Shown: positions 1 to 64,000, counted from the stretch's first letter. The stretch is DNA of 64,000 nucleotides from Clostridia bacterium (GCA_017456985.1 JAFTIH010000027.1:1575-65574); one strand, 5' to 3'. The notes: generated from the letters alone by a model not told the origin. Program-made: numbers and translations.

Positions 1-2
1 TG

Positions 3-206
3 GGTGCTTTCGTGCTGACAGCAGAGAGCGCGGTGCGCTTCCTTGATGACTACCTCGTGGGCGACACCTATTTCAAATGCCTGTACGAGGGACACAATCT
101 CGTGCGCACCCGTTGCCAGCTCGTGCTTGCAAAGGATATTCTTGCTCATATGGACGAAATGAACGAAACGGTGGCGCGCATCGCGGCACAGGTCGCAAAA
201 AAATAA
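3..206 (+). CDS. C-terminal fragment of an unidentified protein; the gene begins upstream of the window
   Basis: The reading frame is open from the window edge to TAA at 204-206. I recognise no family from the 67 visible residues. Confidence 0.35.
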   Translation, partial: GAFVLTAESAVRFLDDYLVGDTYFKCLYEGHNLVRTRCQLVLAKDILAHMDEMNETVARIAAQVAKK

Positions 207-237
207 GAAAAAATATAAAAAAATCCCCCCAAACCCC

Positions 238-266
238 TTGACAAAAGGAAAAAGGGATGCTATAAT
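238..266 (+). promoter_or_regulatory. Sigma-70-type promoter for T-box leader 1
   Basis: TTGACA (238-243), a 17 nt spacer, then TATAAT (261-266), immediately upstream of the T-box leader. Confidence 0.6.
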
Positions 267-282
267 TTCTACATAATTTTAA

Positions 283-547
283 AGGCTGTGACGAAGACGG
301 ACGCGGCAAAAGCCTCCCCCAGAGAGTCGGTGACGGTGGAAATCCGACGGTGTGCGTGCCGAATGTCTTATCCCTTCCGAGCTGAGAGTCTGAAAGCGTG
401 CGCAAGTAAGGTTCTCCGTATGGCTGCGTAAAAGCACAGAGCTTGTTAGAGCTCATAAAGTGGCGCTACGGCGCAATTTGAGTGGTACCGCGGATAGTTT
501 TTTATGATCCGTCTCAAAGAAATCTTTGGGACGGATCTTTTGTTTTT
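283..547 (+). promoter_or_regulatory. T-box riboswitch leader 1 (tRNA-sensing transcription attenuator)
   Basis: K-turn-like GUGACGAAG at the Stem I base. AGAGAG box plus a GGUGGAAAU distal region. Conserved T-box sequence AATTTGAGTGGTACCGCGG at 475-493. Intrinsic terminator GATCCGTCTC...GGGACGGATC plus a T-run at 506-547, whose 5' arm can instead pair with GCGGAT of the T-box to form an antiterminator. Confidence 0.85.
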
Positions 548-580
548 CATTAAAACACTTTTGAAAGGAGAAAACACAAA

Positions 581-2845
581 ATGAAGGACACGAAAAATTC
601 TTTGATGGAGGTTGCCGCCCGCATTCGCGACCTGCGTGAAATTCTTGGGTTTTCGACTGCACAAATGGCGGAAAAAACGGACGTAGAGGAGGCAAAATAC
701 CTGCTTTATGAAGAGGGAGGCGTGGATCTTCCCTTTACGTTCATTCATAAATGCGCTCTCGCCTTCGGCGTAGAGATGAGCGACTTGCTTGAGGGACGCA
801 GCGCAAAGCTTTCCTCTTACACCGTGACGCGTCGGGGCAAGGGACAGCTGACGGCGAAGGAGGACGGCATCGAGATCTCCCATCTCGCCCCCAACTTCCG
901 CGGCAAGATCGCGGAGCCCTACTACGTGCGCTACGAGTATTCGGAGGCGCTGCAAAACAAGCCGATCCATTTGACCACGCACGGCGGTCAGGAGTTTGAC
1001 CTTGTCATCTCGGGCTCGCTCAAGGTGCAGGTCGGTGAGCACACCGTCGTGCTTGAAGAGGGCGACAGCATCTATTACGAGAGCGGCACCCCCCACGGTA
1101 TGATCGCCGTTGGCGGCAAGGAGTGCATATTCTGCGCCGTCGTGCTTCCCGGAGAAGACGAGGCGGACGAGGAAAAGCTCGTCGAGAGCATCGCCGCATC
1201 GGGCAAGCGGGAGAAGTTGCTGATCAGCAATTTCATCAAATGCACCGAGGATGAGCGCGGCGTTTTGACGGATATCGCCTTTGAGAACGAAGAAAAATAC
1301 AACTTTGCCTTTGATACGGTGGACGCCCTTGCCGACAAGTATCCCGACAAGCTCGCGATGCTTCACCTGGATGCGAACAAGGTCGAGCGCCGCTTCACCT
1401 TCCGTGACCTCAAGCGTGAGAGCGCCCGTGCCGCCAACTACTTTAAATCTCTTGGCATCGGCAAGGGCGACCGCGTGATGCTGGTCTTAAAGCGTCACTA
1501 TCAGTTCTGGTTCGCGATCCTCGGTCTGCACAAGCTGGGCGCCGTAGCGATCCCCGCGACCAATCAGCTCAAAGCCCACGACTTCGCCTACCGCTTCGGC
1601 GCCGCCGACGTCAAGGCGATCCTTTGCACCGCGACGGATAAGACCTCGTGTGAGGTCGATCTTGCGGCGGCAGAGTCCCCCTCGCTCACGACCAAGATCC
1701 TCGTGGGCGGCTCGCGTGAGGGCTGGCACGATTTCGACGAGGAGTATGCACTCTTCAGCACGCATTTCCACCGCACCGAGGACACCGCTTGCGGTTCCGA
1801 CCCGATGCTTATGTTCTTTACCTCGGGCACGACGGGCTACCCCAAGATCGCGGCACACAGCTTTAAGTATGCGCTCGGTCATTTTCCCACGGCGCGCTAT
1901 TGGCACGACGTCCGTCCTACCGACTTGCACTTAACCATCTCCGAAACGGGCTGGGGCAAGGCACTTTGGGGCAAGCTCTACGGTCAGTGGATGGCAGAGG
2001 GCGCGGTCTTTACCTACGACTTCGATCGCTTCCATGCCGCCGATATCCTGCCCCTCTTTGCAAAATACCGCATCACCACCTTCTGCGCACCTCCCACGAT
2101 GTACCGTATGCTCATCAAGGAGGATCTTTCGGGATACGATCTTTCCTCTATCCGCCACGCAACGACGGCGGGCGAGGCACTCAACCCCGAGGTCTTTACG
2201 CAGTTTAAGAAGGCGACGGGACTTTCCATTATGGAGGGCTTCGGACAGACCGAGACCACGCTGACCATCGGTAATATGGCAGGCACGACACCCCGCTCGG
2301 GCTCGATGGGTAAGGCGATGCCGCTTTACGATATCGACGTCGTGGATGCGGACGGCAACAGCGTTGGCATCGGTGAAAACGGCGAGATCGTCGTGCGCAC
2401 CGACAAGAGTGTCCCTTGCGGACTTTTCCTTGGTTATTACAAGGATGAGGAGCGCACGAAGGAGGTCTGGCACGACGGGATGTACCATACGGGCGACGTG
2501 GCGTGGCGTGACGAGGACGGCTACTTCTATTACGTGAGCCGTATCGACGACGTCATCAAGTCCTCGGGCTACCGCATCGGTCCGTTTGAGATCGAAAACG
2601 TGATCATGGAGCTTCCTTACGTTCTTGAATGCGGCGTTTCCGCCGCGCCCGACGAGGTGCGCGGTCAGGTCGTCAAGGCGTCGATCGTCTTGACCAAGGG
2701 AACCGAGCCGAGCGAGGAGCTGAAGAAGGAGATCCAAGAGTACGTCAAAACGCACACCGCTCCCTACAAATATCCCAGAATCGTGGTGTTCCGCGACGAG
2801 CTCCCCAAGACCATCAGCGGCAAGATCATTCATAGCAAGCTGTAA
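581..2845 (+). CDS. Fusion protein: N-terminal XRE-type HTH plus cupin domain, C-terminal AMP-forming short/medium-chain acyl-CoA synthetase
   Basis: SD GAAAGGAG upstream. Residues 1-70 have an HTH_3-like pattern (LREILGFSTAQMAEKT). Residues ~90-190 are cupin-like (GGQEFDLVISG...GDSIYYESGTPHG). The remainder carries adenylate-forming enzyme motifs: FFTSGTTGYPK, GYYKDEE, YHTGD, SSGYRIGPFEIE and a C-terminal PKTISGKI. Confidence 0.85.
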   Translation: MKDTKNSLMEVAARIRDLREILGFSTAQMAEKTDVEEAKYLLYEEGGVDLPFTFIHKCALAFGVEMSDLLEGRSAKLSSYTVTRRGKGQLTAKEDGIEISHLAPNFRGKIAEPYYVRYEYSEALQNKPIHLTTHGGQEFDLVISGSLKVQVGEHTVVLEEGDSIYYESGTPHGMIAVGGKECIFCAVVLPGEDEADEEKLVESIAASGKREKLLISNFIKCTEDERGVLTDIAFENEEKYNFAFDTVDALADKYPDKLAMLHLDANKVERRFTFRDLKRESARAANYFKSLGIGKGDRVMLVLKRHYQFWFAILGLHKLGAVAIPATNQLKAHDFAYRFGAADVKAILCTATDKTSCEVDLAAAESPSLTTKILVGGSREGWHDFDEEYALFSTHFHRTEDTACGSDPMLMFFTSGTTGYPKIAAHSFKYALGHFPTARYWHDVRPTDLHLTISETGWGKALWGKLYGQWMAEGAVFTYDFDRFHAADILPLFAKYRITTFCAPPTMYRMLIKEDLSGYDLSSIRHATTAGEALNPEVFTQFKKATGLSIMEGFGQTETTLTIGNMAGTTPRSGSMGKAMPLYDIDVVDADGNSVGIGENGEIVVRTDKSVPCGLFLGYYKDEERTKEVWHDGMYHTGDVAWRDEDGYFYYVSRIDDVIKSSGYRIGPFEIENVIMELPYVLECGVSAAPDEVRGQVVKASIVLTKGTEPSEELKKEIQEYVKTHTAPYKYPRIVVFRDELPKTISGKIIHSKL

Positions 2846-2894
2846 GAGCTCCTAATATTACTATAATATTAAAGAAGAAAATTTAAAAAAACAC

Positions 2895-2923
2895 TTGACA
2901 AATACCGAAAGACTTGCTATACT
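2895..2923 (+). promoter_or_regulatory. Sigma-70-type promoter for T-box leader 2
   Basis: TTGACA (2895-2900), a 17 nt spacer, then TATACT (2918-2923). Confidence 0.55.
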
Positions 2924-2934
2924 GTTACCATAAA

Positions 2935-3216
2935 AGAATAAAAGGCGATGACGAAGAGGGCTGAGCAAACGGCGCCATCAGAGAACCGACGGTTGGTGCG
3001 AGTCGGCGGTGACGTGCTTTCGCTTGTAGCTTCCGAGCCGAGAGGAAGAAAGCGAAAGCCGTAGAACCTCTCCGTGATTGCTGCGTAAAGGCATAGGACT
3101 TATAGGAGTCCGAGAGTGGCGCCGTCATTGGCGCAATTTGAGTGGTACCGCGGGATATAAGAAATTATAGCTCGTCTCAAAGTATTTTATGTCTTTGAGG
3201 CGGGCTTTTGTTTTAT
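2935..3216 (+). promoter_or_regulatory. T-box riboswitch leader 2
   Basis: GAUGACGAAG K-turn region and an AGAGA box. The T-box sequence AATTTGAGTGGTACCGCGG (3135-3153) is identical to that of leader 1. Terminator AGCTCGTCTCAAAG...CTTTGAGGCGGGCT plus a T-run at 3169-3216. Confidence 0.85.
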
Positions 3217-3246
3217 TCTTTTTCCCCCTCGGAAAACGGAGGAACT

Positions 3247-5547
3247 ATGAACGATCAGATCAAGAGCCTTGATGCGAAGATCAAGGAAATGGCTGCCCGT
3301 ATTCGCGAGCTTCGCGAGATCGAACAGCTCACCGTGCGTGAGATGGCGAGAAAAACGGGTGTCAGCGAAGCCGAGTACACGGCTTGTGAGCGCGGAGAGA
3401 GCGACTTAAACTTCGCGTTTATCTACCGTTGCGCACAGGCGTTCAACGTGGACGTTACGGATATTATTGAGGGTACGAGCCCCCGCCTTGCCGCCTACAC
3501 CGTCACCCGCGCGGGTGAGGGTCAGCGTATCGAGCAGGCGCACGGTATGGTGTATTATAACCTTGCCTCGGCATTCCGTAACCGTATTGCCGAGCCCCTT
3601 CTCGTACACGCCGCATACAGCGCCGAGGCAGAGGCAAAGCCCATTGAAGTCACCACGCACGACGGTCAGGAGTGCGATATCGTGCTCACGGGCTCGCTTT
3701 GCGTCCAGGTGGGCAACCACAAGGTCGTGCTTCACGCGGGCGACAGCATTTATTACGATAGTAGTACCCCTCACGGTATGATTGCGACGGGCGGCAAGGA
3801 CTGCACCTTCTACGCGATGGTGCTGAACCCCTCGGGCGAGCCCATCCCCGAGCTTGAGCCCACCAAGACCGTACAGGAAACGGTGCGCCGCAAGGAAACG
3901 GTCACCGAGGACGGTCCCCGCGTCTATGAGAAGTGGGTGGATACCGAGGAGGACGAGCGCGGCGTGCTTCGCAAGATCTCCTTCAAAAACGAAAACGAGT
4001 TCAACTTCGCCTTTGACGTGGTGGACGCGCTTGCCGCAAGCAAGCCCGATAAGCTCGCGATGCTGCACCTCGACAAAAACAAGACCGAGCGCCGCTTTAC
4101 CTTCCGCGACATCAGCCGCGCGTCCAATCAGTGCGCCAACTACTTTAAGTCGCTGGGCATTGAGCGGGGCGACCGCGTGATGCTGGTCTTGAAGCGTCAT
4201 TATCAGTTCTGGTTCGCCGCGATCGCCTTACATAAGCTGGGCGCGGTGATGATCCCCGCAACCAACCAGCTCAAAGCGAAGGACTTTGCGTACCGCTTTG
4301 AGGCGGCGGGTGTCAATACCATCGTATGCACCGCAGACGACGGCACGGTGGATGAGGCAGAGATCGCTTGTGCAAGCTCTCCCTCCATCAAGAACAAGCT
4401 CATCGTCGGCGGCAAAAAAGAGGGCTGGCGCGATTTCGACGAGGAATATACCCTTTACAGCTCTCATTATACCAAGCCCGAAAACGCCCCCTGCGGCGAG
4501 GATCTGATGTTAATGTTCTTCACCTCGGGCACGACGGGCTACCCCAAGATCGCGGCGCATAACTACAAGTACGCGCTCGGTCACTTCTTAACCGCAAAAT
4601 ACTGGCACGGCGTCAACCCGAGCGGCTTGCACTTGACCATCTCGGATACGGGCTGGGCAAAGGCGCTGTGGGGCAAGCTCTACGGTCAGTGGATGGCTGA
4701 GGGTGCGACCTTCGTGTACGACTTTGATCGCTTCCACGCCGCAGATATTCTGCCCCTGTTCGCCAAGTACCATATCACCACCTTCTGCGCACCTCCCACG
4801 ATGTACCGTATGCTCATCAAGGAGGACCTGACGCGCTACGATATGTCCTCGGTCGAGCGTGCGACCATCGCGGGCGAGGCACTCAACCCCGAGGTCTTCC
4901 GTCAGCTTGAAAAGCTCACGGGTCTTAAAATTATGGAGGGCTTCGGTCAGTCCGAGGGCACGCTTATGATCGGTAATTTGCGCGGTGACTCCTACAAGAT
5001 CGGCGCGATGGGTAAGCCCGTACCCCTTTACGACGTGGATATCGTGGATCCCGACGGTAAGAGCGTTGGCATCGGTGAATCGGGCGAGATCGTCGTCCAC
5101 ACCGAAAACGGCGCCCCTTGCGGTCTGTTTACGGGCTACTACCGCGACGAGGAAAAGACGCGCGAGGCTTGGCACGACGGAATGTATCACACGGGTGACG
5201 TGGCGTGGCGCGATGAGGACGGCTTCTATTGGTACGTCGGACGCATCGACGACGTGATCAAGTCCTCGGGCTACCGCATCGGTCCGTTTGAGATCGAGAA
5301 CGTCATTATGGAGCTTCCTTACGTGCTTGAGTGCGGCGTTTCCGCCGCTCCCGACCCCGTGCGCGGACAGGTCGTGAAGGCGTCCATCGTCTTGACCAAG
5401 GGAACCGAGCCGAGTGACGACCTCAAAAAGGAAATTCAGGACTACGTCAAGCAAAAGACGGCGCCCTACAAGTACCCCCGTATCGTCGTGTTCCGTGAGG
5501 AGCTTCCCAAGACGACGAGCGGCAAGATCATTCGCAATAAGCTGTAA
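3247..5547 (+). CDS. Paralogous fusion protein: XRE HTH plus cupin plus AMP-forming acyl-CoA synthetase
   Basis: Same architecture and motifs as 581-2845 (FFTSGTTGYPK, YHTGD, SSGYRIGPFEIE, PKTTSGKI). I chose ATG 3247 (SD ACGGAGGA) over the track start at 3208, because 3208 lies inside the T-box terminator. Confidence 0.85.
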   Translation: MNDQIKSLDAKIKEMAARIRELREIEQLTVREMARKTGVSEAEYTACERGESDLNFAFIYRCAQAFNVDVTDIIEGTSPRLAAYTVTRAGEGQRIEQAHGMVYYNLASAFRNRIAEPLLVHAAYSAEAEAKPIEVTTHDGQECDIVLTGSLCVQVGNHKVVLHAGDSIYYDSSTPHGMIATGGKDCTFYAMVLNPSGEPIPELEPTKTVQETVRRKETVTEDGPRVYEKWVDTEEDERGVLRKISFKNENEFNFAFDVVDALAASKPDKLAMLHLDKNKTERRFTFRDISRASNQCANYFKSLGIERGDRVMLVLKRHYQFWFAAIALHKLGAVMIPATNQLKAKDFAYRFEAAGVNTIVCTADDGTVDEAEIACASSPSIKNKLIVGGKKEGWRDFDEEYTLYSSHYTKPENAPCGEDLMLMFFTSGTTGYPKIAAHNYKYALGHFLTAKYWHGVNPSGLHLTISDTGWAKALWGKLYGQWMAEGATFVYDFDRFHAADILPLFAKYHITTFCAPPTMYRMLIKEDLTRYDMSSVERATIAGEALNPEVFRQLEKLTGLKIMEGFGQSEGTLMIGNLRGDSYKIGAMGKPVPLYDVDIVDPDGKSVGIGESGEIVVHTENGAPCGLFTGYYRDEEKTREAWHDGMYHTGDVAWRDEDGFYWYVGRIDDVIKSSGYRIGPFEIENVIMELPYVLECGVSAAPDPVRGQVVKASIVLTKGTEPSDDLKKEIQDYVKQKTAPYKYPRIVVFREELPKTTSGKIIRNKL

Positions 5548-5550
5548 GAT

Positions 5551-6207
5551 ATGAAAATGAATCCAAAACGCGTGACCCTCTTTGCAGGGCATTACGGAAG
5601 CGGAAAAACGAATATCGCGGTCAACTACGCCCTAAAAATGGCAGAGGCGGGGCTTCCCGTCACCATTGCGGACCTTGATATCGTCAATCCCTATTTCCGC
5701 ACCAAGGACAGCGCAGAGGACCTCGCCCGTGCGGGCGTCGCGCTGATCTCCTCGGCATACGCCAACACCAACGTGGACCTGCCCGCGTTGCCTGCGGAGC
5801 TGTACGCTCTGACGCAGAACCGCGACCGCTACGCCGTGCTTGACGTGGGCGGCGACGACCGCGGCGCACTGGCACTGGGCAGGTATACCCCCGCCATCCT
5901 CGAGGAAGGGAACTACGAGATGATCTTCGTTGCGAACTTCTATCGTCCTTTGACCCCGACGGCAGAGGATGCTATTGAGGTGATGCGGGAGATCGAGACG
6001 GCAGGAGGGATCCCCTTTACCGCCATCGTACACAATTCAAATCTCGGAGAAGAAACGACCGCACAGGATATTCTCGCCAAGGAGGCGGAGGCAGGGCGCC
6101 TATCGGCGCTCACGGGGCTTCCCATCCTCTTTACGGCGGCACCCGTATCCTTGGCGCCCTCGCTCTCTGAGAGCTTTCCCCTCGTATTACAGAAGAAAAT
6201 AACATAA
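5551..6207 (+). CDS. P-loop NTPase of unknown role (Walker A GHYGSGKT)
   Basis: N-terminal Walker A motif GxxGxGKT. Hydrophobic strand plus Asp (VLDVGGDD), consistent with Walker B. It starts 4 nt after the stop of the preceding synthetase gene. Confidence 0.5.
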   Translation: MKMNPKRVTLFAGHYGSGKTNIAVNYALKMAEAGLPVTIADLDIVNPYFRTKDSAEDLARAGVALISSAYANTNVDLPALPAELYALTQNRDRYAVLDVGGDDRGALALGRYTPAILEEGNYEMIFVANFYRPLTPTAEDAIEVMREIETAGGIPFTAIVHNSNLGEETTAQDILAKEAEAGRLSALTGLPILFTAAPVSLAPSLSESFPLVLQKKIT

Positions 6208-6223
6208 AAGGACGGACAAAAAA

Positions 6224-6430
6224 ATGGCAAAAGTGACATTTGACACCGACCTTTGCAAGGGCTGCGGACTTTGTGTGAACGCCTGCCCCAAGAAGATCCT
6301 CGTGATCGCAAAGGACAAGATCAACAAGAAAGGACATTCTCCTGCCGAGATGACGGACGAGAGCAAGTGCATTGGCTGCGCATTCTGCGCGACGATGTGT
6401 CCCGACTGCGTCATCCGCGTAGAGAAATAA
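6224..6430 (+). CDS. 2x[4Fe-4S] ferredoxin-type delta subunit of 2-oxoacid:ferredoxin oxidoreductase
   Basis: Two CxxCxxCxxxCP motifs (CKGCGLCVNACP and CIGCAFCATMCP) in 68 aa, directly upstream of the alpha subunit. Confidence 0.85.
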   Translation: MAKVTFDTDLCKGCGLCVNACPKKILVIAKDKINKKGHSPAEMTDESKCIGCAFCATMCPDCVIRVEK

Positions 6431-6440
6431 GGAGGCACAT

Positions 6441-7499
6441 ATGGCAAACAAGGTACTTATGAAGGGTAACGAGGCAATTGCCGAGGCGGCGATCCTTGCG
6501 GGATGCCGTCATTACTTCGGTTACCCCATCACCCCTCAAACGGAGATCGCCGCGTATATGGCAAAGCGTATGCCCAAGATCGGCGGCGTGTTCCTTCAGG
6601 CGGAGAGTGAGGTCTCCGCGATCAATATGGTTTACGGCGTTGCAGGCGCAGGCTTCCGCGTGATGACCTCCTCCTCCAGCCCCGGAATTTCCCTCAAGGC
6701 AGAGGGTATCTCCTATATCGCAGGCAGCGACCTTCCCGCGCTCATCGTCAACGTACAGCGCGGCGGCCCCGGTCTTGGCGGCATCCAGCCCTCCCAGTCG
6801 GACTATTTCCAGGCAACGCGCGGTGGCGGTCACGGTGACTACCATCTGCTCGTTTACGCTCCCGCCTCCGTGCAGGAGATGGCTGACCTGACCGTTCTCG
6901 GCTTTGAGAAGGCAGACGAATACCGTATGCCCGCGATGATCCTTGCCGACGGTACGATGGGTCAGATGATGGAGCCCGTGGAGCTTCCCTCGGGCGAAAG
7001 CAAGACCTTTGAAAAGCCCTGGGCGCTCAGCGGCACCAAGTGCGAGCGTCCCCACAACGTCGTCAACTCTCTCTACCTCAAGCCCGAAAAGCTCGAGGAG
7101 GTCAACTTTGCACGCTACGAGCGTTACCGCAAGATCGAAGAGACCGAAACGATGTACGAGTCCTACTTGATGGAGGACGCAGAATATTGCGTGGTTGCCT
7201 TCGGTATTGCCGCACGCGTGGCAAAGAACGCCGTCATCGCGGCACGTGCCAAGGGCATCCGCGTGGGTATGATCCGTCCGATCACCCTGTGGCCCTTCCC
7301 CAAGGCACCCCTTGCCGAGGCGGCAAAGACGGTCAAGGCGTTCCTCTCGGTCGAGCTCTCGATGGGTCAGATGATCGAGGACGTCGAGCTTGCGACCCGC
7401 TCGCAGAAGCCCGTTCTGCTTTGCAACCGCGCAGGCGGTATGATCCCCACGCCCGAAGAGGTGCTTGGTGCGATCGAGAATATGACGAAAGGAGTATAA
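6441..7499 (+). CDS. 2-oxoacid:ferredoxin oxidoreductase alpha subunit (VorB/KorA-like)
   Basis: N-terminus MKGNEAIAEAAILAGCRHYFGYPITPQTEI is typical of the OFOR alpha family. Operon position is between the delta and beta subunits. Confidence 0.85.
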   Translation: MANKVLMKGNEAIAEAAILAGCRHYFGYPITPQTEIAAYMAKRMPKIGGVFLQAESEVSAINMVYGVAGAGFRVMTSSSSPGISLKAEGISYIAGSDLPALIVNVQRGGPGLGGIQPSQSDYFQATRGGGHGDYHLLVYAPASVQEMADLTVLGFEKADEYRMPAMILADGTMGQMMEPVELPSGESKTFEKPWALSGTKCERPHNVVNSLYLKPEKLEEVNFARYERYRKIEETETMYESYLMEDAEYCVVAFGIAARVAKNAVIAARAKGIRVGMIRPITLWPFPKAPLAEAAKTVKAFLSVELSMGQMIEDVELATRSQKPVLLCNRAGGMIPTPEEVLGAIENMTKGV

Positions 7500-7502
7500 G
7501 CG

Positions 7503-8261
7503 ATGAGCGTTGTATTTGAAAAACCCAAATCTTTGGCAAACGTCCCCTTCCACTACTGCCCCGGATGCACGCACGGTATCATTCACCGTCTGGTTGCCGA
7601 GGCGATCGACGAGCTGGGCATTGAAGGCCGCGCCATCGGCGTTGCTCCCGTCGGCTGTGCCGTTATGGCATACGACTATTTTACCTGTGATATGATCGAG
7701 GCGGCACACGGCAGAGCCCCCGCCGTTGCGACGGGCATCAAGCGCGCGCGCCCCGAGAATATCGTCTTCACCTATCAGGGTGACGGCGACCTTGCCTCCA
7801 TCGGTATGGCGGAAACCGTACACGCGGCGGCAAGAAACGAGAACATCACCATCATCTTCGTCAACAACGCGATCTACGGTATGACGGGCGGTCAGATGGC
7901 ACCCACCTCGCTCCCCGGTCAGGTCACCCAGACCTCGCCCTACGGACGCGACGTCAAGCTGACGGGCTATCCCGTCAAGGTTGCCGAGCTGCTTTCCGCA
8001 CTCGACGGTCCTACCTATATTGAGCGCGTTGCCGTGAACAACGTCAAGAACGTGAAGGCGGCAAAGAAGGCGATCCTCAAGGCGTTCAAGAACCAGGTCG
8101 AGGGCCGTGGCTTCTCGCTCATCGAGGTCGTTTCCTCCTGCCCCACCAACTGGGGTATGACGCCCGAAAAGGCGCTCGAATGGGTTGACGAGAAGATGAT
8201 CCCCTATTATCCTCTCGGCGTATATCGCGATAAGACGGCAGAAACGGAGGAGAAGGCATGA
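7503..8261 (+). CDS. 2-oxoacid:ferredoxin oxidoreductase beta subunit (thiamine diphosphate-binding)
   Basis: Cys motif FHYCPGCTHG and TPP-binding GDGD...NNAIYGMTGGQ. Confidence 0.85.
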   Translation: MSVVFEKPKSLANVPFHYCPGCTHGIIHRLVAEAIDELGIEGRAIGVAPVGCAVMAYDYFTCDMIEAAHGRAPAVATGIKRARPENIVFTYQGDGDLASIGMAETVHAAARNENITIIFVNNAIYGMTGGQMAPTSLPGQVTQTSPYGRDVKLTGYPVKVAELLSALDGPTYIERVAVNNVKNVKAAKKAILKAFKNQVEGRGFSLIEVVSSCPTNWGMTPEKALEWVDEKMIPYYPLGVYRDKTAETEEKA

Positions 8262-8797
8262 AGACGACCAACCTTTTGATTGCAGGCTTCGGCGGACAGG
8301 GCGTCCTGTTCGCAGGTAAGTTCCTCGCTTACAAGGGACTCCTTGAGGGCAAGCAGCTCAGCTGGCTCCCCTCCTACGGTCCCGAAATGCGCGGCGGTAC
8401 GGCGAACTGCTCCGTCATCATCAGCGACGAGCCCGTCGGCTCTCCCATCGTGTCCAACCCCGACGTTCTGATGGTAATGAACCTGCCCTCGCTTGACAAA
8501 TACGAGGATGCGACCGTCGCAGGCGGCAAGATCTTCGTGGACTCCACGCTCATTGAGCGCAAGGTAGAGCGCACGGACGTGGATGCGTACTACATTCCCG
8601 CGACCCGTCTTGCCAAGGAAGCAGGCTTCCCCACGCTCGCCAATATGATCATGGTGGGCAAGCTCATCAAGGAAACGGGTATGGTGTCCTTTGATGGCAT
8701 CCGCGAGGCGCTCTCCAAGGTCGTTTCCGCAAAGCACGCCGATCTGCTTGAGATCAACCTCAAGGCGATCGAAACGGGCTACAACTACGCAGAATAA
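8258..8797 (+). CDS. 2-oxoacid:ferredoxin oxidoreductase gamma subunit
   Basis: GFGGQGVLFAGKFLA N-terminal motif of the OFOR gamma family. 4-nt overlap with the beta subunit gene. Confidence 0.8.
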   Translation: MKTTNLLIAGFGGQGVLFAGKFLAYKGLLEGKQLSWLPSYGPEMRGGTANCSVIISDEPVGSPIVSNPDVLMVMNLPSLDKYEDATVAGGKIFVDSTLIERKVERTDVDAYYIPATRLAKEAGFPTLANMIMVGKLIKETGMVSFDGIREALSKVVSAKHADLLEINLKAIETGYNYAE

Positions 8798-8861
8798 CCG
8801 AATCACTTTTCACTATGGATTTCCCCGCCTCGGTGCGGGATAAAGAAAGAAGGAAAAACAG

Positions 8862-9929
8862 ATGTTAAACATCAGAATTGAAAAGACCACCGCCCCCAAG
8901 GCAAAGCCTGCAAAGGGCGAGAAGCTCGGCTTCGGTCATATCTTTACCGACCATATGTTCGTGATGAACTATACCGAGGGCAAGGGCTGGTACGATCCCC
9001 GCATCGTGCCTTATCAGAACCTTTCGCTCTCTCCCGCCTCGATGGTGTTCCACTACGGTCAGGAGATGTTCGAGGGGCTGAAAGCGTACAAGGGTGAGGA
9101 CGACAAGGTCTACCTGTTCCGCCCCGATATGAACGCAAAGCGCGCGAACCAGTCTAACGACCGTCTTTGCATCCCCAACATCCCCGAGGAGGATTTCGTG
9201 GAGGCGGTCCGCGCTCTCGTTGAGGTAGAGCAGGATTGGATCCCCACCGATCCCGGCACCTCGCTTTATATTCGTCCCTTCGTGATCGCAACGGACGATT
9301 TCCTGGGTGTTGCGCCCTCTAAAAATTATCTGTTCCTCGTCATCGTTTCTCCCTCGGGTGCGTACTACGCAAGCGGTCTTGCCCCTGTTGGCATCTGGAT
9401 CGAGGACGAGTACGTCCGTGCCGTCAAGGGCGGTATGGGCTTTGCTAAGACGGGCGGTAACTACGCCGCGTCCCTTATCGCACAGGTCAAGGCACACGAC
9501 GATGGTTATTCGCAGGTCTTGTGGTTGGACGGTGTGGAAAGAAAGTACATTGAAGAGGTTGGCGCGATGAACATCTTCTTCAAGATCGCGGGCAAGGTCG
9601 TAACGCCTATGCTCAACGGCAGTATTCTTCCCGGTGTCACCCGTAACTCCGTGCTGACGCTTTGCCGCGCTTGGGGATACGAGGTCGAGGAGCGCCGCAT
9701 CTCGGTGGACGAGCTGGTTGCCGCCGCCAAGGACGGTACGCTCGAGGAGGTCTTCGGTACGGGTACGGCGGCAGTCGTTTCGCCTGTCGGTAAGCTCCGT
9801 TATATGAATGACGTGATGCAGATCGGCGGCGGTGAGATCGGCGAGCTGACGCAGAAGCTGTACGACGAGATCACGGGCATTCAGTGGGGCAAGCGCCCCG
9901 ATCCCTTCGGCTGGAGAGTCGAGGTCTAA
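8862..9929 (+). CDS. ilvE: Branched-chain amino acid aminotransferase
   Basis: 355 aa with class IV aminotransferase motifs: FTDHMF, HYGQEMFEGLKAY, GGNYAASL, EEVGAMNIFF, ILPGVTR. Confidence 0.9.
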   Translation: MLNIRIEKTTAPKAKPAKGEKLGFGHIFTDHMFVMNYTEGKGWYDPRIVPYQNLSLSPASMVFHYGQEMFEGLKAYKGEDDKVYLFRPDMNAKRANQSNDRLCIPNIPEEDFVEAVRALVEVEQDWIPTDPGTSLYIRPFVIATDDFLGVAPSKNYLFLVIVSPSGAYYASGLAPVGIWIEDEYVRAVKGGMGFAKTGGNYAASLIAQVKAHDDGYSQVLWLDGVERKYIEEVGAMNIFFKIAGKVVTPMLNGSILPGVTRNSVLTLCRAWGYEVEERRISVDELVAAAKDGTLEEVFGTGTAAVVSPVGKLRYMNDVMQIGGGEIGELTQKLYDEITGIQWGKRPDPFGWRVEV

Positions 9930-9939
9930 TTGAAAACGA

Positions 9940-9978
9940 CAAGGCTGTTTGAAATCCAAACAGCCTTGCTTTCCTCTT
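9940..9978 (+). terminator. Intrinsic terminator after ilvE
   Basis: 12-bp stem CAAGGCTGTTTG/CAAACAGCCTTG followed by a T-rich tail. Confidence 0.6.
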
Positions 9979-10048
9979 AAAATGCAAACTTAAGGTTGCT
10001 TTTATGCAAACAATAGTTTACATTTAAAGCAAAAGGAGAAAAACGAAA

Positions 10049-11332
10049 ATGAAAAACTTTGATATTGAAACGCGTTGCGTGCAGGGTGGCTACACCCCCG
10101 GCAACGGTGAGCCTCGTCAGATCCCCATCATCCAAAGCACCACCTTCAAGTACGATACGGGCGAGGATATGGGCAAGCTCTTTGACCTGGAAGCGTCGGG
10201 CTATTTCTACTCCCGCTTGCAGAACCCCACCTGCGACACCGTCGCGGCAAAGATCTGTGAGATGGAGGGCGGTAGCGCGGCGATGCTGACCTCCTCGGGT
10301 CAGGCGGCAAACTTCTACGCCGTTTTTAATCTTGCTAACTGCGGCGACCACGTGGTGGCGTCCTCTGCCATCTACGGCGGTACCTTTAACCTCTTCTCGG
10401 TCACGATGAAGAAGATGGGCATTGACTTCACCTTCGTCAAGCCCAACGCGACTGCCGACGAGCTTCGTGCGGCGTTCCGCCCCAACACCAAGGCGCTCTT
10501 TGGCGAGACCATCGCCAACCCCGCGCTCAACGTGCTGGACATTGAAACCTTCGCGACGGTGGCACACGAGATGGGCGTGCCGCTCATCATTGATAACACC
10601 TTTGCGACCCCCGTGCATTGCCGTCCCATCGAGTGGGGCGCTGATATCGTGACCCACTCCACCACCAAGTATATGGACGGTCACGGCGGATGCGTGGGCG
10701 GTGCGATCGTGGATGCGGGCAAGTTTGACTGGATGGCACACGCCGAGCGTTTCCCCGGTCTTTGCACGCCCGATGACAGCTACCACGGTGTCACCTACGC
10801 CGAGCGCTTCGGCAAGGAGGGTGCCTTCATCACGAAGGCGACCGCGCAGATCATGCGTGACCTCGGCTCGGTTTGCGCGCCGATGACGGCGTATATGCTC
10901 AACCTTGGGCTGGAGAGCCTGCACGTGCGTATGCAGCGCCATTATGAGAACGGTCTTGCCGTTGCCGAGTATCTTGCAAAGCACGAGAAGATCGCTTGGG
11001 TGAAATTCCCCTCGCTTCCCGACGACGAGGATTACGCGCTTGCTAAAAAGTATATGCCAAACGGCACCTGCGGCGTCGTCAGCTTTGGCGTCAAGGGCGG
11101 CAGAGAAGCGGCAGAGAAGTTTATGACGGGACTTCGTCTCGCGGCAATCGAAACCCACGTTGCCGACGCCCGCTCTTGCTGCCTGCACCCCGCATCCACC
11201 ACGCATCGCCAGATGAGCGACGCGGAGCTGCTTGCGGCTGGCGTATCGCCCGACCTCGTCCGCTTCTCCTGCGGTATTGAGAGCGCGCGTGACCTGATCG
11301 CGGATATCGAGCAGGCGCTCGCAAACGTATAA
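10049..11332 (+). CDS. metY: O-acetylhomoserine sulfhydrylase (aminocarboxypropyltransferase), PLP-dependent
   Basis: 427 aa with Cys/Met-metabolism PLP family motifs: FYSRLQNPT, SSGQAA, and HSTTKYMDGHG with the PLP lysine. Confidence 0.9.
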   Translation: MKNFDIETRCVQGGYTPGNGEPRQIPIIQSTTFKYDTGEDMGKLFDLEASGYFYSRLQNPTCDTVAAKICEMEGGSAAMLTSSGQAANFYAVFNLANCGDHVVASSAIYGGTFNLFSVTMKKMGIDFTFVKPNATADELRAAFRPNTKALFGETIANPALNVLDIETFATVAHEMGVPLIIDNTFATPVHCRPIEWGADIVTHSTTKYMDGHGGCVGGAIVDAGKFDWMAHAERFPGLCTPDDSYHGVTYAERFGKEGAFITKATAQIMRDLGSVCAPMTAYMLNLGLESLHVRMQRHYENGLAVAEYLAKHEKIAWVKFPSLPDDEDYALAKKYMPNGTCGVVSFGVKGGREAAEKFMTGLRLAAIETHVADARSCCLHPASTTHRQMSDAELLAAGVSPDLVRFSCGIESARDLIADIEQALANV

Positions 11333-11351
11333 GCTGCCCGCGCAGTAGTTT

Positions 11352-11794
11352 TATTGTCGCTTTGCGGCAGTGGTATTCTGCTATAGGCAGAGTGGTATTC
11401 ACCTACGGTGAGTGATATTGTCCGCGCGGCGGACAGTGGTATTCTGCTATAGGCAGAGTGATATTCACCTACGGTGAGTGGTATTGTCCGCGCGGCGGAC
11501 AGTGGTATTCTGCCACGGGCAGAGTGGTATTCACCTACGGTGAGTGGTATTGTCCGCGCGGCGGACAGCGGTATTCTGCCACGGGCAGAGTGGTATTCAC
11601 CTACGGTGAGTGGTATTGTCCGCGCGGCGGACAGTGGTATTCTGCCACGGGCAGAGTGGTATTCACCTACGGTGCGTGATATTGTCCGCGTGGCGGACAG
11701 TGGTATTCTGCCACGGGCAGAGTGGTATTCACCTACGGTGAGTGGTATTGTCCGCGCGGCGGACAGTGGTATTCCGCTTCCGCGGAGTGATAGG
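11352..11794 (+). repeat. Hierarchical tandem repeat: ~6.7 copies of a 66-bp unit, each made of three sub-units (22+20+24 bp) of AGTGGTATT plus a GC hairpin
   Basis: AGTGGTATT or one-mismatch variants start at 11369, 11391, 11411, 11435, 11457, 11477, 11501, 11523, 11543, 11567, 11589, 11609, 11633, 11655, 11675, 11699, 11721, 11741, 11765 and 11786. The intervening hairpins are CTGCCACGGGCAG, CACCTACGGTG and GTCCGCGCGGCGGAC. Confidence 0.95.
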
Positions 11795-11837
11795 CGTGCC
11801 CCGCGCGCAAAAAAAATCAACGAAAGGAGCGACCGAT

Positions 11838-12755
11838 ATGCCCATTCGCATACCGAACGAGCTTCCCGCAACCAAAGTTTTAGCGGATGAAAACATCTTC
11901 GTGATGACCGAGACCCGCGCACAGACGCAGGACATCCGCCCCCTTCGCATCGCGCTTCTGAACCTGATGCCCACCAAGATCGACACGGAAACCCAGCTTT
12001 CCCGTCTTCTCGGTAACACCCCGCTTCAGGTGGAGCTGACCTTGCTGCATACCAAAACGCACGAGTCGAAAAACACCTCCAAGGAGCACCTGCTCGCCTT
12101 CTATAAGACATTCGACGACGTCAAGAGCGAGCGCTTCGACGGTCTGATCATCACGGGTGCGCCCGTTGAGCAGATGCCGTTTGAAGAAGTCGAATACTGG
12201 GACGAGCTTTGTGAGATCATGGCGTGGAGCAAAAAGAACGTCCACAGCACCTTCCACATTTGCTGGGGTGCGCAGGCGGCGCTCTATTACCACTACGGTA
12301 TTCCCAAGTATGCGCTTCCCGAAAAGATGTTCGGCGTGTTCCCGCATACCGTTTGCGACCGCCGCTCTATGCTCTTCCGTGGCTTCGACGACACCTTCTT
12401 CGTGCCGCACTCCCGCCACACCGAGGTGCGCGAGGAGGACATCCGTGCGTGCGAGGCACTGACCGTGCTTTCCACCTCTCCCGCAGCGGGCGTTTACGCC
12501 GTCAGCGCGATGGAGGGCAGACAGATCTTTATTACGGGACATTCGGAGTACGATCCCGATACCTTAGCAAAGGAATTCTTCCGCGACCTTTCGCAGGGGA
12601 AAGCCATTCGCGTGCCCGAAAACTATTTCCCGAGCGACAACCCCGAAAACCCGCCGCTCGTGCTCTGGCGCGCTCATGCTAACTTGATCTACTCCAACTG
12701 GCTCAACTATTTCGTGTACCAGACGACGCCGTACGATCTGGATACGATGGAATAA
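11838..12755 (+). CDS. metA: Homoserine O-acyltransferase (MetA family; probably O-acetyl-forming given the adjacent metY)
   Basis: Canonical MetA N-terminus [23 protein letters not shown] with SD AAAGGAG 8 nt upstream. The track start at 11742 lies inside the tandem repeat and is rejected. Confidence 0.9.
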
Positions 12756-12820
12756 TGTTAATTTTTTGTTAAAATTCCAAAATACGGAACCCTCAAAACG
12801 GGGGCTCCATCCCCCAAAAA

Positions 12821-12868
12821 GCAGACGAAACCGTTGTTAAAGGCACGGGCTTTTCGTCTGCTTTTTTT
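12821..12868 (+). terminator. Intrinsic terminator after metA
   Basis: Stem GCAGACGAAA...TTTCGTCTGC followed by TTTTTTT. Confidence 0.75.
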
Positions 12869-13083
12869 CTTTTTTCGGCGTGTTGACGGAGCACGGAACT
12901 TTCGGGGAAAACCCTTCCTTTTCCTCGAAAGTCGCAGAAAAAACGAGTAAAACGGGGCGAAACGGGGGTAAAAATGAAAAAACCGTTAACGGCAAAATGT
13001 AAACCATTCTTTACAAATAGAGGAAAAATTTGGGTTATTTCGCGGCAGAATGTAGGCAAAACATACAAGAAACGCGCGCGAAA

Positions 13084-13100
13084 TTTGTCAATTTGACAAA
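13084..13100. promoter_or_regulatory. Perfect 17-bp palindrome TTTGTCAA-T-TTGACAAA; candidate operator
   Basis: Exact inverted repeat located 26 bp upstream of the -35 element of the large operon promoter. Confidence 0.35.
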
Positions 13101-13125
13101 ATTATTAAAAAAGAGAAAAAAACAG

Positions 13126-13154
13126 TTGATTTTATGAAAGAATTATTATATAAT
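13126..13154 (+). promoter_or_regulatory. Sigma-70-type promoter of the vWA/tubulin-like operon
   Basis: TTGATT (13126-13131), a 17 nt spacer, then TATAAT (13149-13154). This predicts a ~140 nt GC-rich leader before ATG 13300. Confidence 0.55.
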
Positions 13155-13299
13155 GTAACATAGGATTTTATCCCCTAGTATTATATTATAATAAATAAAG
13201 CATGTGCGCCCGTGCGCCCCGCACGCGTCACGGACGGTCCCCCCTCGGGCGGACCGCGAAACTACAACGTGAATTACACCCAGGAAGGAAACAACACGG

Positions 13300-16200
13300 A
13301 TGAAAAAGACGACGAAAATTCTCTCGGTATTGCTCGCGGTGCTTTTGCTCGTTCTGACGGTCCCCGTCACGACGGCGACGGCATCGAACGGCACCGACCC
13401 CTCTTACACCAAGAACAAGGTGGTCTCGGTCCTTTTCGACAACTCGGGCTCGATGCAGGGAGAAAAATGGAATACCGCGCGCTACGCTCTGCAAACGCTG
13501 ATGACGACGCTCGGCAAGAACGATACGCTCCGTGTCGTTCCGATGAACAAGACCAGCGGTGCCGTCAACAAGGACGGAGAATACGTAGAGGTCGATCTTG
13601 CCGCAGAGGATCGCAACAAGGAGATCGAGCGTATCTTTCTCACCGTAGGGGCTACCTTCCTCTCGGCAGCGACCCCCACCGGCAAGACGCCCTCGGAAAC
13701 CATTGGCGTGGCTTTGCAGGAGCTGATAGATATGGGCATGAAAACGACTGCCGAAACGGGCGCCGATGAGATCAGCAAAAACGATTACTTTCTTTTGGTG
13801 CTGACGGACGGTGCCTTCAACCCCAAGGGCGTCCCCGGCGAGGAGATCAAGGATCCCGCCGTGCTCTTTGACGGCTATTTCAAGGACGACCTTTCCAAGT
13901 ACGCTTCTTTCCAAAGCATCTACATCGGCTTCTCGGACGAGGCTCTTGACCTTAGCGCTTATTCCGCAAGCAGCGCGAATTTCTCTGCCTACAAGGCGAA
14001 GGATTCCGCAGCCATCGGCGGCGTGATGAAGCAGGTCGCCAACCGCATCACGGGCAGATACACGTTAGAGAATTTTACGGTCAACGGCAGTACCGTCACC
14101 ATTCCGCTGGATGGCGTGGGCTTTGCCCTAAGAAGCGTAACGGTGATGGCGACCCAGACCAACGCGCGCTTTTCGAGCGCCAAGTACGGAACGGAAACGC
14201 TCACCCCCTCTCAAAACGTGTCCTTCCAGCCCCCTGCCGGAATGGCGGGTAAGGGCGGCTTCACCGCGATCCTTTCCCGTTCTGCGGGAACCTTCTCGGG
14301 CGGCACCATCACCTTGACGCTGGACGAGGCGATCGAGAAAAGCTCCGTTTCCATCCTTCTTGAGCCTGCACTTGCGCTTTCTCCCATCGTGGAATGTGAG
14401 AAGGACGGCTCGTGGATCGAGGTGGATGCGGCTTACATCAACAGCAACCTCACGAAAAAGAACAAGATCCGCCTGTCCTACATCATCACGGAGCAGGGAA
14501 CGGGCAATACGGTGGACCTCGACGCCATTTTCGGCACGACGGTGGCGCGCGTGTCCTACAACACCAAAACATACGACGTCGGCGAAGCGTTCTCTCTTGC
14601 AACGGGTAACCACGAGATCGGACTTTCGGTCAGCGTGATGGACGGCGCGTACAGCCTGTACGCTTCCTTCCCCTGCGTGGTGCTTGACAACCCGACCTCC
14701 TTCCGCATCGAGGACGGCGGAACCGTCACCTCGGGCAACAACTACACCACCACCTTCAAGGTGTTTGACGACGGCAACCTGATCACCAGCCTTTCGGCGC
14801 TGAACGCTTACAGCCCCTCCGTCACGGCGACGCGTGAGGACGGAAGCACCATCCCCGTCAGCGTGATCAAGCGCGATGACGGCACCTTCGCGGCAACGCT
14901 TGCTCTGGACGGCGAGGCGTACGGCACCTTTAAGCTTCGCGCCACGGTGCGCTCGGCGGAGGGCAACCCCCGCACGCTGGACGTTGCGGTAGGGTACTAT
15001 CCTTCGGGACTCGTCATCACCCCCGACAAGACGGAGCTTTCCAAAACGCTCTTTGGCATCATTGACAACACCGAGGGCATCTCCTTCCGCCTGACGGCGC
15101 CCGACGCCGCAACGGGTAACGACATTGAGATCCCCTTCGGTCTTTCGCAGATCACCTACACGGTGACCGCAGGCACGGTGGATCTCACCGCGGCGGCAAG
15201 CGTTTCGGGCAACGTGCTTACGATCGTTCCCACGGCGGAGCTGCTCGGCGCGCTCGCGGGCAGCGTGGGTGAGCACGCGCTCAAGGTGAAGGTCGTCTTC
15301 AACAAGGGCAGCGCGGTCGAAACGGCAGAGGGAAGCGCCAAGCTCGCTCTGACCGATACGGTCTATGAGATCGTTCCCCTTGAAAAGACGCCCGCCCCCA
15401 TCAATCGCTTCTCCCTCTCCAAGAACGAGGGCTCCATCTATTTCCGCGTTCTGCGTGACGGCGTTTCGCTCTCCGAGGAGGAGCTTGCGGCACTGCTTGC
15501 CGACGGCTCGCTGACGGTTAACGCCAATCCTGCGGGCGGACTGCTTGACTTCATCAACGCCATCGGTCCGCTTGCCTCCGAGCAAACGGTGGAAACGGTG
15601 GACGGCGCCCCCGCCATCCGCGCGCGCATCTGCTCGTGTCAGGGCGGCTTCTTACCCTTCATCCTGACTGCAATGTTCGTTTCGGGCGATCGCGTCGAGA
15701 TGACGGCAAGCTATCGCGGTGTGGAGGCGATGAAGGCGGCTCCCCTTGCAAACGCGAGCATCTTCCAGTACGTCATCCGCATTCTCATTTACCTTTACAT
15801 CATCCAGCTGATCATCGTGGCGGTCACCTTCAAGGACCAGACGAAGGTCAAGCGTGTGCCGCAGGGCGCGCTCGTGCGTCTGTCGCTCTCCGCAAAGGAA
15901 GGACGGCACAAGGCGGTGGAAACCGTCAGGATCATCAAGGTCATCAGCCTGAAGGAGCACCTGATGCTCGGACGACTGATCCCCTTCGTAGGACTTCTGC
16001 CGCGCTTCCGCCAGAAGGACGTCCCCACCACCGTGGGCACGCTTCTTTACACCGAGACGGGACTTCGTATGCGCTCTACGCGTGCCTGCGTGGAAGCGGA
16101 GATCCGTACCCGTGACGGCAACAACCCCATCGTTCCCAAGGTTCGCCAGAAGTTTGCGAACATCAAGCCCAAGGGCGGTATCACGCTTCGGTACGAGCCT

Positions 16201-16344
16201 GCGGAGCTGAACAATATGTGGGTCGAGGCAACCGACCAGACCACCGAGGCGGCAAAGCTCTCCCGCCTTGGCACGATGAGCGGCCCCATCTTAAACGACA
16301 ACCTTTACGTCTTTATCGAGAAGAGCTTGTACGAAAAGCGATAA
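13300..16344 (+). CDS. Secreted or membrane-anchored von Willebrand factor A (vWA/MIDAS) protein with a beta-rich ectodomain, a C-terminal TM helix and a ~170 aa tail
   Basis: Signal peptide MKKTTKILSVLLAVLLLVLTVPVTTATA. MIDAS DNSGS (VLFDNSGSM) with downstream TPTGKT and LVLTDG. Long T/S/V/G-rich region. Hydrophobic helix IFQYVIRILIYLYIIQLIIVAVTF (nt ~15761-15832), then a basic tail. Confidence 0.8.
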   Translation: MKKTTKILSVLLAVLLLVLTVPVTTATASNGTDPSYTKNKVVSVLFDNSGSMQGEKWNTARYALQTLMTTLGKNDTLRVVPMNKTSGAVNKDGEYVEVDLAAEDRNKEIERIFLTVGATFLSAATPTGKTPSETIGVALQELIDMGMKTTAETGADEISKNDYFLLVLTDGAFNPKGVPGEEIKDPAVLFDGYFKDDLSKYASFQSIYIGFSDEALDLSAYSASSANFSAYKAKDSAAIGGVMKQVANRITGRYTLENFTVNGSTVTIPLDGVGFALRSVTVMATQTNARFSSAKYGTETLTPSQNVSFQPPAGMAGKGGFTAILSRSAGTFSGGTITLTLDEAIEKSSVSILLEPALALSPIVECEKDGSWIEVDAAYINSNLTKKNKIRLSYIITEQGTGNTVDLDAIFGTTVARVSYNTKTYDVGEAFSLATGNHEIGLSVSVMDGAYSLYASFPCVVLDNPTSFRIEDGGTVTSGNNYTTTFKVFDDGNLITSLSALNAYSPSVTATREDGSTIPVSVIKRDDGTFAATLALDGEAYGTFKLRATVRSAEGNPRTLDVAVGYYPSGLVITPDKTELSKTLFGIIDNTEGISFRLTAPDAATGNDIEIPFGLSQITYTVTAGTVDLTAAASVSGNVLTIVPTAELLGALAGSVGEHALKVKVVFNKGSAVETAEGSAKLALTDTVYEIVPLEKTPAPINRFSLSKNEGSIYFRVLRDGVSLSEEELAALLADGSLTVNANPAGGLLDFINAIGPLASEQTVETVDGAPAIRARICSCQGGFLPFILTAMFVSGDRVEMTASYRGVEAMKAAPLANASIFQYVIRILIYLYIIQLIIVAVTFKDQTKVKRVPQGALVRLSLSAKEGRHKAVETVRIIKVISLKEHLMLGRLIPFVGLLPRFRQKDVPTTVGTLLYTETGLRMRSTRACVEAEIRTRDGNNPIVPKVRQKFANIKPKGGITLRYEPAELNNMWVEATDQTTEAAKLSRLGTMSGPILNDNLYVFIEKSLYEKR

Positions 16345-16373
16345 CCTTTTCGGCATAAGAAAGGAATTTTGAT

Positions 16374-19300
16374 ATGAAAAGCATATTGATCCTTGGCGTC
16401 GGCGGCACCGGCAGCCGCGCCGTCAATCTGTTGCAAAAGAAGATCTCCCGTATGGGACAAAACGAGGAGACCAAGATCGTTTCCATCGTGTTTGATACCA
16501 ATGCGGCAGATGAGAAGAATATCGACGCCGCCTCCGTCATTTCTCTTTCGGAGAATGCGACGGTGGGTATGGTGCGCAACCGTCTTGGCGCACAGTGCAA
16601 CGAGTGGTTCCCGAACGACCACAAGTACGACGAGAACAATCTTTCCATCGGTGCGGGGCAGTGGAGAAAGCAGTCCTATCTTGCGTTCCTCAACGCGATG
16701 AACGACGCCATTCGCCGCAACGAGTTGGATAACGCCTTGCAAAAGCTGGTGGACCAGACGCAGTCGAATTTCTCGATCGACATCTATACCGTCGCCTCGC
16801 TTGCGGGCGGTACGGGCTCGGGTACCTTTATCCCTCTGACGCTGTACGTCAAAAAGCGCTTGCGTCAGCTCTTCCCGAACGCCACCGTGCGTGCCAGAGC
16901 GATGCTCGCCTGCCCCGATATTTACGAGGCAAAGCAGAACGGCGACCGTATGAACATCACGAGCATCTACGCAAACGCGTATGCGATCCTGCGTGAGCTC
17001 AACGGTATCAACCAGGTCGTTTACGGACTTAACGGTGCGGATTACGACAGCGGCAAGGGCGAGGTTGCGGGTCGCGGCAGAACGCCCGTGTCCTTCCGCC
17101 TCGGCAGTGAGCAGAGCCCCGTGGGCGTGCTCTTCGACTCCAAGGATAAAAAATACCATTCTCCCACGGCGGCGCCCTTTGAGCGCGTTTGCCTGATGGA
17201 GAAGATCGTCAACGTGACCTCGGTCGCCGCGCACGACGAGGCGATGGCAAACATCCTGTATTCGCTTATCTGCACCAAGGCGGGCGGCGAGCTCGACGGC
17301 ATCTGGTCCAACGAGGAAAAGAAGCGTGCGGGTGAAACGGGTCACAACTGTATGTATGCGGGCATCGGCTCCTCGGAGATCCAATACCCCGTCGATACGC
17401 TGCTTGAATACTTCGCTTGGCGCAAGACGCGCGACGACGCGGAGGGCGAGTGGCTGGTGTTGCACAACGCCACCGAAGCGCAGATCTCCGAAAAGCGCAA
17501 GCTTGCCAAGGAAATGCGCAAGGAATACCACCTGACCACCGAGGATTACGCAAAGCTCTTCCTCGATGCGCAAAAGGCAGAGGAGCGCACCGAAACGAGC
17601 TCGGTGACCGAGCTCGTGCATTCCGCGATCCGCTACTACGAAAAGGAAAACGGCACGGAAACCCTCAAATACGTCTTTACCGAGTATTGGGACCGCTTAC
17701 AGCAGAGCTTCCGCTCGCTGATCCCCGACCACAAGGCGATCGCGTCGCGCATCGCGACGCTGGATCCCGTACAGCGCCCCGGCATCTTTTCCTCCAAGAG
17801 CACCAAGGAGAGCGCGGCACAGCAGGTCTGCGACAATGCGGAGCAGGTCTATCTGCGCTTGAACGACTACTATCAGATGGCGGTAGATACCATCCGCAGT
17901 CAGGTCAACGTCTGCGCGGACGCGATCCTTCCGCTTGACACCAAGAAGGATCCCTGTGCAAACCTCGGGCTTTCCTTCACCCAGAACGTTCTCGCACGCG
18001 ACGGCAGCTTCATTCACCCCGTAGCGGCGATGGTGCAGCTTTGTACGCTTCGCCTTGCGATCGCGGATACGCTCGCAGGGATGAATTCCGCCGAGTGGAA
18101 GGATCTTTCCTCCTTCGACGTCGGCAAGCTTCCGATGAATCTGCTCGGATGCACGAGTGACCTCTCGGCGCTCGGTCTTGGCGGCAGAGCAAGCAGAAGC
18201 GCTTACTTAAAAAAGGACAGGACCCGTCTTGCCTCCATCCTTTCGGAGTCGGGCAAGGAGGAGTACGTCAAGCAGAAGACGGATTACGAGGCAGACTGTG
18301 CGGCAGTCCTTAAGGACGGCGATATGATCCTCACCCGCCTTGCTAACGAGGCGTACGAAATGCTCCTTAAACGCGTGCTCGGCGTGATCGCTGACCGCGT
18401 CAACACGATGATCGAGAGCTATCGCTCCTTCTTCCGCCGCTTTACCGAGCAGAAGGCTCGCCTTTCGGATCGCGTCAAGCGCGTCGAGGTAGAGCGCACG
18501 GGCTCCTCGGATACCTCCTGCATCTACGTCGGTGCCTCGGTTGAGAGCCGCCGCCGTCACTACGAGCGCCTCTTGGAGGAAAGCATGTCGGGCACGACCG
18601 AGAGCAACAACATCGCAGGCCGCGGCGTCTTTGCCATTTCCTATCAGATGGCGTGCGCAAAGCGCTTCCGCGGCGAGGACGACATCAAGGTGGATACCAC
18701 GGGCGTCTTTACGGCAATGTACGAGGCGAACAAGGTGGCGATCCGCAAGTCGGACTACTTCCACGAGATCGCTTCCAAGACGGTGCTTGAGGTCATCGCG
18801 GACGAGAACGTGGGCAGAGAGAGCGAGGTCGGTAAGAAGATCATGATCACCGCGTACGAGATGGCGAAGCCCGCTCTGCGCGTGATCGAAAACGGAATGC
18901 AGAAGGAACAGGCAGTCGTCCTCGTTCCCGACGCGATGGAAGAATATCTCGAAGCGAACACCCATATCTTCGATCTTTCCGTCGGTGGCGGCGATGCGCG
19001 CGCCTGCACGGACGACCTACTCGGCAGATGGTGCCAGAAGGCGCTCGTCCGTCAGGAGGAGAGCGTTCCTGCCAACACCATCTACATTTGCCGTGCGCTG
19101 ATGAGCGTTGACTCCATCGACATCATCAAGGTCAACGAAAAGAACCTTGAGGACGGCTACTATAAGTATTATCTCGAAACCGTCAGAATGGCGGGCTCCG
19201 ACCGCTCCAAGTGCGCGGACGGCTCGGGCTATTCGGACGACAGCAAGCTGCCGCACCTTGGCTTTAACTGGCACAAGCGCGGCTATTTGCCCCTCATCAA

Positions 19301-20216
19301 CCACGACCTCGAGCTCGAGGCGGACAAGAAGATGGTCAAGGCGCTCCTTTACGCGCTTCTCAACGGCGAGCTTTCCTTTAAGAAGGAATACGGCGACGTC
19401 GCGTTCCGTTACGACGGAGAGAAGATCGTGGGTGACGGCAGATTCGTGGATGACAACAATCTCGTCGGACTGATCTCCTGGCTCCGTCCGCAGGACGATA
19501 AGATCGAGCGCTGGAGCGAGGCGTTTGACCGCGAGGTCGAGGAGCAGCTTGCATCGCTGCCCTCCGCAGGCTTCGTCCACCAGATCGGCAAGGCGAAGAC
19601 GGCACTGACGCTGACGAAGTATCTGAAGATGCTCCGCCGCAACGTCTTTGAAAGCCTCTTCAAGACGGCGGGTAAGGAGAAGGGAAGTGCCGAGGACGAG
19701 AAGAAGTATGCAAAGCTGAAAAAGAAGCTGAACATGAACATCTTCGAGTTCGCTTACCGCATCAAGACGGAAGAGGAAGGGCATTACGGCTACGACTGTA
19801 ACGACGCAGAGAAGATCTTGCGCGTTGTCAGCGACCTGCTTTGGGAGATGTGCGAGCGCGTCATTTCCAGCGACAAGGATCAGTTCAAGGAGGTTTACGA
19901 GTGGGAGCTCGACTACTTCATTGCTGAGATGTACTTTGACGAGGATATGCCCGAGGACGAGGCAGACCGCGTCGCTGTGATGAAGACGATGCTGCACTTT
20001 GCAAACCGTGCAGACAGCTTTATGGAGATCGTTCCCTCCAAGGATCCCAGCAAGAAGTGGGAAAAGAAGGACTACAATCTCTCGGAATTTCTCGAAAAGC
20101 GGATCTCCGCGCTTGACCGCGTTGCGAAAAACAGAGCAAAGAGCGAGGGCGTGGATGAGGGCGAAGCCGACGAGGGTAGAGCTGACGAGCTTCCCCTCGA
20201 TGCCGCCGAGGTATGA
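16374..20216 (+). CDS. Giant tubulin/FtsZ-superfamily GTPase-like protein (Tubulin_2-type N-terminal domain plus ~900 aa helical extension), paralog 1
   Basis: ILILGVGGTGSRAVN at the N-terminus (T1-like loop). GGTGSG signature at nt 16806-16823. GAGQWRKQSYLAF motif. Acidic C-terminal tail EGVDEGEADEGRADELPLDAAEV. SD AAAGGAA upstream. Confidence 0.75.
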   Translation: MKSILILGVGGTGSRAVNLLQKKISRMGQNEETKIVSIVFDTNAADEKNIDAASVISLSENATVGMVRNRLGAQCNEWFPNDHKYDENNLSIGAGQWRKQSYLAFLNAMNDAIRRNELDNALQKLVDQTQSNFSIDIYTVASLAGGTGSGTFIPLTLYVKKRLRQLFPNATVRARAMLACPDIYEAKQNGDRMNITSIYANAYAILRELNGINQVVYGLNGADYDSGKGEVAGRGRTPVSFRLGSEQSPVGVLFDSKDKKYHSPTAAPFERVCLMEKIVNVTSVAAHDEAMANILYSLICTKAGGELDGIWSNEEKKRAGETGHNCMYAGIGSSEIQYPVDTLLEYFAWRKTRDDAEGEWLVLHNATEAQISEKRKLAKEMRKEYHLTTEDYAKLFLDAQKAEERTETSSVTELVHSAIRYYEKENGTETLKYVFTEYWDRLQQSFRSLIPDHKAIASRIATLDPVQRPGIFSSKSTKESAAQQVCDNAEQVYLRLNDYYQMAVDTIRSQVNVCADAILPLDTKKDPCANLGLSFTQNVLARDGSFIHPVAAMVQLCTLRLAIADTLAGMNSAEWKDLSSFDVGKLPMNLLGCTSDLSALGLGGRASRSAYLKKDRTRLASILSESGKEEYVKQKTDYEADCAAVLKDGDMILTRLANEAYEMLLKRVLGVIADRVNTMIESYRSFFRRFTEQKARLSDRVKRVEVERTGSSDTSCIYVGASVESRRRHYERLLEESMSGTTESNNIAGRGVFAISYQMACAKRFRGEDDIKVDTTGVFTAMYEANKVAIRKSDYFHEIASKTVLEVIADENVGRESEVGKKIMITAYEMAKPALRVIENGMQKEQAVVLVPDAMEEYLEANTHIFDLSVGGGDARACTDDLLGRWCQKALVRQEESVPANTIYICRALMSVDSIDIIKVNEKNLEDGYYKYYLETVRMAGSDRSKCADGSGYSDDSKLPHLGFNWHKRGYLPLINHDLELEADKKMVKALLYALLNGELSFKKEYGDVAFRYDGEKIVGDGRFVDDNNLVGLISWLRPQDDKIERWSEAFDREVEEQLASLPSAGFVHQIGKAKTALTLTKYLKMLRRNVFESLFKTAGKEKGSAEDEKKYAKLKKKLNMNIFEFAYRIKTEEEGHYGYDCNDAEKILRVVSDLLWEMCERVISSDKDQFKEVYEWELDYFIAEMYFDEDMPEDEADRVAVMKTMLHFANRADSFMEIVPSKDPSKKWEKKDYNLSEFLEKRISALDRVAKNRAKSEGVDEGEADEGRADELPLDAAEV

Positions 20217-20287
20217 CCCGTTTTCGGGTGACCGCGCAATCAAAAGCTTTCATTATTAAAATATATATATCTTGAAGGAGAAGAAAA

Positions 20288-23200
20288 ATGAAGAGTGTCC
20301 TCATTCTTGGCGTCGGTGGTACCGGTAGCCGCGCAGTCAATATGCTGCAAAAGAAAATTCTCAGAATGGGCAAGCAGGACGACGTCAACATCGTTTCCGC
20401 CGTATTGGATACCAACGCGGCAGACGAGAAAAACATCGATACTGCGACCATCGTGTCCCTTTCTGACAACGTGACCGTTAAGACGGTCCGTGAGCGTCTC
20501 GGTGCTTCCGTGGATGACTTTTTCCCCAAGGACTCGCTGTTTGACAGCAACAACATCTCCATCGGCGCAGGTCAGTGGAGAAAGCAGTCCTACCTTGCGT
20601 TCCTCAACGCGATGGCAGGCAGACAGAAAAACAATCTTGACAGCGCCCTCGAAAAGCTGGCTGACAAGTCCTCCCCCTCCATCTCGATCGACGTTTATAC
20701 CGTCGCGTCGTTAGCAGGCGGTACGGGCTCGGGCTCCTTTATCCCGCTGACGCTGTACGTCAAGAAGCGCATCCGTGAGATCTTCGGTGCCAAGACCACC
20801 ATTCACGCAAAGGCAATGCTCGCCTGCCCCGATATCTACGAGGGCAAGCAGAACGATCCGCTGAATATCACGAGCATCTATGCAAACGCATATGCGATCC
20901 TTCGTGAGCTCAACGCCATCAACCAGGTCGTTTACGGCTTGAATTCCGCAAATTATGACGACGGCAGCGGCGAGTTCGCACGCGCAGGCCGTACGCCCGT
21001 GCGCTTCCATATCGGTACGAAGGACAGCCCCGTTGGCGTTCTGTTCGATTCCCAGGATCCCGCATACCATACGCCCGAGGCAGCTCCCTTTGAGCGTGTT
21101 TGTATGATGGAGAAGATCACGGGTGTGTCCTCTATCATCGCACACGACGAGGCGCTTGCCAACACGCTGTACTCCCTCATCTGCACCAAGGCAGGCGGCG
21201 AGCTTGATTCCATCTGGTCCAACGAGGAAAAGAAGCGTGCCAACGAAACGGGTCACAACTGCATGTACGCAGGTATCGGCTCCTCGGAGATCCAGTATCC
21301 TATCGACGAGATGATGGAATACTTTGCATGGCGTAAGACCCAGGCGGATGCCGAGGGTGCTTGGCTTGCTCTGCACAACGCCACCGAAGCCCAGATCGCG
21401 GAAAAACGCCGTCTTGCCAAGGAAATGCGCAAGGACTTCCATATGACCGTCAAGGACTACGCGAAGTTCTTTACTGATGCCCAGAAGGCAGAGGCACGCA
21501 CCGAGACCTGCAACGTGACCGAGCTGATCCGCTCCTCCGTTATGCGCGAGGTCGAGCGCGGTGACAGCATCGAAATGGTCAGCATTCTTGCCGAGTATTG
21601 GGACGGCATCAAGGAGGCTCTTGCCGACCTCGTTCCCGATCACAAGCCCGCAGCAGGCAAGATTGCATCCCTTGACCCCGTAGAGAACCCCGGTCTGTTC
21701 GGCGGCAAAGCAGAGAAAGAGGGCAAGGCACAGGCAATCTGTGACAATGCTTCCCAGGCGTATAGCACGATGAACAAGTACTATCACGACGCCGTAGAAG
21801 CGATCAACACCCAGATCGACGTTACGACCGACGCCATCCTTCCCATCGATACCAAGAAGGACCCCGAGGCAAACCTCAAGCTCTCCTTCGCAAGAAACGT
21901 TTTACAGCGTGACGGCTTCTACATCCATCCCGTTGCCGCTATGGTACAGCTTTGTACCTTCCGTCTGATGCTGCAAGAGGAGCTTTCCGCTCTGACGGGC
22001 AGCGAGTGGAAGGATGTCGGCTCGTACGAGATCGGCAAGCTTCCCGCAAGCCTGCTTTCCTGCACGGAAGACCTCGATACGCTGGGTCTTGGCGGCAAGG
22101 CAAGCAAGAGCTTCTATCTTAAGGGCGGCAGATCGCGTTTCACCTCTCTGCTTGGCGATACCGCTGCTGACGCTTTCAAGAACCAGAAGACGGATTATGC
22201 AACCGACAGCGAGGCACTTCTCAAGGATGCCGATATGCTTCTGACCAAGCTCCACAACGAGGCGAGCGAGATGCTTTTGCGCCGCGTGATCGAAAAGCTT
22301 GGCGAGCGCATCGACGCTCTGATCGAGAGCTACCGTTCCTTCTTTGGCCGTTTTGCTGAGCAGAAGGACCGCCTTGTCGATAAGGTCAAGAGAGCGGAAG
22401 AGGACAAGGCAAAGAACGCCGACACCTCTTGCGTTTACGTGGGTGCGTCCATCGCACAGCGTCAGCGCCACTACGAGCTTCTGATGGAAGAGAGCATGAC
22501 CGACGAGCGCGAGGGCAACAGCGTTGCCGGCGAGAGCGTGTTCGGCATCTCCTACAAGATGGCTTGCGCAAAGAAGGGCAACGCCGCAGAGGAAGAGCGT
22601 GTTGACGCTACGGGCGTCTTTGACGCGATGAAGAAGGCAAACCTCGTACAGCTTTCCAAGACCGACTACTGCGTCGCACTGCGTGCAAGAAACGTCTTTG
22701 AGGTGCTCGCAGAGGAGAACCGCGGTCACGAGTATGAGGCAGGTAAGACGGCAGTTCAGACGGCTTACGAAATGGCAAAGCCCGCCCTTCAGGTCGCTAC
22801 GGGCGGTCAGCATAAGAATCAGGCAGTCGTTCTCGCGCCCAAGAGCGTTGAGGAATATCTGCAGAAGAATACCGATCGCTTCGGCATTTCGATCAGTGCC
22901 GCTTGCACGGACGACTTGGTCACCAGATGGTGCCCCGAGTCCTTCGTCCGCATTGAGGACACCGTACCGCGCAACACCATTTTCATCTGCCGCGCACTGA
23001 TGAGCGTCAACTCGGTTGACATCGTGAAGGTCAACGAGAAGAGCGGTGAGGACGGCTACTACAAGCGTTATCTGGAAGCAGTCCGCATCGGTGAGGAGCA
23101 GAAGAACGACAGTATGTTCCCGCACCTTGGCTTTAACTGGCACAAGCGCGGTTACCTGCCCTTCATCAACCCCGACCTTGAGGCAGAGGCAGACAAGAAG

Positions 23201-24052
23201 ATGATCAAGGCGCTCCTTTACGCCATTATGAACGGCGAGATCACCTTCAGCGTGCAGTACTCCGACAAGGCGTTCCGTTACGGCAACGATAAGATCGTTG
23301 GCGACGGCAAGTTCGTGGACGAGAACAACCTGCTCGGACTGATCGCTTGGCTGCGTCCTCAGGACGACAAGATCGAAAAGTGGTGCGCAGAGTTCGACCG
23401 CAACGTGGAGGATCAGCTCAAGGTCCTTCCCAAGACGGGCTTTGTACACGAGATCCCCGCCGCAAAGGCAAAGCTGACCACCACCAAGTACCTGCGTATG
23501 TTCCGTAAAAACATCTTCGAGACCATTATGGAGAATAGCTCCGGCTCCGCTCAGACCGTGATGAAGAAGGATCTGAATATGAGCCTGTTCGAGTTCGCTT
23601 ACCGTATCAAGGTCGAGGAAGAGAGCCGCGGCGGCTACGACTGCAACGACGCTGAGAAGATCCTCAAGGTCGTCAGCGACCTGCTTTGGGAGCTCTGCGA
23701 GCGCGTTGTCAGCAGCGAGAACGACCAGTTCCAAGAGGTTTATCAGTGGGAGCTTGACTACTTCATTGCCGAGCTTTACTGCGACGACGATATGCCCGAA
23801 AAGAGCGCAGGCGACGTGGCAAGAACGATGCTCCAGTTTGCAAACCGTGCAGGCTGCTTTATGGAGATCAGCCCCTCGACCGATCCCGCAAAGGGCAAGT
23901 GGGAGAAGAGACCCTTCGACCTCAACGCCTTCCAGAGAGACCGCATGAACGCTTGCGTTAGCCGTGTGATGGCAAGCAAGGGCGGCAAGGCACCCGCAGA
24001 GGATGCTCCCGCGACCGAGGCGCCCGCAACCGAGGCACCTGTCGAAGAATAA
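20288..24052 (+). CDS. Giant tubulin/FtsZ-superfamily GTPase-like protein, paralog 2
   Basis: Collinear with 16374-20216 over its whole length. It has the same GVGGTGS, GGTGSG (nt 20717-20734) and GAGQWRKQSYLAF motifs. Acidic/Pro-rich tail APAEDAPATEAPATEAPVEE. SD GAAGGAGA upstream. Confidence 0.75.
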   Translation: MKSVLILGVGGTGSRAVNMLQKKILRMGKQDDVNIVSAVLDTNAADEKNIDTATIVSLSDNVTVKTVRERLGASVDDFFPKDSLFDSNNISIGAGQWRKQSYLAFLNAMAGRQKNNLDSALEKLADKSSPSISIDVYTVASLAGGTGSGSFIPLTLYVKKRIREIFGAKTTIHAKAMLACPDIYEGKQNDPLNITSIYANAYAILRELNAINQVVYGLNSANYDDGSGEFARAGRTPVRFHIGTKDSPVGVLFDSQDPAYHTPEAAPFERVCMMEKITGVSSIIAHDEALANTLYSLICTKAGGELDSIWSNEEKKRANETGHNCMYAGIGSSEIQYPIDEMMEYFAWRKTQADAEGAWLALHNATEAQIAEKRRLAKEMRKDFHMTVKDYAKFFTDAQKAEARTETCNVTELIRSSVMREVERGDSIEMVSILAEYWDGIKEALADLVPDHKPAAGKIASLDPVENPGLFGGKAEKEGKAQAICDNASQAYSTMNKYYHDAVEAINTQIDVTTDAILPIDTKKDPEANLKLSFARNVLQRDGFYIHPVAAMVQLCTFRLMLQEELSALTGSEWKDVGSYEIGKLPASLLSCTEDLDTLGLGGKASKSFYLKGGRSRFTSLLGDTAADAFKNQKTDYATDSEALLKDADMLLTKLHNEASEMLLRRVIEKLGERIDALIESYRSFFGRFAEQKDRLVDKVKRAEEDKAKNADTSCVYVGASIAQRQRHYELLMEESMTDEREGNSVAGESVFGISYKMACAKKGNAAEEERVDATGVFDAMKKANLVQLSKTDYCVALRARNVFEVLAEENRGHEYEAGKTAVQTAYEMAKPALQVATGGQHKNQAVVLAPKSVEEYLQKNTDRFGISISAACTDDLVTRWCPESFVRIEDTVPRNTIFICRALMSVNSVDIVKVNEKSGEDGYYKRYLEAVRIGEEQKNDSMFPHLGFNWHKRGYLPFINPDLEAEADKKMIKALLYAIMNGEITFSVQYSDKAFRYGNDKIVGDGKFVDENNLLGLIAWLRPQDDKIEKWCAEFDRNVEDQLKVLPKTGFVHEIPAAKAKLTTTKYLRMFRKNIFETIMENSSGSAQTVMKKDLNMSLFEFAYRIKVEEESRGGYDCNDAEKILKVVSDLLWELCERVVSSENDQFQEVYQWELDYFIAELYCDDDMPEKSAGDVARTMLQFANRAGCFMEISPSTDPAKGKWEKRPFDLNAFQRDRMNACVSRVMASKGGKAPAEDAPATEAPATEAPVEE

Positions 24053-24157
24053 TTCCCGGCGGGTTGTCCGCCAAAAATTTCCCGATGCCCTATACGGGCA
24101 TCGGGACCCCCAAAGGGGCGCCGCAAGGACGCCCGATCAAAGAAAGGGTTGAAACCG

Positions 24158-26179
24158 ATGTTAACCTATGTGATCAATACGTCTGAGAATAAGGTTTTGA
24201 AGAGTGAGATTCTTTTCGATCTTGTCGGATATAACAAGATCGAATGGATGCGCAGCGGACTTTCTGCCGTCGCGGACTGCACCGATGAGATCATTCGCCG
24301 TCAACAGCCTATGACCGCGGAGGAATACCGCGTGGTGGTGCTCGTTGACTTTTTGGCGTTTGAAAAGACGCTGTTTCCCGAAGAAAATCCGGTCAGCGAA
24401 TATCTGACGATTTACAGAAAGCTGATTGAAATATATCTTTATAACCATCTTTATATGCCGCTTCGCCGTGCCAAGCTCGGCTTTGAGGGGCTTGAGGTGT
24501 TCTATATTCAATACACCGAGAAGAACACCATCCGCGAAAACGCGGCGGAGAAGATGCACTTAGCCCAGCTTTTAGAGCTTTCCGAGGAGGAGATCGAGCG
24601 CGCGGCGGGCAAGGTGGACGAGGAGAAGAAGGACGCGGAGGAAAGCGCCCCCAAATCTGCGCGCGCAAAAGCCAAAAAGCAGGAAGAAGAGGAGCCGACC
24701 GAGACGAAGACGCCCGCGCAGGTGTACGACGTCTTCAAGGTCGCGTACCGCGACGGGGAGTTTTTCTTCCGTGCCGAGGATTTCTGCAAGAATACCAAGG
24801 CGGGAGAGTCGGTGACCTTTGACACCTTCTACCGCAATTTTGGCGAAAACCACGTAAACGCGTACCGCGCCTTCGGCGCCCGCTCGCGCACCTACGTAGC
24901 GGAGGCGGCGTCTGCAAGACTTGAAAGCCGCGCCGCGTTCGATAACTTGAATTTGTCGCTCGCCCTCATCCGTGCTTACGAGCAGGATATGAAGTTTGAG
25001 GACGCGACGGAGAGCGACGACGTTTTGGACATCCCCAAGATGAACAAGGAAGCGTTCTTCCGTGTGATCCAAAAGGCATACGGCAAGGTGAAAAACGCCC
25101 TTGAGCTCGTCCGTCAGAGCGGAAAAGCCAACGGCTTCTACCGCTTGGAAACGCCCACCTCCGTGTCTGCGGATATTTGCCGCGACACCCTGACGGATGA
25201 AGAGCGGACGGAGATCAGCTCCCAAGCCAAGGGGAAGGACATCAAGGATCAGTTTGCCGAGATCCGCCGCTACGCCGCGACCAAGGCGGGAGAGAAGAGC
25301 GACGACGAGCGCAAGAAGCTGACCCAATATATGAGCGCTTACAAAACGGAGCGCGATAAGATCCGCAACCACACGACGGAGCAGGACGTCAAGATGATGC
25401 TCCGCGACGCGAAAAAGCAGGACAAGTACCCCTCGGGTTTAGAATATGAAAACGCGGTCGAGAAGAAAAAATCGACGATGCGCACCATTTTGAAGCACGC
25501 GATCAACGCCGACTACAAGGGCACCGATTACGAGGAAGAGATGAAGGACGCCAACGAGGTCTATGACGGCTACCTGCGCGCCAAGGCAATGCTTGCGAAG
25601 AATTTCCGCACGCACGTCGTTTGCCTGCTTCTCGTTCTCGTGGCGATGATCGTTCCGTACGTCGTGTTGCAGAGCACGGATTTTTCCCGCGTGGGCGCGA
25701 TCCTGCTCGCTTCGATCGCCGTCGCGATCTTCAGCGGCGTGTACATTTTTTCAGCCTTCGTCCACATCATTCCTCTTATGCGGCAGATCACGGCGGCGAA
25801 GATCAGAATGACGGACATCTATGCCAAGTGCCTTTGCAAGCGCGCTGAGGCGATGCTTGCCCTGCGCCATCGCTACGAGCTGTACCTGCCCGCCGTGGAG
25901 CAGATCTACTACGAGCTTTACACGCTTGAGGTCCTGCACAATGCTAACCGCGAGATCAATCGCCATATCGAGGAGCACAGAGAGATGCTCGAATGCCTGC
26001 GCGACGTTCTTCTCGGTATGCTCAACAGTATGCAGGTCACGCACAGAGCGACGGAGGACGTGGCGCTCGACGAGGACGAATTCCTCATCGGCGAGTCCAT
26101 CCGTGCCAACAGTATTTATAAAGTCTTTACGCTTGACGTGATCGAAGAGATCTTTGGAGAGGGAGGTATGAGAATATGA
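24158..26179 (+). CDS. Membrane protein of unknown function: N-terminal globular domain, charged K/E-rich helical region, two TM helices
   Basis: I prefer ATG 24158 (SD AAAGAAAGGG) over TTG 24149. Highly charged region EEEIERAAGKVDEEKKDAEESAPKSARAKAKKQEEEEP. Hydrophobic helices VVCLLLVLVAMIVPYVVL and VGAILLASIAVAIFSGVYIFSAFVHIIPL. I recognise no family. Confidence 0.6.
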   Translation: MLTYVINTSENKVLKSEILFDLVGYNKIEWMRSGLSAVADCTDEIIRRQQPMTAEEYRVVVLVDFLAFEKTLFPEENPVSEYLTIYRKLIEIYLYNHLYMPLRRAKLGFEGLEVFYIQYTEKNTIRENAAEKMHLAQLLELSEEEIERAAGKVDEEKKDAEESAPKSARAKAKKQEEEEPTETKTPAQVYDVFKVAYRDGEFFFRAEDFCKNTKAGESVTFDTFYRNFGENHVNAYRAFGARSRTYVAEAASARLESRAAFDNLNLSLALIRAYEQDMKFEDATESDDVLDIPKMNKEAFFRVIQKAYGKVKNALELVRQSGKANGFYRLETPTSVSADICRDTLTDEERTEISSQAKGKDIKDQFAEIRRYAATKAGEKSDDERKKLTQYMSAYKTERDKIRNHTTEQDVKMMLRDAKKQDKYPSGLEYENAVEKKKSTMRTILKHAINADYKGTDYEEEMKDANEVYDGYLRAKAMLAKNFRTHVVCLLLVLVAMIVPYVVLQSTDFSRVGAILLASIAVAIFSGVYIFSAFVHIIPLMRQITAAKIRMTDIYAKCLCKRAEAMLALRHRYELYLPAVEQIYYELYTLEVLHNANREINRHIEEHREMLECLRDVLLGMLNSMQVTHRATEDVALDEDEFLIGESIRANSIYKVFTLDVIEEIFGEGGMRI

Positions 26180-29100
26180 CGGTTTTAAAGATCGTATTTA
26201 TCGTCGTATCGCTTTTGCTCCTGTTCTTCCCCCTCTTGCCGCTTCCTATGAAGCTGCGCAAGTTCTCCACCTTCCGCAAGCTGCGCTACGACGCGCCTCA
26301 CAACCGTGTGAACGCGGCGTTTATTCTCTTGACCATCCTTGAATTCGTGGCGATCGCCATCGTTTACAGCGCGATCTTTACGCTGGCGATCAAGATCGCC
26401 TCCGTTCCCTTTATCGCGAGCCTTTTGCAGAAATTCTCGGACACGGTGGCGTTCAACAGCAACGTGCTCTTCCGCGTGCTGCTTCTCAACATCGTCACCC
26501 TTTACGCCTTCCTTATCCTGAAAGCCATCGTCAAGGGCTTCTTGAACGTGCTGTTCGGCTTTACCAAGAAGAAGGCAAAGAAAAAGAAGAAAAAGGAAGC
26601 GGAGGAAGCGACGGCTGACGAAAAGCCCGCAAAGCGGAAAAAGAAGCCCGGCCGCATCTCCTATTTCTTCCGTCCCCGCCGTAAGAAAAAGACGGACGAG
26701 GAGGACGAGGAGCCCTCTGCACAGGACGAAAAGCCGACCGAGCGTGTGGTTACGGCAAAGAACGAGAAGTTCAAGAAGGAACACCCCATTCTTTTCCGTA
26801 TGTATCAGAAATTCTGGGGACTGTTCTTTGAGGGTCCCGATTTCTACCACGCAAAGCGCTTCGTTTCGTCTGCAGTTTCCGCGATCCAGTTCTTTATCTA
26901 TCTGGTCGAGATCCTTTACGCGATCTTGTTCCTCTTGATGCTTCTCGCCGTATTTTTCCCGCTTCCTTCGTTCTTCTACGGCGTGCTCAACTGGATGACG
27001 ATCAAGACCTACATCTATCCCTTCGTGTCGCTTTTGCTGTTGCAGGAGATCTGCAACACCTTCCGCGCACCTTGCAAGGAGATCGAGCCCGTAGAGGAAA
27101 CCTACGAGAAGGAGATCGAAGAGGTCGAACAGCAGAAGAAGATCGCGCTTGACAAGCTGCGCAACGATATTCTTCGCCGCTTTGCCAAGAATCACAGCAT
27201 CCGCTTCTTCCCCGCAACGGATGCGAAGGAAATGTCCGAGTATCACGTGACGAGCAAGGTCTATCAGGACGCCCTCACGTATATCGGCACCTATATGAAA
27301 GAGAACTACGGACGCGTGGTGCAGAGCTATATGAGCGGTCTTGACGCCGTGTTCAACGACCGTCACGTGTATTTCGGCTCCTCCTTCTATTCTCAGCTTG
27401 GCGAATACATCATCACCTATACTTATATCCGCCTGCTTTCGGGACAGAGAATGATCTTTATCGTTTCCGACCGCTCGCAGGTCGTGAAGCTGCAGCAGTA
27501 TATCGGTAACCGCCTGACGGATATCACGGGCGTGACGCGCGAGGAGACCTGGCGCGTTTACAGTGCCGACTCGCATCACGTCAACGAAGCGGACGTTCTC
27601 GTGGGTGTTCCCGAGGACTTTGCGACGGATAACCTGGTTGAAAACTACCCCGCCTTCTTCGAAGAGGTGTGCAACGCCGTCTTCGTGGATGCGGACAGCA
27701 TTTTGAATCTCAACAGCTACCTTTGCACCATTATGGCGTGCCGCCTGCTTTCGGCGACCGAGCAAAAGATCCGTTTCCTTTTCCTCTCGCGCGACGTCCT
27801 GCAGGGCTTCTCCGCGTCCTTGCGCAAGTTCTTCTGCATCGACGAGGAGATCGTGGACTGCAACAGCGCCGAGGAAAACGAAAACGTTTCCTATATGCTT
27901 TGGAACCGTGAGTGCAACTCGCTTTACAACAAGAACGGACAGAGCGAGACCACGATCGAGTGCCTCGTCGCGGAAGCGGCTTACAGCGCGGACGTGGACG
28001 GCATCCGTATTCTGACGAGCGTACCCCTTAAGCCTGCCGAGAAGCAGAACTTCCTAGCACACGACGTGGAGATCAACGAGTTCCATAAGAAGGTGCCGCG
28101 CGTCAACTATATGATCTGCACCGATGACCGCTGCAACCTTGCCGCCGCCATCTATGCGTACACGCGTTTCCACGGCAGAGAAGCCTCGATCGTGCATATT
28201 CTCAGCCGTCCCTATCTGCTTCGCGAATACTTCGGCGACCGCGTTGAGCTGTACGTCAATCGCTCCGATCTGATCAAGCCCCGCGCGACCGAGCACGCAG
28301 ACACCAAGAAGCTGCTCCTTCTGCGCCTCGTTTGCGAAGCCACCTCAAGCCCGAGCGGCATTCCGCTCTCCGTCTTCACCGAGAAGGTGGATGCCATTAT
28401 GACGGAGCGTGGCTGTGCGCCCGCCTTCGACCTTTCCGCCCGCGTCGCTTACGTGCTCAGCGAGCTGATGAGCGACTCCACTCTCATCGAGAAGACGGAA
28501 GAGGAAAAGAGCGACGGAACGCTTACCTACTATACCAAGGCGAAGAAGCCCGTTTATACCTACTTTATCGTGCTCCAGCCCGAGCGTAAGGACGGCTACA
28601 CGTTGAAGAACGAAAACGGCATCACCTTCCTTTGCCTTGAACGCATCTTTGATAAGCTTCTTGCCAACAACCGCCGCGTGGAGCTCGTTCTGCACGGCTC
28701 GGTGATCGGCACGCTGGAAACCTTCCCCGAGCGCGTTTATCAGCAGTACGTTCCCGGTCAATACATCATTTTTGACAACCACGAGTATGAAATTGAGAAG
28801 ATCTCGGATGACCGTACCGTCATTTATTTAAGACAGGAGAACATCACCAACAACTCTTGTCTTGATACGGCATTCCTTCGCCATTACGAGGTGCGCCGCC
28901 GTCACGACGACGAGCATTTCCTGCACGGCGAAAAGGAATACAGCGCAGGACAGCTTTTGAAGATCGAAACGGTCGTACAAAACGCAAGCATCCTGGGCGA
29001 GACGTACGGTACGTACCGACTGATGGCAGACAGCCAGACGCTCAACTTCAAGGATCTTGTGGGCGGTAACTTCCGCCTTGCGGACAGCGTCATCAAGAAG

Positions 29101-31647
29101 CAGGCAAGAAAGTTAGACAACGGACGCGTCTTGACCGTCCGCCTGACGGCAAACGAGCCCTGCGACGACGGCGTCAGGCGCCTGCTTGCCGCTGTGCTCA
29201 ACGAATTTCTGCGCACGATGTTCCCCGAGACCTACCGTTGCGTTGCGGTCTGTCCCGTGCTCCGCACGCCCCTTTCCAAGGAAAAGGGTGAGGCGGCTAC
29301 CGACTTTAACAGCCGCGTGGAATCCTTGTATCCTTATCTGCTTTGCTGTGAGGATGAAGACGGCGCTTCGGGTACCAAGGACAACGTCTGCGAATTTCTG
29401 ATCATCAACGACGCGCACGAGGACGTGGGTATCCTCGACCGTCTGTACGACGGCAGTGCGCGCATTATGGAGGAGATCTTCTCCTACATTTACGACTACC
29501 TTATCTGGCTCAAATCCAAGCCCACGCTTCCCGAGGGGGATGCGCACTACATCTACTTCGGTAGCGACACGCTTCCCGAGGTTTATGCACTGGATGAGAG
29601 CATCGCGCTCCTTGCCAACTGTGCAAGAGAGTTCGGTGTGCTGGAGGACGAGGAAGAGGTCGAAAAGCCCACGCACTGCTCCTTCTGTAAGAAGCCGCTC
29701 GTGACGGGTCGCTACGCGATCTACGACGAGAACCGCTACATCTGCTTTGACTGTCAGGTGGAAAGCATCAGCGATGAGGACGCTTTGGAAAAGACGGTGA
29801 GCGCAGTGGAAGCCTATTGGAAGGAAGCCTTCCCGCTCGTACCCCTTCCCGAGGGTGTCAGCTTTGATCTTGCCGATCCCTTCTCGCTGGAGGAAGGACA
29901 GGATCAGACGGAGTACTTCTACCGTCTGCATTATGAGGACAGACGCGTCGATATTGAATGCGACCTTCCCGAGAAGAGCGTATTCGCCGCCGTTTTGCGT
30001 GCGTATATGGCAGTTTACCATCGCGACGGCAATATCGTGACCCCTGCGGCAGAGGCACAGCTTTACTTTGAGGAGCTGCGTTATCTTGACACCGTCGGCG
30101 CCGCAGAGCGCGCCGCCTACGTGCGTGAGCAGATCCCCGATTGGATGGCTCCTATCCTTGACGAGATGAAGGCGTACGTCGGTGACGGCGCAGAGGGTAA
30201 GACCTCCTTTGACTACGTAGCGGAGAATTCCGTTCCCGAGGAGCCCGAGGAAATCGTTCCTACGCCGGGCGACGACGAAAACGGCACCGACAACTCGGAT
30301 GCTCTGTACGATCCCGACCGTGTACCGCGCTTCTGGAAGCGCTATTTGCGCGGCAAGCAAGCCAGCGATGACGACACAGATGAGGACGCTCTGCCCGCAG
30401 ATGCCGAGGACGGCGATGCGGCAGACGAGGGCGCCGAGGACGTGGCAGAAACGGGTGCCGAGGATGCGGGTGCAAAGCCCAAGAAGAAGGGCAAGCTCTC
30501 CAAGCTCAAAACGGGTGAGGAGCTCATCCCCTACGAGGCAGAGGAAAAGACCAACCCCGAGATCCGTCTTTACAACCGTTTTGCCCGCGCGATCGCCGAT
30601 TTCAGCGATCAGCCCATCCCTTGTGAGGGTATGTCGCTTGCGACGGTCAACAAGATCTACTACCTCGTGCTTTACGATTATCCCGAGTTCTTTTGGGTGG
30701 AGAACGGTTATCGCTACAACCACGACGGCAAGGGTCACGTCAATAGCCTCTTGCTTTCCTTCCGTTGCCTTGGCAGTGACGGCAAGATCGACATTGCCCG
30801 TGTGCAGAAGTACAGACGCGAGCTGCGTGCCAGCGTGAAATTCTTCACCAAGGGCATCACGCGCAAGACGAGCCCCTACGACGCACTGCTTACCATCTAC
30901 CGTCGCCTGATCCTCAACCTCGACTACGACGGTGTGGGACTTGATGGCGGTGCAGGCAGAAGCGTGCGCGACGAGGATACGCTCCGTTCGCTTCACAGCG
31001 CTCTCGTAGAGCGCAAGGTCGTTTGCCAGGGCTACGCCGTGGCGATGCAGTACCTGTTGCAATCGGTTGGTATTTGTTGCGGTCAGGTCGTCAGCCAGAC
31101 GCACTCTTGGAACGTCGTTAAGATCGACAAGCAGTGCTACTTCCTGGATGCAACCTGGGGCGACAACTCCAACACCAAGACGGGTGAGGATTATAAGAAC
31201 GTCGTTGGCTATGAATACTTCTGCGTTCCCGCCAAGGAAAACCTGCTTGGCGAAAAGGCAGAGGTTCGTATGCCCGACCCCAATATCTTCGTGGGACTTG
31301 AGGAGTTCCGCGCAACGAAGCACGAATATGCGCGTTTCCACGGCGGCTACCTGACCTCGTACGACGTGGACCAGATCGCCGCGGCATTCGCCAAGGCGGC
31401 GACCGCCCGTCCCTTCGAGAAGGAGCGACCCAGCGTGATGTTCCGTTGCCGCGACGTTGCTGTGTTCCGTATGGTTCAGGATTATCTGTTCAAGGGACGC
31501 GGCTGGCAGACGGCAATGCAAAAGGCGCAAGCCATCGTTGCCGAGGACGGCAAGAACAAGCGTGCGCAAAAGCTGCTTTCGGGCGGTATCTCCTGGTGGT
31601 ACAGCGAAAAGCATCTGACGCTGACCATCTTCTTCACGGAAGAATAA
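26176..31647 (+). CDS. 1823 aa polytopic membrane protein with a zinc ribbon and a C-terminal transglutaminase-like (Cys-His-Asp) domain
   Basis: ATGA overlap with the upstream gene. At least 5 N-terminal hydrophobic helices split by a poly-K/E linker (KKKAKKKKKKEAEE). HCSFCKK...ICFDCQ zinc ribbon at nt 29672-29757. Acidic disordered stretch. Core VCQGYAVAMQYLL (Cys codon 31024-31026), THSWNVV (His 31102-31104) and FLDATWGD (Asp 31147-31149). Confidence 0.75.
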   Translation: MTVLKIVFIVVSLLLLFFPLLPLPMKLRKFSTFRKLRYDAPHNRVNAAFILLTILEFVAIAIVYSAIFTLAIKIASVPFIASLLQKFSDTVAFNSNVLFRVLLLNIVTLYAFLILKAIVKGFLNVLFGFTKKKAKKKKKKEAEEATADEKPAKRKKKPGRISYFFRPRRKKKTDEEDEEPSAQDEKPTERVVTAKNEKFKKEHPILFRMYQKFWGLFFEGPDFYHAKRFVSSAVSAIQFFIYLVEILYAILFLLMLLAVFFPLPSFFYGVLNWMTIKTYIYPFVSLLLLQEICNTFRAPCKEIEPVEETYEKEIEEVEQQKKIALDKLRNDILRRFAKNHSIRFFPATDAKEMSEYHVTSKVYQDALTYIGTYMKENYGRVVQSYMSGLDAVFNDRHVYFGSSFYSQLGEYIITYTYIRLLSGQRMIFIVSDRSQVVKLQQYIGNRLTDITGVTREETWRVYSADSHHVNEADVLVGVPEDFATDNLVENYPAFFEEVCNAVFVDADSILNLNSYLCTIMACRLLSATEQKIRFLFLSRDVLQGFSASLRKFFCIDEEIVDCNSAEENENVSYMLWNRECNSLYNKNGQSETTIECLVAEAAYSADVDGIRILTSVPLKPAEKQNFLAHDVEINEFHKKVPRVNYMICTDDRCNLAAAIYAYTRFHGREASIVHILSRPYLLREYFGDRVELYVNRSDLIKPRATEHADTKKLLLLRLVCEATSSPSGIPLSVFTEKVDAIMTERGCAPAFDLSARVAYVLSELMSDSTLIEKTEEEKSDGTLTYYTKAKKPVYTYFIVLQPERKDGYTLKNENGITFLCLERIFDKLLANNRRVELVLHGSVIGTLETFPERVYQQYVPGQYIIFDNHEYEIEKISDDRTVIYLRQENITNNSCLDTAFLRHYEVRRRHDDEHFLHGEKEYSAGQLLKIETVVQNASILGETYGTYRLMADSQTLNFKDLVGGNFRLADSVIKKQARKLDNGRVLTVRLTANEPCDDGVRRLLAAVLNEFLRTMFPETYRCVAVCPVLRTPLSKEKGEAATDFNSRVESLYPYLLCCEDEDGASGTKDNVCEFLIINDAHEDVGILDRLYDGSARIMEEIFSYIYDYLIWLKSKPTLPEGDAHYIYFGSDTLPEVYALDESIALLANCAREFGVLEDEEEVEKPTHCSFCKKPLVTGRYAIYDENRYICFDCQVESISDEDALEKTVSAVEAYWKEAFPLVPLPEGVSFDLADPFSLEEGQDQTEYFYRLHYEDRRVDIECDLPEKSVFAAVLRAYMAVYHRDGNIVTPAAEAQLYFEELRYLDTVGAAERAAYVREQIPDWMAPILDEMKAYVGDGAEGKTSFDYVAENSVPEEPEEIVPTPGDDENGTDNSDALYDPDRVPRFWKRYLRGKQASDDDTDEDALPADAEDGDAADEGAEDVAETGAEDAGAKPKKKGKLSKLKTGEELIPYEAEEKTNPEIRLYNRFARAIADFSDQPIPCEGMSLATVNKIYYLVLYDYPEFFWVENGYRYNHDGKGHVNSLLLSFRCLGSDGKIDIARVQKYRRELRASVKFFTKGITRKTSPYDALLTIYRRLILNLDYDGVGLDGGAGRSVRDEDTLRSLHSALVERKVVCQGYAVAMQYLLQSVGICCGQVVSQTHSWNVVKIDKQCYFLDATWGDNSNTKTGEDYKNVVGYEYFCVPAKENLLGEKAEVRMPDPNIFVGLEEFRATKHEYARFHGGYLTSYDVDQIAAAFAKAATARPFEKERPSVMFRCRDVAVFRMVQDYLFKGRGWQTAMQKAQAIVAEDGKNKRAQKLLSGGISWWYSEKHLTLTIFFTEE

Positions 31648-31662
31648 CGCCTAAAATAAAAG

Positions 31663-31693
31663 AAAATGCCATCCCGCGAGGGATGGCATTTTT
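31663..31693. terminator. Bidirectional intrinsic terminator between convergent operons
   Basis: Stem AATGCCATCCC / GGGATGGCATT with a GCGA loop, flanked by an A-run and a T-run. Confidence 0.85.
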
Positions 31694-31701
31694 GATGCTC
31701 T

Positions 31702-34296
31702 TTATGAGAGCGTCTTTAAGGGAATGCTCGCGGGCAAGCGCGCCTCGGAGCAAACGGTATAGATGATCTGGAAGCGCTCCGCAAGCGTCGCAAGAAGGGC
31801 GCACGCCTTGGCGTAATTGCCGTCGTCCAGATTGATGAACGGGTCGTCGAGAAGCAAGAAGGGCGTCTCGGCGGTAAAGATCGCTTCCATCAGGGAAAGA
31901 CGGGCGCAGAACGCCGCAAGATCGGATTCGCCGCGCGAGAGTGCAGACACGGGGCGGCGCTCGCCGTACCTCTCGACCGAGAGGGCGAGCGAGACATCCA
32001 TCGAAAAGCTTGAGATGCGGGAGCCGTCGCTCGGCAGCTCGGCGTCCGCGCTTTCCGTCAGCTTTTGATAATAACGGTCAAAATGCATCTCCATATCCCG
32101 CAAATAGCGCGTGGCAAGGTCATCCTTGGCTTCCTTTAAGGTGGATTTCGTCAAAAGGATGAGGGAAAGCGTGTGCTCGGCGTTTTCCTTATCCCGCTCA
32201 AGCGCCTCGCGCTGGGCAAGTAGGGTGGGAATCGTCGCGGCGATCTCCTCTTGACGCGCCCCGTCGCTCTTTTTGACGGAAAGCGCCGCCTCCGTTTCAC
32301 GCAAAGCCGCCTCCGTTTGCCGCTCCTCTTCGAGAATCAGGTGGATCTCCCCGAGATACGGCGGGGGCGAGGCTTCGGGATCAAAGTGCGTCGTGCTGAG
32401 GAATTCGTCCACGCGTCCGCGCGCGCCGTTGTAGCTTTGCAGCCTCTGACGGCAAAGCAGGACGTTTTGCTTGATCTGATCCAGCGCCGCACGCGGTGTG
32501 AGCGCGGCAAGCGCGGGGAAGTGAGAAAGGAAGAGCGAGAGCTGGGTGGAAAGACGCTCTTGCTCCGCGCAAAGCCGTTTTTTCTGCGCGGCGCACGCGG
32601 CATCCTTTTGGGTAAGATGGGCGTAAAGCGAAAGTTCGGCTTCGATTTTTTGTAATGCGGCGTCGGGGTCCTCGGTGCCCTCGGGAAGCAGGGCAAACAG
32701 AACGGCGCGCCCCTGTGCCTCCTCCGTCGCCAGTGCGGCTATGTCCTCGGAAAGCGCGGCAAGCTCCCCTCTGACACTCTCATACCGTGTAAGATCGTCA
32801 AGGAAGCGGGACGCCGCAAGCAAGGCGTTTTTATCGGTATAGCCGAAGGGGGATAGCAAATAAAGCAGTCGGTCTGCTTGTACGTGATATTCATCGGGTA
32901 AGCGGCTTTTTTGCGTGCGCGTCTTAAAGAGTGCGAAGAGCAAGAGCACGAGCGCACCCGCGCACAGAGCAAAGCCGCAGACGGCGAGCGGGACGACGGA
33001 AAGCGCAACGCCAAGCACGCCCAAAACGGCAAAGAGCACCGCGCTTGCGCACGAGAAGATGGGCAACATCTTGCCCCTCTTCGGTGTGCCCGCGTAGAGC
33101 GCCGCCTGCGCTTCTTCGGTCGCCTCCTTGGCGGCACGGATGGCAAGCAGCTCAGCTTCCGTGGGATAACGCGCACAAAGGCGGGAAGCGGCGGCTTCCT
33201 CTTTGGCTTCCTTCTTGGCGAGAAGTGCGGCAAGCGCGTCCTTTTTCTTATGCCAGTGGGCGTGTGAAGCGCGCAGCTTTTCTAAAAACGCACCGCTGCC
33301 CCCCTGCACGCCGTAGCGCAAGGAAAGGGAAGAGAGCGACGTTTTTTCCTCTTCGCTCAGCGCGGCACCGTCGATCTGTACCGCAAGCGTGTTAAGCTCG
33401 GACACGGCGGTATCCGCCGAAAGAAGCTCCTCGTCGGTAGGGAAGTGGGGGGCGAAAAATTCTTCTAACGGCGCAAGTGCCGTCTTTTCCGCGTCACGCG
33501 CCTCGCAAAGCGAGCGGTAGTGGGCGCTTTGCTCCTCCCAGCGGCGGCGTTTTTCCGCCTCGGTGCGCTTGACCTTTACCGCCTCTAATTGCTCGGTAAG
33601 TTCAACTTTTTTTGCTTCGAGCGCGGCGCATTCCGCACGCAGTACGGCGGCGCGCTCTTCCGCTGCTTTGGCGGCGGCGATCTCGTTTGCCTTTTCGCGT
33701 GCGTCGTCCGCAAGCTCTGCGATCAGACCGCGACCGCCTTGCACGCTGTAAAAGCGCCGTGCATCGTCAAGCAGCTTGTCCGCCCGCTCAAAGTTTCCGA
33801 GGTCGTCGGACGCATCGAGAAGGGTGCCAAGGCGCGTGCGGATGCTGTTGTTGTCGGGGGGCGCAAAGGGAAGACGCTGGGAGATATAAAGGCTTCGCTC
33901 AAACCCCTCGGCATCCACGCCGAACAGCTCGACGCCCACGTTCTCCGTGTAACGGTCGGAAAGGTTTCCCGTTGCTAGATGGTAGAGTGCAAAGCGGTCC
34001 TCCTTTTCCTTCTCTCCGAAAAAGCGTTCGAGGCGGTAGCCCTCGCCCTCTGCCTCAAAGCAAAGCGAGCCACCGAAGGAGCCGCCCTGCCAGGGCATAT
34101 AGCGCCGCCTTTCGCTTTCCTGCAAGGCGCGCTTGTTGATGGGGGGAAGCCCGTAGAGCATCGCTTTGAGAAAAACGGCAAAGGTGCTTTTGCCCTGTCC
34201 GTTTGCGGCGTATAAAAGATTTAATCCCTCGTCAAAACGGAAGGTAACGTCCGAAAGACAACCAAAGTTTACAATATGGCAGTGTAAGAGCTTCAT
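31702..34296 (-). CDS. SMC/SbcC-like AAA ATPase (YhaN-like) with coiled coils and a central hydrophobic segment
   Basis: N-terminal Walker A NGQGKST in MKLLHCHIVNFGCL... Long Ala/Glu/Leu-rich coiled coils. Central TM-like stretch LPIFSCASAVLFAVLGVLGVALSVVPLAVCGFALCAGALVLLLFALF. C-terminal Walker B FLLLDDPFINLD. Confidence 0.75.
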   Translation of the reverse strand: MKLLHCHIVNFGCLSDVTFRFDEGLNLLYAANGQGKSTFAVFLKAMLYGLPPINKRALQESERRRYMPWQGGSFGGSLCFEAEGEGYRLERFFGEKEKEDRFALYHLATGNLSDRYTENVGVELFGVDAEGFERSLYISQRLPFAPPDNNSIRTRLGTLLDASDDLGNFERADKLLDDARRFYSVQGGRGLIAELADDAREKANEIAAAKAAEERAAVLRAECAALEAKKVELTEQLEAVKVKRTEAEKRRRWEEQSAHYRSLCEARDAEKTALAPLEEFFAPHFPTDEELLSADTAVSELNTLAVQIDGAALSEEEKTSLSSLSLRYGVQGGSGAFLEKLRASHAHWHKKKDALAALLAKKEAKEEAAASRLCARYPTEAELLAIRAAKEATEEAQAALYAGTPKRGKMLPIFSCASAVLFAVLGVLGVALSVVPLAVCGFALCAGALVLLLFALFKTRTQKSRLPDEYHVQADRLLYLLSPFGYTDKNALLAASRFLDDLTRYESVRGELAALSEDIAALATEEAQGRAVLFALLPEGTEDPDAALQKIEAELSLYAHLTQKDAACAAQKKRLCAEQERLSTQLSLFLSHFPALAALTPRAALDQIKQNVLLCRQRLQSYNGARGRVDEFLSTTHFDPEASPPPYLGEIHLILEEERQTEAALRETEAALSVKKSDGARQEEIAATIPTLLAQREALERDKENAEHTLSLILLTKSTLKEAKDDLATRYLRDMEMHFDRYYQKLTESADAELPSDGSRISSFSMDVSLALSVERYGERRPVSALSRGESDLAAFCARLSLMEAIFTAETPFLLLDDPFINLDDGNYAKACALLATLAERFQIIYTVCSEARLPASIPLKTLS

Positions 34297-35396
34297 CGGC
34301 GTCCCCCCTCACGGCTTTCATAAATCACTTCCTCGGGCATCTCGCCCTCGAGCGCACGCAGTCCGAAGGTTAACACCCTTTGCTTGTCCTCCTCGGAAAG
34401 CGCCTCGTTTTGCATCACGCGGCGCACGAACTCGCCGCGCAGGGAAACGTCGTTTTCGTAGCCCTCGGGGCGCAGGCGCAAGCGCGTGGCATCCTTGAGC
34501 TTAGAGAAAAAGAACTTGCCATCGAGCAAAAGTCGGATCTGCTCGGGCTGCTTGAGATGAACGTCCTCGATCTCGCCCACGAGTGTGAGCGTGACCATAT
34601 CCTCTTTACGGATCTCTGCAATTGCCTCGCGCACGCGGCGCTCGATCTCGTTTAAGGTCTCGGCACCGCTCACGTCAACGCGCACGTCGTGGATCAGGCG
34701 CCTTGCGGTCGGAACGAAGGAGGCGCACAGCGTGTCGCTGTCAAAAAGGATAACGCCGCATTTTCCCGTTTCGTCAAAGCCGCGTCCCTCGGGCGTTCCT
34801 GCATAGCAGGCAAGCCCGCCGTCCTCAAGGCGCATCGGCGTATAGCTGTGGAAGTGTCCGAGTGCCAAATAATCCACGGGCTTTCCGCGAAAGAGTGCGT
34901 GCGGAATGATCTCCTCGCGCGTGTCGGAGCGGGAGGTGGAGAGCGTACCGTGCAAAAGGAAAATATTCTTTTTTTCTTTTTGGGGTGTGAACGCCTCGAT
35001 CACGCTCCCGGGCGTCGCATAGCCTGCGGCGTAAACGCAAACGTCCCCAAAGCGAAAGACCTCCGCCGTTCCTTTCGGGATGCGGTGAAGATTGTCGGGA
35101 AGCTCGTAGGCGGCAAGCGCGCCCGCGTCGTGATTGCCTTCAATATATAAGAATGTCATATCGGCGTGCGATGCGATGCAGTCGAGCACGTAGCGCACCG
35201 CGCTTGCCGAGGGGACCTCGGTATCAAAAAGATCCCCCGCGATGAGCACAAGAGAAACGCCCTCGCTTCGCGCGCCTTCCATCACGTCGGAGAAGGTCAG
35301 AAGAAGCTCGCGCCGCCTGCTTTTTGCGGTGCGGGCGGGCAGATGGCTCTCCATCGCGGAATCGAGGTGGCAGTCTGCAATATGTAAGATTTTCAA
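34293..35396 (-). CDS. SbcD/Mre11-like metallophosphoesterase nuclease (YhaO-like)
   Basis: LKILHIADCHLD, GDLFD and GNHD motifs. I prefer the TTG start at 35396 with SD AAGAGGTGA over the longer track ORF. 4-nt overlap with the downstream ATPase gene. Confidence 0.75.
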   Translation of the reverse strand: MKILHIADCHLDSAMESHLPARTAKSRRRELLLTFSDVMEGARSEGVSLVLIAGDLFDTEVPSASAVRYVLDCIASHADMTFLYIEGNHDAGALAAYELPDNLHRIPKGTAEVFRFGDVCVYAAGYATPGSVIEAFTPQKEKKNIFLLHGTLSTSRSDTREEIIPHALFRGKPVDYLALGHFHSYTPMRLEDGGLACYAGTPEGRGFDETGKCGVILFDSDTLCASFVPTARRLIHDVRVDVSGAETLNEIERRVREAIAEIRKEDMVTLTLVGEIEDVHLKQPEQIRLLLDGKFFFSKLKDATRLRLRPEGYENDVSLRGEFVRRVMQNEALSEEDKQRVLTFGLRALEGEMPEEVIYESREGGRR

Positions 35397-35564
35397 GAGA
35401 TCACCTCTTTCTTGTGTGTCGTGGGATTGACTTTTGGGGAAAAGACTGGTATAATCATAGAAGAGCGCCCTCTTTTCCACCACCTTCTATTATACCAAAA
35501 ATCAGAAGTGGGGTCAAGTGGCGCACCGAAAAAAGATGCAATTTGTGAAAGGCAGGAAACGTAT

Positions 35565-36038
35565 ATGATCGTGATCGAAATGGAAAACGGTAAAAAAATC
35601 AAGATCGAGCTTCGCGAGGACGCCGCCCCCATTACCGCGGCGAACTTTTTGAAGCTCGTTAAGGAAGGGTTCTACGACGGGCTTATCTTCCACCGCGTCA
35701 TTCGCGGCTTTATGATCCAAGGCGGCGACCCCACGGGAACGGGTATGGGCGGCGCCTCGGAGCGCATCAAGGGTGAGTTTTCGATGAACGGCTGGAACAA
35801 CCCCCTGCGCCACACGCGCGGCGTGATCTCGATGGCGCGCTCGCAGATGCCCAACTCCGCCTCCTCGCAGTTCTTTATTATGCACGAGGATGCGCCCCAC
35901 CTCGACGGCTCCTACGCCGCATTCGGTCAGGTGGTTGAGGGGATGGACGTCGTGGACGAGATCGCCGCGACCCCGACCGATTACGCCGACCGCCCTGTGA
36001 TCGAGCAGAAAATGCTGCGCGTCACGGTAGAAGAATAA
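35565..36038 (+). CDS. ppiB: Cyclophilin-type peptidyl-prolyl cis-trans isomerase
   Basis: FHRVIRGFMIQGGDPTGTGMGG and SQFFIM motifs. I chose ATG 35565 because family members begin near this point. Confidence 0.85.
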   Translation: MIVIEMENGKKIKIELREDAAPITAANFLKLVKEGFYDGLIFHRVIRGFMIQGGDPTGTGMGGASERIKGEFSMNGWNNPLRHTRGVISMARSQMPNSASSQFFIMHEDAPHLDGSYAAFGQVVEGMDVVDEIAATPTDYADRPVIEQKMLRVTVEE

Positions 36039-36163
36039 AAGAAAAAAAGAAAAGGTCAGTCCTTGCTTTGCCCTTTAAGACGGTGCGGGCGGGGACTGCC
36101 TTTTTTTGTATATTTTTTGCGCGTCCTTCGTACAATAAACAAAAAGAAGGGCGGTGGGGAAGT

Positions 36164-37198
36164 GTGAATGAGCGCGTAAGGGCGTTTGGTGCGTGGTGTG
36201 TGGCGATCCTTGGAGGCGGGGCAATCTTGTATTTGATCCTCCGATATGCGCTAGGCGTGCTTTTGCCCTTCGGCTTTGGCTGGGCGGTCGCCGTCGCGGT
36301 GCGCCGCCCCGCCGCCTTTTTGCATAAAAAGCTCGGGCTCCCGACGGGCGCGGCACGGCTCCTTTTGGTGATCTTATCCCTTTTGCTCCTGTCTTTCGCC
36401 GTCGTGCTCGGCGTGCGCGGCATCGTGCGGGAGCTGTCCGCACTTGCGGGGGGACTTGGCGGAGATGCGGGCGCACTGCTTGAGCGCCTTCGGGCGATGC
36501 TCCTTAAAATTCCCTTGATCGGGGAGCGTCTTGCCGAGGGCGCCTTCTGGGGAGATGCGATCTCCGCCCTTCTCTCCGCTCTGCCCGCCGCCGTTGCCGC
36601 ACTGGGCGGCAAGCTTCCCTCGCTCCTTTTTACGCTCGGGGTGGGTGCCATCGCTGCGGCGTACTTTTGCCTTGATTTGGAACGCATCCACGCGGCGCTC
36701 TTGCGGCGCATCCCCCGCGCGTGGCAGGGCGTGCTCCGCTTTGCCAAGGACTCCGCCACGCGTGCCGCCTTGTCCGTGTTGCGCGCGCAAGGGGCGCTCG
36801 TTCTGATCGCCTTCGTTTTTTTGCTTTTGGGCTTCCTGCTTCTCAGGGTGCGTTACCCGTTGCTTCTCGCCACGCTCTTTTGTCTGTTTGATATTCTCCC
36901 CGTGCTGGGCGTGGGGATGCTGCTCGTGCCGTGGGGCGTCTTCGCTCTGCTTTCGGGCGCCAAGGGACTCGGGGTCGGGCTTCTTGTGCTTTTTGCCGCC
37001 ATCAGCATCGTCAGGCAGTTTGCGGAGCCGCGCTTGCTTGGCGCCTCGTACGGCGTGCATCCGTTGCTTACGCTGTTATCGCTCTATGCGGGCGCGCGGC
37101 TGTTCGGATTTTTAGGACTGTTGCTCTTTCCCGCTCTGACGCTCCTTCTTTACGAAACGTTTTTTGCGGACGAAGAAAAAAATAAAAGCCACCCGTGA
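36164..37198 (+). CDS. AI-2E/PerM family integral membrane protein (YtvI-like)
   Basis: Multiple TM helices. The C-terminal region IVRQFAEPRLLGASYGVHPLLTLLSLYAG is typical of the AI-2E family. The start is uncertain; GTG 36164 is proposed. Confidence 0.55.
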   Translation: MNERVRAFGAWCVAILGGGAILYLILRYALGVLLPFGFGWAVAVAVRRPAAFLHKKLGLPTGAARLLLVILSLLLLSFAVVLGVRGIVRELSALAGGLGGDAGALLERLRAMLLKIPLIGERLAEGAFWGDAISALLSALPAAVAALGGKLPSLLFTLGVGAIAAAYFCLDLERIHAALLRRIPRAWQGVLRFAKDSATRAALSVLRAQGALVLIAFVFLLLGFLLLRVRYPLLLATLFCLFDILPVLGVGMLLVPWGVFALLSGAKGLGVGLLVLFAAISIVRQFAEPRLLGASYGVHPLLTLLSLYAGARLFGFLGLLLFPALTLLLYETFFADEEKNKSHP

Positions 37199-37210
37199 TG
37201 GGTGGCTTTT
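37184..37210. terminator. Bidirectional terminator shared by the permease gene and rpmB
   Basis: Stem AGCCACCC / GGGTGGCT flanked by A- and T-runs. The stop codon of the permease gene lies in the loop. Confidence 0.75.
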
Positions 37211-37219
37211 ATAGAGCAC

Positions 37220-37405
37220 TTATGCGCGCTCAACCTTGCCGGAACGCAGGCAACGGGAGCAAACGTAAACGGTCTTGTTGGTGCCGTTTACAACTGCTTT
37301 TACCTTGCGGATGTTGGGCTTCCAGGTTCTGTTGCACTTACGGTGGGAGTGCGAGACGGTGTTGCCGAATACAACGCCCTTACCGCAAACACTGCACTTT
37401 GCCAT
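37220..37405 (-). CDS. rpmB: 50S ribosomal protein L28
   Basis: 61 aa: MAKCSVCGKGVVFGNTVSHSHRKCNRTWKPNIRKV..., a conserved bL28 sequence. Confidence 0.9.
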   Translation of the reverse strand: MAKCSVCGKGVVFGNTVSHSHRKCNRTWKPNIRKVKAVVNGTNKTVYVCSRCLRSGKVERA

Positions 37406-37475
37406 GAGTAATTACCTCCTAAATAATTCCATACTGTCGCATAATGCGATCTTGTTACACAAATCGACGAATTGT

Positions 37476-37504
37476 ATTATAACACATAACTTTCCAAAAA
37501 TCAA
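37476..37504 (-). promoter_or_regulatory. Sigma-70-type promoter of rpmB
   Basis: On the minus strand: TTGATT, a 17 nt spacer, then TATAAT. Confidence 0.55.
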
Positions 37505-37534
37505 TAGGCTTGGACGATTTTTTTAAAATATTTT

Positions 37535-40078
37535 TTAATGCTCCGCCTCTAACCAGTTCTTGCCCACGGCAGTTGCCACCGTCAGAGGAACGGCGAGCAG
37601 GACGGCGCCCTCCATTTCTTCTTTCAGAATGGTGCGGACACGCTCTGCCTCGCCCTCGTCGCATTCCACGATCAGCTCGTCGTGGACCTGCATCACGAGC
37701 CGCGCACTCTTGCACTCCTCGCACAGGCGGCGGTCGGCGCGCACCATCGCGACCTTGATGACGTCGGCGGCACTGCCTTGGATGGGGCTGTTCATCGCCA
37801 CGCGCTCGCCAAAGGAGCGCTGGGCGTAGATGCGGGAGGAAAGCTCGGGAATATAGCGGCGGCGACCGAGCACCGTCGTCGTGTAGCCCTGCTCCTTCGC
37901 GTCGGCGACGGTTTTGTCAAGATACGCCTTGATGCCCGGGAACTCGGCAAAATAGCTTTCCATATAGCGCTTTGCCTCGGCAACGCTGACACCAATGTCC
38001 GCGGAAAGGGAATATGCGCTGATGCCGTACACGATGCCGAAGTTGACCGCCTTCGCCCGACTGCGAAGCTCGTCGGGAACGGCACCCTCGGGGACGCGAA
38101 ACACGGCGGCGGCTGTGCGGCGGTGAATATCCACGCCCGAGAGAAAGGCGTCGCACATATTTTCGTCGCCCGAGAAGGCGGCGAGCAGGCGAAGCTCGAT
38201 CTGCGAGTAGTCGGCATCCACGAACACCCGCCCCTTTCCCTTGGGGACAAAGACGCGGCGCAGCTCTCTACCAAGCGCGGTGCGGATGGGAATGTTCTGC
38301 AAGTTCGGCTCCGCCGAGGACAGGCGTCCCGTTGCAGTCAGGGCTTGCTTGAAGTCGGTGTGGATCACGCCCTCCTCGTCTGCCACCTTTAAAAGTCCTT
38401 GCGCGTAGGTGGAGTAGAGCTTGGTGATTTTGCGATAGGTGAGGATCTCGTCCACGATGGGGTGCGCAAAGCGCAAGGAGCTCAGCGTATCGACGTCGGT
38501 CGAGTAGCCGTTTTTGTTCTTTTTAAGTCCCTTGGTGGGGAGCGCCAGATGCTCGAACAGCACCTCGGCGAGCTGCTTCGGCGAGTTGATGTTAAAATCC
38601 ATCCCCGCAAGCGCCGTGATGTTTTCGGTGAGCAAAACGATCTCTGCGGCAAGTCTCTCGCCAAAGGCGGTGAGCGCCGCCGTATCGATGCGGAAGCCCT
38701 CCTTCTCCATCCGCGTAAGCACGGGGCAAAGGGGAAGCTCGACCTCGTCTAAAAGCGCGCGGGCACCGATGGCGTCGATCTCTGTCGAAAGCGCCTCTTC
38801 TAAGCGCAAAAGAAGTGTCACAGCCCCATCGTCCTCGGGGAGCGCTTCGCCGAGATAGCGAAGCGAAAGGGAGGACAGGTCCGTGCTGCCGTCCCCGCCG
38901 CTGAGCACGTAGCCGTACAGCAAAAGATCGCGCGGCACGAGCGGCGTATCGGGAAGGGCGTGTAAAAGCCGCTTGGCGTCGTGCGTCACGACGCGGCGGG
39001 AGCCGTCAAAGAGGGGGAAAAGCGCCGAGGGGGCGCAGGTGCTTTTGAAGATCTCCTTGCCGTTTGAGAACAAAAAGCCGTCGGGAGAGGGAAGGACTGC
39101 GAGCGCCGATCCTGCGGGAAAACGCGCGATCAGCTCGTCGGCGTTGCAGGACGAAGCGGCGGGCGCGGCGGGTGCGCTCTCTTTTTGTGTCCCCTCCGCC
39201 TCGCAAGGACATTTGGATGGGGTGAGCGAGAGCTTCTTGATCAGTCCCGTAAATTCGAGCGCCACGCATTTGTCGTACATCGCGGGGGATACGCCCATAT
39301 AGCACAGCTCCTCGAGCGTCACGCCGAGCGGGACCTCGCGGCAGATGGTGGCGAGAAACAGGGATTCTTCTGCATACGAGCGACCTGCCGTGAGCTTTTC
39401 GCGCACGCCCTTAGAAATGGAGGGCGCGTCCAGATGCTCGTATAGCCCATCGATGGAATGAAATTCCGCGATCAGCTTGGTCGCCGTTTTTTCTCCGATG
39501 CCGGGCACGCCGTAAATATGGTCGGAGGAATCTCCCATCAGCGCTTTAAGCGCAACGAACTCGGAGGGCTCGATGCCGTACTTGGTGAAAAACGCGTCGC
39601 GGTCGAAGGAGACCGTTTCTCCCGTCGAGGCGAGAAGCACGGTCGTTTTGTCGCTGATGAGCTGGAGCAGATCGCGGTCGCCCGACAGCACGTAGGTGTG
39701 CGTGTCCTCGCGTGCGTCGCCAAGCGCGGCAACGGTGCCGAGAATATCGTCTGCCTCGTACCCCTCTAGCTCTAAGGTGCGGAAGCCGAGCAGACGCAAG
39801 CATTCCTTCGCGTCGTTAAATTGGGCGAGCAGATCGGGGGGCGTTTCGTGACGCCCCTCTTTATAATAAGGATATTTTTGTTTGCGGAAATTGGGTGCCT
39901 TCAAATCAAAGGCAACGGCGGCAAAGTCGGGACGGATGGCGTCGAGGTGCCTGAGCACGATATTCAGCATTCCGTAAATGGCGTTCGTGGGCTTGCCGTC
40001 CTTGGTCGAGAGGGGGCGGATGCCGTAGAAGGCGCGGTTGAGGATGCTGTTTCCGTCAATGACGAGTGTTTTCTTCAT
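37535..40078 (-). CDS. polA: DNA polymerase I
   Basis: 847 aa. N-terminal 5'-3' exonuclease domain (LVIDGNSILNRAFYG). Pol A family motifs DYSQIELR and QVHDELIVE. Confidence 0.95.
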   Translation of the reverse strand: MKKTLVIDGNSILNRAFYGIRPLSTKDGKPTNAIYGMLNIVLRHLDAIRPDFAAVAFDLKAPNFRKQKYPYYKEGRHETPPDLLAQFNDAKECLRLLGFRTLELEGYEADDILGTVAALGDAREDTHTYVLSGDRDLLQLISDKTTVLLASTGETVSFDRDAFFTKYGIEPSEFVALKALMGDSSDHIYGVPGIGEKTATKLIAEFHSIDGLYEHLDAPSISKGVREKLTAGRSYAEESLFLATICREVPLGVTLEELCYMGVSPAMYDKCVALEFTGLIKKLSLTPSKCPCEAEGTQKESAPAAPAASSCNADELIARFPAGSALAVLPSPDGFLFSNGKEIFKSTCAPSALFPLFDGSRRVVTHDAKRLLHALPDTPLVPRDLLLYGYVLSGGDGSTDLSSLSLRYLGEALPEDDGAVTLLLRLEEALSTEIDAIGARALLDEVELPLCPVLTRMEKEGFRIDTAALTAFGERLAAEIVLLTENITALAGMDFNINSPKQLAEVLFEHLALPTKGLKKNKNGYSTDVDTLSSLRFAHPIVDEILTYRKITKLYSTYAQGLLKVADEEGVIHTDFKQALTATGRLSSAEPNLQNIPIRTALGRELRRVFVPKGKGRVFVDADYSQIELRLLAAFSGDENMCDAFLSGVDIHRRTAAAVFRVPEGAVPDELRSRAKAVNFGIVYGISAYSLSADIGVSVAEAKRYMESYFAEFPGIKAYLDKTVADAKEQGYTTTVLGRRRYIPELSSRIYAQRSFGERVAMNSPIQGSAADVIKVAMVRADRRLCEECKSARLVMQVHDELIVECDEGEAERVRTILKEEMEGAVLLAVPLTVATAVGKNWLEAEH

Positions 40079-41043
40079 TCTTTCTCCTCATCGTTCTTGG
40101 GGGTGATGTCAAAGGTATCGGTCTTGGCGTCAAAATTAAAACGCTCTTGCGCGAAGGGCTCCTTTTCGTCGGGAATGATCGGGATCTCCTCTGCCTCGAA
40201 TGCAGTGGGACGCCCGATGGCGGCGGCAAGATCCTCCGAGGTGTAGTAGGTAGGCAGGCAGAAGGAGAGGAGCCTTGTCAAGGTGTAAAGGAAGAGTCCG
40301 AACAAAAGGAAGTCGTGCATCACGATGCCGACGAGAGGGCGCTGCTCCACCGCGTTGTAGATCAGACCCGACACGGCGGCAGAGCCGCAAAGCGTGACGG
40401 CACACATACAGACGGGCAGGAAGAGTGCCTCGTGCATCGTCCCCTGACGGAAGCGACCCTCGGCAAGAAAGAAGAGAACGAGCACGACGAAGGTGATCTG
40501 GTCAAAGATCTTGATGGGGCTGTTCAGCGTGAACGCGGTGTCAAAGTACGCGTAGAACGCAAAGGCGAGGCAGAAGAGCGCTGCGCCGAGTCCCGTTAGT
40601 AGCGTTGCACCGTGCGGCGGGTGGGGAAGGGCGTTGAGAACGAGATATACCGCACTCACGGCGCCAAAGCACAAAAGAAGGATGCCGCAAACCGTTTGCA
40701 CGGGCATGTGCGGCTCTGAAAAGAACTCGCCCGCAAAGGAAACGAGCCACACGACGGTGGCAATTGCGGCAAAGCCCGCGGCAAAGAGGGTGGGGAGCGT
40801 GGTCTTGTACGCTCTGCCCGTCAGTGACTCGCGGAAGAGCGCGCCGAAGAGCAAAAACGCCACGGCGGCTGCTATATATATTAAAGGAAGAAAAACGTCG
40901 GCAAAAAATCCCCCGTCAAAATGTCCGAGCGAGGGGGTGTAGTGAGAAAGGAGCGCGTACGTGCGCGCACCCGTCGTTAAGATAACGAACAAAAGCGTGG
41001 CGACAAACGCCGTAAAGAAAACTTTCTTTGCTTTGAAGTTCAT
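40075..41043 (-). CDS. Polytopic membrane protein of unknown function
   Basis: 322 aa with about 8 hydrophobic helices. The stop overlaps the polA start by 4 nt. Confidence 0.55.
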   Translation of the reverse strand: MNFKAKKVFFTAFVATLLFVILTTGARTYALLSHYTPSLGHFDGGFFADVFLPLIYIAAAVAFLLFGALFRESLTGRAYKTTLPTLFAAGFAAIATVVWLVSFAGEFFSEPHMPVQTVCGILLLCFGAVSAVYLVLNALPHPPHGATLLTGLGAALFCLAFAFYAYFDTAFTLNSPIKIFDQITFVVLVLFFLAEGRFRQGTMHEALFLPVCMCAVTLCGSAAVSGLIYNAVEQRPLVGIVMHDFLLFGLFLYTLTRLLSFCLPTYYTSEDLAAAIGRPTAFEAEEIPIIPDEKEPFAQERFNFDAKTDTFDITPKNDEEKE

Positions 41044-41198
41044 AACAGATCCTCTTCTTCATCTTTGATAAAACCATTGTACCGCAGAGATGTGAATAAA
41101 ATGTAAAGAAAGGCGGCTTTGTGCAAAATATCCAAAAAATAACCGCGGATTTCGAGAATTTTTTTCATAAAAATTTACAAATAAATCGGACAAAGGGG

Positions 41199-41227
41199 TT
41201 GCTTTTTTACGAGAAATCCGTTATAAT
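41199..41227 (+). promoter_or_regulatory. Sigma-70-type promoter of the S10 operon
   Basis: TTGCTT (41199-41204), a 17 nt spacer, then TATAAT (41222-41227). Confidence 0.55.
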
Positions 41228-41234
41228 AGTAAGG

Positions 41235-41464
41235 CTTGATATGCGTTGAAGCGAGAGGTTGCCGCTAAAAGCGGGTAATTTTCGTGGAGTATGTCCGACA
41301 AATCGGGCGAAACACACTAGCCCCCTGCGTCAAAACCGCGATCCCGGGTTCTGCCTTTGCGGAAAGGCGATTCCCGGATAACTTTCGTAGAGGTTTGAAA
41401 CGCGCGGAGCCGTGTGAATGGCAATCGCCCCCCTGAGAAAGAATTCTAAAAGGAGGCAGACAAA
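41235..41464 (+). promoter_or_regulatory. Long (~230 nt) structured 5' leader of the S10 operon
   Basis: Non-coding stretch between the promoter and rpsJ with several GC-rich inverted repeats. No long ORF is present. Confidence 0.4.
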
Positions 41465-41773
41465 ATGGCAAAGGAAAAAATCAGAGTGAAGCTCAAGAGC
41501 TACGACCACACGCTCGTCGATGCTGCGGCAGCAAAGGTTGTGGAAGTTGCTAAGAGAAACGGCGGTGCGGTATCGGGTCCCATTCCCCTTCCCACTGACA
41601 AAGAGATCATCACTATTCTTCGTGCGGTACACAAGTACAAGGACAGCCGTGAGCAGTTCGAGACCCGTACCCACAAGCGTCTGATCGACATTCTGAACCC
41701 CCAGCAGAAGACCATCGAGGACCTGATGAGCCTCGAGCTTCCCGCCGGTGTTGAGATCGAGATCAAGGCGTAA
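41465..41773 (+). CDS. rpsJ: 30S ribosomal protein S10
   Basis: Conserved uS10 sequence ([10 protein letters not shown]...) with SD AAAGGAGG upstream. Confidence 0.95.
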
Positions 41774-41882
41774 CTCCTCATTCCGCAGAGGAACCCAAAC
41801 TTAACCACGATCCGTGGTCACGTTGGTGTGATCGGGAAACCGAAAATTCAAACACATCAACCAATAACGAACGGAGGAAAAA

Positions 41883-42515
41883 ATGAAAAAAGGCATGATC
41901 GGTAAGAAGCTGGGTATGACCCAGATCTTCGACGAGGTCGGCAACGTGATCCCCGTAACCCTGATTGAAGCAGGTCCTTGCGTGGTCGCGCAGAAGAAGA
42001 CGGTTGAGAACGATGGCTACGATGCAGTCCAGCTCGCATACAGCGACGTTAAGGATAAGCACCTGGCAAAGGCTCAGCTCGGTCACTTCAAGAAGGCAGG
42101 TATCTCTCCCAAGAGACACCTCAAGGAGTTCCGCTTGGCAGATACGAGCGCGTACGAGGTTGGCACTGTGGTTTCCGTCGATACCTTCGCCGCAGGCGAG
42201 AAGGTCGACATCACCGGAACCAGCAAGGGTCACGGTTATTCGGGCGTTGTCAAGAGATGGAATTTCGCAGTGCTCAGAATGTCCCACGGTACGGGTCCTG
42301 TACACCGTACGGGCGGCTCGATGGGTATGAACTCCACTCCTTCCCGCATCTTCAAGAACAAGAAGATGGCTGGTCACTGGGGTGACGAGAAGGTAACCAT
42401 CCTGAACCTGGCAGTAGTTAAAGTTGACGCAGAAAAGAACATTATCGCGGTCAAGGGTGCCGTTCCCGGCGCTAAGGGAAGCATCGTCTTCATCCGTGAT
42501 TCTGTGAAAGCATAA
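41883..42515 (+). CDS. rplC: 50S ribosomal protein L3
   Basis: Conserved uL3 sequence (GMIGKKLGMTQIF...) in canonical operon order. Confidence 0.95.
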   Translation: MKKGMIGKKLGMTQIFDEVGNVIPVTLIEAGPCVVAQKKTVENDGYDAVQLAYSDVKDKHLAKAQLGHFKKAGISPKRHLKEFRLADTSAYEVGTVVSVDTFAAGEKVDITGTSKGHGYSGVVKRWNFAVLRMSHGTGPVHRTGGSMGMNSTPSRIFKNKKMAGHWGDEKVTILNLAVVKVDAEKNIIAVKGAVPGAKGSIVFIRDSVKA

Positions 42516-42533
42516 CGGAAGGAGGAAATACGA

Positions 42534-43160
42534 ATGCCTAACATGAAAGTTGTAGATATGGCGGGCAAGGAAGTAGGCGAGATCGCTCTGTCCGATGTCA
42601 TTTTCGGTGCAGAAGTAAATCCCAGCGTCCTCCACACCGCAGTAAGAGCATATCTTTTGAACCAGAGACAGGGTACGCAGTCCACGCTCACTCGCAGCGA
42701 GGTTTCGGGCGGCGGCAAGAAGCCCTGGAAGCAGAAGGGTACCGGCCACGCAAGACAGGGCTCGACCCGTTCTCCTCAGTGGACGCACGGTGGTATCGCA
42801 CTCGGCCCCAAGCCCCGCAGCTACCGCGTGAGCCTCAACAAGAAGATGAAGAGAGCAGCGCTGTTCGGCGCACTCACCAGCAAGGTTGCTGAGGAGAGCC
42901 TCGTCATCGTTGACAGCATCGTAGCAGAGAGCTACAGCACCAAGGCTATGGTCGCTTTCCTTGACGCCGTCAGCGGCGCAAAGAAGACTCTGATCGTTCT
43001 TCCCGCAGTTGACGAGAAGGTCGTAAAGAGCTGCGACAACATCCCCGGTGTTAAGACGACTGTCTATAACTCCATCAACGTTTACGACATCCTGAACTGC
43101 GATAAGCTGGTTCTTGCAAAGGGTGCGGCTGAAAAGATCCAGGAGGTATATGTAAAATGA
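42534..43160 (+). CDS. rplD: 50S ribosomal protein L4
   Basis: Conserved uL4 sequence (KPWKQKGTGHARQGS). Confidence 0.95.
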   Translation: MPNMKVVDMAGKEVGEIALSDVIFGAEVNPSVLHTAVRAYLLNQRQGTQSTLTRSEVSGGGKKPWKQKGTGHARQGSTRSPQWTHGGIALGPKPRSYRVSLNKKMKRAALFGALTSKVAEESLVIVDSIVAESYSTKAMVAFLDAVSGAKKTLIVLPAVDEKVVKSCDNIPGVKTTVYNSINVYDILNCDKLVLAKGAAEKIQEVYVK

Positions 43161-43453
43161 GAAACCTTTCTGATATCATTTTAAAGCCTGTCATCACCGA
43201 AAAGGCGATGGACATGATCTCCGCAAAGCGCTACGTATTCAAGGTAGCGAAGGATGCGAACAAGCCCGAGATCGCAGCAGCGGTCGAGGCAATGTTTGAG
43301 GGCGTTAAGGTCGCTGACGTTAACGTCATCACCATGAAGAAGAAGCCCAAGAGACTTGGTGTTCACGCGGGCTATACCGGCGAATGGAAGAAGGCGATCG
43401 TCACCCTGACGGAAGACTCCAAGAGCATCGCATTCTTCGAGAGCCTGAGCTAA
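43157..43453 (+). CDS. rplW: 50S ribosomal protein L23
   Basis: Conserved uL23 sequence, overlapping the rplD stop. Confidence 0.95.
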
Positions 43454-43466
43454 GGAGGAACAAAGA

Positions 43467-44297
43467 ATGGCTACTATGAATTATAAGCCCACAACTCCTT
43501 CCCGCAGAAATATGGTTACCCCCTCTTTCGCAGAGCTGACCAAGTTCACTCCCGAAAAGAGCCTGATCGAAACCAAGAAGAAGCATGCGGGTCGTAACAG
43601 TTACGGCAAGATCACCGTTCGCCATCACGGCGGCGGCAACAAGGTAAAGTACAGAATCGTTGACTTCAAGCGCCGCGAAACGGGTGCTGCAAAGGTCATC
43701 GGTGTCGAGTACGACCCTAACCGTACCGCATATATCGCCCTTCTCGAGGACGAGGCCGGCGATAAGAGCTATATCATCGCTCCCGCAGGTCTGACGGACG
43801 GCGACGTCGTTTACTCGGGCGCTGAGGCAGATATCAAGCCCGGTAACACGCTGCCGATCTCCTCGATTCCCGTAGGTACCGTCATTCACAACATCGAGCT
43901 GTATCCCGGTAAGGGTGGTCAGCTTGCTCGCTCGGCTGGTGCTCAGGCACAGCTGATGGCTAAGGAAAACGGCGTAGCACAGGTTCGTCTTCCTTCCGGC
44001 GAGGTTCGCATCGTCCGTCTTGACTGCAAGGCTACGATCGGACAGGTCGGTAACATCGAGCACGACACCATCAAGATCGGTAAGGCAGGTAAGACCCGTC
44101 ACAAGGGTATTCGTCCTACCGTCCGCGGTAGCGTTATGAACCCTGTTGACCACCCCCACGGTGGTGGTGAGGGTCGTGCGCCCATCGGTCACACGGGTCC
44201 TCGTACGCCTTGGGGCAAGCCCGCTCTTGGTCTTAAGACCAGAAGCAAGAAGGCGAGAACGAATAAGTTTATCGTGAAGCGTCGCGGTAGCAAGTAA
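43467..44297 (+). CDS. rplB: 50S ribosomal protein L2
   Basis: Conserved uL2 sequence ([16 protein letters not shown]). Confidence 0.95.
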
Positions 44298-44311
44298 GGA
44301 GGCACACAGTA

Positions 44312-44587
44312 ATGAGTAGAAGTTTGAAAAAAGCGCCCTTCGTGGAAGAGAAGCTGTATAACAGAATCGTTGCCATGAACGAAAAGGGCGAGAAGAAAGT
44401 CCTCAAGACCTGGTCTCGTGCATCCACGATCTTCCCTGAGTTCGTCGGTCATACGATCGCCGTTCACGACGGTAGAAAGCATGTTCCGGTTTACGTTACG
44501 GAAGATATGGTCGGACACAAGCTCGGTGAGTTTGCTCTGACCCGTACCTTCAAGGGCCACGCCGGCACGAAGACGTCCAACAAGTAA
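44312..44587 (+). CDS. rpsS: 30S ribosomal protein S19
   Basis: Conserved uS19 sequence ([11 protein letters not shown]...HDGRKHVPV). Confidence 0.95.
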
Positions 44588-44611
44588 GGCGAGAGGAGGC
44601 ATAGCTAAACA

Positions 44612-45025
44612 ATGAAGAAAGAAAAGAGAATTGCGCTGGAAGAGAGAAAGGCTGCGGAAAAGAACGCACCCGAAGGCAGAGCGTATCTGAAGTACGTTCG
44701 CATCTCCCCCCGCAAAGTTGAAATCGTCCTGAATCTGATCAGAGGCAAGGACACCGATACCGCTATGGCGATCCTCAAGAACACGCCCAAGCGTGCATCC
44801 GAATACCTTGTAAAGCTCTTGAAGAGCGCTGTTGCAAACGCTGAGCACAAGAACGCAGAGAAGGCTCTGGGTATGGATACCTCGAACCTTTACGTTGCAG
44901 AGTGCTTCGTATGCCCCGGCCCTACGCTCAAGAGAATTCAGCCCAGAGCTCAGGGTAGAGCATTCCAGATTTTAAAGAGAACCAGCCACGTAACGCTGGT
45001 AGTCAAAGAAAGGGGGACTAAATAA
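44612..45025 (+). CDS. rplV: 50S ribosomal protein L22
   Basis: Conserved uL22 core ([18 protein letters not shown]) with a short charged N-terminal extension. Confidence 0.9.
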
Positions 45026-45795
45026 TGGGACAGAAAGTAAATCCTCACGGCCTGCGTGTCGGTGTTATCAAGGATTGGGATTCCAGATGGTTCGTTAAGG
45101 ACGAGGAATTCGGCGATGCCCTTGTGTCCGACTACAAGATCAGAAAGTATCTGAAGGCAAAGCTTCAGTCTGCAGGTGTCCCCAAGTTTGAGATCGAGCG
45201 CGACAGAATGCGCGTTCGCGTCTTCATCCACTGCGCAAAGCCGGGTATGGTAATCGGCCGCGGCGGCTCCGAGATCGAGAAGCTGCGCACCGAGCTTGAG
45301 GCAATGGTTGGTCGCCCCGTGGTCGTCAACGTTGTCGAGATCAAGAACCCCGACCTCAACGCACAGCTCGTTGCTGAGAACATCGCAGCACAGCTCGAAA
45401 ACAGAATTGCTTTCCGTCGTGCTATGAAGAAGGCAATCGGTAACACGATGCGCCTTGGTGCGAAGGGTATCAAGATCTCCTGCGGCGGCCGTCTTGGCGG
45501 CGCTGAGATCGCCCGCACCGAGCACTATCACGAAGGCACCATTCCGCTTCAGACCATCAGAGCCGACATCGAGTACGGCTTCTGGGAGGCAAACACCACC
45601 TACGGTAAGATCGGTATCAAGGTTTGGATCTACAAGGGCGAGGTTCTTGCAGAGAACGAAAACGCTCAGAGAAGAAACGACCGCACCGACAGACGTCCTC
45701 CCCGCCGTGACGGCGATCGCCGCCGCGATGGAGGCAGAGGTCCTCGCAACGGTGGCTTCCGTGGTCCCAGAAAACCCGAGGGAGGTAACCGCTAA
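45025..45795 (+). CDS. rpsC: 30S ribosomal protein S3 with an Arg/Gly/Asp-rich C-terminal extension
   Basis: Conserved uS3 sequence ([13 protein letters not shown]...). Tail [41 protein letters not shown]. Confidence 0.95.
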
Positions 45796-46220
45796 TGTTG
45801 ATGCCTAAGAGAGTAAAATACAGACGTGTCCACCGCGGTCGTATGACCGGTAAGGCACTGCGTGGTAACACGCTGTCCAACGGTGCATACGGTCTTGTAG
45901 CAACCGAGCCTGCATGGATCACCGGCACCCAGATCGAGGCTGCCCGTATCGCAATGACCCGTTACACCAAGCGTGGCGGTCAGGTTTGGATCAAGATTTT
46001 CCCCGACAAGCCCGTAACCGAGAAGCCTGCTGAGACCCGAATGGGTTCCGGTAAGGGTTCTCCCGAATACTGGGTCGCTGTGGTTAAGCCCGGCAGAATC
46101 CTGTTCGAGATGGACGGCGTTGCCGAGGACGTTGCAAAAGAAGCAATGCGTCTTGCAATGCACAAGCTTCCTATCAAGTGTAAGTTTGTGACGCGCGAAA
46201 CGCAGGGACAGGAGGGTTAA
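45795..46220 (+). CDS. rplP: 50S ribosomal protein L16
   Basis: Conserved uL16 sequence ([17 protein letters not shown]). Confidence 0.95.
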
Positions 46221-46223
46221 GCC

Positions 46224-46412
46224 GTGAAAGTAAAGGAACTCAGAGAAATGAGCGGCGAGCAGCTCAAGGCAAAGCTCGTCGAGCTGAAGAAGGAACTCTT
46301 CAATCTCCGCTTCCAGCTTGCGATCAATCAGCTTGACAATCCTCACAAGATCGCGGACGTCAAGCATGACATCGCGCGTGTTATGACCGTTCTTCGTGAG
46401 AAGAATGCGTAA
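46224..46412 (+). CDS. rpmC: 50S ribosomal protein L29
   Basis: Conserved uL29 sequence (LKAKLVELKKELFNLRFQ) with a GTG start. Confidence 0.9.
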   Translation: MKVKELREMSGEQLKAKLVELKKELFNLRFQLAINQLDNPHKIADVKHDIARVMTVLREKNA

Positions 46413-46424
46413 GGAGGAATTAAC

Positions 46425-46685
46425 ATGGCAGTAGAACGCAACCTGAGAAAGGTGAGAGTCGGTACTGTTGTCAGCAACAAGATGGATAAGACCATCGTCG
46501 TTGCCATCGCAGACCACGTTCGTCACCCCAAGTACAACAAGATCATCAAGCGTACCATTAAGATCCACGCACACGACGAGCAGAACGTTTGCTCCGTAGG
46601 CGATAAGGTATCCGTAATGGAGACCAGACCCCTCTCCAAGACCAAGAGATGGAGACTGGTGGAGATCATCGAAAAGGCGAAGTAA
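46425..46685 (+). CDS. rpsQ: 30S ribosomal protein S17
   Basis: Conserved uS17 sequence ([14 protein letters not shown]...HPKY). Confidence 0.95.
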
Positions 46686-46763
46686 TTCTTCGTAACGTAA
46701 CCGTTTCACAATAATCACAGTAGGCAGGTCAAAAAGCTTGCCGAAACAAGGAGGAAACAACCA

Positions 46764-47132
46764 GTGATTCAGCAGCAGACACTTATGAAAGTCGCTGACA
46801 ACACCGGCGCGAAGGAAATTATGTGCATTCGCGTTCTCGGTGGTACCGGTCGCCGCTACGCCAACATTGGCGACGTGGTGGTTGCCTGCGTTAAGAAGGC
46901 AGCTCCCGGCGGTGTCGTGAAAAAGGGCGACGTTGTAAAGGCTGTCGTTGTCAGAAGCGTGAAGGGTGTTCGTCGTGCAGACGGCTCCTATATCAAGTTC
47001 GACGAGAACGCAGCAGTTATCATCAAAGAGGATAACAACCCCAAGGGTACCCGTATTTTTGGCCCGATCGCAAGAGAGCTCCGCGATAAGGACTTCACCA
47101 AGATCCTTTCGCTTGCTCCCGAAGTACTGTAA
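46764..47132 (+). CDS. rplN: 50S ribosomal protein L14
   Basis: Conserved uL14 sequence ([18 protein letters not shown]). Confidence 0.95.
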
Positions 47133-47145
47133 GGAGGACACAACA

Positions 47146-47472
47146 ATGAGTAAGCTTCATATTAAAAAAGATGATCTTGTTGTAGTCATCGCAGGCGACG
47201 ACAAGGGCGTTCGCGGTAAGGTTATTGCCACCTCTCCCGAAGAGGGCAAGGTAATGGTCGAGGGCGCGAACATCGTATCCAAGCACAGCAAGGCTCGCCG
47301 TCAGGGCGAGGTTTCGAGCATCGTGAAGACCGAGGGCGCTATGTACGCATCCAAGGTTATGCTCGTTTGCCCCAAGTGCGACAAGGGTGTCCGTACCAAG
47401 GTCTCCTACGAGGAGAAGGACGGCAAGAAGATCAAAGTTCGCGTTTGCGCTAAGTGCGGCGCGAAAATCTAA
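47146..47472 (+). CDS. rplX: 50S ribosomal protein L24
   Basis: Conserved uL24 KOW region (IKKDDLVVVIAGDDKG). I chose ATG 47146 with SD AAGGAGGA; the longer track ORF overlaps rplN. Confidence 0.9.
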   Translation: MSKLHIKKDDLVVVIAGDDKGVRGKVIATSPEEGKVMVEGANIVSKHSKARRQGEVSSIVKTEGAMYASKVMLVCPKCDKGVRTKVSYEEKDGKKIKVRVCAKCGAKI

Positions 47473-47491
47473 GAGAAGGGAGTAATTGAAA

Positions 47492-48031
47492 ATGTCGAGA
47501 TTCAGCGAAATGTATAAAAAAGAAGTTGCTCCCGCTCTGATGGCGAAGTTTGGCTACAAGAGCCCCATGCAGATCCCCAAGTTCGACAAGATCGTTATCA
47601 ACGTCGGCGCGGGCGACGCTAAGGAGAACTCCAAGGTCATCGACGCTATCATCGCAGACCTCACCCTCATCACGGGTCAGAAGGCTGTTCCGACCTTCGC
47701 TAAGAAGTCGGTTGCAAACTTCAAGCTCCGTGAGGGCATGAAGATCGGCGCAAAGGTAACGCTGCGCGGCGAGCGTATGTACGAATTCATGGATAAGCTG
47801 TTCAGCTTCGCGCTGCCCCGCGTCCGTGACTTCAAGGGTATCAATCCCAACGCCTTCGACGGCAGAGGCAACTATGCACTCGGTTTGAAGGAACAGCTCA
47901 TTTTCCCCGAGATCGAGTACGATAAGGTGGAAAAGGTTCGCGGTATGGACATCATCTTCGTCACCACCGCAAACACCGATGAAGAAGCAAAAGAGCTGCT
48001 CACCCTGATGGGCGCTCCCTTTGCAAAGTAA
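47492..48031 (+). CDS. rplE: 50S ribosomal protein L5
   Basis: Conserved uL5 sequence. I prefer ATG 47492 (SD AGAAGGGAG) over TTG 47486. Confidence 0.9.
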
Positions 48032-48050
48032 GATAGGGAGGTAAAATAAA

Positions 48051-48236
48051 ATGGCAAAGACTTCTATGAAACTGAAGCAGCAGAGACCCCAGAAGTTCTC
48101 TACTCGTGAGTACAACCGTTGCAAGATCTGCGGCAGACCTCACGCCTACCTCCGTAAGTACGGAATTTGCCGTATCTGCTTCCGTGAGCTCGCATACAAG
48201 GGCGAGATCCCCGGAGTAAGAAAGGCAAGCTGGTAA
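48051..48236 (+). CDS. rpsN: 30S ribosomal protein S14, type Z (zinc-binding)
   Basis: 61 aa with CxxC...CxxC ([20 protein letters not shown]). Confidence 0.95.
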
Positions 48237-48343
48237 AAAATTCTCTCTCTACCGGCAGGAAAGTCAAGGACTTTTACCACCGGTCAGCCGTCGCACAAAG
48301 TGCGGCAGCAAGATTATGAACTTGCATATAGGAGGATAAAAAA

Positions 48344-48742
48344 ATGCAAATTTCAGACGTAATCGCAGATATGCTCACCCGTATCCGCAATGCAAACGAC
48401 GCAAAGCACGAAACGGTTGACGTTCCTGCATCCAACATGAAGAAGGCAATCGCAGAGATCCTGCTGGGCGAGGGCTACATCAAGTCCTACAACGTCATCG
48501 AGGACGGCAAGCAGGGCATCATCCGCATTGCTCTTAAGTACGCTCCCGGTAAGCAGAAGGTCATTCACGGCCTGCGCCGCGTATCGAAGCCCGGTCTTCG
48601 TATCTACGCAAGCTGCGAGGAGATGCCCCGCGTTCTCAACGGTCTGGGCATCGCCATCGTATCTACTTCCAAGGGCATTATGACCGATAAGAAAGCTAGA
48701 GAAGCAAACGTTGGCGGCGAAGTTCTCGCCTTCGTTTGGTAA
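48344..48742 (+). CDS. rpsH: 30S ribosomal protein S8
   Basis: Conserved uS8 sequence ([13 protein letters not shown]). Confidence 0.95.
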
Positions 48743-48756
48743 GGGAGGGTAAAGAG

Positions 48757-49296
48757 ATGTCGAGAATCGGAAGAGCACCCATTACCATCCCCGCAGGCGT
48801 AACCGTAACGGTTGACGCAGGCAACTTCGTAACTGTCAAGGGCCCCAAGGGCGAGCTGAAGGAACAGTTCAGCGCGGCTCTCACCATCGCGGTAGAGGGT
48901 AACGTCCTCACGGTAAGCCGCCCCGACGATGAGAAAGAGAATCGTTCTCTGCACGGTCTTACCCGTACCCTCATCAACAACATGGTGGTCGGCGTAACCG
49001 AGGGTTATTCCAAGACCCTTGAGATCAACGGTGTCGGTTACAGAGCAGAGAAGCAGGGCAAGAAGCTCGTTCTCAACCTCGGTTATTCGCACCCCGTCTT
49101 CTTCGAGGAAGACGACAACGTCAGCTTCGCATGCCCCAACAACACCACCATCGTTGTCAGCGGCATCAACAAGCAGGCAGTCGGTCAGGTAGCGGCTCAG
49201 ATCCGCTCCAAGAGACCTCCCGAACCCTACCTTGGTAAGGGTATCAAGTACACCGGTGAGCGTATCCGCCGCAAGGCTGGTAAGGCCGGTAAGTAA
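48757..49296 (+). CDS. rplF: 50S ribosomal protein L6
   Basis: Conserved uL6 sequence ([15 protein letters not shown]). I chose ATG 48757 with SD GGGAGGG. Confidence 0.9.
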
Positions 49297-49315
49297 TTAG
49301 AAAGGAGTAGACACA

Positions 49316-49675
49316 ATGGTTAAGAGAACAGATAGCAACAAACAGCGTCTGAAGAGACACATCAGAGTCAGAAGCAAGATCTCCGGTACCGCAGAGCGTC
49401 CCCGCCTTGCCGTGTATCGCTCGAACGCCAACATCAGCGCACAGATCATTGATGATGAAAACGGCGTGACCCTCGTATCTGCTTCGACCGTCGAGGCTTC
49501 CTTCGACGGAATCGGCTCCAACAAGGCAGCAGCTGCTAAGATCGGCGAGCTGATCGCTGAGAGAGCACTGGCAAAGGGCATCACCACCGTCGTATTCGAC
49601 CGTGGTGGCTATATCTATCACGGACGTGTGTCGGAGTTGGCTGAAGGCGCTCGCAAGGGCGGCTTAAAGTTCTGA
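49316..49675 (+). CDS. rplR: 50S ribosomal protein L18
   Basis: Conserved uL18 sequence ([19 protein letters not shown]). Confidence 0.95.
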
Positions 49676-49728
49676 TCCGGTTTGCACACATCCAAAGTAA
49701 TTTGGATTAAAAGATAAGGAGTAAAAAC

Positions 49729-50229
49729 ATGGCAAAAAAGTTTGATGCAGCAGGCGTAGAACTCGAAGAAAAGCTTGTTGTTCTGAACCGTGTTTCCAAG
49801 ACCGTGAAGGGTGGCCGTATCGCCCGCTTCGCAGCGCTGATGGTTGTCGGCGACCGCGATGGTCACGTTGGCTTTGGTCTGGGAAAGGCATCTGAGGTAC
49901 CCGACGCGATCCGCAAGGGTATTGAGGACGCAAAGAAGAATATGATTAAGGTATCGCTGAACGGTAACACCATTCCTCACGAGGTTATGGGCGTTTACGG
50001 CGCAGGTAAGGTTCTTTTGAAGCCTGCCGCAGAAGGTACCGGTATTATCGCAGGCGGCACGGTCCGTGCCATCCTTGAGCTTGCAGGTGTGAAGAACATC
50101 CGTGCAAAGTGCCTCCGTTCCTCGAACCCCATCAACGTTGTTAAGGCAACGTTCGAGGGTCTGAAGGAGCTGCGCACGCTTGAGGAAGTTGCAGCACTCC
50201 GCGGCATTTCCGCAGAGAACGTAAAGTAA
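49729..50229 (+). CDS. rpsE: 30S ribosomal protein S5
   Basis: Conserved uS5 sequence ([18 protein letters not shown]). Confidence 0.95.
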
Positions 50230-50242
50230 GGAGGACGACGAA

Positions 50243-50422
50243 ATGGAAAAGGTTAAAGTTGTTCTCGTAAAAAGCCTTATCGCTGCAAAGCCCGCACAGA
50301 AGGCAACCGCACAGGCTCTTGGTCTGAAGAAGATCGGCGACTGCAACGTTGTTGCAAACGACGCCGCTCTCGCAGGTCAGATCCGTGTTATTCGTCACCT
50401 TGTTAAGGTAGAAACCGTTTAA
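50243..50422 (+). CDS. rpmD: 50S ribosomal protein L30
   Basis: 59 aa ORF that does not appear in the supplied track: MEKVKVVLVKSLIAAKPAQKATAQALGLKKIGDCNVV... SD AAGGAGGA upstream. Expected position between rpsE and rplO. Confidence 0.85.
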   Translation: MEKVKVVLVKSLIAAKPAQKATAQALGLKKIGDCNVVANDAALAGQIRVIRHLVKVETV

Positions 50423-50446
50423 TCGGAATAAGAAGGAGGAAAACAA

Positions 50447-50887
50447 ATGAAGCTCCATGAACTTTCTCCTGCGGAGGGCTCTGTAAGAGATTCCTACCGT
50501 AAGGGTAGAGGTCCCGGTTCCGGTAACGGAAAGACCGCGGGCAAGGGTCATAAGGGTCAGAACGCACGCTCCGGCGGCGGTGTCCGTCCCGGCTTTGAAG
50601 GCGGCCAGATCCCGCTTTACAGAAAGCTTCCCAAGAGAGGCTTTTACAACAAGTTTGGCAAGTGCTATGCAATTGTCAACGTCGATGCTCTGAACATTTT
50701 TGAAGACGGCGCAGTAGTTGACGAGGCCGCTCTCCTGAGTTACGGCTTAATTGACGATGTATGCGACGGCGTCAAGGTTCTTGGCAGAGGTGAACTCTCT
50801 AAAAATCTCACCGTAAAAGCACAAATCTTTTCGGCTACCGCAAAAGAGAAGATCGAGGCTAAGGGTGGAAAGACCGAGGTGATCTGA
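50447..50887 (+). CDS. rplO: 50S ribosomal protein L15
   Basis: Conserved uL15 sequence ([19 protein letters not shown]). Confidence 0.95.
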
Positions 50888-50888
50888 T

Positions 50889-52289
50889 ATGCTGCAGACG
50901 CTGAGAAATGCGTGGAAGGTAATTGACCTTCGTAAAAAGCTCATCTACACCTTGATTGTCCTGCTTCTGTACCGCATCGGTACGGTAATCCCCGTTCCCT
51001 TCGTGAGTGCTGCCGGCTGGGCGCAAAGCTTTGGCGGTACCATTCTCGATTACCTGAACACGCTCTCGGGCGGCTCGCTTCAGGTCGCGACGCTGTTTGC
51101 TCTGGGTATCTCGCCCTACATCACGGCGTCCATCGTGATCCAGCTTCTTTCCGTTGCGATCCCTGCTCTTGCGCGTTGGTCGCAGGAGGGTGAGGAAGGA
51201 AAGAAGAAGATCAACAACCTGACCCGTTACACGACCGTGATTTTAGCAGTCGTTACGGCAATCGGCTACTACTTCCTTATGAAGAATAGCGGTATGATCG
51301 TCGGAGAAGGTACGACCGTTCTCGGCGCATTTACGATCATCTCTTGCTATTGCGCAGGCGCGTCGCTCGTGATGTGGCTTGGCGAAAAGATTAACGAAAA
51401 CGGTATCGGCAACGGTATCTCCGTGATCCTCTTCGCAAACATCATCTCGGCACTCCCTGCAAAGATCATCCGTCTGGTTGATCTGTGCATCCAGGGCTTC
51501 GCAGGAACCAATCCCGGTCTTTGGGGCACTCTCTCTCTCGTATTCGCTATCGGCTATATTGTACTGCTTCTTGCAATGGTGGTGTTCTGTGTCTATGTCA
51601 CCGGCTCCGAGCGCCGCATCCCCGTACAGTACGCTAAGCGCGTTGTTGGCCGCAAAATGTATGGCGGGCAGAGTCAGAATCTGCCTCTCAAGCTCAATAT
51701 GTCGGGTGTTATGCCCGTCATCTTCGCCTCCTCCATCATCTCGCTTCCCGCGACGATCATGGCTTTTGCAGGTGTCAAGAGCGCAGATAGCTGGGATAAG
51801 GCTTCCGGTTTCTGGGAGAAGTTTAACTACCTTCTTCGCAGCGACGGATGGATCTATCCTATCCTTTTGTTCGTTCTCATCATCGCGTTCGCTTACTTCT
51901 ACACCACGATCTCCTTTGATCCCGTAGAGGTTTCGAACAACCTGAAAAAGAACGGCGGTACCATCCTTGGTCAGCGCCCCGGTGCTCCCACGGCTGAGTA
52001 TATCAAAAAGAGTCTGTCGAAGATCACCCTGATCGGTGCATTCTTCCTCAGCATCGTGGCGATCGTTCCGATCATCCTCGTACCGACCGTCATGGAACCC
52101 CTGGTGAAGGCGGTTCTTTCGAACCATCCCACCTACGCGGCAAACGCCGCAAGCTACGTTTCCTACTTTACGGGCGCATTCGCATTCGGTGGAACCTCGC
52201 TTCTCATCGTTGTCGGTGTTGCTCTTGAGCTGGTACGCGATCTGGAAGCACAGCTCGCAATGCGTAGCAACAAGGGCTTCTTAAAGTAA
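50889..52289 (+). CDS. secY: Preprotein translocase subunit SecY
   Basis: 466 aa, 10-TM pattern, conserved N-terminus (LRKKLIYTLIVLLLYRIG) and canonical position. Confidence 0.95.
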   Translation: MLQTLRNAWKVIDLRKKLIYTLIVLLLYRIGTVIPVPFVSAAGWAQSFGGTILDYLNTLSGGSLQVATLFALGISPYITASIVIQLLSVAIPALARWSQEGEEGKKKINNLTRYTTVILAVVTAIGYYFLMKNSGMIVGEGTTVLGAFTIISCYCAGASLVMWLGEKINENGIGNGISVILFANIISALPAKIIRLVDLCIQGFAGTNPGLWGTLSLVFAIGYIVLLLAMVVFCVYVTGSERRIPVQYAKRVVGRKMYGGQSQNLPLKLNMSGVMPVIFASSIISLPATIMAFAGVKSADSWDKASGFWEKFNYLLRSDGWIYPILLFVLIIAFAYFYTTISFDPVEVSNNLKKNGGTILGQRPGAPTAEYIKKSLSKITLIGAFFLSIVAIVPIILVPTVMEPLVKAVLSNHPTYAANAASYVSYFTGAFAFGGTSLLIVVGVALELVRDLEAQLAMRSNKGFLK

Positions 52290-52315
52290 TTCTTCGCACA
52301 AGGAGGGAAAAGGAT

Positions 52316-52948
52316 ATGAAGATCATCTTCCTTGGAGCTCCCGGTGCAGGTAAAGGCACCCAGGCAGAGATCGTTTCGGAGCGGCTTTCGATCCCGACGA
52401 TCTCTACCGGCGCCATTATCCGGGAAGCCTTAAAGGCAGGAACCGAAATGGGACTTGCCGCAAAGAAGTTCATCGACGCGGGCGCGCTCGTTCCCGATGA
52501 GGTCGTGATCGGCATCATCAAGGAGCGTCTTGCGAAGGAGGACTGCAGAAGCGGCTTTATCCTCGACGGATTTCCTCGCACCGTGCCTCAGGCTGAGGCA
52601 CTCGACCAAATGGGTGTTGCGATCGATCTCGTGCTTTCGCTTGAGGTTGCCGATGAGGCGATCGTAGAAAGAATGAGCGGCCGCCGTGTCTGCGATAAGT
52701 GTGGCGCTTCGTATCATACGAAGTACCTGCCTTCAAAGGACGGCGTAAACTGCGACAAGTGCGGCAACGCGCTTTCCATCCGCCGCGACGACGCTCCCGA
52801 GGTCGTATTGAGTCGTCTTGAAGTTTACCATAACACCACCGAGCCGCTGAAGGAATACTACGAAAAGAAGGGTATTCTCAAGCTGGTGGCAGGGCAGGAG
52901 GATGTCAAGGACACCACCGCTCTGACCTTGGCGGCACTTGGAATCTAA
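52316..52948 (+). CDS. adk: Adenylate kinase (zinc-lid type)
   Basis: GAPGAGKGTQ P-loop. CDKCG...CDKCG lid. Confidence 0.95.
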   Translation: MKIIFLGAPGAGKGTQAEIVSERLSIPTISTGAIIREALKAGTEMGLAAKKFIDAGALVPDEVVIGIIKERLAKEDCRSGFILDGFPRTVPQAEALDQMGVAIDLVLSLEVADEAIVERMSGRRVCDKCGASYHTKYLPSKDGVNCDKCGNALSIRRDDAPEVVLSRLEVYHNTTEPLKEYYEKKGILKLVAGQEDVKDTTALTLAALGI

Positions 52949-52950
52949 AC

Positions 52951-53709
52951 ATGGTCATTGTAAAAAATTCCGATCAGCTGAAGCTGATGAAGATTGCCTG
53001 TCGGATCACGGGTGAGACGCTGGCATACGCGCACGAGCTTGTTCGTGAGGGCGTATCCACCAAGTTCCTCGACACGAAGATCCGCGCCTTCATCGAGAAG
53101 CAGGGTGCAAGACCCTCCTTCCTCGGGTACGGCGGTTTTCCGGGCAGTGCTTGTATCAGCATCAACGATGAAGTCATTCACGGCATCCCTACTGAGAAGA
53201 GAATTCTTCGCGAGGGTGACATTGTAAAAATCGATGTCGGTGCCTGCTATCGCGGGTACAACGGCGACAGCGCACGCTCCTTTCCCGTCGGACGGGTGAG
53301 CGACGAGGCGCTCCGCCTGATCGAAACGACCAAGGCGTCCTTCTTTGCCGGTATGGAAAAGGCGGTCGTCGGGGGCAGGATCGGTGACATCGGCAGTGCC
53401 GTGGAGAATTGTGTCACGAGCGCGGGCTATACCGTCGTCAGACAGTACGTCGGGCACGGTGTCGGCGCAGAACTGCACGAAGATCCCGAGGTTCCGAATT
53501 TCGGAACGGCAGGCAGAGGCGTGCGGCTATATCCGGGAATGACGATTGCGATTGAGCCAATGGTCAATGCCGGAGGGCACACGGTAAGAGTGCTCGATAA
53601 TGATTGGACCGTTGTTACCACGGACGGGTCGCTTTCCGCGCATTACGAAAACACCGTCGCGATCACCGCGAACGGACCGGAAAACCTCACCGACGTCGGT
53701 GACAGCTGA
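52951..53709 (+). CDS. map: Type I methionine aminopeptidase
   Basis: Conserved metal-ligand context ([17 protein letters not shown]). Confidence 0.95.
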
Positions 53710-53738
53710 CGCAGTGCTATAGTAACAAGGAGAAAAAC

Positions 53739-53960
53739 ATGGCAAAAGACGATCTGATTGAATTTGAAGACGGTGTTGTCGTTGAAGCACTTCCCAATGC
53801 CACCTTCAAGGTAAAGCTGCCGAACGGTTACATCGTAACCGCCCACATTTCCGGCAAGCTTCGCATGAACTATATCAAAATTCTTCCCGGTGATACCGTA
53901 ACGGTTGAGGTTTCGACTTACGACCTCAGCAAGGGACGCATCACTTGGAGAAAAAAATAA
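53739..53960 (+). CDS. infA: Translation initiation factor IF-1
   Basis: 73 aa, conserved S1-like sequence ([11 protein letters not shown]-type N-terminus, [16 protein letters not shown]). Confidence 0.95.
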
Positions 53961-53984
53961 TCGGAAAAGGAACGGTATAAAACA

Positions 53985-54098
53985 ATGAAAGTTAAGCCTT
54001 CCGTCAAGAAGATTTGCGAAAAGTGCAAAATCATCAAGAGAAAAGGCCACGTGATGGTGATTTGCGAGAATCCCAAGCACAAGCAGAGACAGGGCTAA
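53985..54098 (+). CDS. rpmJ: 50S ribosomal protein L36
   Basis: 37 aa ORF that does not appear in the supplied track: [37 protein letters not shown]. Confidence 0.9.
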
Positions 54099-54178
54099 GT
54101 CCCGTCGGCTTTCGCTGAGATTTTAGCAAAAAGTACGGCCGCATAAGGCGGTCAAATGACAAGAAAGGGTGAAATAAC

Positions 54179-54547
54179 ATGGCTCGTATAGCTGGTGTTG
54201 ATATTCCGAACAACAAGCGCATCGAATACGCTCTGACCTATATTTACGGTATCGGCGTAAAGAGCGCACGCGACATTCTCGAAAAAACCGGCATCAATCC
54301 GGATACCCGTGCGAAGGACCTGACCGAGGCAGAGGTTGCCAAGCTCCGTGATGAGATCGAAACCTCCTACCAGGTAGAGGGTGATCTTCGCCGCGAAGTT
54401 GCTCTTAACATTAAGAGACTGAACGAAATCAGCTGCTACCGCGGCATCAGACACCGCAAGGGTCTGCCCGTACGCGGTCAGAGAACCAAGACCAACGCAA
54501 GAACGCGCAAGGGTCCCAAGAAGACCATTGCTAACAAGAAGAAGTAA
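54179..54547 (+). CDS. rpsM: 30S ribosomal protein S13
   Basis: Conserved uS13 sequence ([14 protein letters not shown]). Confidence 0.95.
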
Positions 54548-54561
54548 GGAGGGTAAGTGAA

Positions 54562-54957
54562 ATGGCAGTAACGAAAAAGGTTGTTACCAAGAAGCGCCGC
54601 GAGCGCAAGAACATTGAAAAGGGTCAGGCACACATCCGTTCTACCTTCAACAACACCCTCGTAACCATCACCGACGTTGCCGGAAACGCAATTTCCTGGG
54701 CATCCGCTGGTGAGCTCGGCTTCAAGGGCTCCAGAAAGTCCACTCCTTACGCTGCACAGATGGCTGCAGAGCACGCTGCAAAGCTTGCTATGGAGCACGG
54801 TCTTAAGACGGTTGAAGTGTATGTCAGAGGCCCCGGAGCAGGCAGAGAGTCCGCGATCCGCGCACTCGCTACCGCAGGTCTTTCCATCACGCTCATCAAG
54901 GACGTCACGCCCATTCCTCACAATGGTTGCCGTCCCCCCAAGCGCCGTCGCGTATAA
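54562..54957 (+). CDS. rpsK: 30S ribosomal protein S11
   Basis: Conserved uS11 sequence ([16 protein letters not shown]). Confidence 0.95.
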
Positions 54958-54976
54958 TTACAGGAGGTAGAGAAAA

Positions 54977-55603
54977 ATGGCAAGATATACAGGCCCCAGC
55001 TGCAAACTGTGCCGCAGAGAAGGCACGAAGCTTTTCCTGAAGGGCGAAAGATGCACCTCCGGCAAGTGTGCTTTTGATCACAGAAGCACCGCTCCCGGTC
55101 AGCATGGCGCAGCCCGCAAGAAGGTAGAAGAATACGGAAAGCAGCTCCGTGAAAAGCAGAAGACCCGCCGTTACTACGGCGTACTTGAGGGTCAGTTCAA
55201 GCACTATTATGAGCTGGCTGAGAAGAAGGAAGGCATCACCGGTGAGAACCTTCTGATCATCCTCGAGAGCCGTCTTGATAACGTTGTTTACAGAATGGGT
55301 ATGGCTTCCAGCCGTAAGGAAGCGCGTCAGCTCGTTCTCCACGCACACTTCACCCTCAACGGCAAGAAGGTAACCATCCCCTCTCTGCTCGTTAAGGCAG
55401 GTGACGTGATCGCCGTTAAGGAGTCCAGCCGCGACTCCGTTAAGATCAAGGCTCTGGCAGAGACCATGCAGTCCGCCATCACGCCCAAGTGGCTTGATGT
55501 GGATAAGACCGCTCTCTCTGCAAAGGTTCTGACTCTTCCCGCAAGAGAGGACATCGACTTCGACTTCGAAGAGCAGCTGATCGTCGAGCTCTATTCCAAG
55601 TAA
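54977..55603 (+). CDS. rpsD: 30S ribosomal protein S4
   Basis: Conserved uS4 sequence ([16 protein letters not shown]). Confidence 0.95.
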
Positions 55604-55740
55604 TACCCGCCTCCGCCGCGTGAATACGGCAATCGGCGGGTACCCCCTATGGGGACTCGCATGTGTATTCACGGCAGTTCTTTTCCCTATGGTTAGGGAT
55701 CGCTTGAAAGTTATGAATTGAATAGGAGGATTTGTAAGTA

Positions 55741-56715
55741 ATGATTGCAATAGAGAAACCCAATATTACCGCAGTAGAAATCAGCGAAGACGGAAGCTAC
55801 GGCGAGTTTGTCGTAGAGCCTCTTGAGCGTGGCTACGGTCTGACGCTTGGCAACTCCCTTCGCCGCATTCTGCTCAGCTCTCTTCCCGGATATGCCGCAA
55901 CGGCAATTCATATCAGAGACGTTCTGCACGAGATCTCGTCCGTCCCCGGTGTTAAGGAGGACTGCCCCGAGATCGTGCTCAACGTCAAGAGCATCATTGC
56001 AAAGCTTCACACCACCGCCGCAAAGACGGTCGTGCTTGAGGCTGTCGGTCCTTGTGAGGTTACCGCAGGTGACATCACGCCCGATGCAGAGCTTGAGATC
56101 TTGAATCCCGAGCAGCATATCGCAACCGTTTCGAACGGTGAACACTTTTATATGGAGATCACCTTTGACCACGGCCGTGGCTACGTTTCTTCCGAGAAGA
56201 ACAAGCAGAAGTACGTGGATGCAGCAGGTGGCTTCGGCGCACCCATCGGCAGAATCTTTACCGACTCCATCTTTACTCCCGTGTACAAGGTGGAGTACCG
56301 CGTAGAGAACGCGCGTGTCGGCGGTAACATCACCGACTACGACAAGCTGACGCTGTGTGTCAAGACCAACGGTACCATCGCCGCAAAGGAAGCAATCTCC
56401 CTGAGCGCCAAGATTCTGAATGATCATCTCAATCTCTTTGTGAATATGTCCGATGAGGCAAAGACGCTGGAGACCATCGTGGAAAGACCCGAGGATAAGA
56501 AGGGTAAGGTTCTTGAGATCACCATTGAGGAGCTTGACCTGTCGGTTCGTTCCTTCAACTGCTTGAAGCGCGCCGGCATCAACACCGTCGAAGATTTGAT
56601 CAGCAAGACCGAGGAAGATATGATCAAGGTAAGAAACCTTGGTAGAAAATCCCTCGAAGAAGTTATGCAGAAGCTCCACTCTTTGGGTCTCAGCCTGAAG
56701 ACGGTAGAGGAGTAA
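55741..56715 (+). CDS. rpoA: DNA-directed RNA polymerase alpha subunit
   Basis: 324 aa. Conserved NTD ([17 protein letters not shown]) and CTD ([16 protein letters not shown]). Confidence 0.95.
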
Positions 56716-56737
56716 TTTTAAAAGGAGGTTTAAGGAA

Positions 56738-57247
56738 ATGTCCGGAAATAGAAAACTCGGCAGAACCAGTTCGCAGAGAAAGGCGATGCTGAGAGGCATG
56801 GTTACCTATCTTTTCGAGAACGGAAAGATTGAAACCACATATACTCGTGCAAAAGAAGTTGCTGCGATTGCAGACAGCATGATCACCCTGGCAAAGGTTC
56901 AGGACAAATCGCAGGAGCTCGCCGCTTACCGCCGCGCACTTGCATATATCACCAAGTGGCAGGTAGCAAGAAAGCTCTTTGACGAGATCGCTCCCGGCTA
57001 TGCGAAGCTCGCAGGCGGCTACACCCAGATCCTGAAGCTCGGTCCCCGCCGTGGCGACGCCGCTGAAATGGCAATCGTCCGCCTGGTTCCCGCAGTAAAG
57101 GAAGAGGTCGTCGAGGAGAAGCCCGCTAAGAAGACTGCTAAGAAGGCAGCTCCCAAGAAGGCTAAGAAGGCTGAAGAAGCCGCTCCCGCCGTCGAGGAGA
57201 CTCCCGTTGCAGTAGAGGAAGCTCCCGAAGCACCTGTTGAAGAATAA
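56738..57247 (+). CDS. rplQ: 50S ribosomal protein L17 with a K/A/P/E-rich C-terminal extension
   Basis: Conserved bL17 core ([16 protein letters not shown]). About 50 aa of low-complexity tail [44 protein letters not shown]. Confidence 0.95.
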
Positions 57248-57258
57248 TCTTTAACTGC

Positions 57259-57289
57259 AAAAGCACCGTGTGAAAGCACGGTGCTTTTT
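57259..57289 (+). terminator. Intrinsic terminator after rplQ (copy 1)
   Basis: Stem AGCACCGTG / CACGGTGCT followed by TTTTT. Confidence 0.85.
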
Positions 57290-57316
57290 ATCATCCTGCG
57301 ACATGCGGTCGCCCTT

Positions 57317-57414
57317 CCTGAAACATAGTCGTCTGCTATCGCCTGCGCCTGCTCGGCTCTGCATACTCCTTGTTTCAGTTACATCCGTAAAAAAACAGTT
57401 ATCAACTGTTTTTT
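57317..57414. repeat. Tandem element copy 1: 63-nt core bounded by the inverted repeat CTGAAACA/TGTTTCAG, plus its own terminator-like hairpin
   Basis: Core at 57317-57379. Hairpin AACAGTT-ATC-AACTGTT flanked by A- and T-runs at 57389-57414. Confidence 0.8.
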
Positions 57415-57423
57415 CGCCGGTGA

Positions 57424-57522
57424 CCTGAAACATAGTCGTCTGCTATTGCCTGCGCCTGCTCGGCTCTGCATACTCCTTGTTTCAGTTAAGCACTTCGGAA
57501 AAACAATTATGAATTGTTTTTT
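57424..57522. repeat. Tandem element copy 2 (107 bp downstream of copy 1)
   Basis: The core at 57424-57486 differs from copy 1 at one position (C to T). It has a different terminator-like hairpin, AAAAACAATT-ATG-AATTGTTTTTT. Confidence 0.8.
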
Positions 57523-57536
57523 CTCGTTTACCCGCT

Positions 57537-57599
57537 GTCGAGGAGACTCCCGTTGCAGTAGAGGAAGCTCCCGCAGAGGCACCCGCAGACGCAGAATAA
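57537..57599 (+). pseudogene. Displaced duplicate of the rplQ 3' end (alternative L17 C-terminal tail with stop codon)
   Basis: 37 nt are identical to rplQ 57191-57227. The sequence then diverges but stays in frame ([20 protein letters not shown]-stop). It is followed by an exact copy of the rplQ terminator. Confidence 0.7.
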
Positions 57600-57606
57600 T
57601 TGCACC

Positions 57607-57637
57607 AAAAGCACCGTGTGAAAGCACGGTGCTTTTT
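57607..57637 (+). terminator. Intrinsic terminator (copy 2 of the rplQ terminator)
   Basis: Identical AAAAGCACCGTGTGAAAGCACGGTGCTTTTT. Confidence 0.8.
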
Positions 57638-57800
57638 CATATTTACTTTTCTTGATTTTTGTGCTATACTGTACGTGAGGATTTGTTTTATTACGGCAAG
57701 CATATGCGAAATCACCTGTCGCACGACAAAAACTGTCGCAGACGAAACGGAAACGATCGTGTATAATGAAATCACCAAAGAACAGAAAGGTGATTTCCCA

Positions 57801-58145
57801 ATGAGAAACTACGTAATTTGCAAATGTGCAGGACAAGCGAAAACGTCTTTTTACCTCGTATTAAACAACGACGAGCATTATTTGTTCACGCAAGGCTATC
57901 GCAAGGGCGTCAAGGAGTACTTTATGAAAGGCGTAACGATCCACGATGCCTTCGACACGAGCAAAGCAAGGTTTGACAGCGCTTTGATGCGCACGATGGA
58001 AAAAATACCGTCTTACATTCGGTACGTTGAAAAAGAATGTGGCATTGCCGTATTAGAGAAAACGAAGAAAAAACGAAAGCGCCTTGCCGCCAAATGCGAT
58101 AGCAGAAGCAAGAGCGCCGTTCATTTGCGCTTTAGCTGCACGTGA
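57801..58145 (+). CDS. Hypothetical small protein (114 aa)
   Basis: ATG with SD AGAAAGGTGA. An extended -10-like TGTATAAT lies at 57760-57767. The segment is AT-richer. I recognise no family. Confidence 0.45.
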   Translation: MRNYVICKCAGQAKTSFYLVLNNDEHYLFTQGYRKGVKEYFMKGVTIHDAFDTSKARFDSALMRTMEKIPSYIRYVEKECGIAVLEKTKKKRKRLAAKCDSRSKSAVHLRFSCT

Positions 58146-58155
58146 GGGAGGTCTT

Positions 58156-59319
58156 ATGATGACAACGGTAAAGAATATTCAAAAATTCATTGAAGACGTG
58201 ATGGATCGGTACTCTATATCGTACGACTTCTTCTTCACGACGTATAACGACGAAGACCGACCGGTCAGACGCAGAGTTTTTCCGCAAGGCAAAGTGGATG
58301 AATACAACTTGAACCGTGTTTGTCGCATCCTTGGTTTGGATAAGGACGTGATATTGTGCGCAGACAGAGAAAAGGCAAACCTCTGGTTTCAAAAATTTCC
58401 TTTTTTTCGCATAATGCTTGAATACAGAACGGCAAATTATTATGCCACCTACGGAACGTCCCCCGCAGAGGGAAGGCTTTTAAGCGCAATTTTCGGGCAA
58501 AGGTTTTGCAAAAAGTACGCAGATGAAGAAATAAAAGACAGGCTGTTGCAAACGCTCAAGCAATACGATAGTGTAATCCCGCATTTGTATCATCCCAACG
58601 CGACGATCGATAGATTTTTGCACAGTGAGCAGGATTTCGTTCCGTTTGAGCGGGTGGAAGGTTTGGTGCAGAGCTTCCTCTTGTTGGTCGAACGGCATAA
58701 GGAGCTATTCTTTAAGATCTGGCACTTGGATTTGCGTGCGGAAGAAATCAACGAGTATAATTTTCTTACGACGGTGCTTGAAGCGCAGGATATTGCCAAA
58801 GCGGGTGGGCTTTTGTACCATCATAAGGTGTTACAGATGCTTCCGATCTTTAAAAAAGAAGGATTTGAGAGGTACGAGTCCTTTGTAAAAATTGGAAAAC
58901 GCGATTTTGAGCCTTGGCGATGCCCTCGCTTCGCTGACGATTTTGCACTTGCCCAACGATATATAAACGTTTTTCCAAGAGCAAAGGAGAATATCCGCGA
59001 ATTTTGTATGCAGATCCGCAACATTCGTTGCAGCTATACGTGGTCTGACGATGAATACGTCGTTGACGAAGAGGATGCCATGGTGCCCGAGGAGCTTCGC
59101 TTGGGGCGCTACCGTCCCTTGAAGCAAATCTACGTTCCGAAGACGGAAGCCGAACTGGGTGACGATTTCATCTACGCGGAAAAGCTGAGTCGATTGGCGG
59201 CGCCGCCCACGCAAAACGGTCTTGTCGTCCCACAACCCGAGAGCCCCCAGGTTAAAAACTTTATGCGTCGTATGATGGATAGAGTTGCCGCCGGTATAAA
59301 AAAGGGGGAGGACGATTGA
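58156..59319 (+). CDS. Hypothetical protein (387 aa)
   Basis: ATG 58156 with SD GAGGGAGG. The long ORF is uninterrupted in AT-richer DNA, where spurious long ORFs are unlikely. I recognise no family. Confidence 0.6.
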   Translation: MMTTVKNIQKFIEDVMDRYSISYDFFFTTYNDEDRPVRRRVFPQGKVDEYNLNRVCRILGLDKDVILCADREKANLWFQKFPFFRIMLEYRTANYYATYGTSPAEGRLLSAIFGQRFCKKYADEEIKDRLLQTLKQYDSVIPHLYHPNATIDRFLHSEQDFVPFERVEGLVQSFLLLVERHKELFFKIWHLDLRAEEINEYNFLTTVLEAQDIAKAGGLLYHHKVLQMLPIFKKEGFERYESFVKIGKRDFEPWRCPRFADDFALAQRYINVFPRAKENIREFCMQIRNIRCSYTWSDDEYVVDEEDAMVPEELRLGRYRPLKQIYVPKTEAELGDDFIYAEKLSRLAAPPTQNGLVVPQPESPQVKNFMRRMMDRVAAGIKKGEDD

Positions 59320-59320
59320 A

Positions 59321-59536
59321 ATGATGGAAAAATCGTTCTCTCTTGTCGCAGGCGAAAGACTAAGACAGCTGATCAAGGAATATTATTCGTCCCAAGAGGA
59401 GTTTGCACTCGACTACCCGATGGATCTGCGAACAGTGAGTCGCTATGTCAATAACGGCATCACAAGGATCGATACGATTCAAGAGCTGGCTGAATTTTTT
59501 AAGGTTCCGTTCATTACGTTTTTTGAATCTACGTGA
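59321..59536 (+). CDS. XRE-family helix-turn-helix protein (71 aa)
   Basis: HTH_3-like pattern: GERLRQLIKEYYSSQEEFALDYPMDLRTVSRYVNNG. Confidence 0.65.
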   Translation: MMEKSFSLVAGERLRQLIKEYYSSQEEFALDYPMDLRTVSRYVNNGITRIDTIQELAEFFKVPFITFFEST

Positions 59537-59571
59537 GATCGTTATATACTTGGAAAAGAAAGGAGCGTACG

Positions 59572-59838
59572 GTGGAAGATTTTTGGAAAACATATGGTGG
59601 CAAAGAGCGATCCTCGGACGACGGACGACAGCAAAGCCGTGCTATAAATGCAGACGGGGGAGCAAAAAAACAACGCGAAAGCCCCGACGAAAAGAAAAAG
59701 GCGCTTTTCTTACAGCAAAAGAAAACGCTGGACACCTTTCTTGGGACGGGTGCCATCACGCGCGCGCAGTATGATAAAAGCCTTGGCGACCTCATTGAAA
59801 AAATGGGGATGCAGGGCGTGGAACAGGAATCATTTTGA
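59572..59838 (+). CDS. Small protein with a SHOCT-like C-terminal motif
   Basis: I prefer GTG 59572 (SD AAAGGAG, 6 nt spacer). Motif LDTFLGTGAITRAQYDKSLGDLIEKM. Lys/Glu-rich middle. Confidence 0.45.
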   Translation: MEDFWKTYGGKERSSDDGRQQSRAINADGGAKKQRESPDEKKKALFLQQKKTLDTFLGTGAITRAQYDKSLGDLIEKMGMQGVEQESF

Positions 59839-59867
59839 CTTATTTTTTTCAAACGGAGGATAATGAC

Positions 59868-60776
59868 ATGAGCAATGAGAAGAAAACGGAAATGCAAGAG
59901 AAAAAGATTGATTTGGGAACAGTTATCGCGACTGTTACAAAAATGCCGGGTGTTAAAGTTAATAGAGAGGCTTTTTTGAAGGAGCAATTTAAGGATTTAA
60001 GCAAAGAAGAAATTGCTTGTATCGTTGAAAAAGGCCCGGTGGATGCGGGGCAAAGCCGTGAAGCGTTAGCCAAAAAGGCGAGTAGAATTATAAAAGAGCG
60101 TACTGCGGTTTCATCTGCAGCCTCTTTGGTGGCTGGGCTTCCCGGAGGAATGGCTGTGCTTGCGACGCTTCCCGCAGACATCGTACAGTTCTATGCGGTA
60201 GCGTTGAGAATGGCGCAAGAATTAGTTTATTTGTATGGGGAAAAAGATTTATGGTGTGAGGCTACTGATAACTATGAACACGTAAACAATCAACTTATTT
60301 TGTATTGTGGCGTAATGTTAGGAGCTTCCGGTGCGGATGCAACAGTTAAGGTTTTGGCGGCGGCACTGGCAAAACAAGCATTGAACCAACTGCCTAAAAA
60401 GGCGTTAACGAAGACCTTTTATTTTCCTGCAATTAGAGCTACACTCAAATTCTTTGGTATCAAGCTCACAAAATCGATGTTCGGAAAGGGTGTTTCCAAG
60501 GTTGTTCCCATTTTGGGGGGAGTTGTATCCGGCGGCATAACACTTGCGTCAATGCTTCCTATGGGCAAGCGGCTTGCAAAGGTTTTGGATAAAGCGCACT
60601 TCGACTATTCGGAAGAAGATTTTGAGAAGGATATCAATATCATATTGGAACTTTCCGAGAAAGAGGAGGAAGATGTCTTAGCAAAAATTGAAAATGCTAA
60701 AGCTTTGTTGGATGAAGGCGTTATAACAGAGGGCGAATTCCTTAAGATAAAAGAAAAATTGCTCTCGGAAATCTAA
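59868..60776 (+). CDS. EcsC-like protein with a C-terminal SHOCT domain
   Basis: ATG 59868 with SD ACGGAGGA. The central LPGGMAVLATLPADIVQFYAVALRMAQELVYLYG resembles the EcsC family. The C-terminal AKALLDEGVITEGEFLKIKEKLLSEI is a typical SHOCT motif. Confidence 0.6.
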   Translation: MSNEKKTEMQEKKIDLGTVIATVTKMPGVKVNREAFLKEQFKDLSKEEIACIVEKGPVDAGQSREALAKKASRIIKERTAVSSAASLVAGLPGGMAVLATLPADIVQFYAVALRMAQELVYLYGEKDLWCEATDNYEHVNNQLILYCGVMLGASGADATVKVLAAALAKQALNQLPKKALTKTFYFPAIRATLKFFGIKLTKSMFGKGVSKVVPILGGVVSGGITLASMLPMGKRLAKVLDKAHFDYSEEDFEKDINIILELSEKEEEDVLAKIENAKALLDEGVITEGEFLKIKEKLLSEI

Positions 60777-60781
60777 ATACG

Positions 60782-60808
60782 AAAAAGGCAGGGAAACCTG
60801 CCTTTTTC
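60782..60808. terminator. Bidirectional intrinsic terminator
   Basis: AAAAAGGCAGG-GAAA-CCTGCCTTTTT between convergent genes. Confidence 0.8.
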
Positions 60809-60831
60809 GTTTGTTCGTTTGTATGAGGCAT

Positions 60832-61986
60832 CTACTTATCCAAGCACCCGCGTGCGAGGGCGTTGCAAAAGCCGGACGCGGTAAAAAACTTGTATTCTCC
60901 GATACAAAGTCCGTTGTCAAGAGAAAAGCCGTGTCCCTCGTTGTTGCCGTCCACGATTTTGGAGCAGGGGTTGAAGATGACCATCTTTTTGATGCCCGCC
61001 TCAGCTTCAAAGCCGTATGAAAAGCGGCTCTCCCACAGCTCGTGACGCTCTTGCGTTAAGTTTCGGAAATAGGTCGTCCGCAGGGCGAAGGGACGGAAAA
61101 CGAACACGTGGACGCGGGCGCCCGTGCCGTTTGCATAAAAGCGGTGGATGAGGTTCGGACGGAAGGTGCCAAACACCTTGCATTCATAGATCTCGCCTGC
61201 CGTCACCAGCGTAAAGCGCGTACCCTGTGCGCCACGAAAGAGAGAAAGGATCGGGCGTTTTAGTTCGGGGAGTGGGAGCTTTGCCTCTTTGCAAGCGTCT
61301 TGCAGCTTTTCAAGAAAGGCACGGCGAATGGAGAGGGCGCGAAGGATGCGGACCAGCCATAGCGTGCCAAGTATCACGAGCAGAGCGCTGCCAAGCGAGC
61401 TGGTGATCAGCATCAGTGCGATGCCGGGCAGCGAAAAGCAAACCATAATAAAATAGGGAAGTGCGACACCGCCCACGAAGTAAAGCAGAGCGAAGAAAAG
61501 CACGCGAAAGGGGAAGAAAAAGGGTGCCTTTTTGCCCTTGGCGTCGTTTTTCTCCCGATAGGATAGTCCCGACACACTGCCAAGCACGAAGGCAAGGAGA
61601 TAGAGCGGAAGGATGGCTCTTGAAGAGAGATAAAGCAAAAATGGCGACAGATTGCCGAACAAAGTGGCAAACATCGGCGTGGGAACGGGGAGAAAAAGAA
61701 AAAGGAGAAATGCGATCCTCGTTTTCGTGCGGTGCAAAAGAAAGGAGATCTTTTCCCGTGTGCTTTTCTTACCCTCGTATAATTGCTTTTTGTGTTCAAA
61801 GCGAATCAAAAGGCGACTGAGGGAGTAGAGAAGCAGACAGGAGAGCAAGATCGCTGTCAGGGATGCAAGCGCGGGCACTCCCGTGCGCAGGGCGTAGCGG
61901 AAGATCGCGTCAGCGTCCAAATACAGAGCTAGCCAAACGAGAAAAAAGTGAATACAGGAAAAGAAACTGATGCCGTGCTTTTTCAT
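60832..61986 (-). CDS. Membrane protein of unknown function (N-terminal polytopic region plus C-terminal soluble domain)
   Basis: 384 aa with about 7 hydrophobic helices, then a ~150 aa soluble C-terminal domain. I recognise no family. Confidence 0.55.
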   Translation of the reverse strand: MKKHGISFFSCIHFFLVWLALYLDADAIFRYALRTGVPALASLTAILLSCLLLYSLSRLLIRFEHKKQLYEGKKSTREKISFLLHRTKTRIAFLLFLFLPVPTPMFATLFGNLSPFLLYLSSRAILPLYLLAFVLGSVSGLSYREKNDAKGKKAPFFFPFRVLFFALLYFVGGVALPYFIMVCFSLPGIALMLITSSLGSALLVILGTLWLVRILRALSIRRAFLEKLQDACKEAKLPLPELKRPILSLFRGAQGTRFTLVTAGEIYECKVFGTFRPNLIHRFYANGTGARVHVFVFRPFALRTTYFRNLTQERHELWESRFSYGFEAEAGIKKMVIFNPCSKIVDGNNEGHGFSLDNGLCIGEYKFFTASGFCNALARGCLDK

Positions 61987-62010
61987 AAGCGCGCCCCTTC
62001 TTTCTTTGTT

Positions 62011-62712
62011 TTATTTTGTCAGATCCTTGATGATCTCGCCCGCCATGATCAGTCCCACGACGGAGGGAACGAAGCTGCACGATGCGGGGATAGGCTTGCC
62101 GCTTGCCTCGTCAAAGAGTGCCGTTTTGACGGGCTCCTCTTCCGAATAGACTACCTTAAGGTCGGTAATACCGTGTGCCTTCAGCTTGGTGCGCAAGGCA
62201 CGCGAAAGCGGGCAGACCTTGGTCTTGTCGATGGTGGTGACGCGAAAGGCGGTGGGGTCAAGCTTATTGCCTGCGCCCATCGCGCTGATCATCGGAATAC
62301 CGCTTTCCTTGGCGTAAACGGCAAGCGCGATCTTGGCGCTGACCGTGTCGATCGCATCGGCAAAATACGACACCCCTCGAAGCGGAAGCGTGGGGACGGT
62401 TTCGGGCAGAACGAAGGCATCCACCGTATGCACGGTGATAGCGGGGTCTATCAGGCGCACGCGCTCGCGCGCGGCGTCCGTTTTCTTTTGCCCGATCGTA
62501 GCGGTCGTCGCGTAGAGCTGACGGTTGAGGTTGCTTTCGGTATAGGCGTCGCTGTCGATAAGCGTGAGCTCTCCCACGCCCGCGCGCGCAAGCGCCTCCA
62601 CAAGATAGGACCCCACGCCGCCAAGTCCAAACACGGCAACGTGAGAAGCATTTAATCGCGCGATCGCGTCTTCGCCCAAAAGAAGCGCGGTACGGCTGTG
62701 GCGTTCTTGCAT
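62011..62712 (-). CDS. tcdA: ThiF/E1-like tRNA threonylcarbamoyladenosine dehydratase
   Basis: VAVFGLGGVGSY Rossmann motif. DSDAYTESNLNRQ. I chose ATG 62712 with SD AAAGGAGA. Confidence 0.75.
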   Translation of the reverse strand: MQERHSRTALLLGEDAIARLNASHVAVFGLGGVGSYLVEALARAGVGELTLIDSDAYTESNLNRQLYATTATIGQKKTDAARERVRLIDPAITVHTVDAFVLPETVPTLPLRGVSYFADAIDTVSAKIALAVYAKESGIPMISAMGAGNKLDPTAFRVTTIDKTKVCPLSRALRTKLKAHGITDLKVVYSEEEPVKTALFDEASGKPIPASCSFVPSVVGLIMAGEIIKDLTK

Positions 62713-62753
62713 ACGGTTCTCCTTTCTTCGCACGCCGTGCGGTTGTAGCGGGA

Positions 62754-63326
62754 TCATTTCGGGGGATGCTTCAAAAGGTACGCCTTTTGCAGAGCAAAGG
62801 TCGTTTTGCCATCCTCAAGCACACCGTCAAGCACCATTCCAAGGGCATCGCGAAGCGGAAGGGTGAGGGGCAAAAGGTTTTCGTCCTCGTCGGGATGGCA
62901 TTCGCCAAAGGTAAGATCCTCGGCGAGAAAACAGTAAATGCGCTCGGACAGGATCGCAGGGGAGGACAGATAAACGCCAAGCGGCGTCATTTTCCCCGCC
63001 GTGGCGCCAATCTCTTCCGAAAGCTCGCGCCTTGCGGCTTCCATCACGTCGTCCTCGCCGACCTCGAGCTTGCCCGCAGGGATCTCAAGCGTGCTTCTTC
63101 CTACCGCGTAGCGGTACTGTCGCACGAGCGTCACGCGCTCCTCGCCATCCAGCGCCACAACGGCGACGGCACCGCGGTGCAGAGCGTATTCGCGCATCGA
63201 TTCCTTGCCGTTCGGAAGGGCGATTTTATCGCGGAATACGTGCAAGACCTTGCCGTCGAAGATCTCCTCGCGCGCAATGGGCTCCTCGCGCAAAAGGGTG
63301 TCGAAATCCATATTTTTTTCGTTCAT
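62754..63326 (-). CDS. NUDIX hydrolase (ADP-ribose pyrophosphatase-like)
   Basis: NUDIX box GKLEVGEDDVMEAARRELSEEIG. I chose ATG 63326. Confidence 0.8.
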   Translation of the reverse strand: MNEKNMDFDTLLREEPIAREEIFDGKVLHVFRDKIALPNGKESMREYALHRGAVAVVALDGEERVTLVRQYRYAVGRSTLEIPAGKLEVGEDDVMEAARRELSEEIGATAGKMTPLGVYLSSPAILSERIYCFLAEDLTFGECHPDEDENLLPLTLPLRDALGMVLDGVLEDGKTTFALQKAYLLKHPPK

Positions 63327-63426
63327 TACGATTTTCCTTTTTTGGATAGAAAATAGTTGCAAAAAAATGGTAAAAATCCTTGTCAAGATGCGAAGGTGTA
63401 GAAAATGCCGTTTGCTTTAAAAAAGT

Positions 63427-63533
63427 TTTTCCACATCTAAAATGTTGAAAATGTTGAAAACTTTTGGGAAAAAAGGCTTTGAAAGCCGTTTGGGGTGTGG
63501 AAAACCCAAAAGTTATCCACAACGTTTTCCACA
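63427..63533. promoter_or_regulatory. Cluster of four DnaA boxes with AT-rich ATGTTGAAAA repeats
   Basis: TTTTCCACA at 63427-63435. TGTGGAAAA (inverted) at 63496-63504. Perfect consensus TTATCCACA at 63513-63521. TTTTCCACA at 63525-63533. ATGTTGAAAA occurs three times (63442-63461 and 63548-63557). Confidence 0.6.
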
Positions 63534-63693
63534 GTTTTCACCTCAAAATGTTGAAAACTCGGAAAAACAGAAAACTGTGCGATTTGCACAAATTTCCCAT
63601 TTAATCCCACGAAAAAGGCAGTTAAAGGATGGGGAAAAATGGATTTTTCGCCCCGGATGCTAATCGGTTTTGGTAAAATTTCTCTGCCGCGAA

Positions 63694-64000
63694 TTAAGTC
63701 CGTTTTCCCTGCTTTTTGGCTTTTCCACCGAAGGAGACGCGTGGTTTTGCGCCTTTTTTCGTCCCTTTTTGGGCGGGCGTTGCACCGCCCTTCCGCGTAG
63801 GGAGGTGTGAGGTGTGCTTGCCTCCTCGGCTTGCGGATCTTTTTACGCCCGCGCGGTCGGCCTTTTTGGCGTCAGTGCCCCGTTCGGGGTGCTTTTCCTT
63901 CGACGGTGCCTGCCCGCCAAAGTGAGAAGCGGGCGCGGGGCGCACCAGACATTCGGGGCCGTTGCCGATCAGGTCCTCGCGGTGCGCATAGCGAAGCGCC
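63694..64000 (-). CDS. 3' end of an unidentified gene entering from the right edge; strongly basic low-complexity C-terminal tail
   Basis: The minus-strand frame is open from position 64000 to the stop at 63694. The tail is rich in K/R/G/A/P. Real coding status is uncertain. Confidence 0.3.
   Translation of the reverse strand, partial: ALRYAHREDLIGNGPECLVRPAPASHFGGQAPSKEKHPERGTDAKKADRAGVKRSASRGGKHTSHLPTRKGGATPAQKGTKKGAKPRVSFGGKAKKQGKRT

Follow-up and report, generated by a model that had tools for sequence, protein, structure and literature searches.

RESULTS

The end of rplQ and its terminator are present twice

The ribosomal protein gene rplQ is followed, in the DNA analyzed here, by an intrinsic terminator, two copies of a structured unit (the core), and a second copy of the gene end that has a terminator as well (Table 1). 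The window, meaning the whole stretch of 64,000 nt that was analyzed (JAFTIH010000027.1, 1575-65574; Clostridia bacterium GCA_017456985.1), comes from a 1.8-Mb MAG of 49 contigs that is 93.6% complete. A repeat search of the window aligned the rplQ tail at 57185-57230 with 57531-57576 (44 of 46 positions identical), including an exact 37-nt block (57191-57227 and 57537-57573), and the terminator at 57258-57289 with 57606-57637 (32 of 32 identical). These repeats had been reported in a preliminary description of this DNA and are confirmed, with the terminator block placed at 57258-57289. Calculated from 4^-32, exact repeats of 32 and 37 nt lying 350 nt apart would be far beyond chance in 64 kb.

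Table 1 Features at the 3′ end of rplQ (positions in the window)
Feature	Position	Strand	Evidence
rplQ (ribosomal protein L17), 169 aa	56738..57247	+	ORF list; Pfam Ribosomal_L17 on identical L039 gene
X1, proximal copy of the repeated rplQ end	57185..57230	+	repeat search, alignment
Tail A: last codons up to the stop (57245-57247) and the trailer; differs from distal copy	57231..57257	+	alignment
Proximal intrinsic terminator hairpin (read as element-borne copy)	57258..57289	+	repeat search, fold
Spacer and left arm, ends ...GTCGCCCTT, kept before the core in this subfamily	57290..57316	+	
Core unit 1: P1 ~57318-57380, P2 57391-57415, right end of ...GGTGA subtype	57317..57423	+	
Core unit 2: P1 ~57425-57487, P2 57499-57523, right end ...CTCGTTTA at 57530	57424..57530	+	
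X2, distal copy and tail B (read as displaced native rplQ end)	57531..57599	+	live in P0005
Distal (native) rplQ terminator	57606..57637	+	repeat search, fold

Pairwise alignment of the two copies gives a sharp onset of homology at CCCGC, which directly follows ...CTCGTTTA in the distal copy and lies within rplQ in the proximal one, and an offset at the terminator T-run. Divergence is confined to a stop-proximal block of about 30 nt that is enclosed by 37/37 and 32/32 identity. The preliminary description had also stated that the copies differ between the repeated blocks and that the downstream copy can be read in frame as an alternative L17 tail; the alignment bears out the one, and translation, in which the distal copy ends ...EEAPAEAPADAE and a stop and the live gene has a different tail, the other. 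Folding gives each terminator hairpin about -20.5 kcal/mol (z of about -5.2). In a search of the whole 49-contig MAG, neither repeat block was found at any other locus, and both are unique to rplQ.

The same order of parts occurs in two independent ENA metagenome assemblies, one with a single core (L039) and one with two (L040). The downstream genes of L039 are those of the window, and its identical rplQ gene has the Pfam Ribosomal_L17 match given in Table 1. Because it is reproduced in both, the arrangement is not an artifact of a single assembly, a concern that the preliminary description had raised and that is answered here at the assembly level. The contig of L040 stops within the distal copy (L040:3780-3854), where it has the copy-2 SNP (CCCGCT) but the letters of tail A; in that strain the two copies may have undergone gene conversion, or else the assembly took a wrong path at the repeat.

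The insert consists of a dispersed core with two co-varying hairpins

The insert of about 240 bp is a pair of units with a 107-nt period (TRF), each a copy of a dispersed two-hairpin core of about 110 nt, and the ORF list holds no plausible gene in 57248-57530. Iterated nhmmer found 16 core copies in the host MAG, many of them at contig ends, and a covariance model found 18. The first hairpin, P1, is long and imperfect, with unpaired CATAGTCG and CTCCTT that are invariant and an interior that is variable; the second, P2, consists of AAAACAGTTATCAACTGTTTT and leads into the right end ...CTCGCTTA. In an alignment of 123 sequences that was itself fitted to the model, P1 is 96.8% paired, with 6 of 7 pairs changed on both sides, and P2 is 94.1% paired, with 9 of 12 pairs co-varying, compared with 40 to 52% pairing in slid controls. 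In single folds, an outer stem that may close P2 at the boundary was seen in three co-varying versions, but on the same alignment it is only 50.7% paired. Fold z-scores of core copies range from -3.4 to -5.9. Counts of G-T versus A-C show no strand bias and both strands of the core fold equally well, and its structure therefore looks DNA-level rather than that of a strand-specific RNA. A search of the window and five related loci against Rfam 15 returned, at the element, only chance-level matches far below the gathering scores; the tRNA and Gut-1 matches in the related loci fall elsewhere.

The two units at rplQ are nearly identical in P1 (64 of 65 positions) and differ in P2 and in their right ends (...GGTGA versus ...GTTTA). 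The right end of unit 1 abuts CCTGAAAC of unit 2, which repeats the same junction of A with CC. The single core of L039 combines the P1 variant of unit 1 with the P2 of unit 2; this mixture implies either that a unit of P1 and the second P2 was inserted using P1 homology or that L039 lost the segment between the two P1 copies.

Three other readings of the core were considered and rejected. For a small reverse-strand ORF, inspection showed that AAGGAG is kept but the ATG is not, and that the spacing is 1 to 2 nt. A guide role for the P1 interior is contradicted by the occurrence of the same P1 type at different targets. In an attC-like reading, the GTTRRRY-like and RYYYAC-like boxes would stand in the order opposite to that of attC.

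Core copies follow a common junction rule at gene ends

In the host genome, the sequence immediately after the ...TTA of each core copy repeats one that lies about 100 to 120 nt upstream of the core. The duplicated sequences are the 3′ ends of three tRNA-Leu genes, the 5′ parts of tRNA genes in reverse orientation, and the rplQ tail. The same rule was seen in other species: the right end ...CTCGCTTA, followed by CC, adjoins a repeated gene end, which may be a tRNA 3′ end, a reverse-oriented tRNA 5′ part, or the end of rpsI or rplQ. The 3′ end of rpsI (S9) is the second protein target and is used in several species, and altogether at least 15 different targets are served by one conserved core.

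An exact partner, that is, a second nearby copy of the gene end, was found for 55 of the 137 core copies examined. Identity begins 10 to 12 nt after P2 in 37 of these 55 partnered copies. The flanking repeat has a median length of 17 nt (range, 11 to 78), usually starts with CC, and can extend into native terminators; on the gene side, the 55 partnered copies have no motif in common before the junction. Where the tRNA has the same orientation, the junction always lies just after the T-loop; reverse-oriented tRNAs have it in the D-loop, in the variable loop, or after the D arm. Units are stacked in tandem, with the repeat between them, at L061, L064, and L057. Six solo copies have no partner upstream within up to 20 kb or to the contig end. 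A promoter supplied by inserts of the 5′ type is not supported: on C7, both pieces are fragments, and it is the displaced one that keeps the perfect promoter.

At least one member carries cargo, which is of a defense type. At L100 (JAZSBJ010000065.1, 3790-6300), a tRNA-Pro(cgg) gene is followed by 2.3 kb of cargo, a core, and a 16-nt repeat of the tRNA-Pro 3′ end. The cargo encodes a 438-aa protein with TIR and RuvB_N-like P-loop parts and a 185-aa protein with a PD-(D/E)xK-looking motif, and no recombinase was found in this cargo-bearing member.

The core was found in 52 of the 61 genomes of the genus that were searched, at 1 to 18 copies each, and, patchily, in 13 of 150 other genomes of the order, across nine families. 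It occurs in at least 116 stretches of named records. All 80 stretches listed belong to MAGs of uncultured Clostridia, Eubacteriales, Oscillospiraceae, or "Ruminococcus"; most of these 80 come from ruminant gut samples, and at least one is labeled HGM.

Several other repeats lie close to core copies. Downstream of rpsI at L230 and L236 (G056 and G001), a second, unrelated miniature element of about 170 nt, bounded by an 18-nt repeat (CAGTTCNCNAAGAGATAA), occupies the rpsI 3′ end; in the stack at L230, it comes behind the two-hairpin element. A third small repeated unit (GGTAGTGAATGAAGGCCTTGGGACTGTCAGAGCC...GAGAATC) is present at L047 (G000:C6) and L045 (G000:C10), and its start also at L052; this GGTAGTGAATGAAGGCCTTGGGACTGTCAGAGCC unit adjoins a tRNA-Leu fragment running from T-loop to acceptor, within element arrays. 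Near tRNA-Glu, at L048 (G000:C35) and L049 (G000:C43), a common repeat of about 90 nt (GTACGGGTATCAGCCCTACGGGCTGGGAGTCGCTCCTTGCAGGTCGC...) flanks element copies. The terminator after many tRNAs is nested in an inverted copy of the tRNA 3′ acceptor (and T-stem) strand (C6, C23, and C44 of G000; L052, L064, and L070), which gives a long composite hairpin. An element copy at tRNA-Lys is closely followed by two copies of the Gut-1 RNA motif (RF01706; 59 and 38.7 bits; L075:1668-1852). In many MAGs of the genus (loci L207 to L236), rpsI lies about 300 to 700 nt from a contig end, which is consistent with repeats just downstream that break assemblies.

Evidence that the distal copy is the native gene end

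The direction of the change can be read at rpsI, for which the genus provides both a filled site (in G020) and an empty one (in G023). The distal tail of G020 ends AAGAGATAA, continues with TTACCCATTTGGGATTATTTCGATAT... and a terminator, and is orthologous to the native end of the empty site. The live proximal copy ends AAGCGCTAA, with other codons than AAGAGATAA and another terminator. This comparison identifies the rpsI insert as a gene-end copy with terminator and core, and the distal copy as native.

At rplQ, an L17 protein of the same 90% cluster from an independent Logan assembly (P0005, on a contig of 1,268 nt) is identical to the window protein as far as ...VEEAP and continues with the fossil tail. 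Tail B is thus a live C terminus in P0005, which marks the distal copy as a true native end of the gene; in principle, P0005 could have been produced by an assembly path that jumped across the 37-nt repeat. The C-terminal L17 tail, rich in Ala, Pro, and Glu, is hypervariable among the strains of this one 90% cluster, in which P0001 to P0007 have at least five different endings; A-type tails are present in P0001 and P0002 also. The compact diverged block between stretches of 37/37 and 32/32 identity indicates two alleles of different origin rather than a target-site duplication. The insert is absent from all 29 related rplQ loci examined, and the species-level relatives that carry these loci are too diverged to provide orthologous empty sites; two JGI metagenome scans for empty-site rplQ DNA gave no matches. 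Together, P0005, the pattern of divergence, and the rpsI sites support the earlier proposal that the original end was displaced by a segment bringing its own version of the rplQ tail and terminator and remains as a fossil.

The preliminary description had further noted a low-GC islet after the fossil. This islet (57640-60800; GC, 0.43 to 0.45) does begin just beyond the fossil but lies outside the repeats, with no further rplQ remnant at its far side, and is not part of the element. It has neither a recombinase nor a bounding repeat, and there is a promoter-like site at 57642-57670. The islet encodes an HTH_3 protein (59321-59533), a PDC-S30 defense candidate (59868-60773; PADLOC E value, 2e-93), and proteins of 114 and 387 aa that have no family matches.

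Search for an enzyme that could move the element

No recombinase was found in or near the rplQ element. The host MAG encodes one Xer-like tyrosine recombinase (PF00589 match), on another contig, and one ordinary solo IS200; it has no matches for a serine recombinase (PF00239), a reverse transcriptase, or TnpB. We rejected IS200 as the partner, since its ends are unrelated to those of the element and its distribution does not match. Y1 transposases occur in 19 of the 61 genus genomes searched; core-rich genomes lack them, and core-negative genomes have them. The solo IS200, at L088 (G000:C23:46738-50094), encodes a 161-aa Y1 transposase and has the usual 5′ hairpin and an RBS-occluding stem.

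Adjacency of integrases and cores across the 61 genus genomes was likewise rejected as a lead because it amounts to chance co-location; the integrase of G004 lies on the other side of the tRNA, and the case of G075 is unconfirmed. Twenty integrase-bearing contig ends have no core. The core has no pattern match in IMG/VR and no BLAST match in the phage and plasmid collections searched. Classical integrase islands of the genus use rpsI and the same tRNAs. One of them, at L238 (G013:C15:64000-75300), is an island of about 7.4 kb in the 3′ end of rpsI; its right junction has a 379-aa tyrosine integrase, its repeat is about 17 nt long (TTCTCCAAGAGATAATT), and it lacks the two-hairpin core. An integrase-bearing element with the core was thus found in none of the 61 genus genomes, the 20 integrase contig ends, the G013 rpsI island, and the viral, phage, and plasmid collections. 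Since classical islands of the genus use rpsI and the same tRNAs, a helper acting in trans would be plausible.

DISCUSSION

Proposed insertion of an element that carries a gene end

The duplicated rplQ end is probably the result of insertion of a mobile element that carried a replacement for that end. We read the element as miniature (0.2 to 0.35 kb), integrase-less, similar to a cis-mobilizable element (CIME), and mobilized in trans. The incoming DNA would have consisted of a terminal rplQ segment of ~60 nt, in an allele of its own and with its terminator, a short spacer, and the conserved two-hairpin core, and would have recombined with the chromosome inside the common rplQ stretch of 37 to 46 nt. 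On this reading, the crossover falls somewhere inside the exact 37-nt block (57191-57227), tail A is the incoming allele, and the last ~20 codons of rplQ are element-borne. The gene would now end in the tail A and terminator of the element, and native tail B with its terminator would have been moved about 346 bp downstream, directly 3′ of the core right end (...GTTTA followed by CCCGC). The core (P1, P2, and right end) would most likely serve as the recognition site of a recombinase supplied in trans, and the carried gene end would provide homology for the crossover and keep the target gene intact. If the two repeats recombined, the element would be lost and L17 would have tail B.

We infer that the recombination is conservative and site specific, that the enzyme acts in trans, and that the hairpins have a role in it. 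A tyrosine-type integrase acting in trans is a tentative candidate for the insertion, to which we give somewhat less than even weight. Ordinary tyrosine integrases have one target each, and classical attP arms need no single-stranded or cruciform substrate. One core at 15 or more targets, with co-varying hairpins, is unusual for the attP arm of a tyrosine integrase, and the hairpins point to a single-stranded or cruciform substrate. A bolder proposal, which we consider unlikely on present evidence, is that the target is set by the carried gene-end copy rather than by a dedicated integrase specificity, so that the family would be a new class of miniature integrative element. A single recombinase, perhaps host encoded or hairpin recognizing, would then join the core right end to any homologous site. 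If true, this would account for the use of 15 or more targets by one core, with insertion at 5′ as well as 3′ gene ends, and would make the system interesting as a programmable means of insertion.

Alternative explanations

One alternative concerns the mechanism and not the insertion itself. The element may move as single-stranded DNA through a hairpin-recognizing recombinase of the HUH type or another single-stranded DNA recombinase, the carried gene end giving only selection or annealing at the target. Precedents for such movement are the derivatives of IS200/IS605, the REP/RAYT system, and the action of Xer on a folded hairpin, as for the CTX phage. Two strongly co-varying hairpins with conserved bulge and loop bases would fit it, as would the even G-T and A-C counts, expected for DNA rather than a strand-specific RNA, a junction fixed 10 to 12 nt after the foot of P2, which is a geometry typical of hairpin-guided cleavage, and the Xer-like character of the only tyrosine recombinase of the host MAG. 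We nevertheless regard it as doubtful. Y1 enzymes are present in just 19 of 61 genomes, without following the core, the ends of the solo IS200 are unrelated to the element, and the MAG has no TnpB; moreover, IS200/IS605 elements lack flanking repeats and use a constant tetranucleotide target, whereas the gene side here has no common motif. A local origin without any mobile element, by tandem duplication or template switching at the hairpins downstream of rplQ and later divergence of a low-complexity tail, seems improbable. It is true that the arrays at L061 and L064 repeat the whole unit perfectly, head to tail, that hairpins can stall forks and the core itself occurs in tandem arrays (L073), and that the L17 tail is hypervariable among strains. 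The divergence at rplQ is, however, a compact block between 37/37 and 32/32 identity, unlike drift after duplication, and duplication of the whole segment should have left a second spacer and set of cores downstream of the distal copy, where there are none. The proximal copy at rpsI also differs in terminator and codons from the native end of the empty sites, and the same core is found at many unlinked loci in several families of the order.

Retention for function rather than as a scar would be expected if the element were a small RNA or a cis-regulatory module whose variable, gene-end-derived 3′ part serves as a guide or decoy. A scaffold with a variable tail derived from the target is indeed the layout of a guide RNA, and the structure is strongly conserved, with the low fold z-scores given above. 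The core, however, has no evident promoter upstream and is preceded by a strong terminator; both strands fold equally, with no wobble bias; the P1 interior does not track the target; the tail varies from 11 to 78 nt and reaches into native terminators; and there is no TnpB or IscB-like partner and no Rfam family. We therefore consider a functional RNA very improbable. Least probable of all, to the point of being negligible, is a mis-join in the MAG that created the repeat. The MAG is in 49 contigs, repeats of this family are often at contig ends, and L040 ends inside copy 2 with the letters of tail A; against this, ENA assemblies from two samples have the same order of parts, L039 has the same downstream genes, and dozens of MAGs that are unrelated and come from different projects follow the junction rule.

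Significance and comparison with known systems

The proposed insertion of an element with a replacement gene end turns a local repeat into a rule at the level of a family: in a widespread genus of uncultured Clostridia from gut and rumen, a structured module of about 110 nt resides repeatedly at the ends of tRNA and ribosomal protein genes, each copy bringing a spare gene end. Such insertion would explain pseudo-tRNA fragments, duplicated gene tails, and many of the contig breaks in these MAGs. The cargo-bearing member with a TIR protein (L100) suggests that the family may seed small defense islets at gene ends. Two questions follow, namely, which enzyme acts on an element with two DNA hairpins and how one core serves many targets. 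In the literature that we searched, which was not exhaustive, we did not find a uniform, structured, multicopy family of about 0.2 kb of this kind described.

The individual features have clear precedents. Integrative mobilizable elements (IMEs), ICEs, and islands that insert at the 3′ ends of tRNA and ribosomal protein genes and carry a replacement end are established, and the rpsI 3′ end, tRNA 3′ ends, and, more rarely, 5′ ends are known integration targets (PMC5704250, PMC4383910). Integrase-less CIMEs and tandem accretion are established as well (PMC5704250). Like IMEs and genomic islands with tyrosine integrases, such as IMESag-rpsI, IME_SagNEM316_rplL, the IMEs at rpmE and rpmG, and the Islander islands, the element described here splits a gene, restores its end, and leaves the displaced native fragment at the far junction; restoration was found at rplQ (from the repeats and P0005), at rpsI (from filled and empty sites), and at tRNA sites. 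It differs from these IMEs and islands in size (0.2 to 0.35 kb, compared with kilobases), in having no integrase or any other gene, and in that one hairpin core is common to elements at 15 or more targets, with no sequence relation found to an integrase-bearing element. The CIMEs related to ICESt1 and ICESt3 of Streptococcus thermophilus likewise have attL- and attR-like gene-end repeats, no integration or transfer genes, and tandem stacking (PMC5704250). Each of those, however, is a single decayed remnant, kilobases in size, of a known ICE or IME, whereas here a uniform core of about 110 nt is present in hundreds of copies in more than 50 species; the spread of a uniform, structured core as a family suggests selection for mobility rather than random decay. 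Arrays of partial tRNAs that arise from repeated integration at the same tRNA are also a feature of Tycheposon remnants in Prochlorococcus, but Tycheposons are 10 to 20 kb and carry an integrase, and their remnants are described without clear boundaries (bioRxiv 10.1101/2020.12.28.424599), whereas the element here is a conserved miniature module.

Among miniature elements, the PATEs of IS200/IS605 and the REPINs of REP/RAYT are similar in their imperfect hairpins, their conserved unpaired bases, and a boundary fixed a short distance from the hairpin foot; they differ in lacking flanking repeats and in using a constant short target, and the Y1 enzyme does not co-occur with the element. MITEs (miniature nonautonomous transposons) are, like the two-hairpin element, small, noncoding, multicopy, and structured, break MAG assemblies, and are presumably moved by an enzyme in trans. 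In contrast to MITEs, the element has no terminal inverted repeats and no target-site duplication of fixed length, its flank of 11 to 78 nt derives from the carried gene end, and its insertion is restricted to gene ends, which are then restored. The family is a candidate counterpart of MITEs in the world of integrases.
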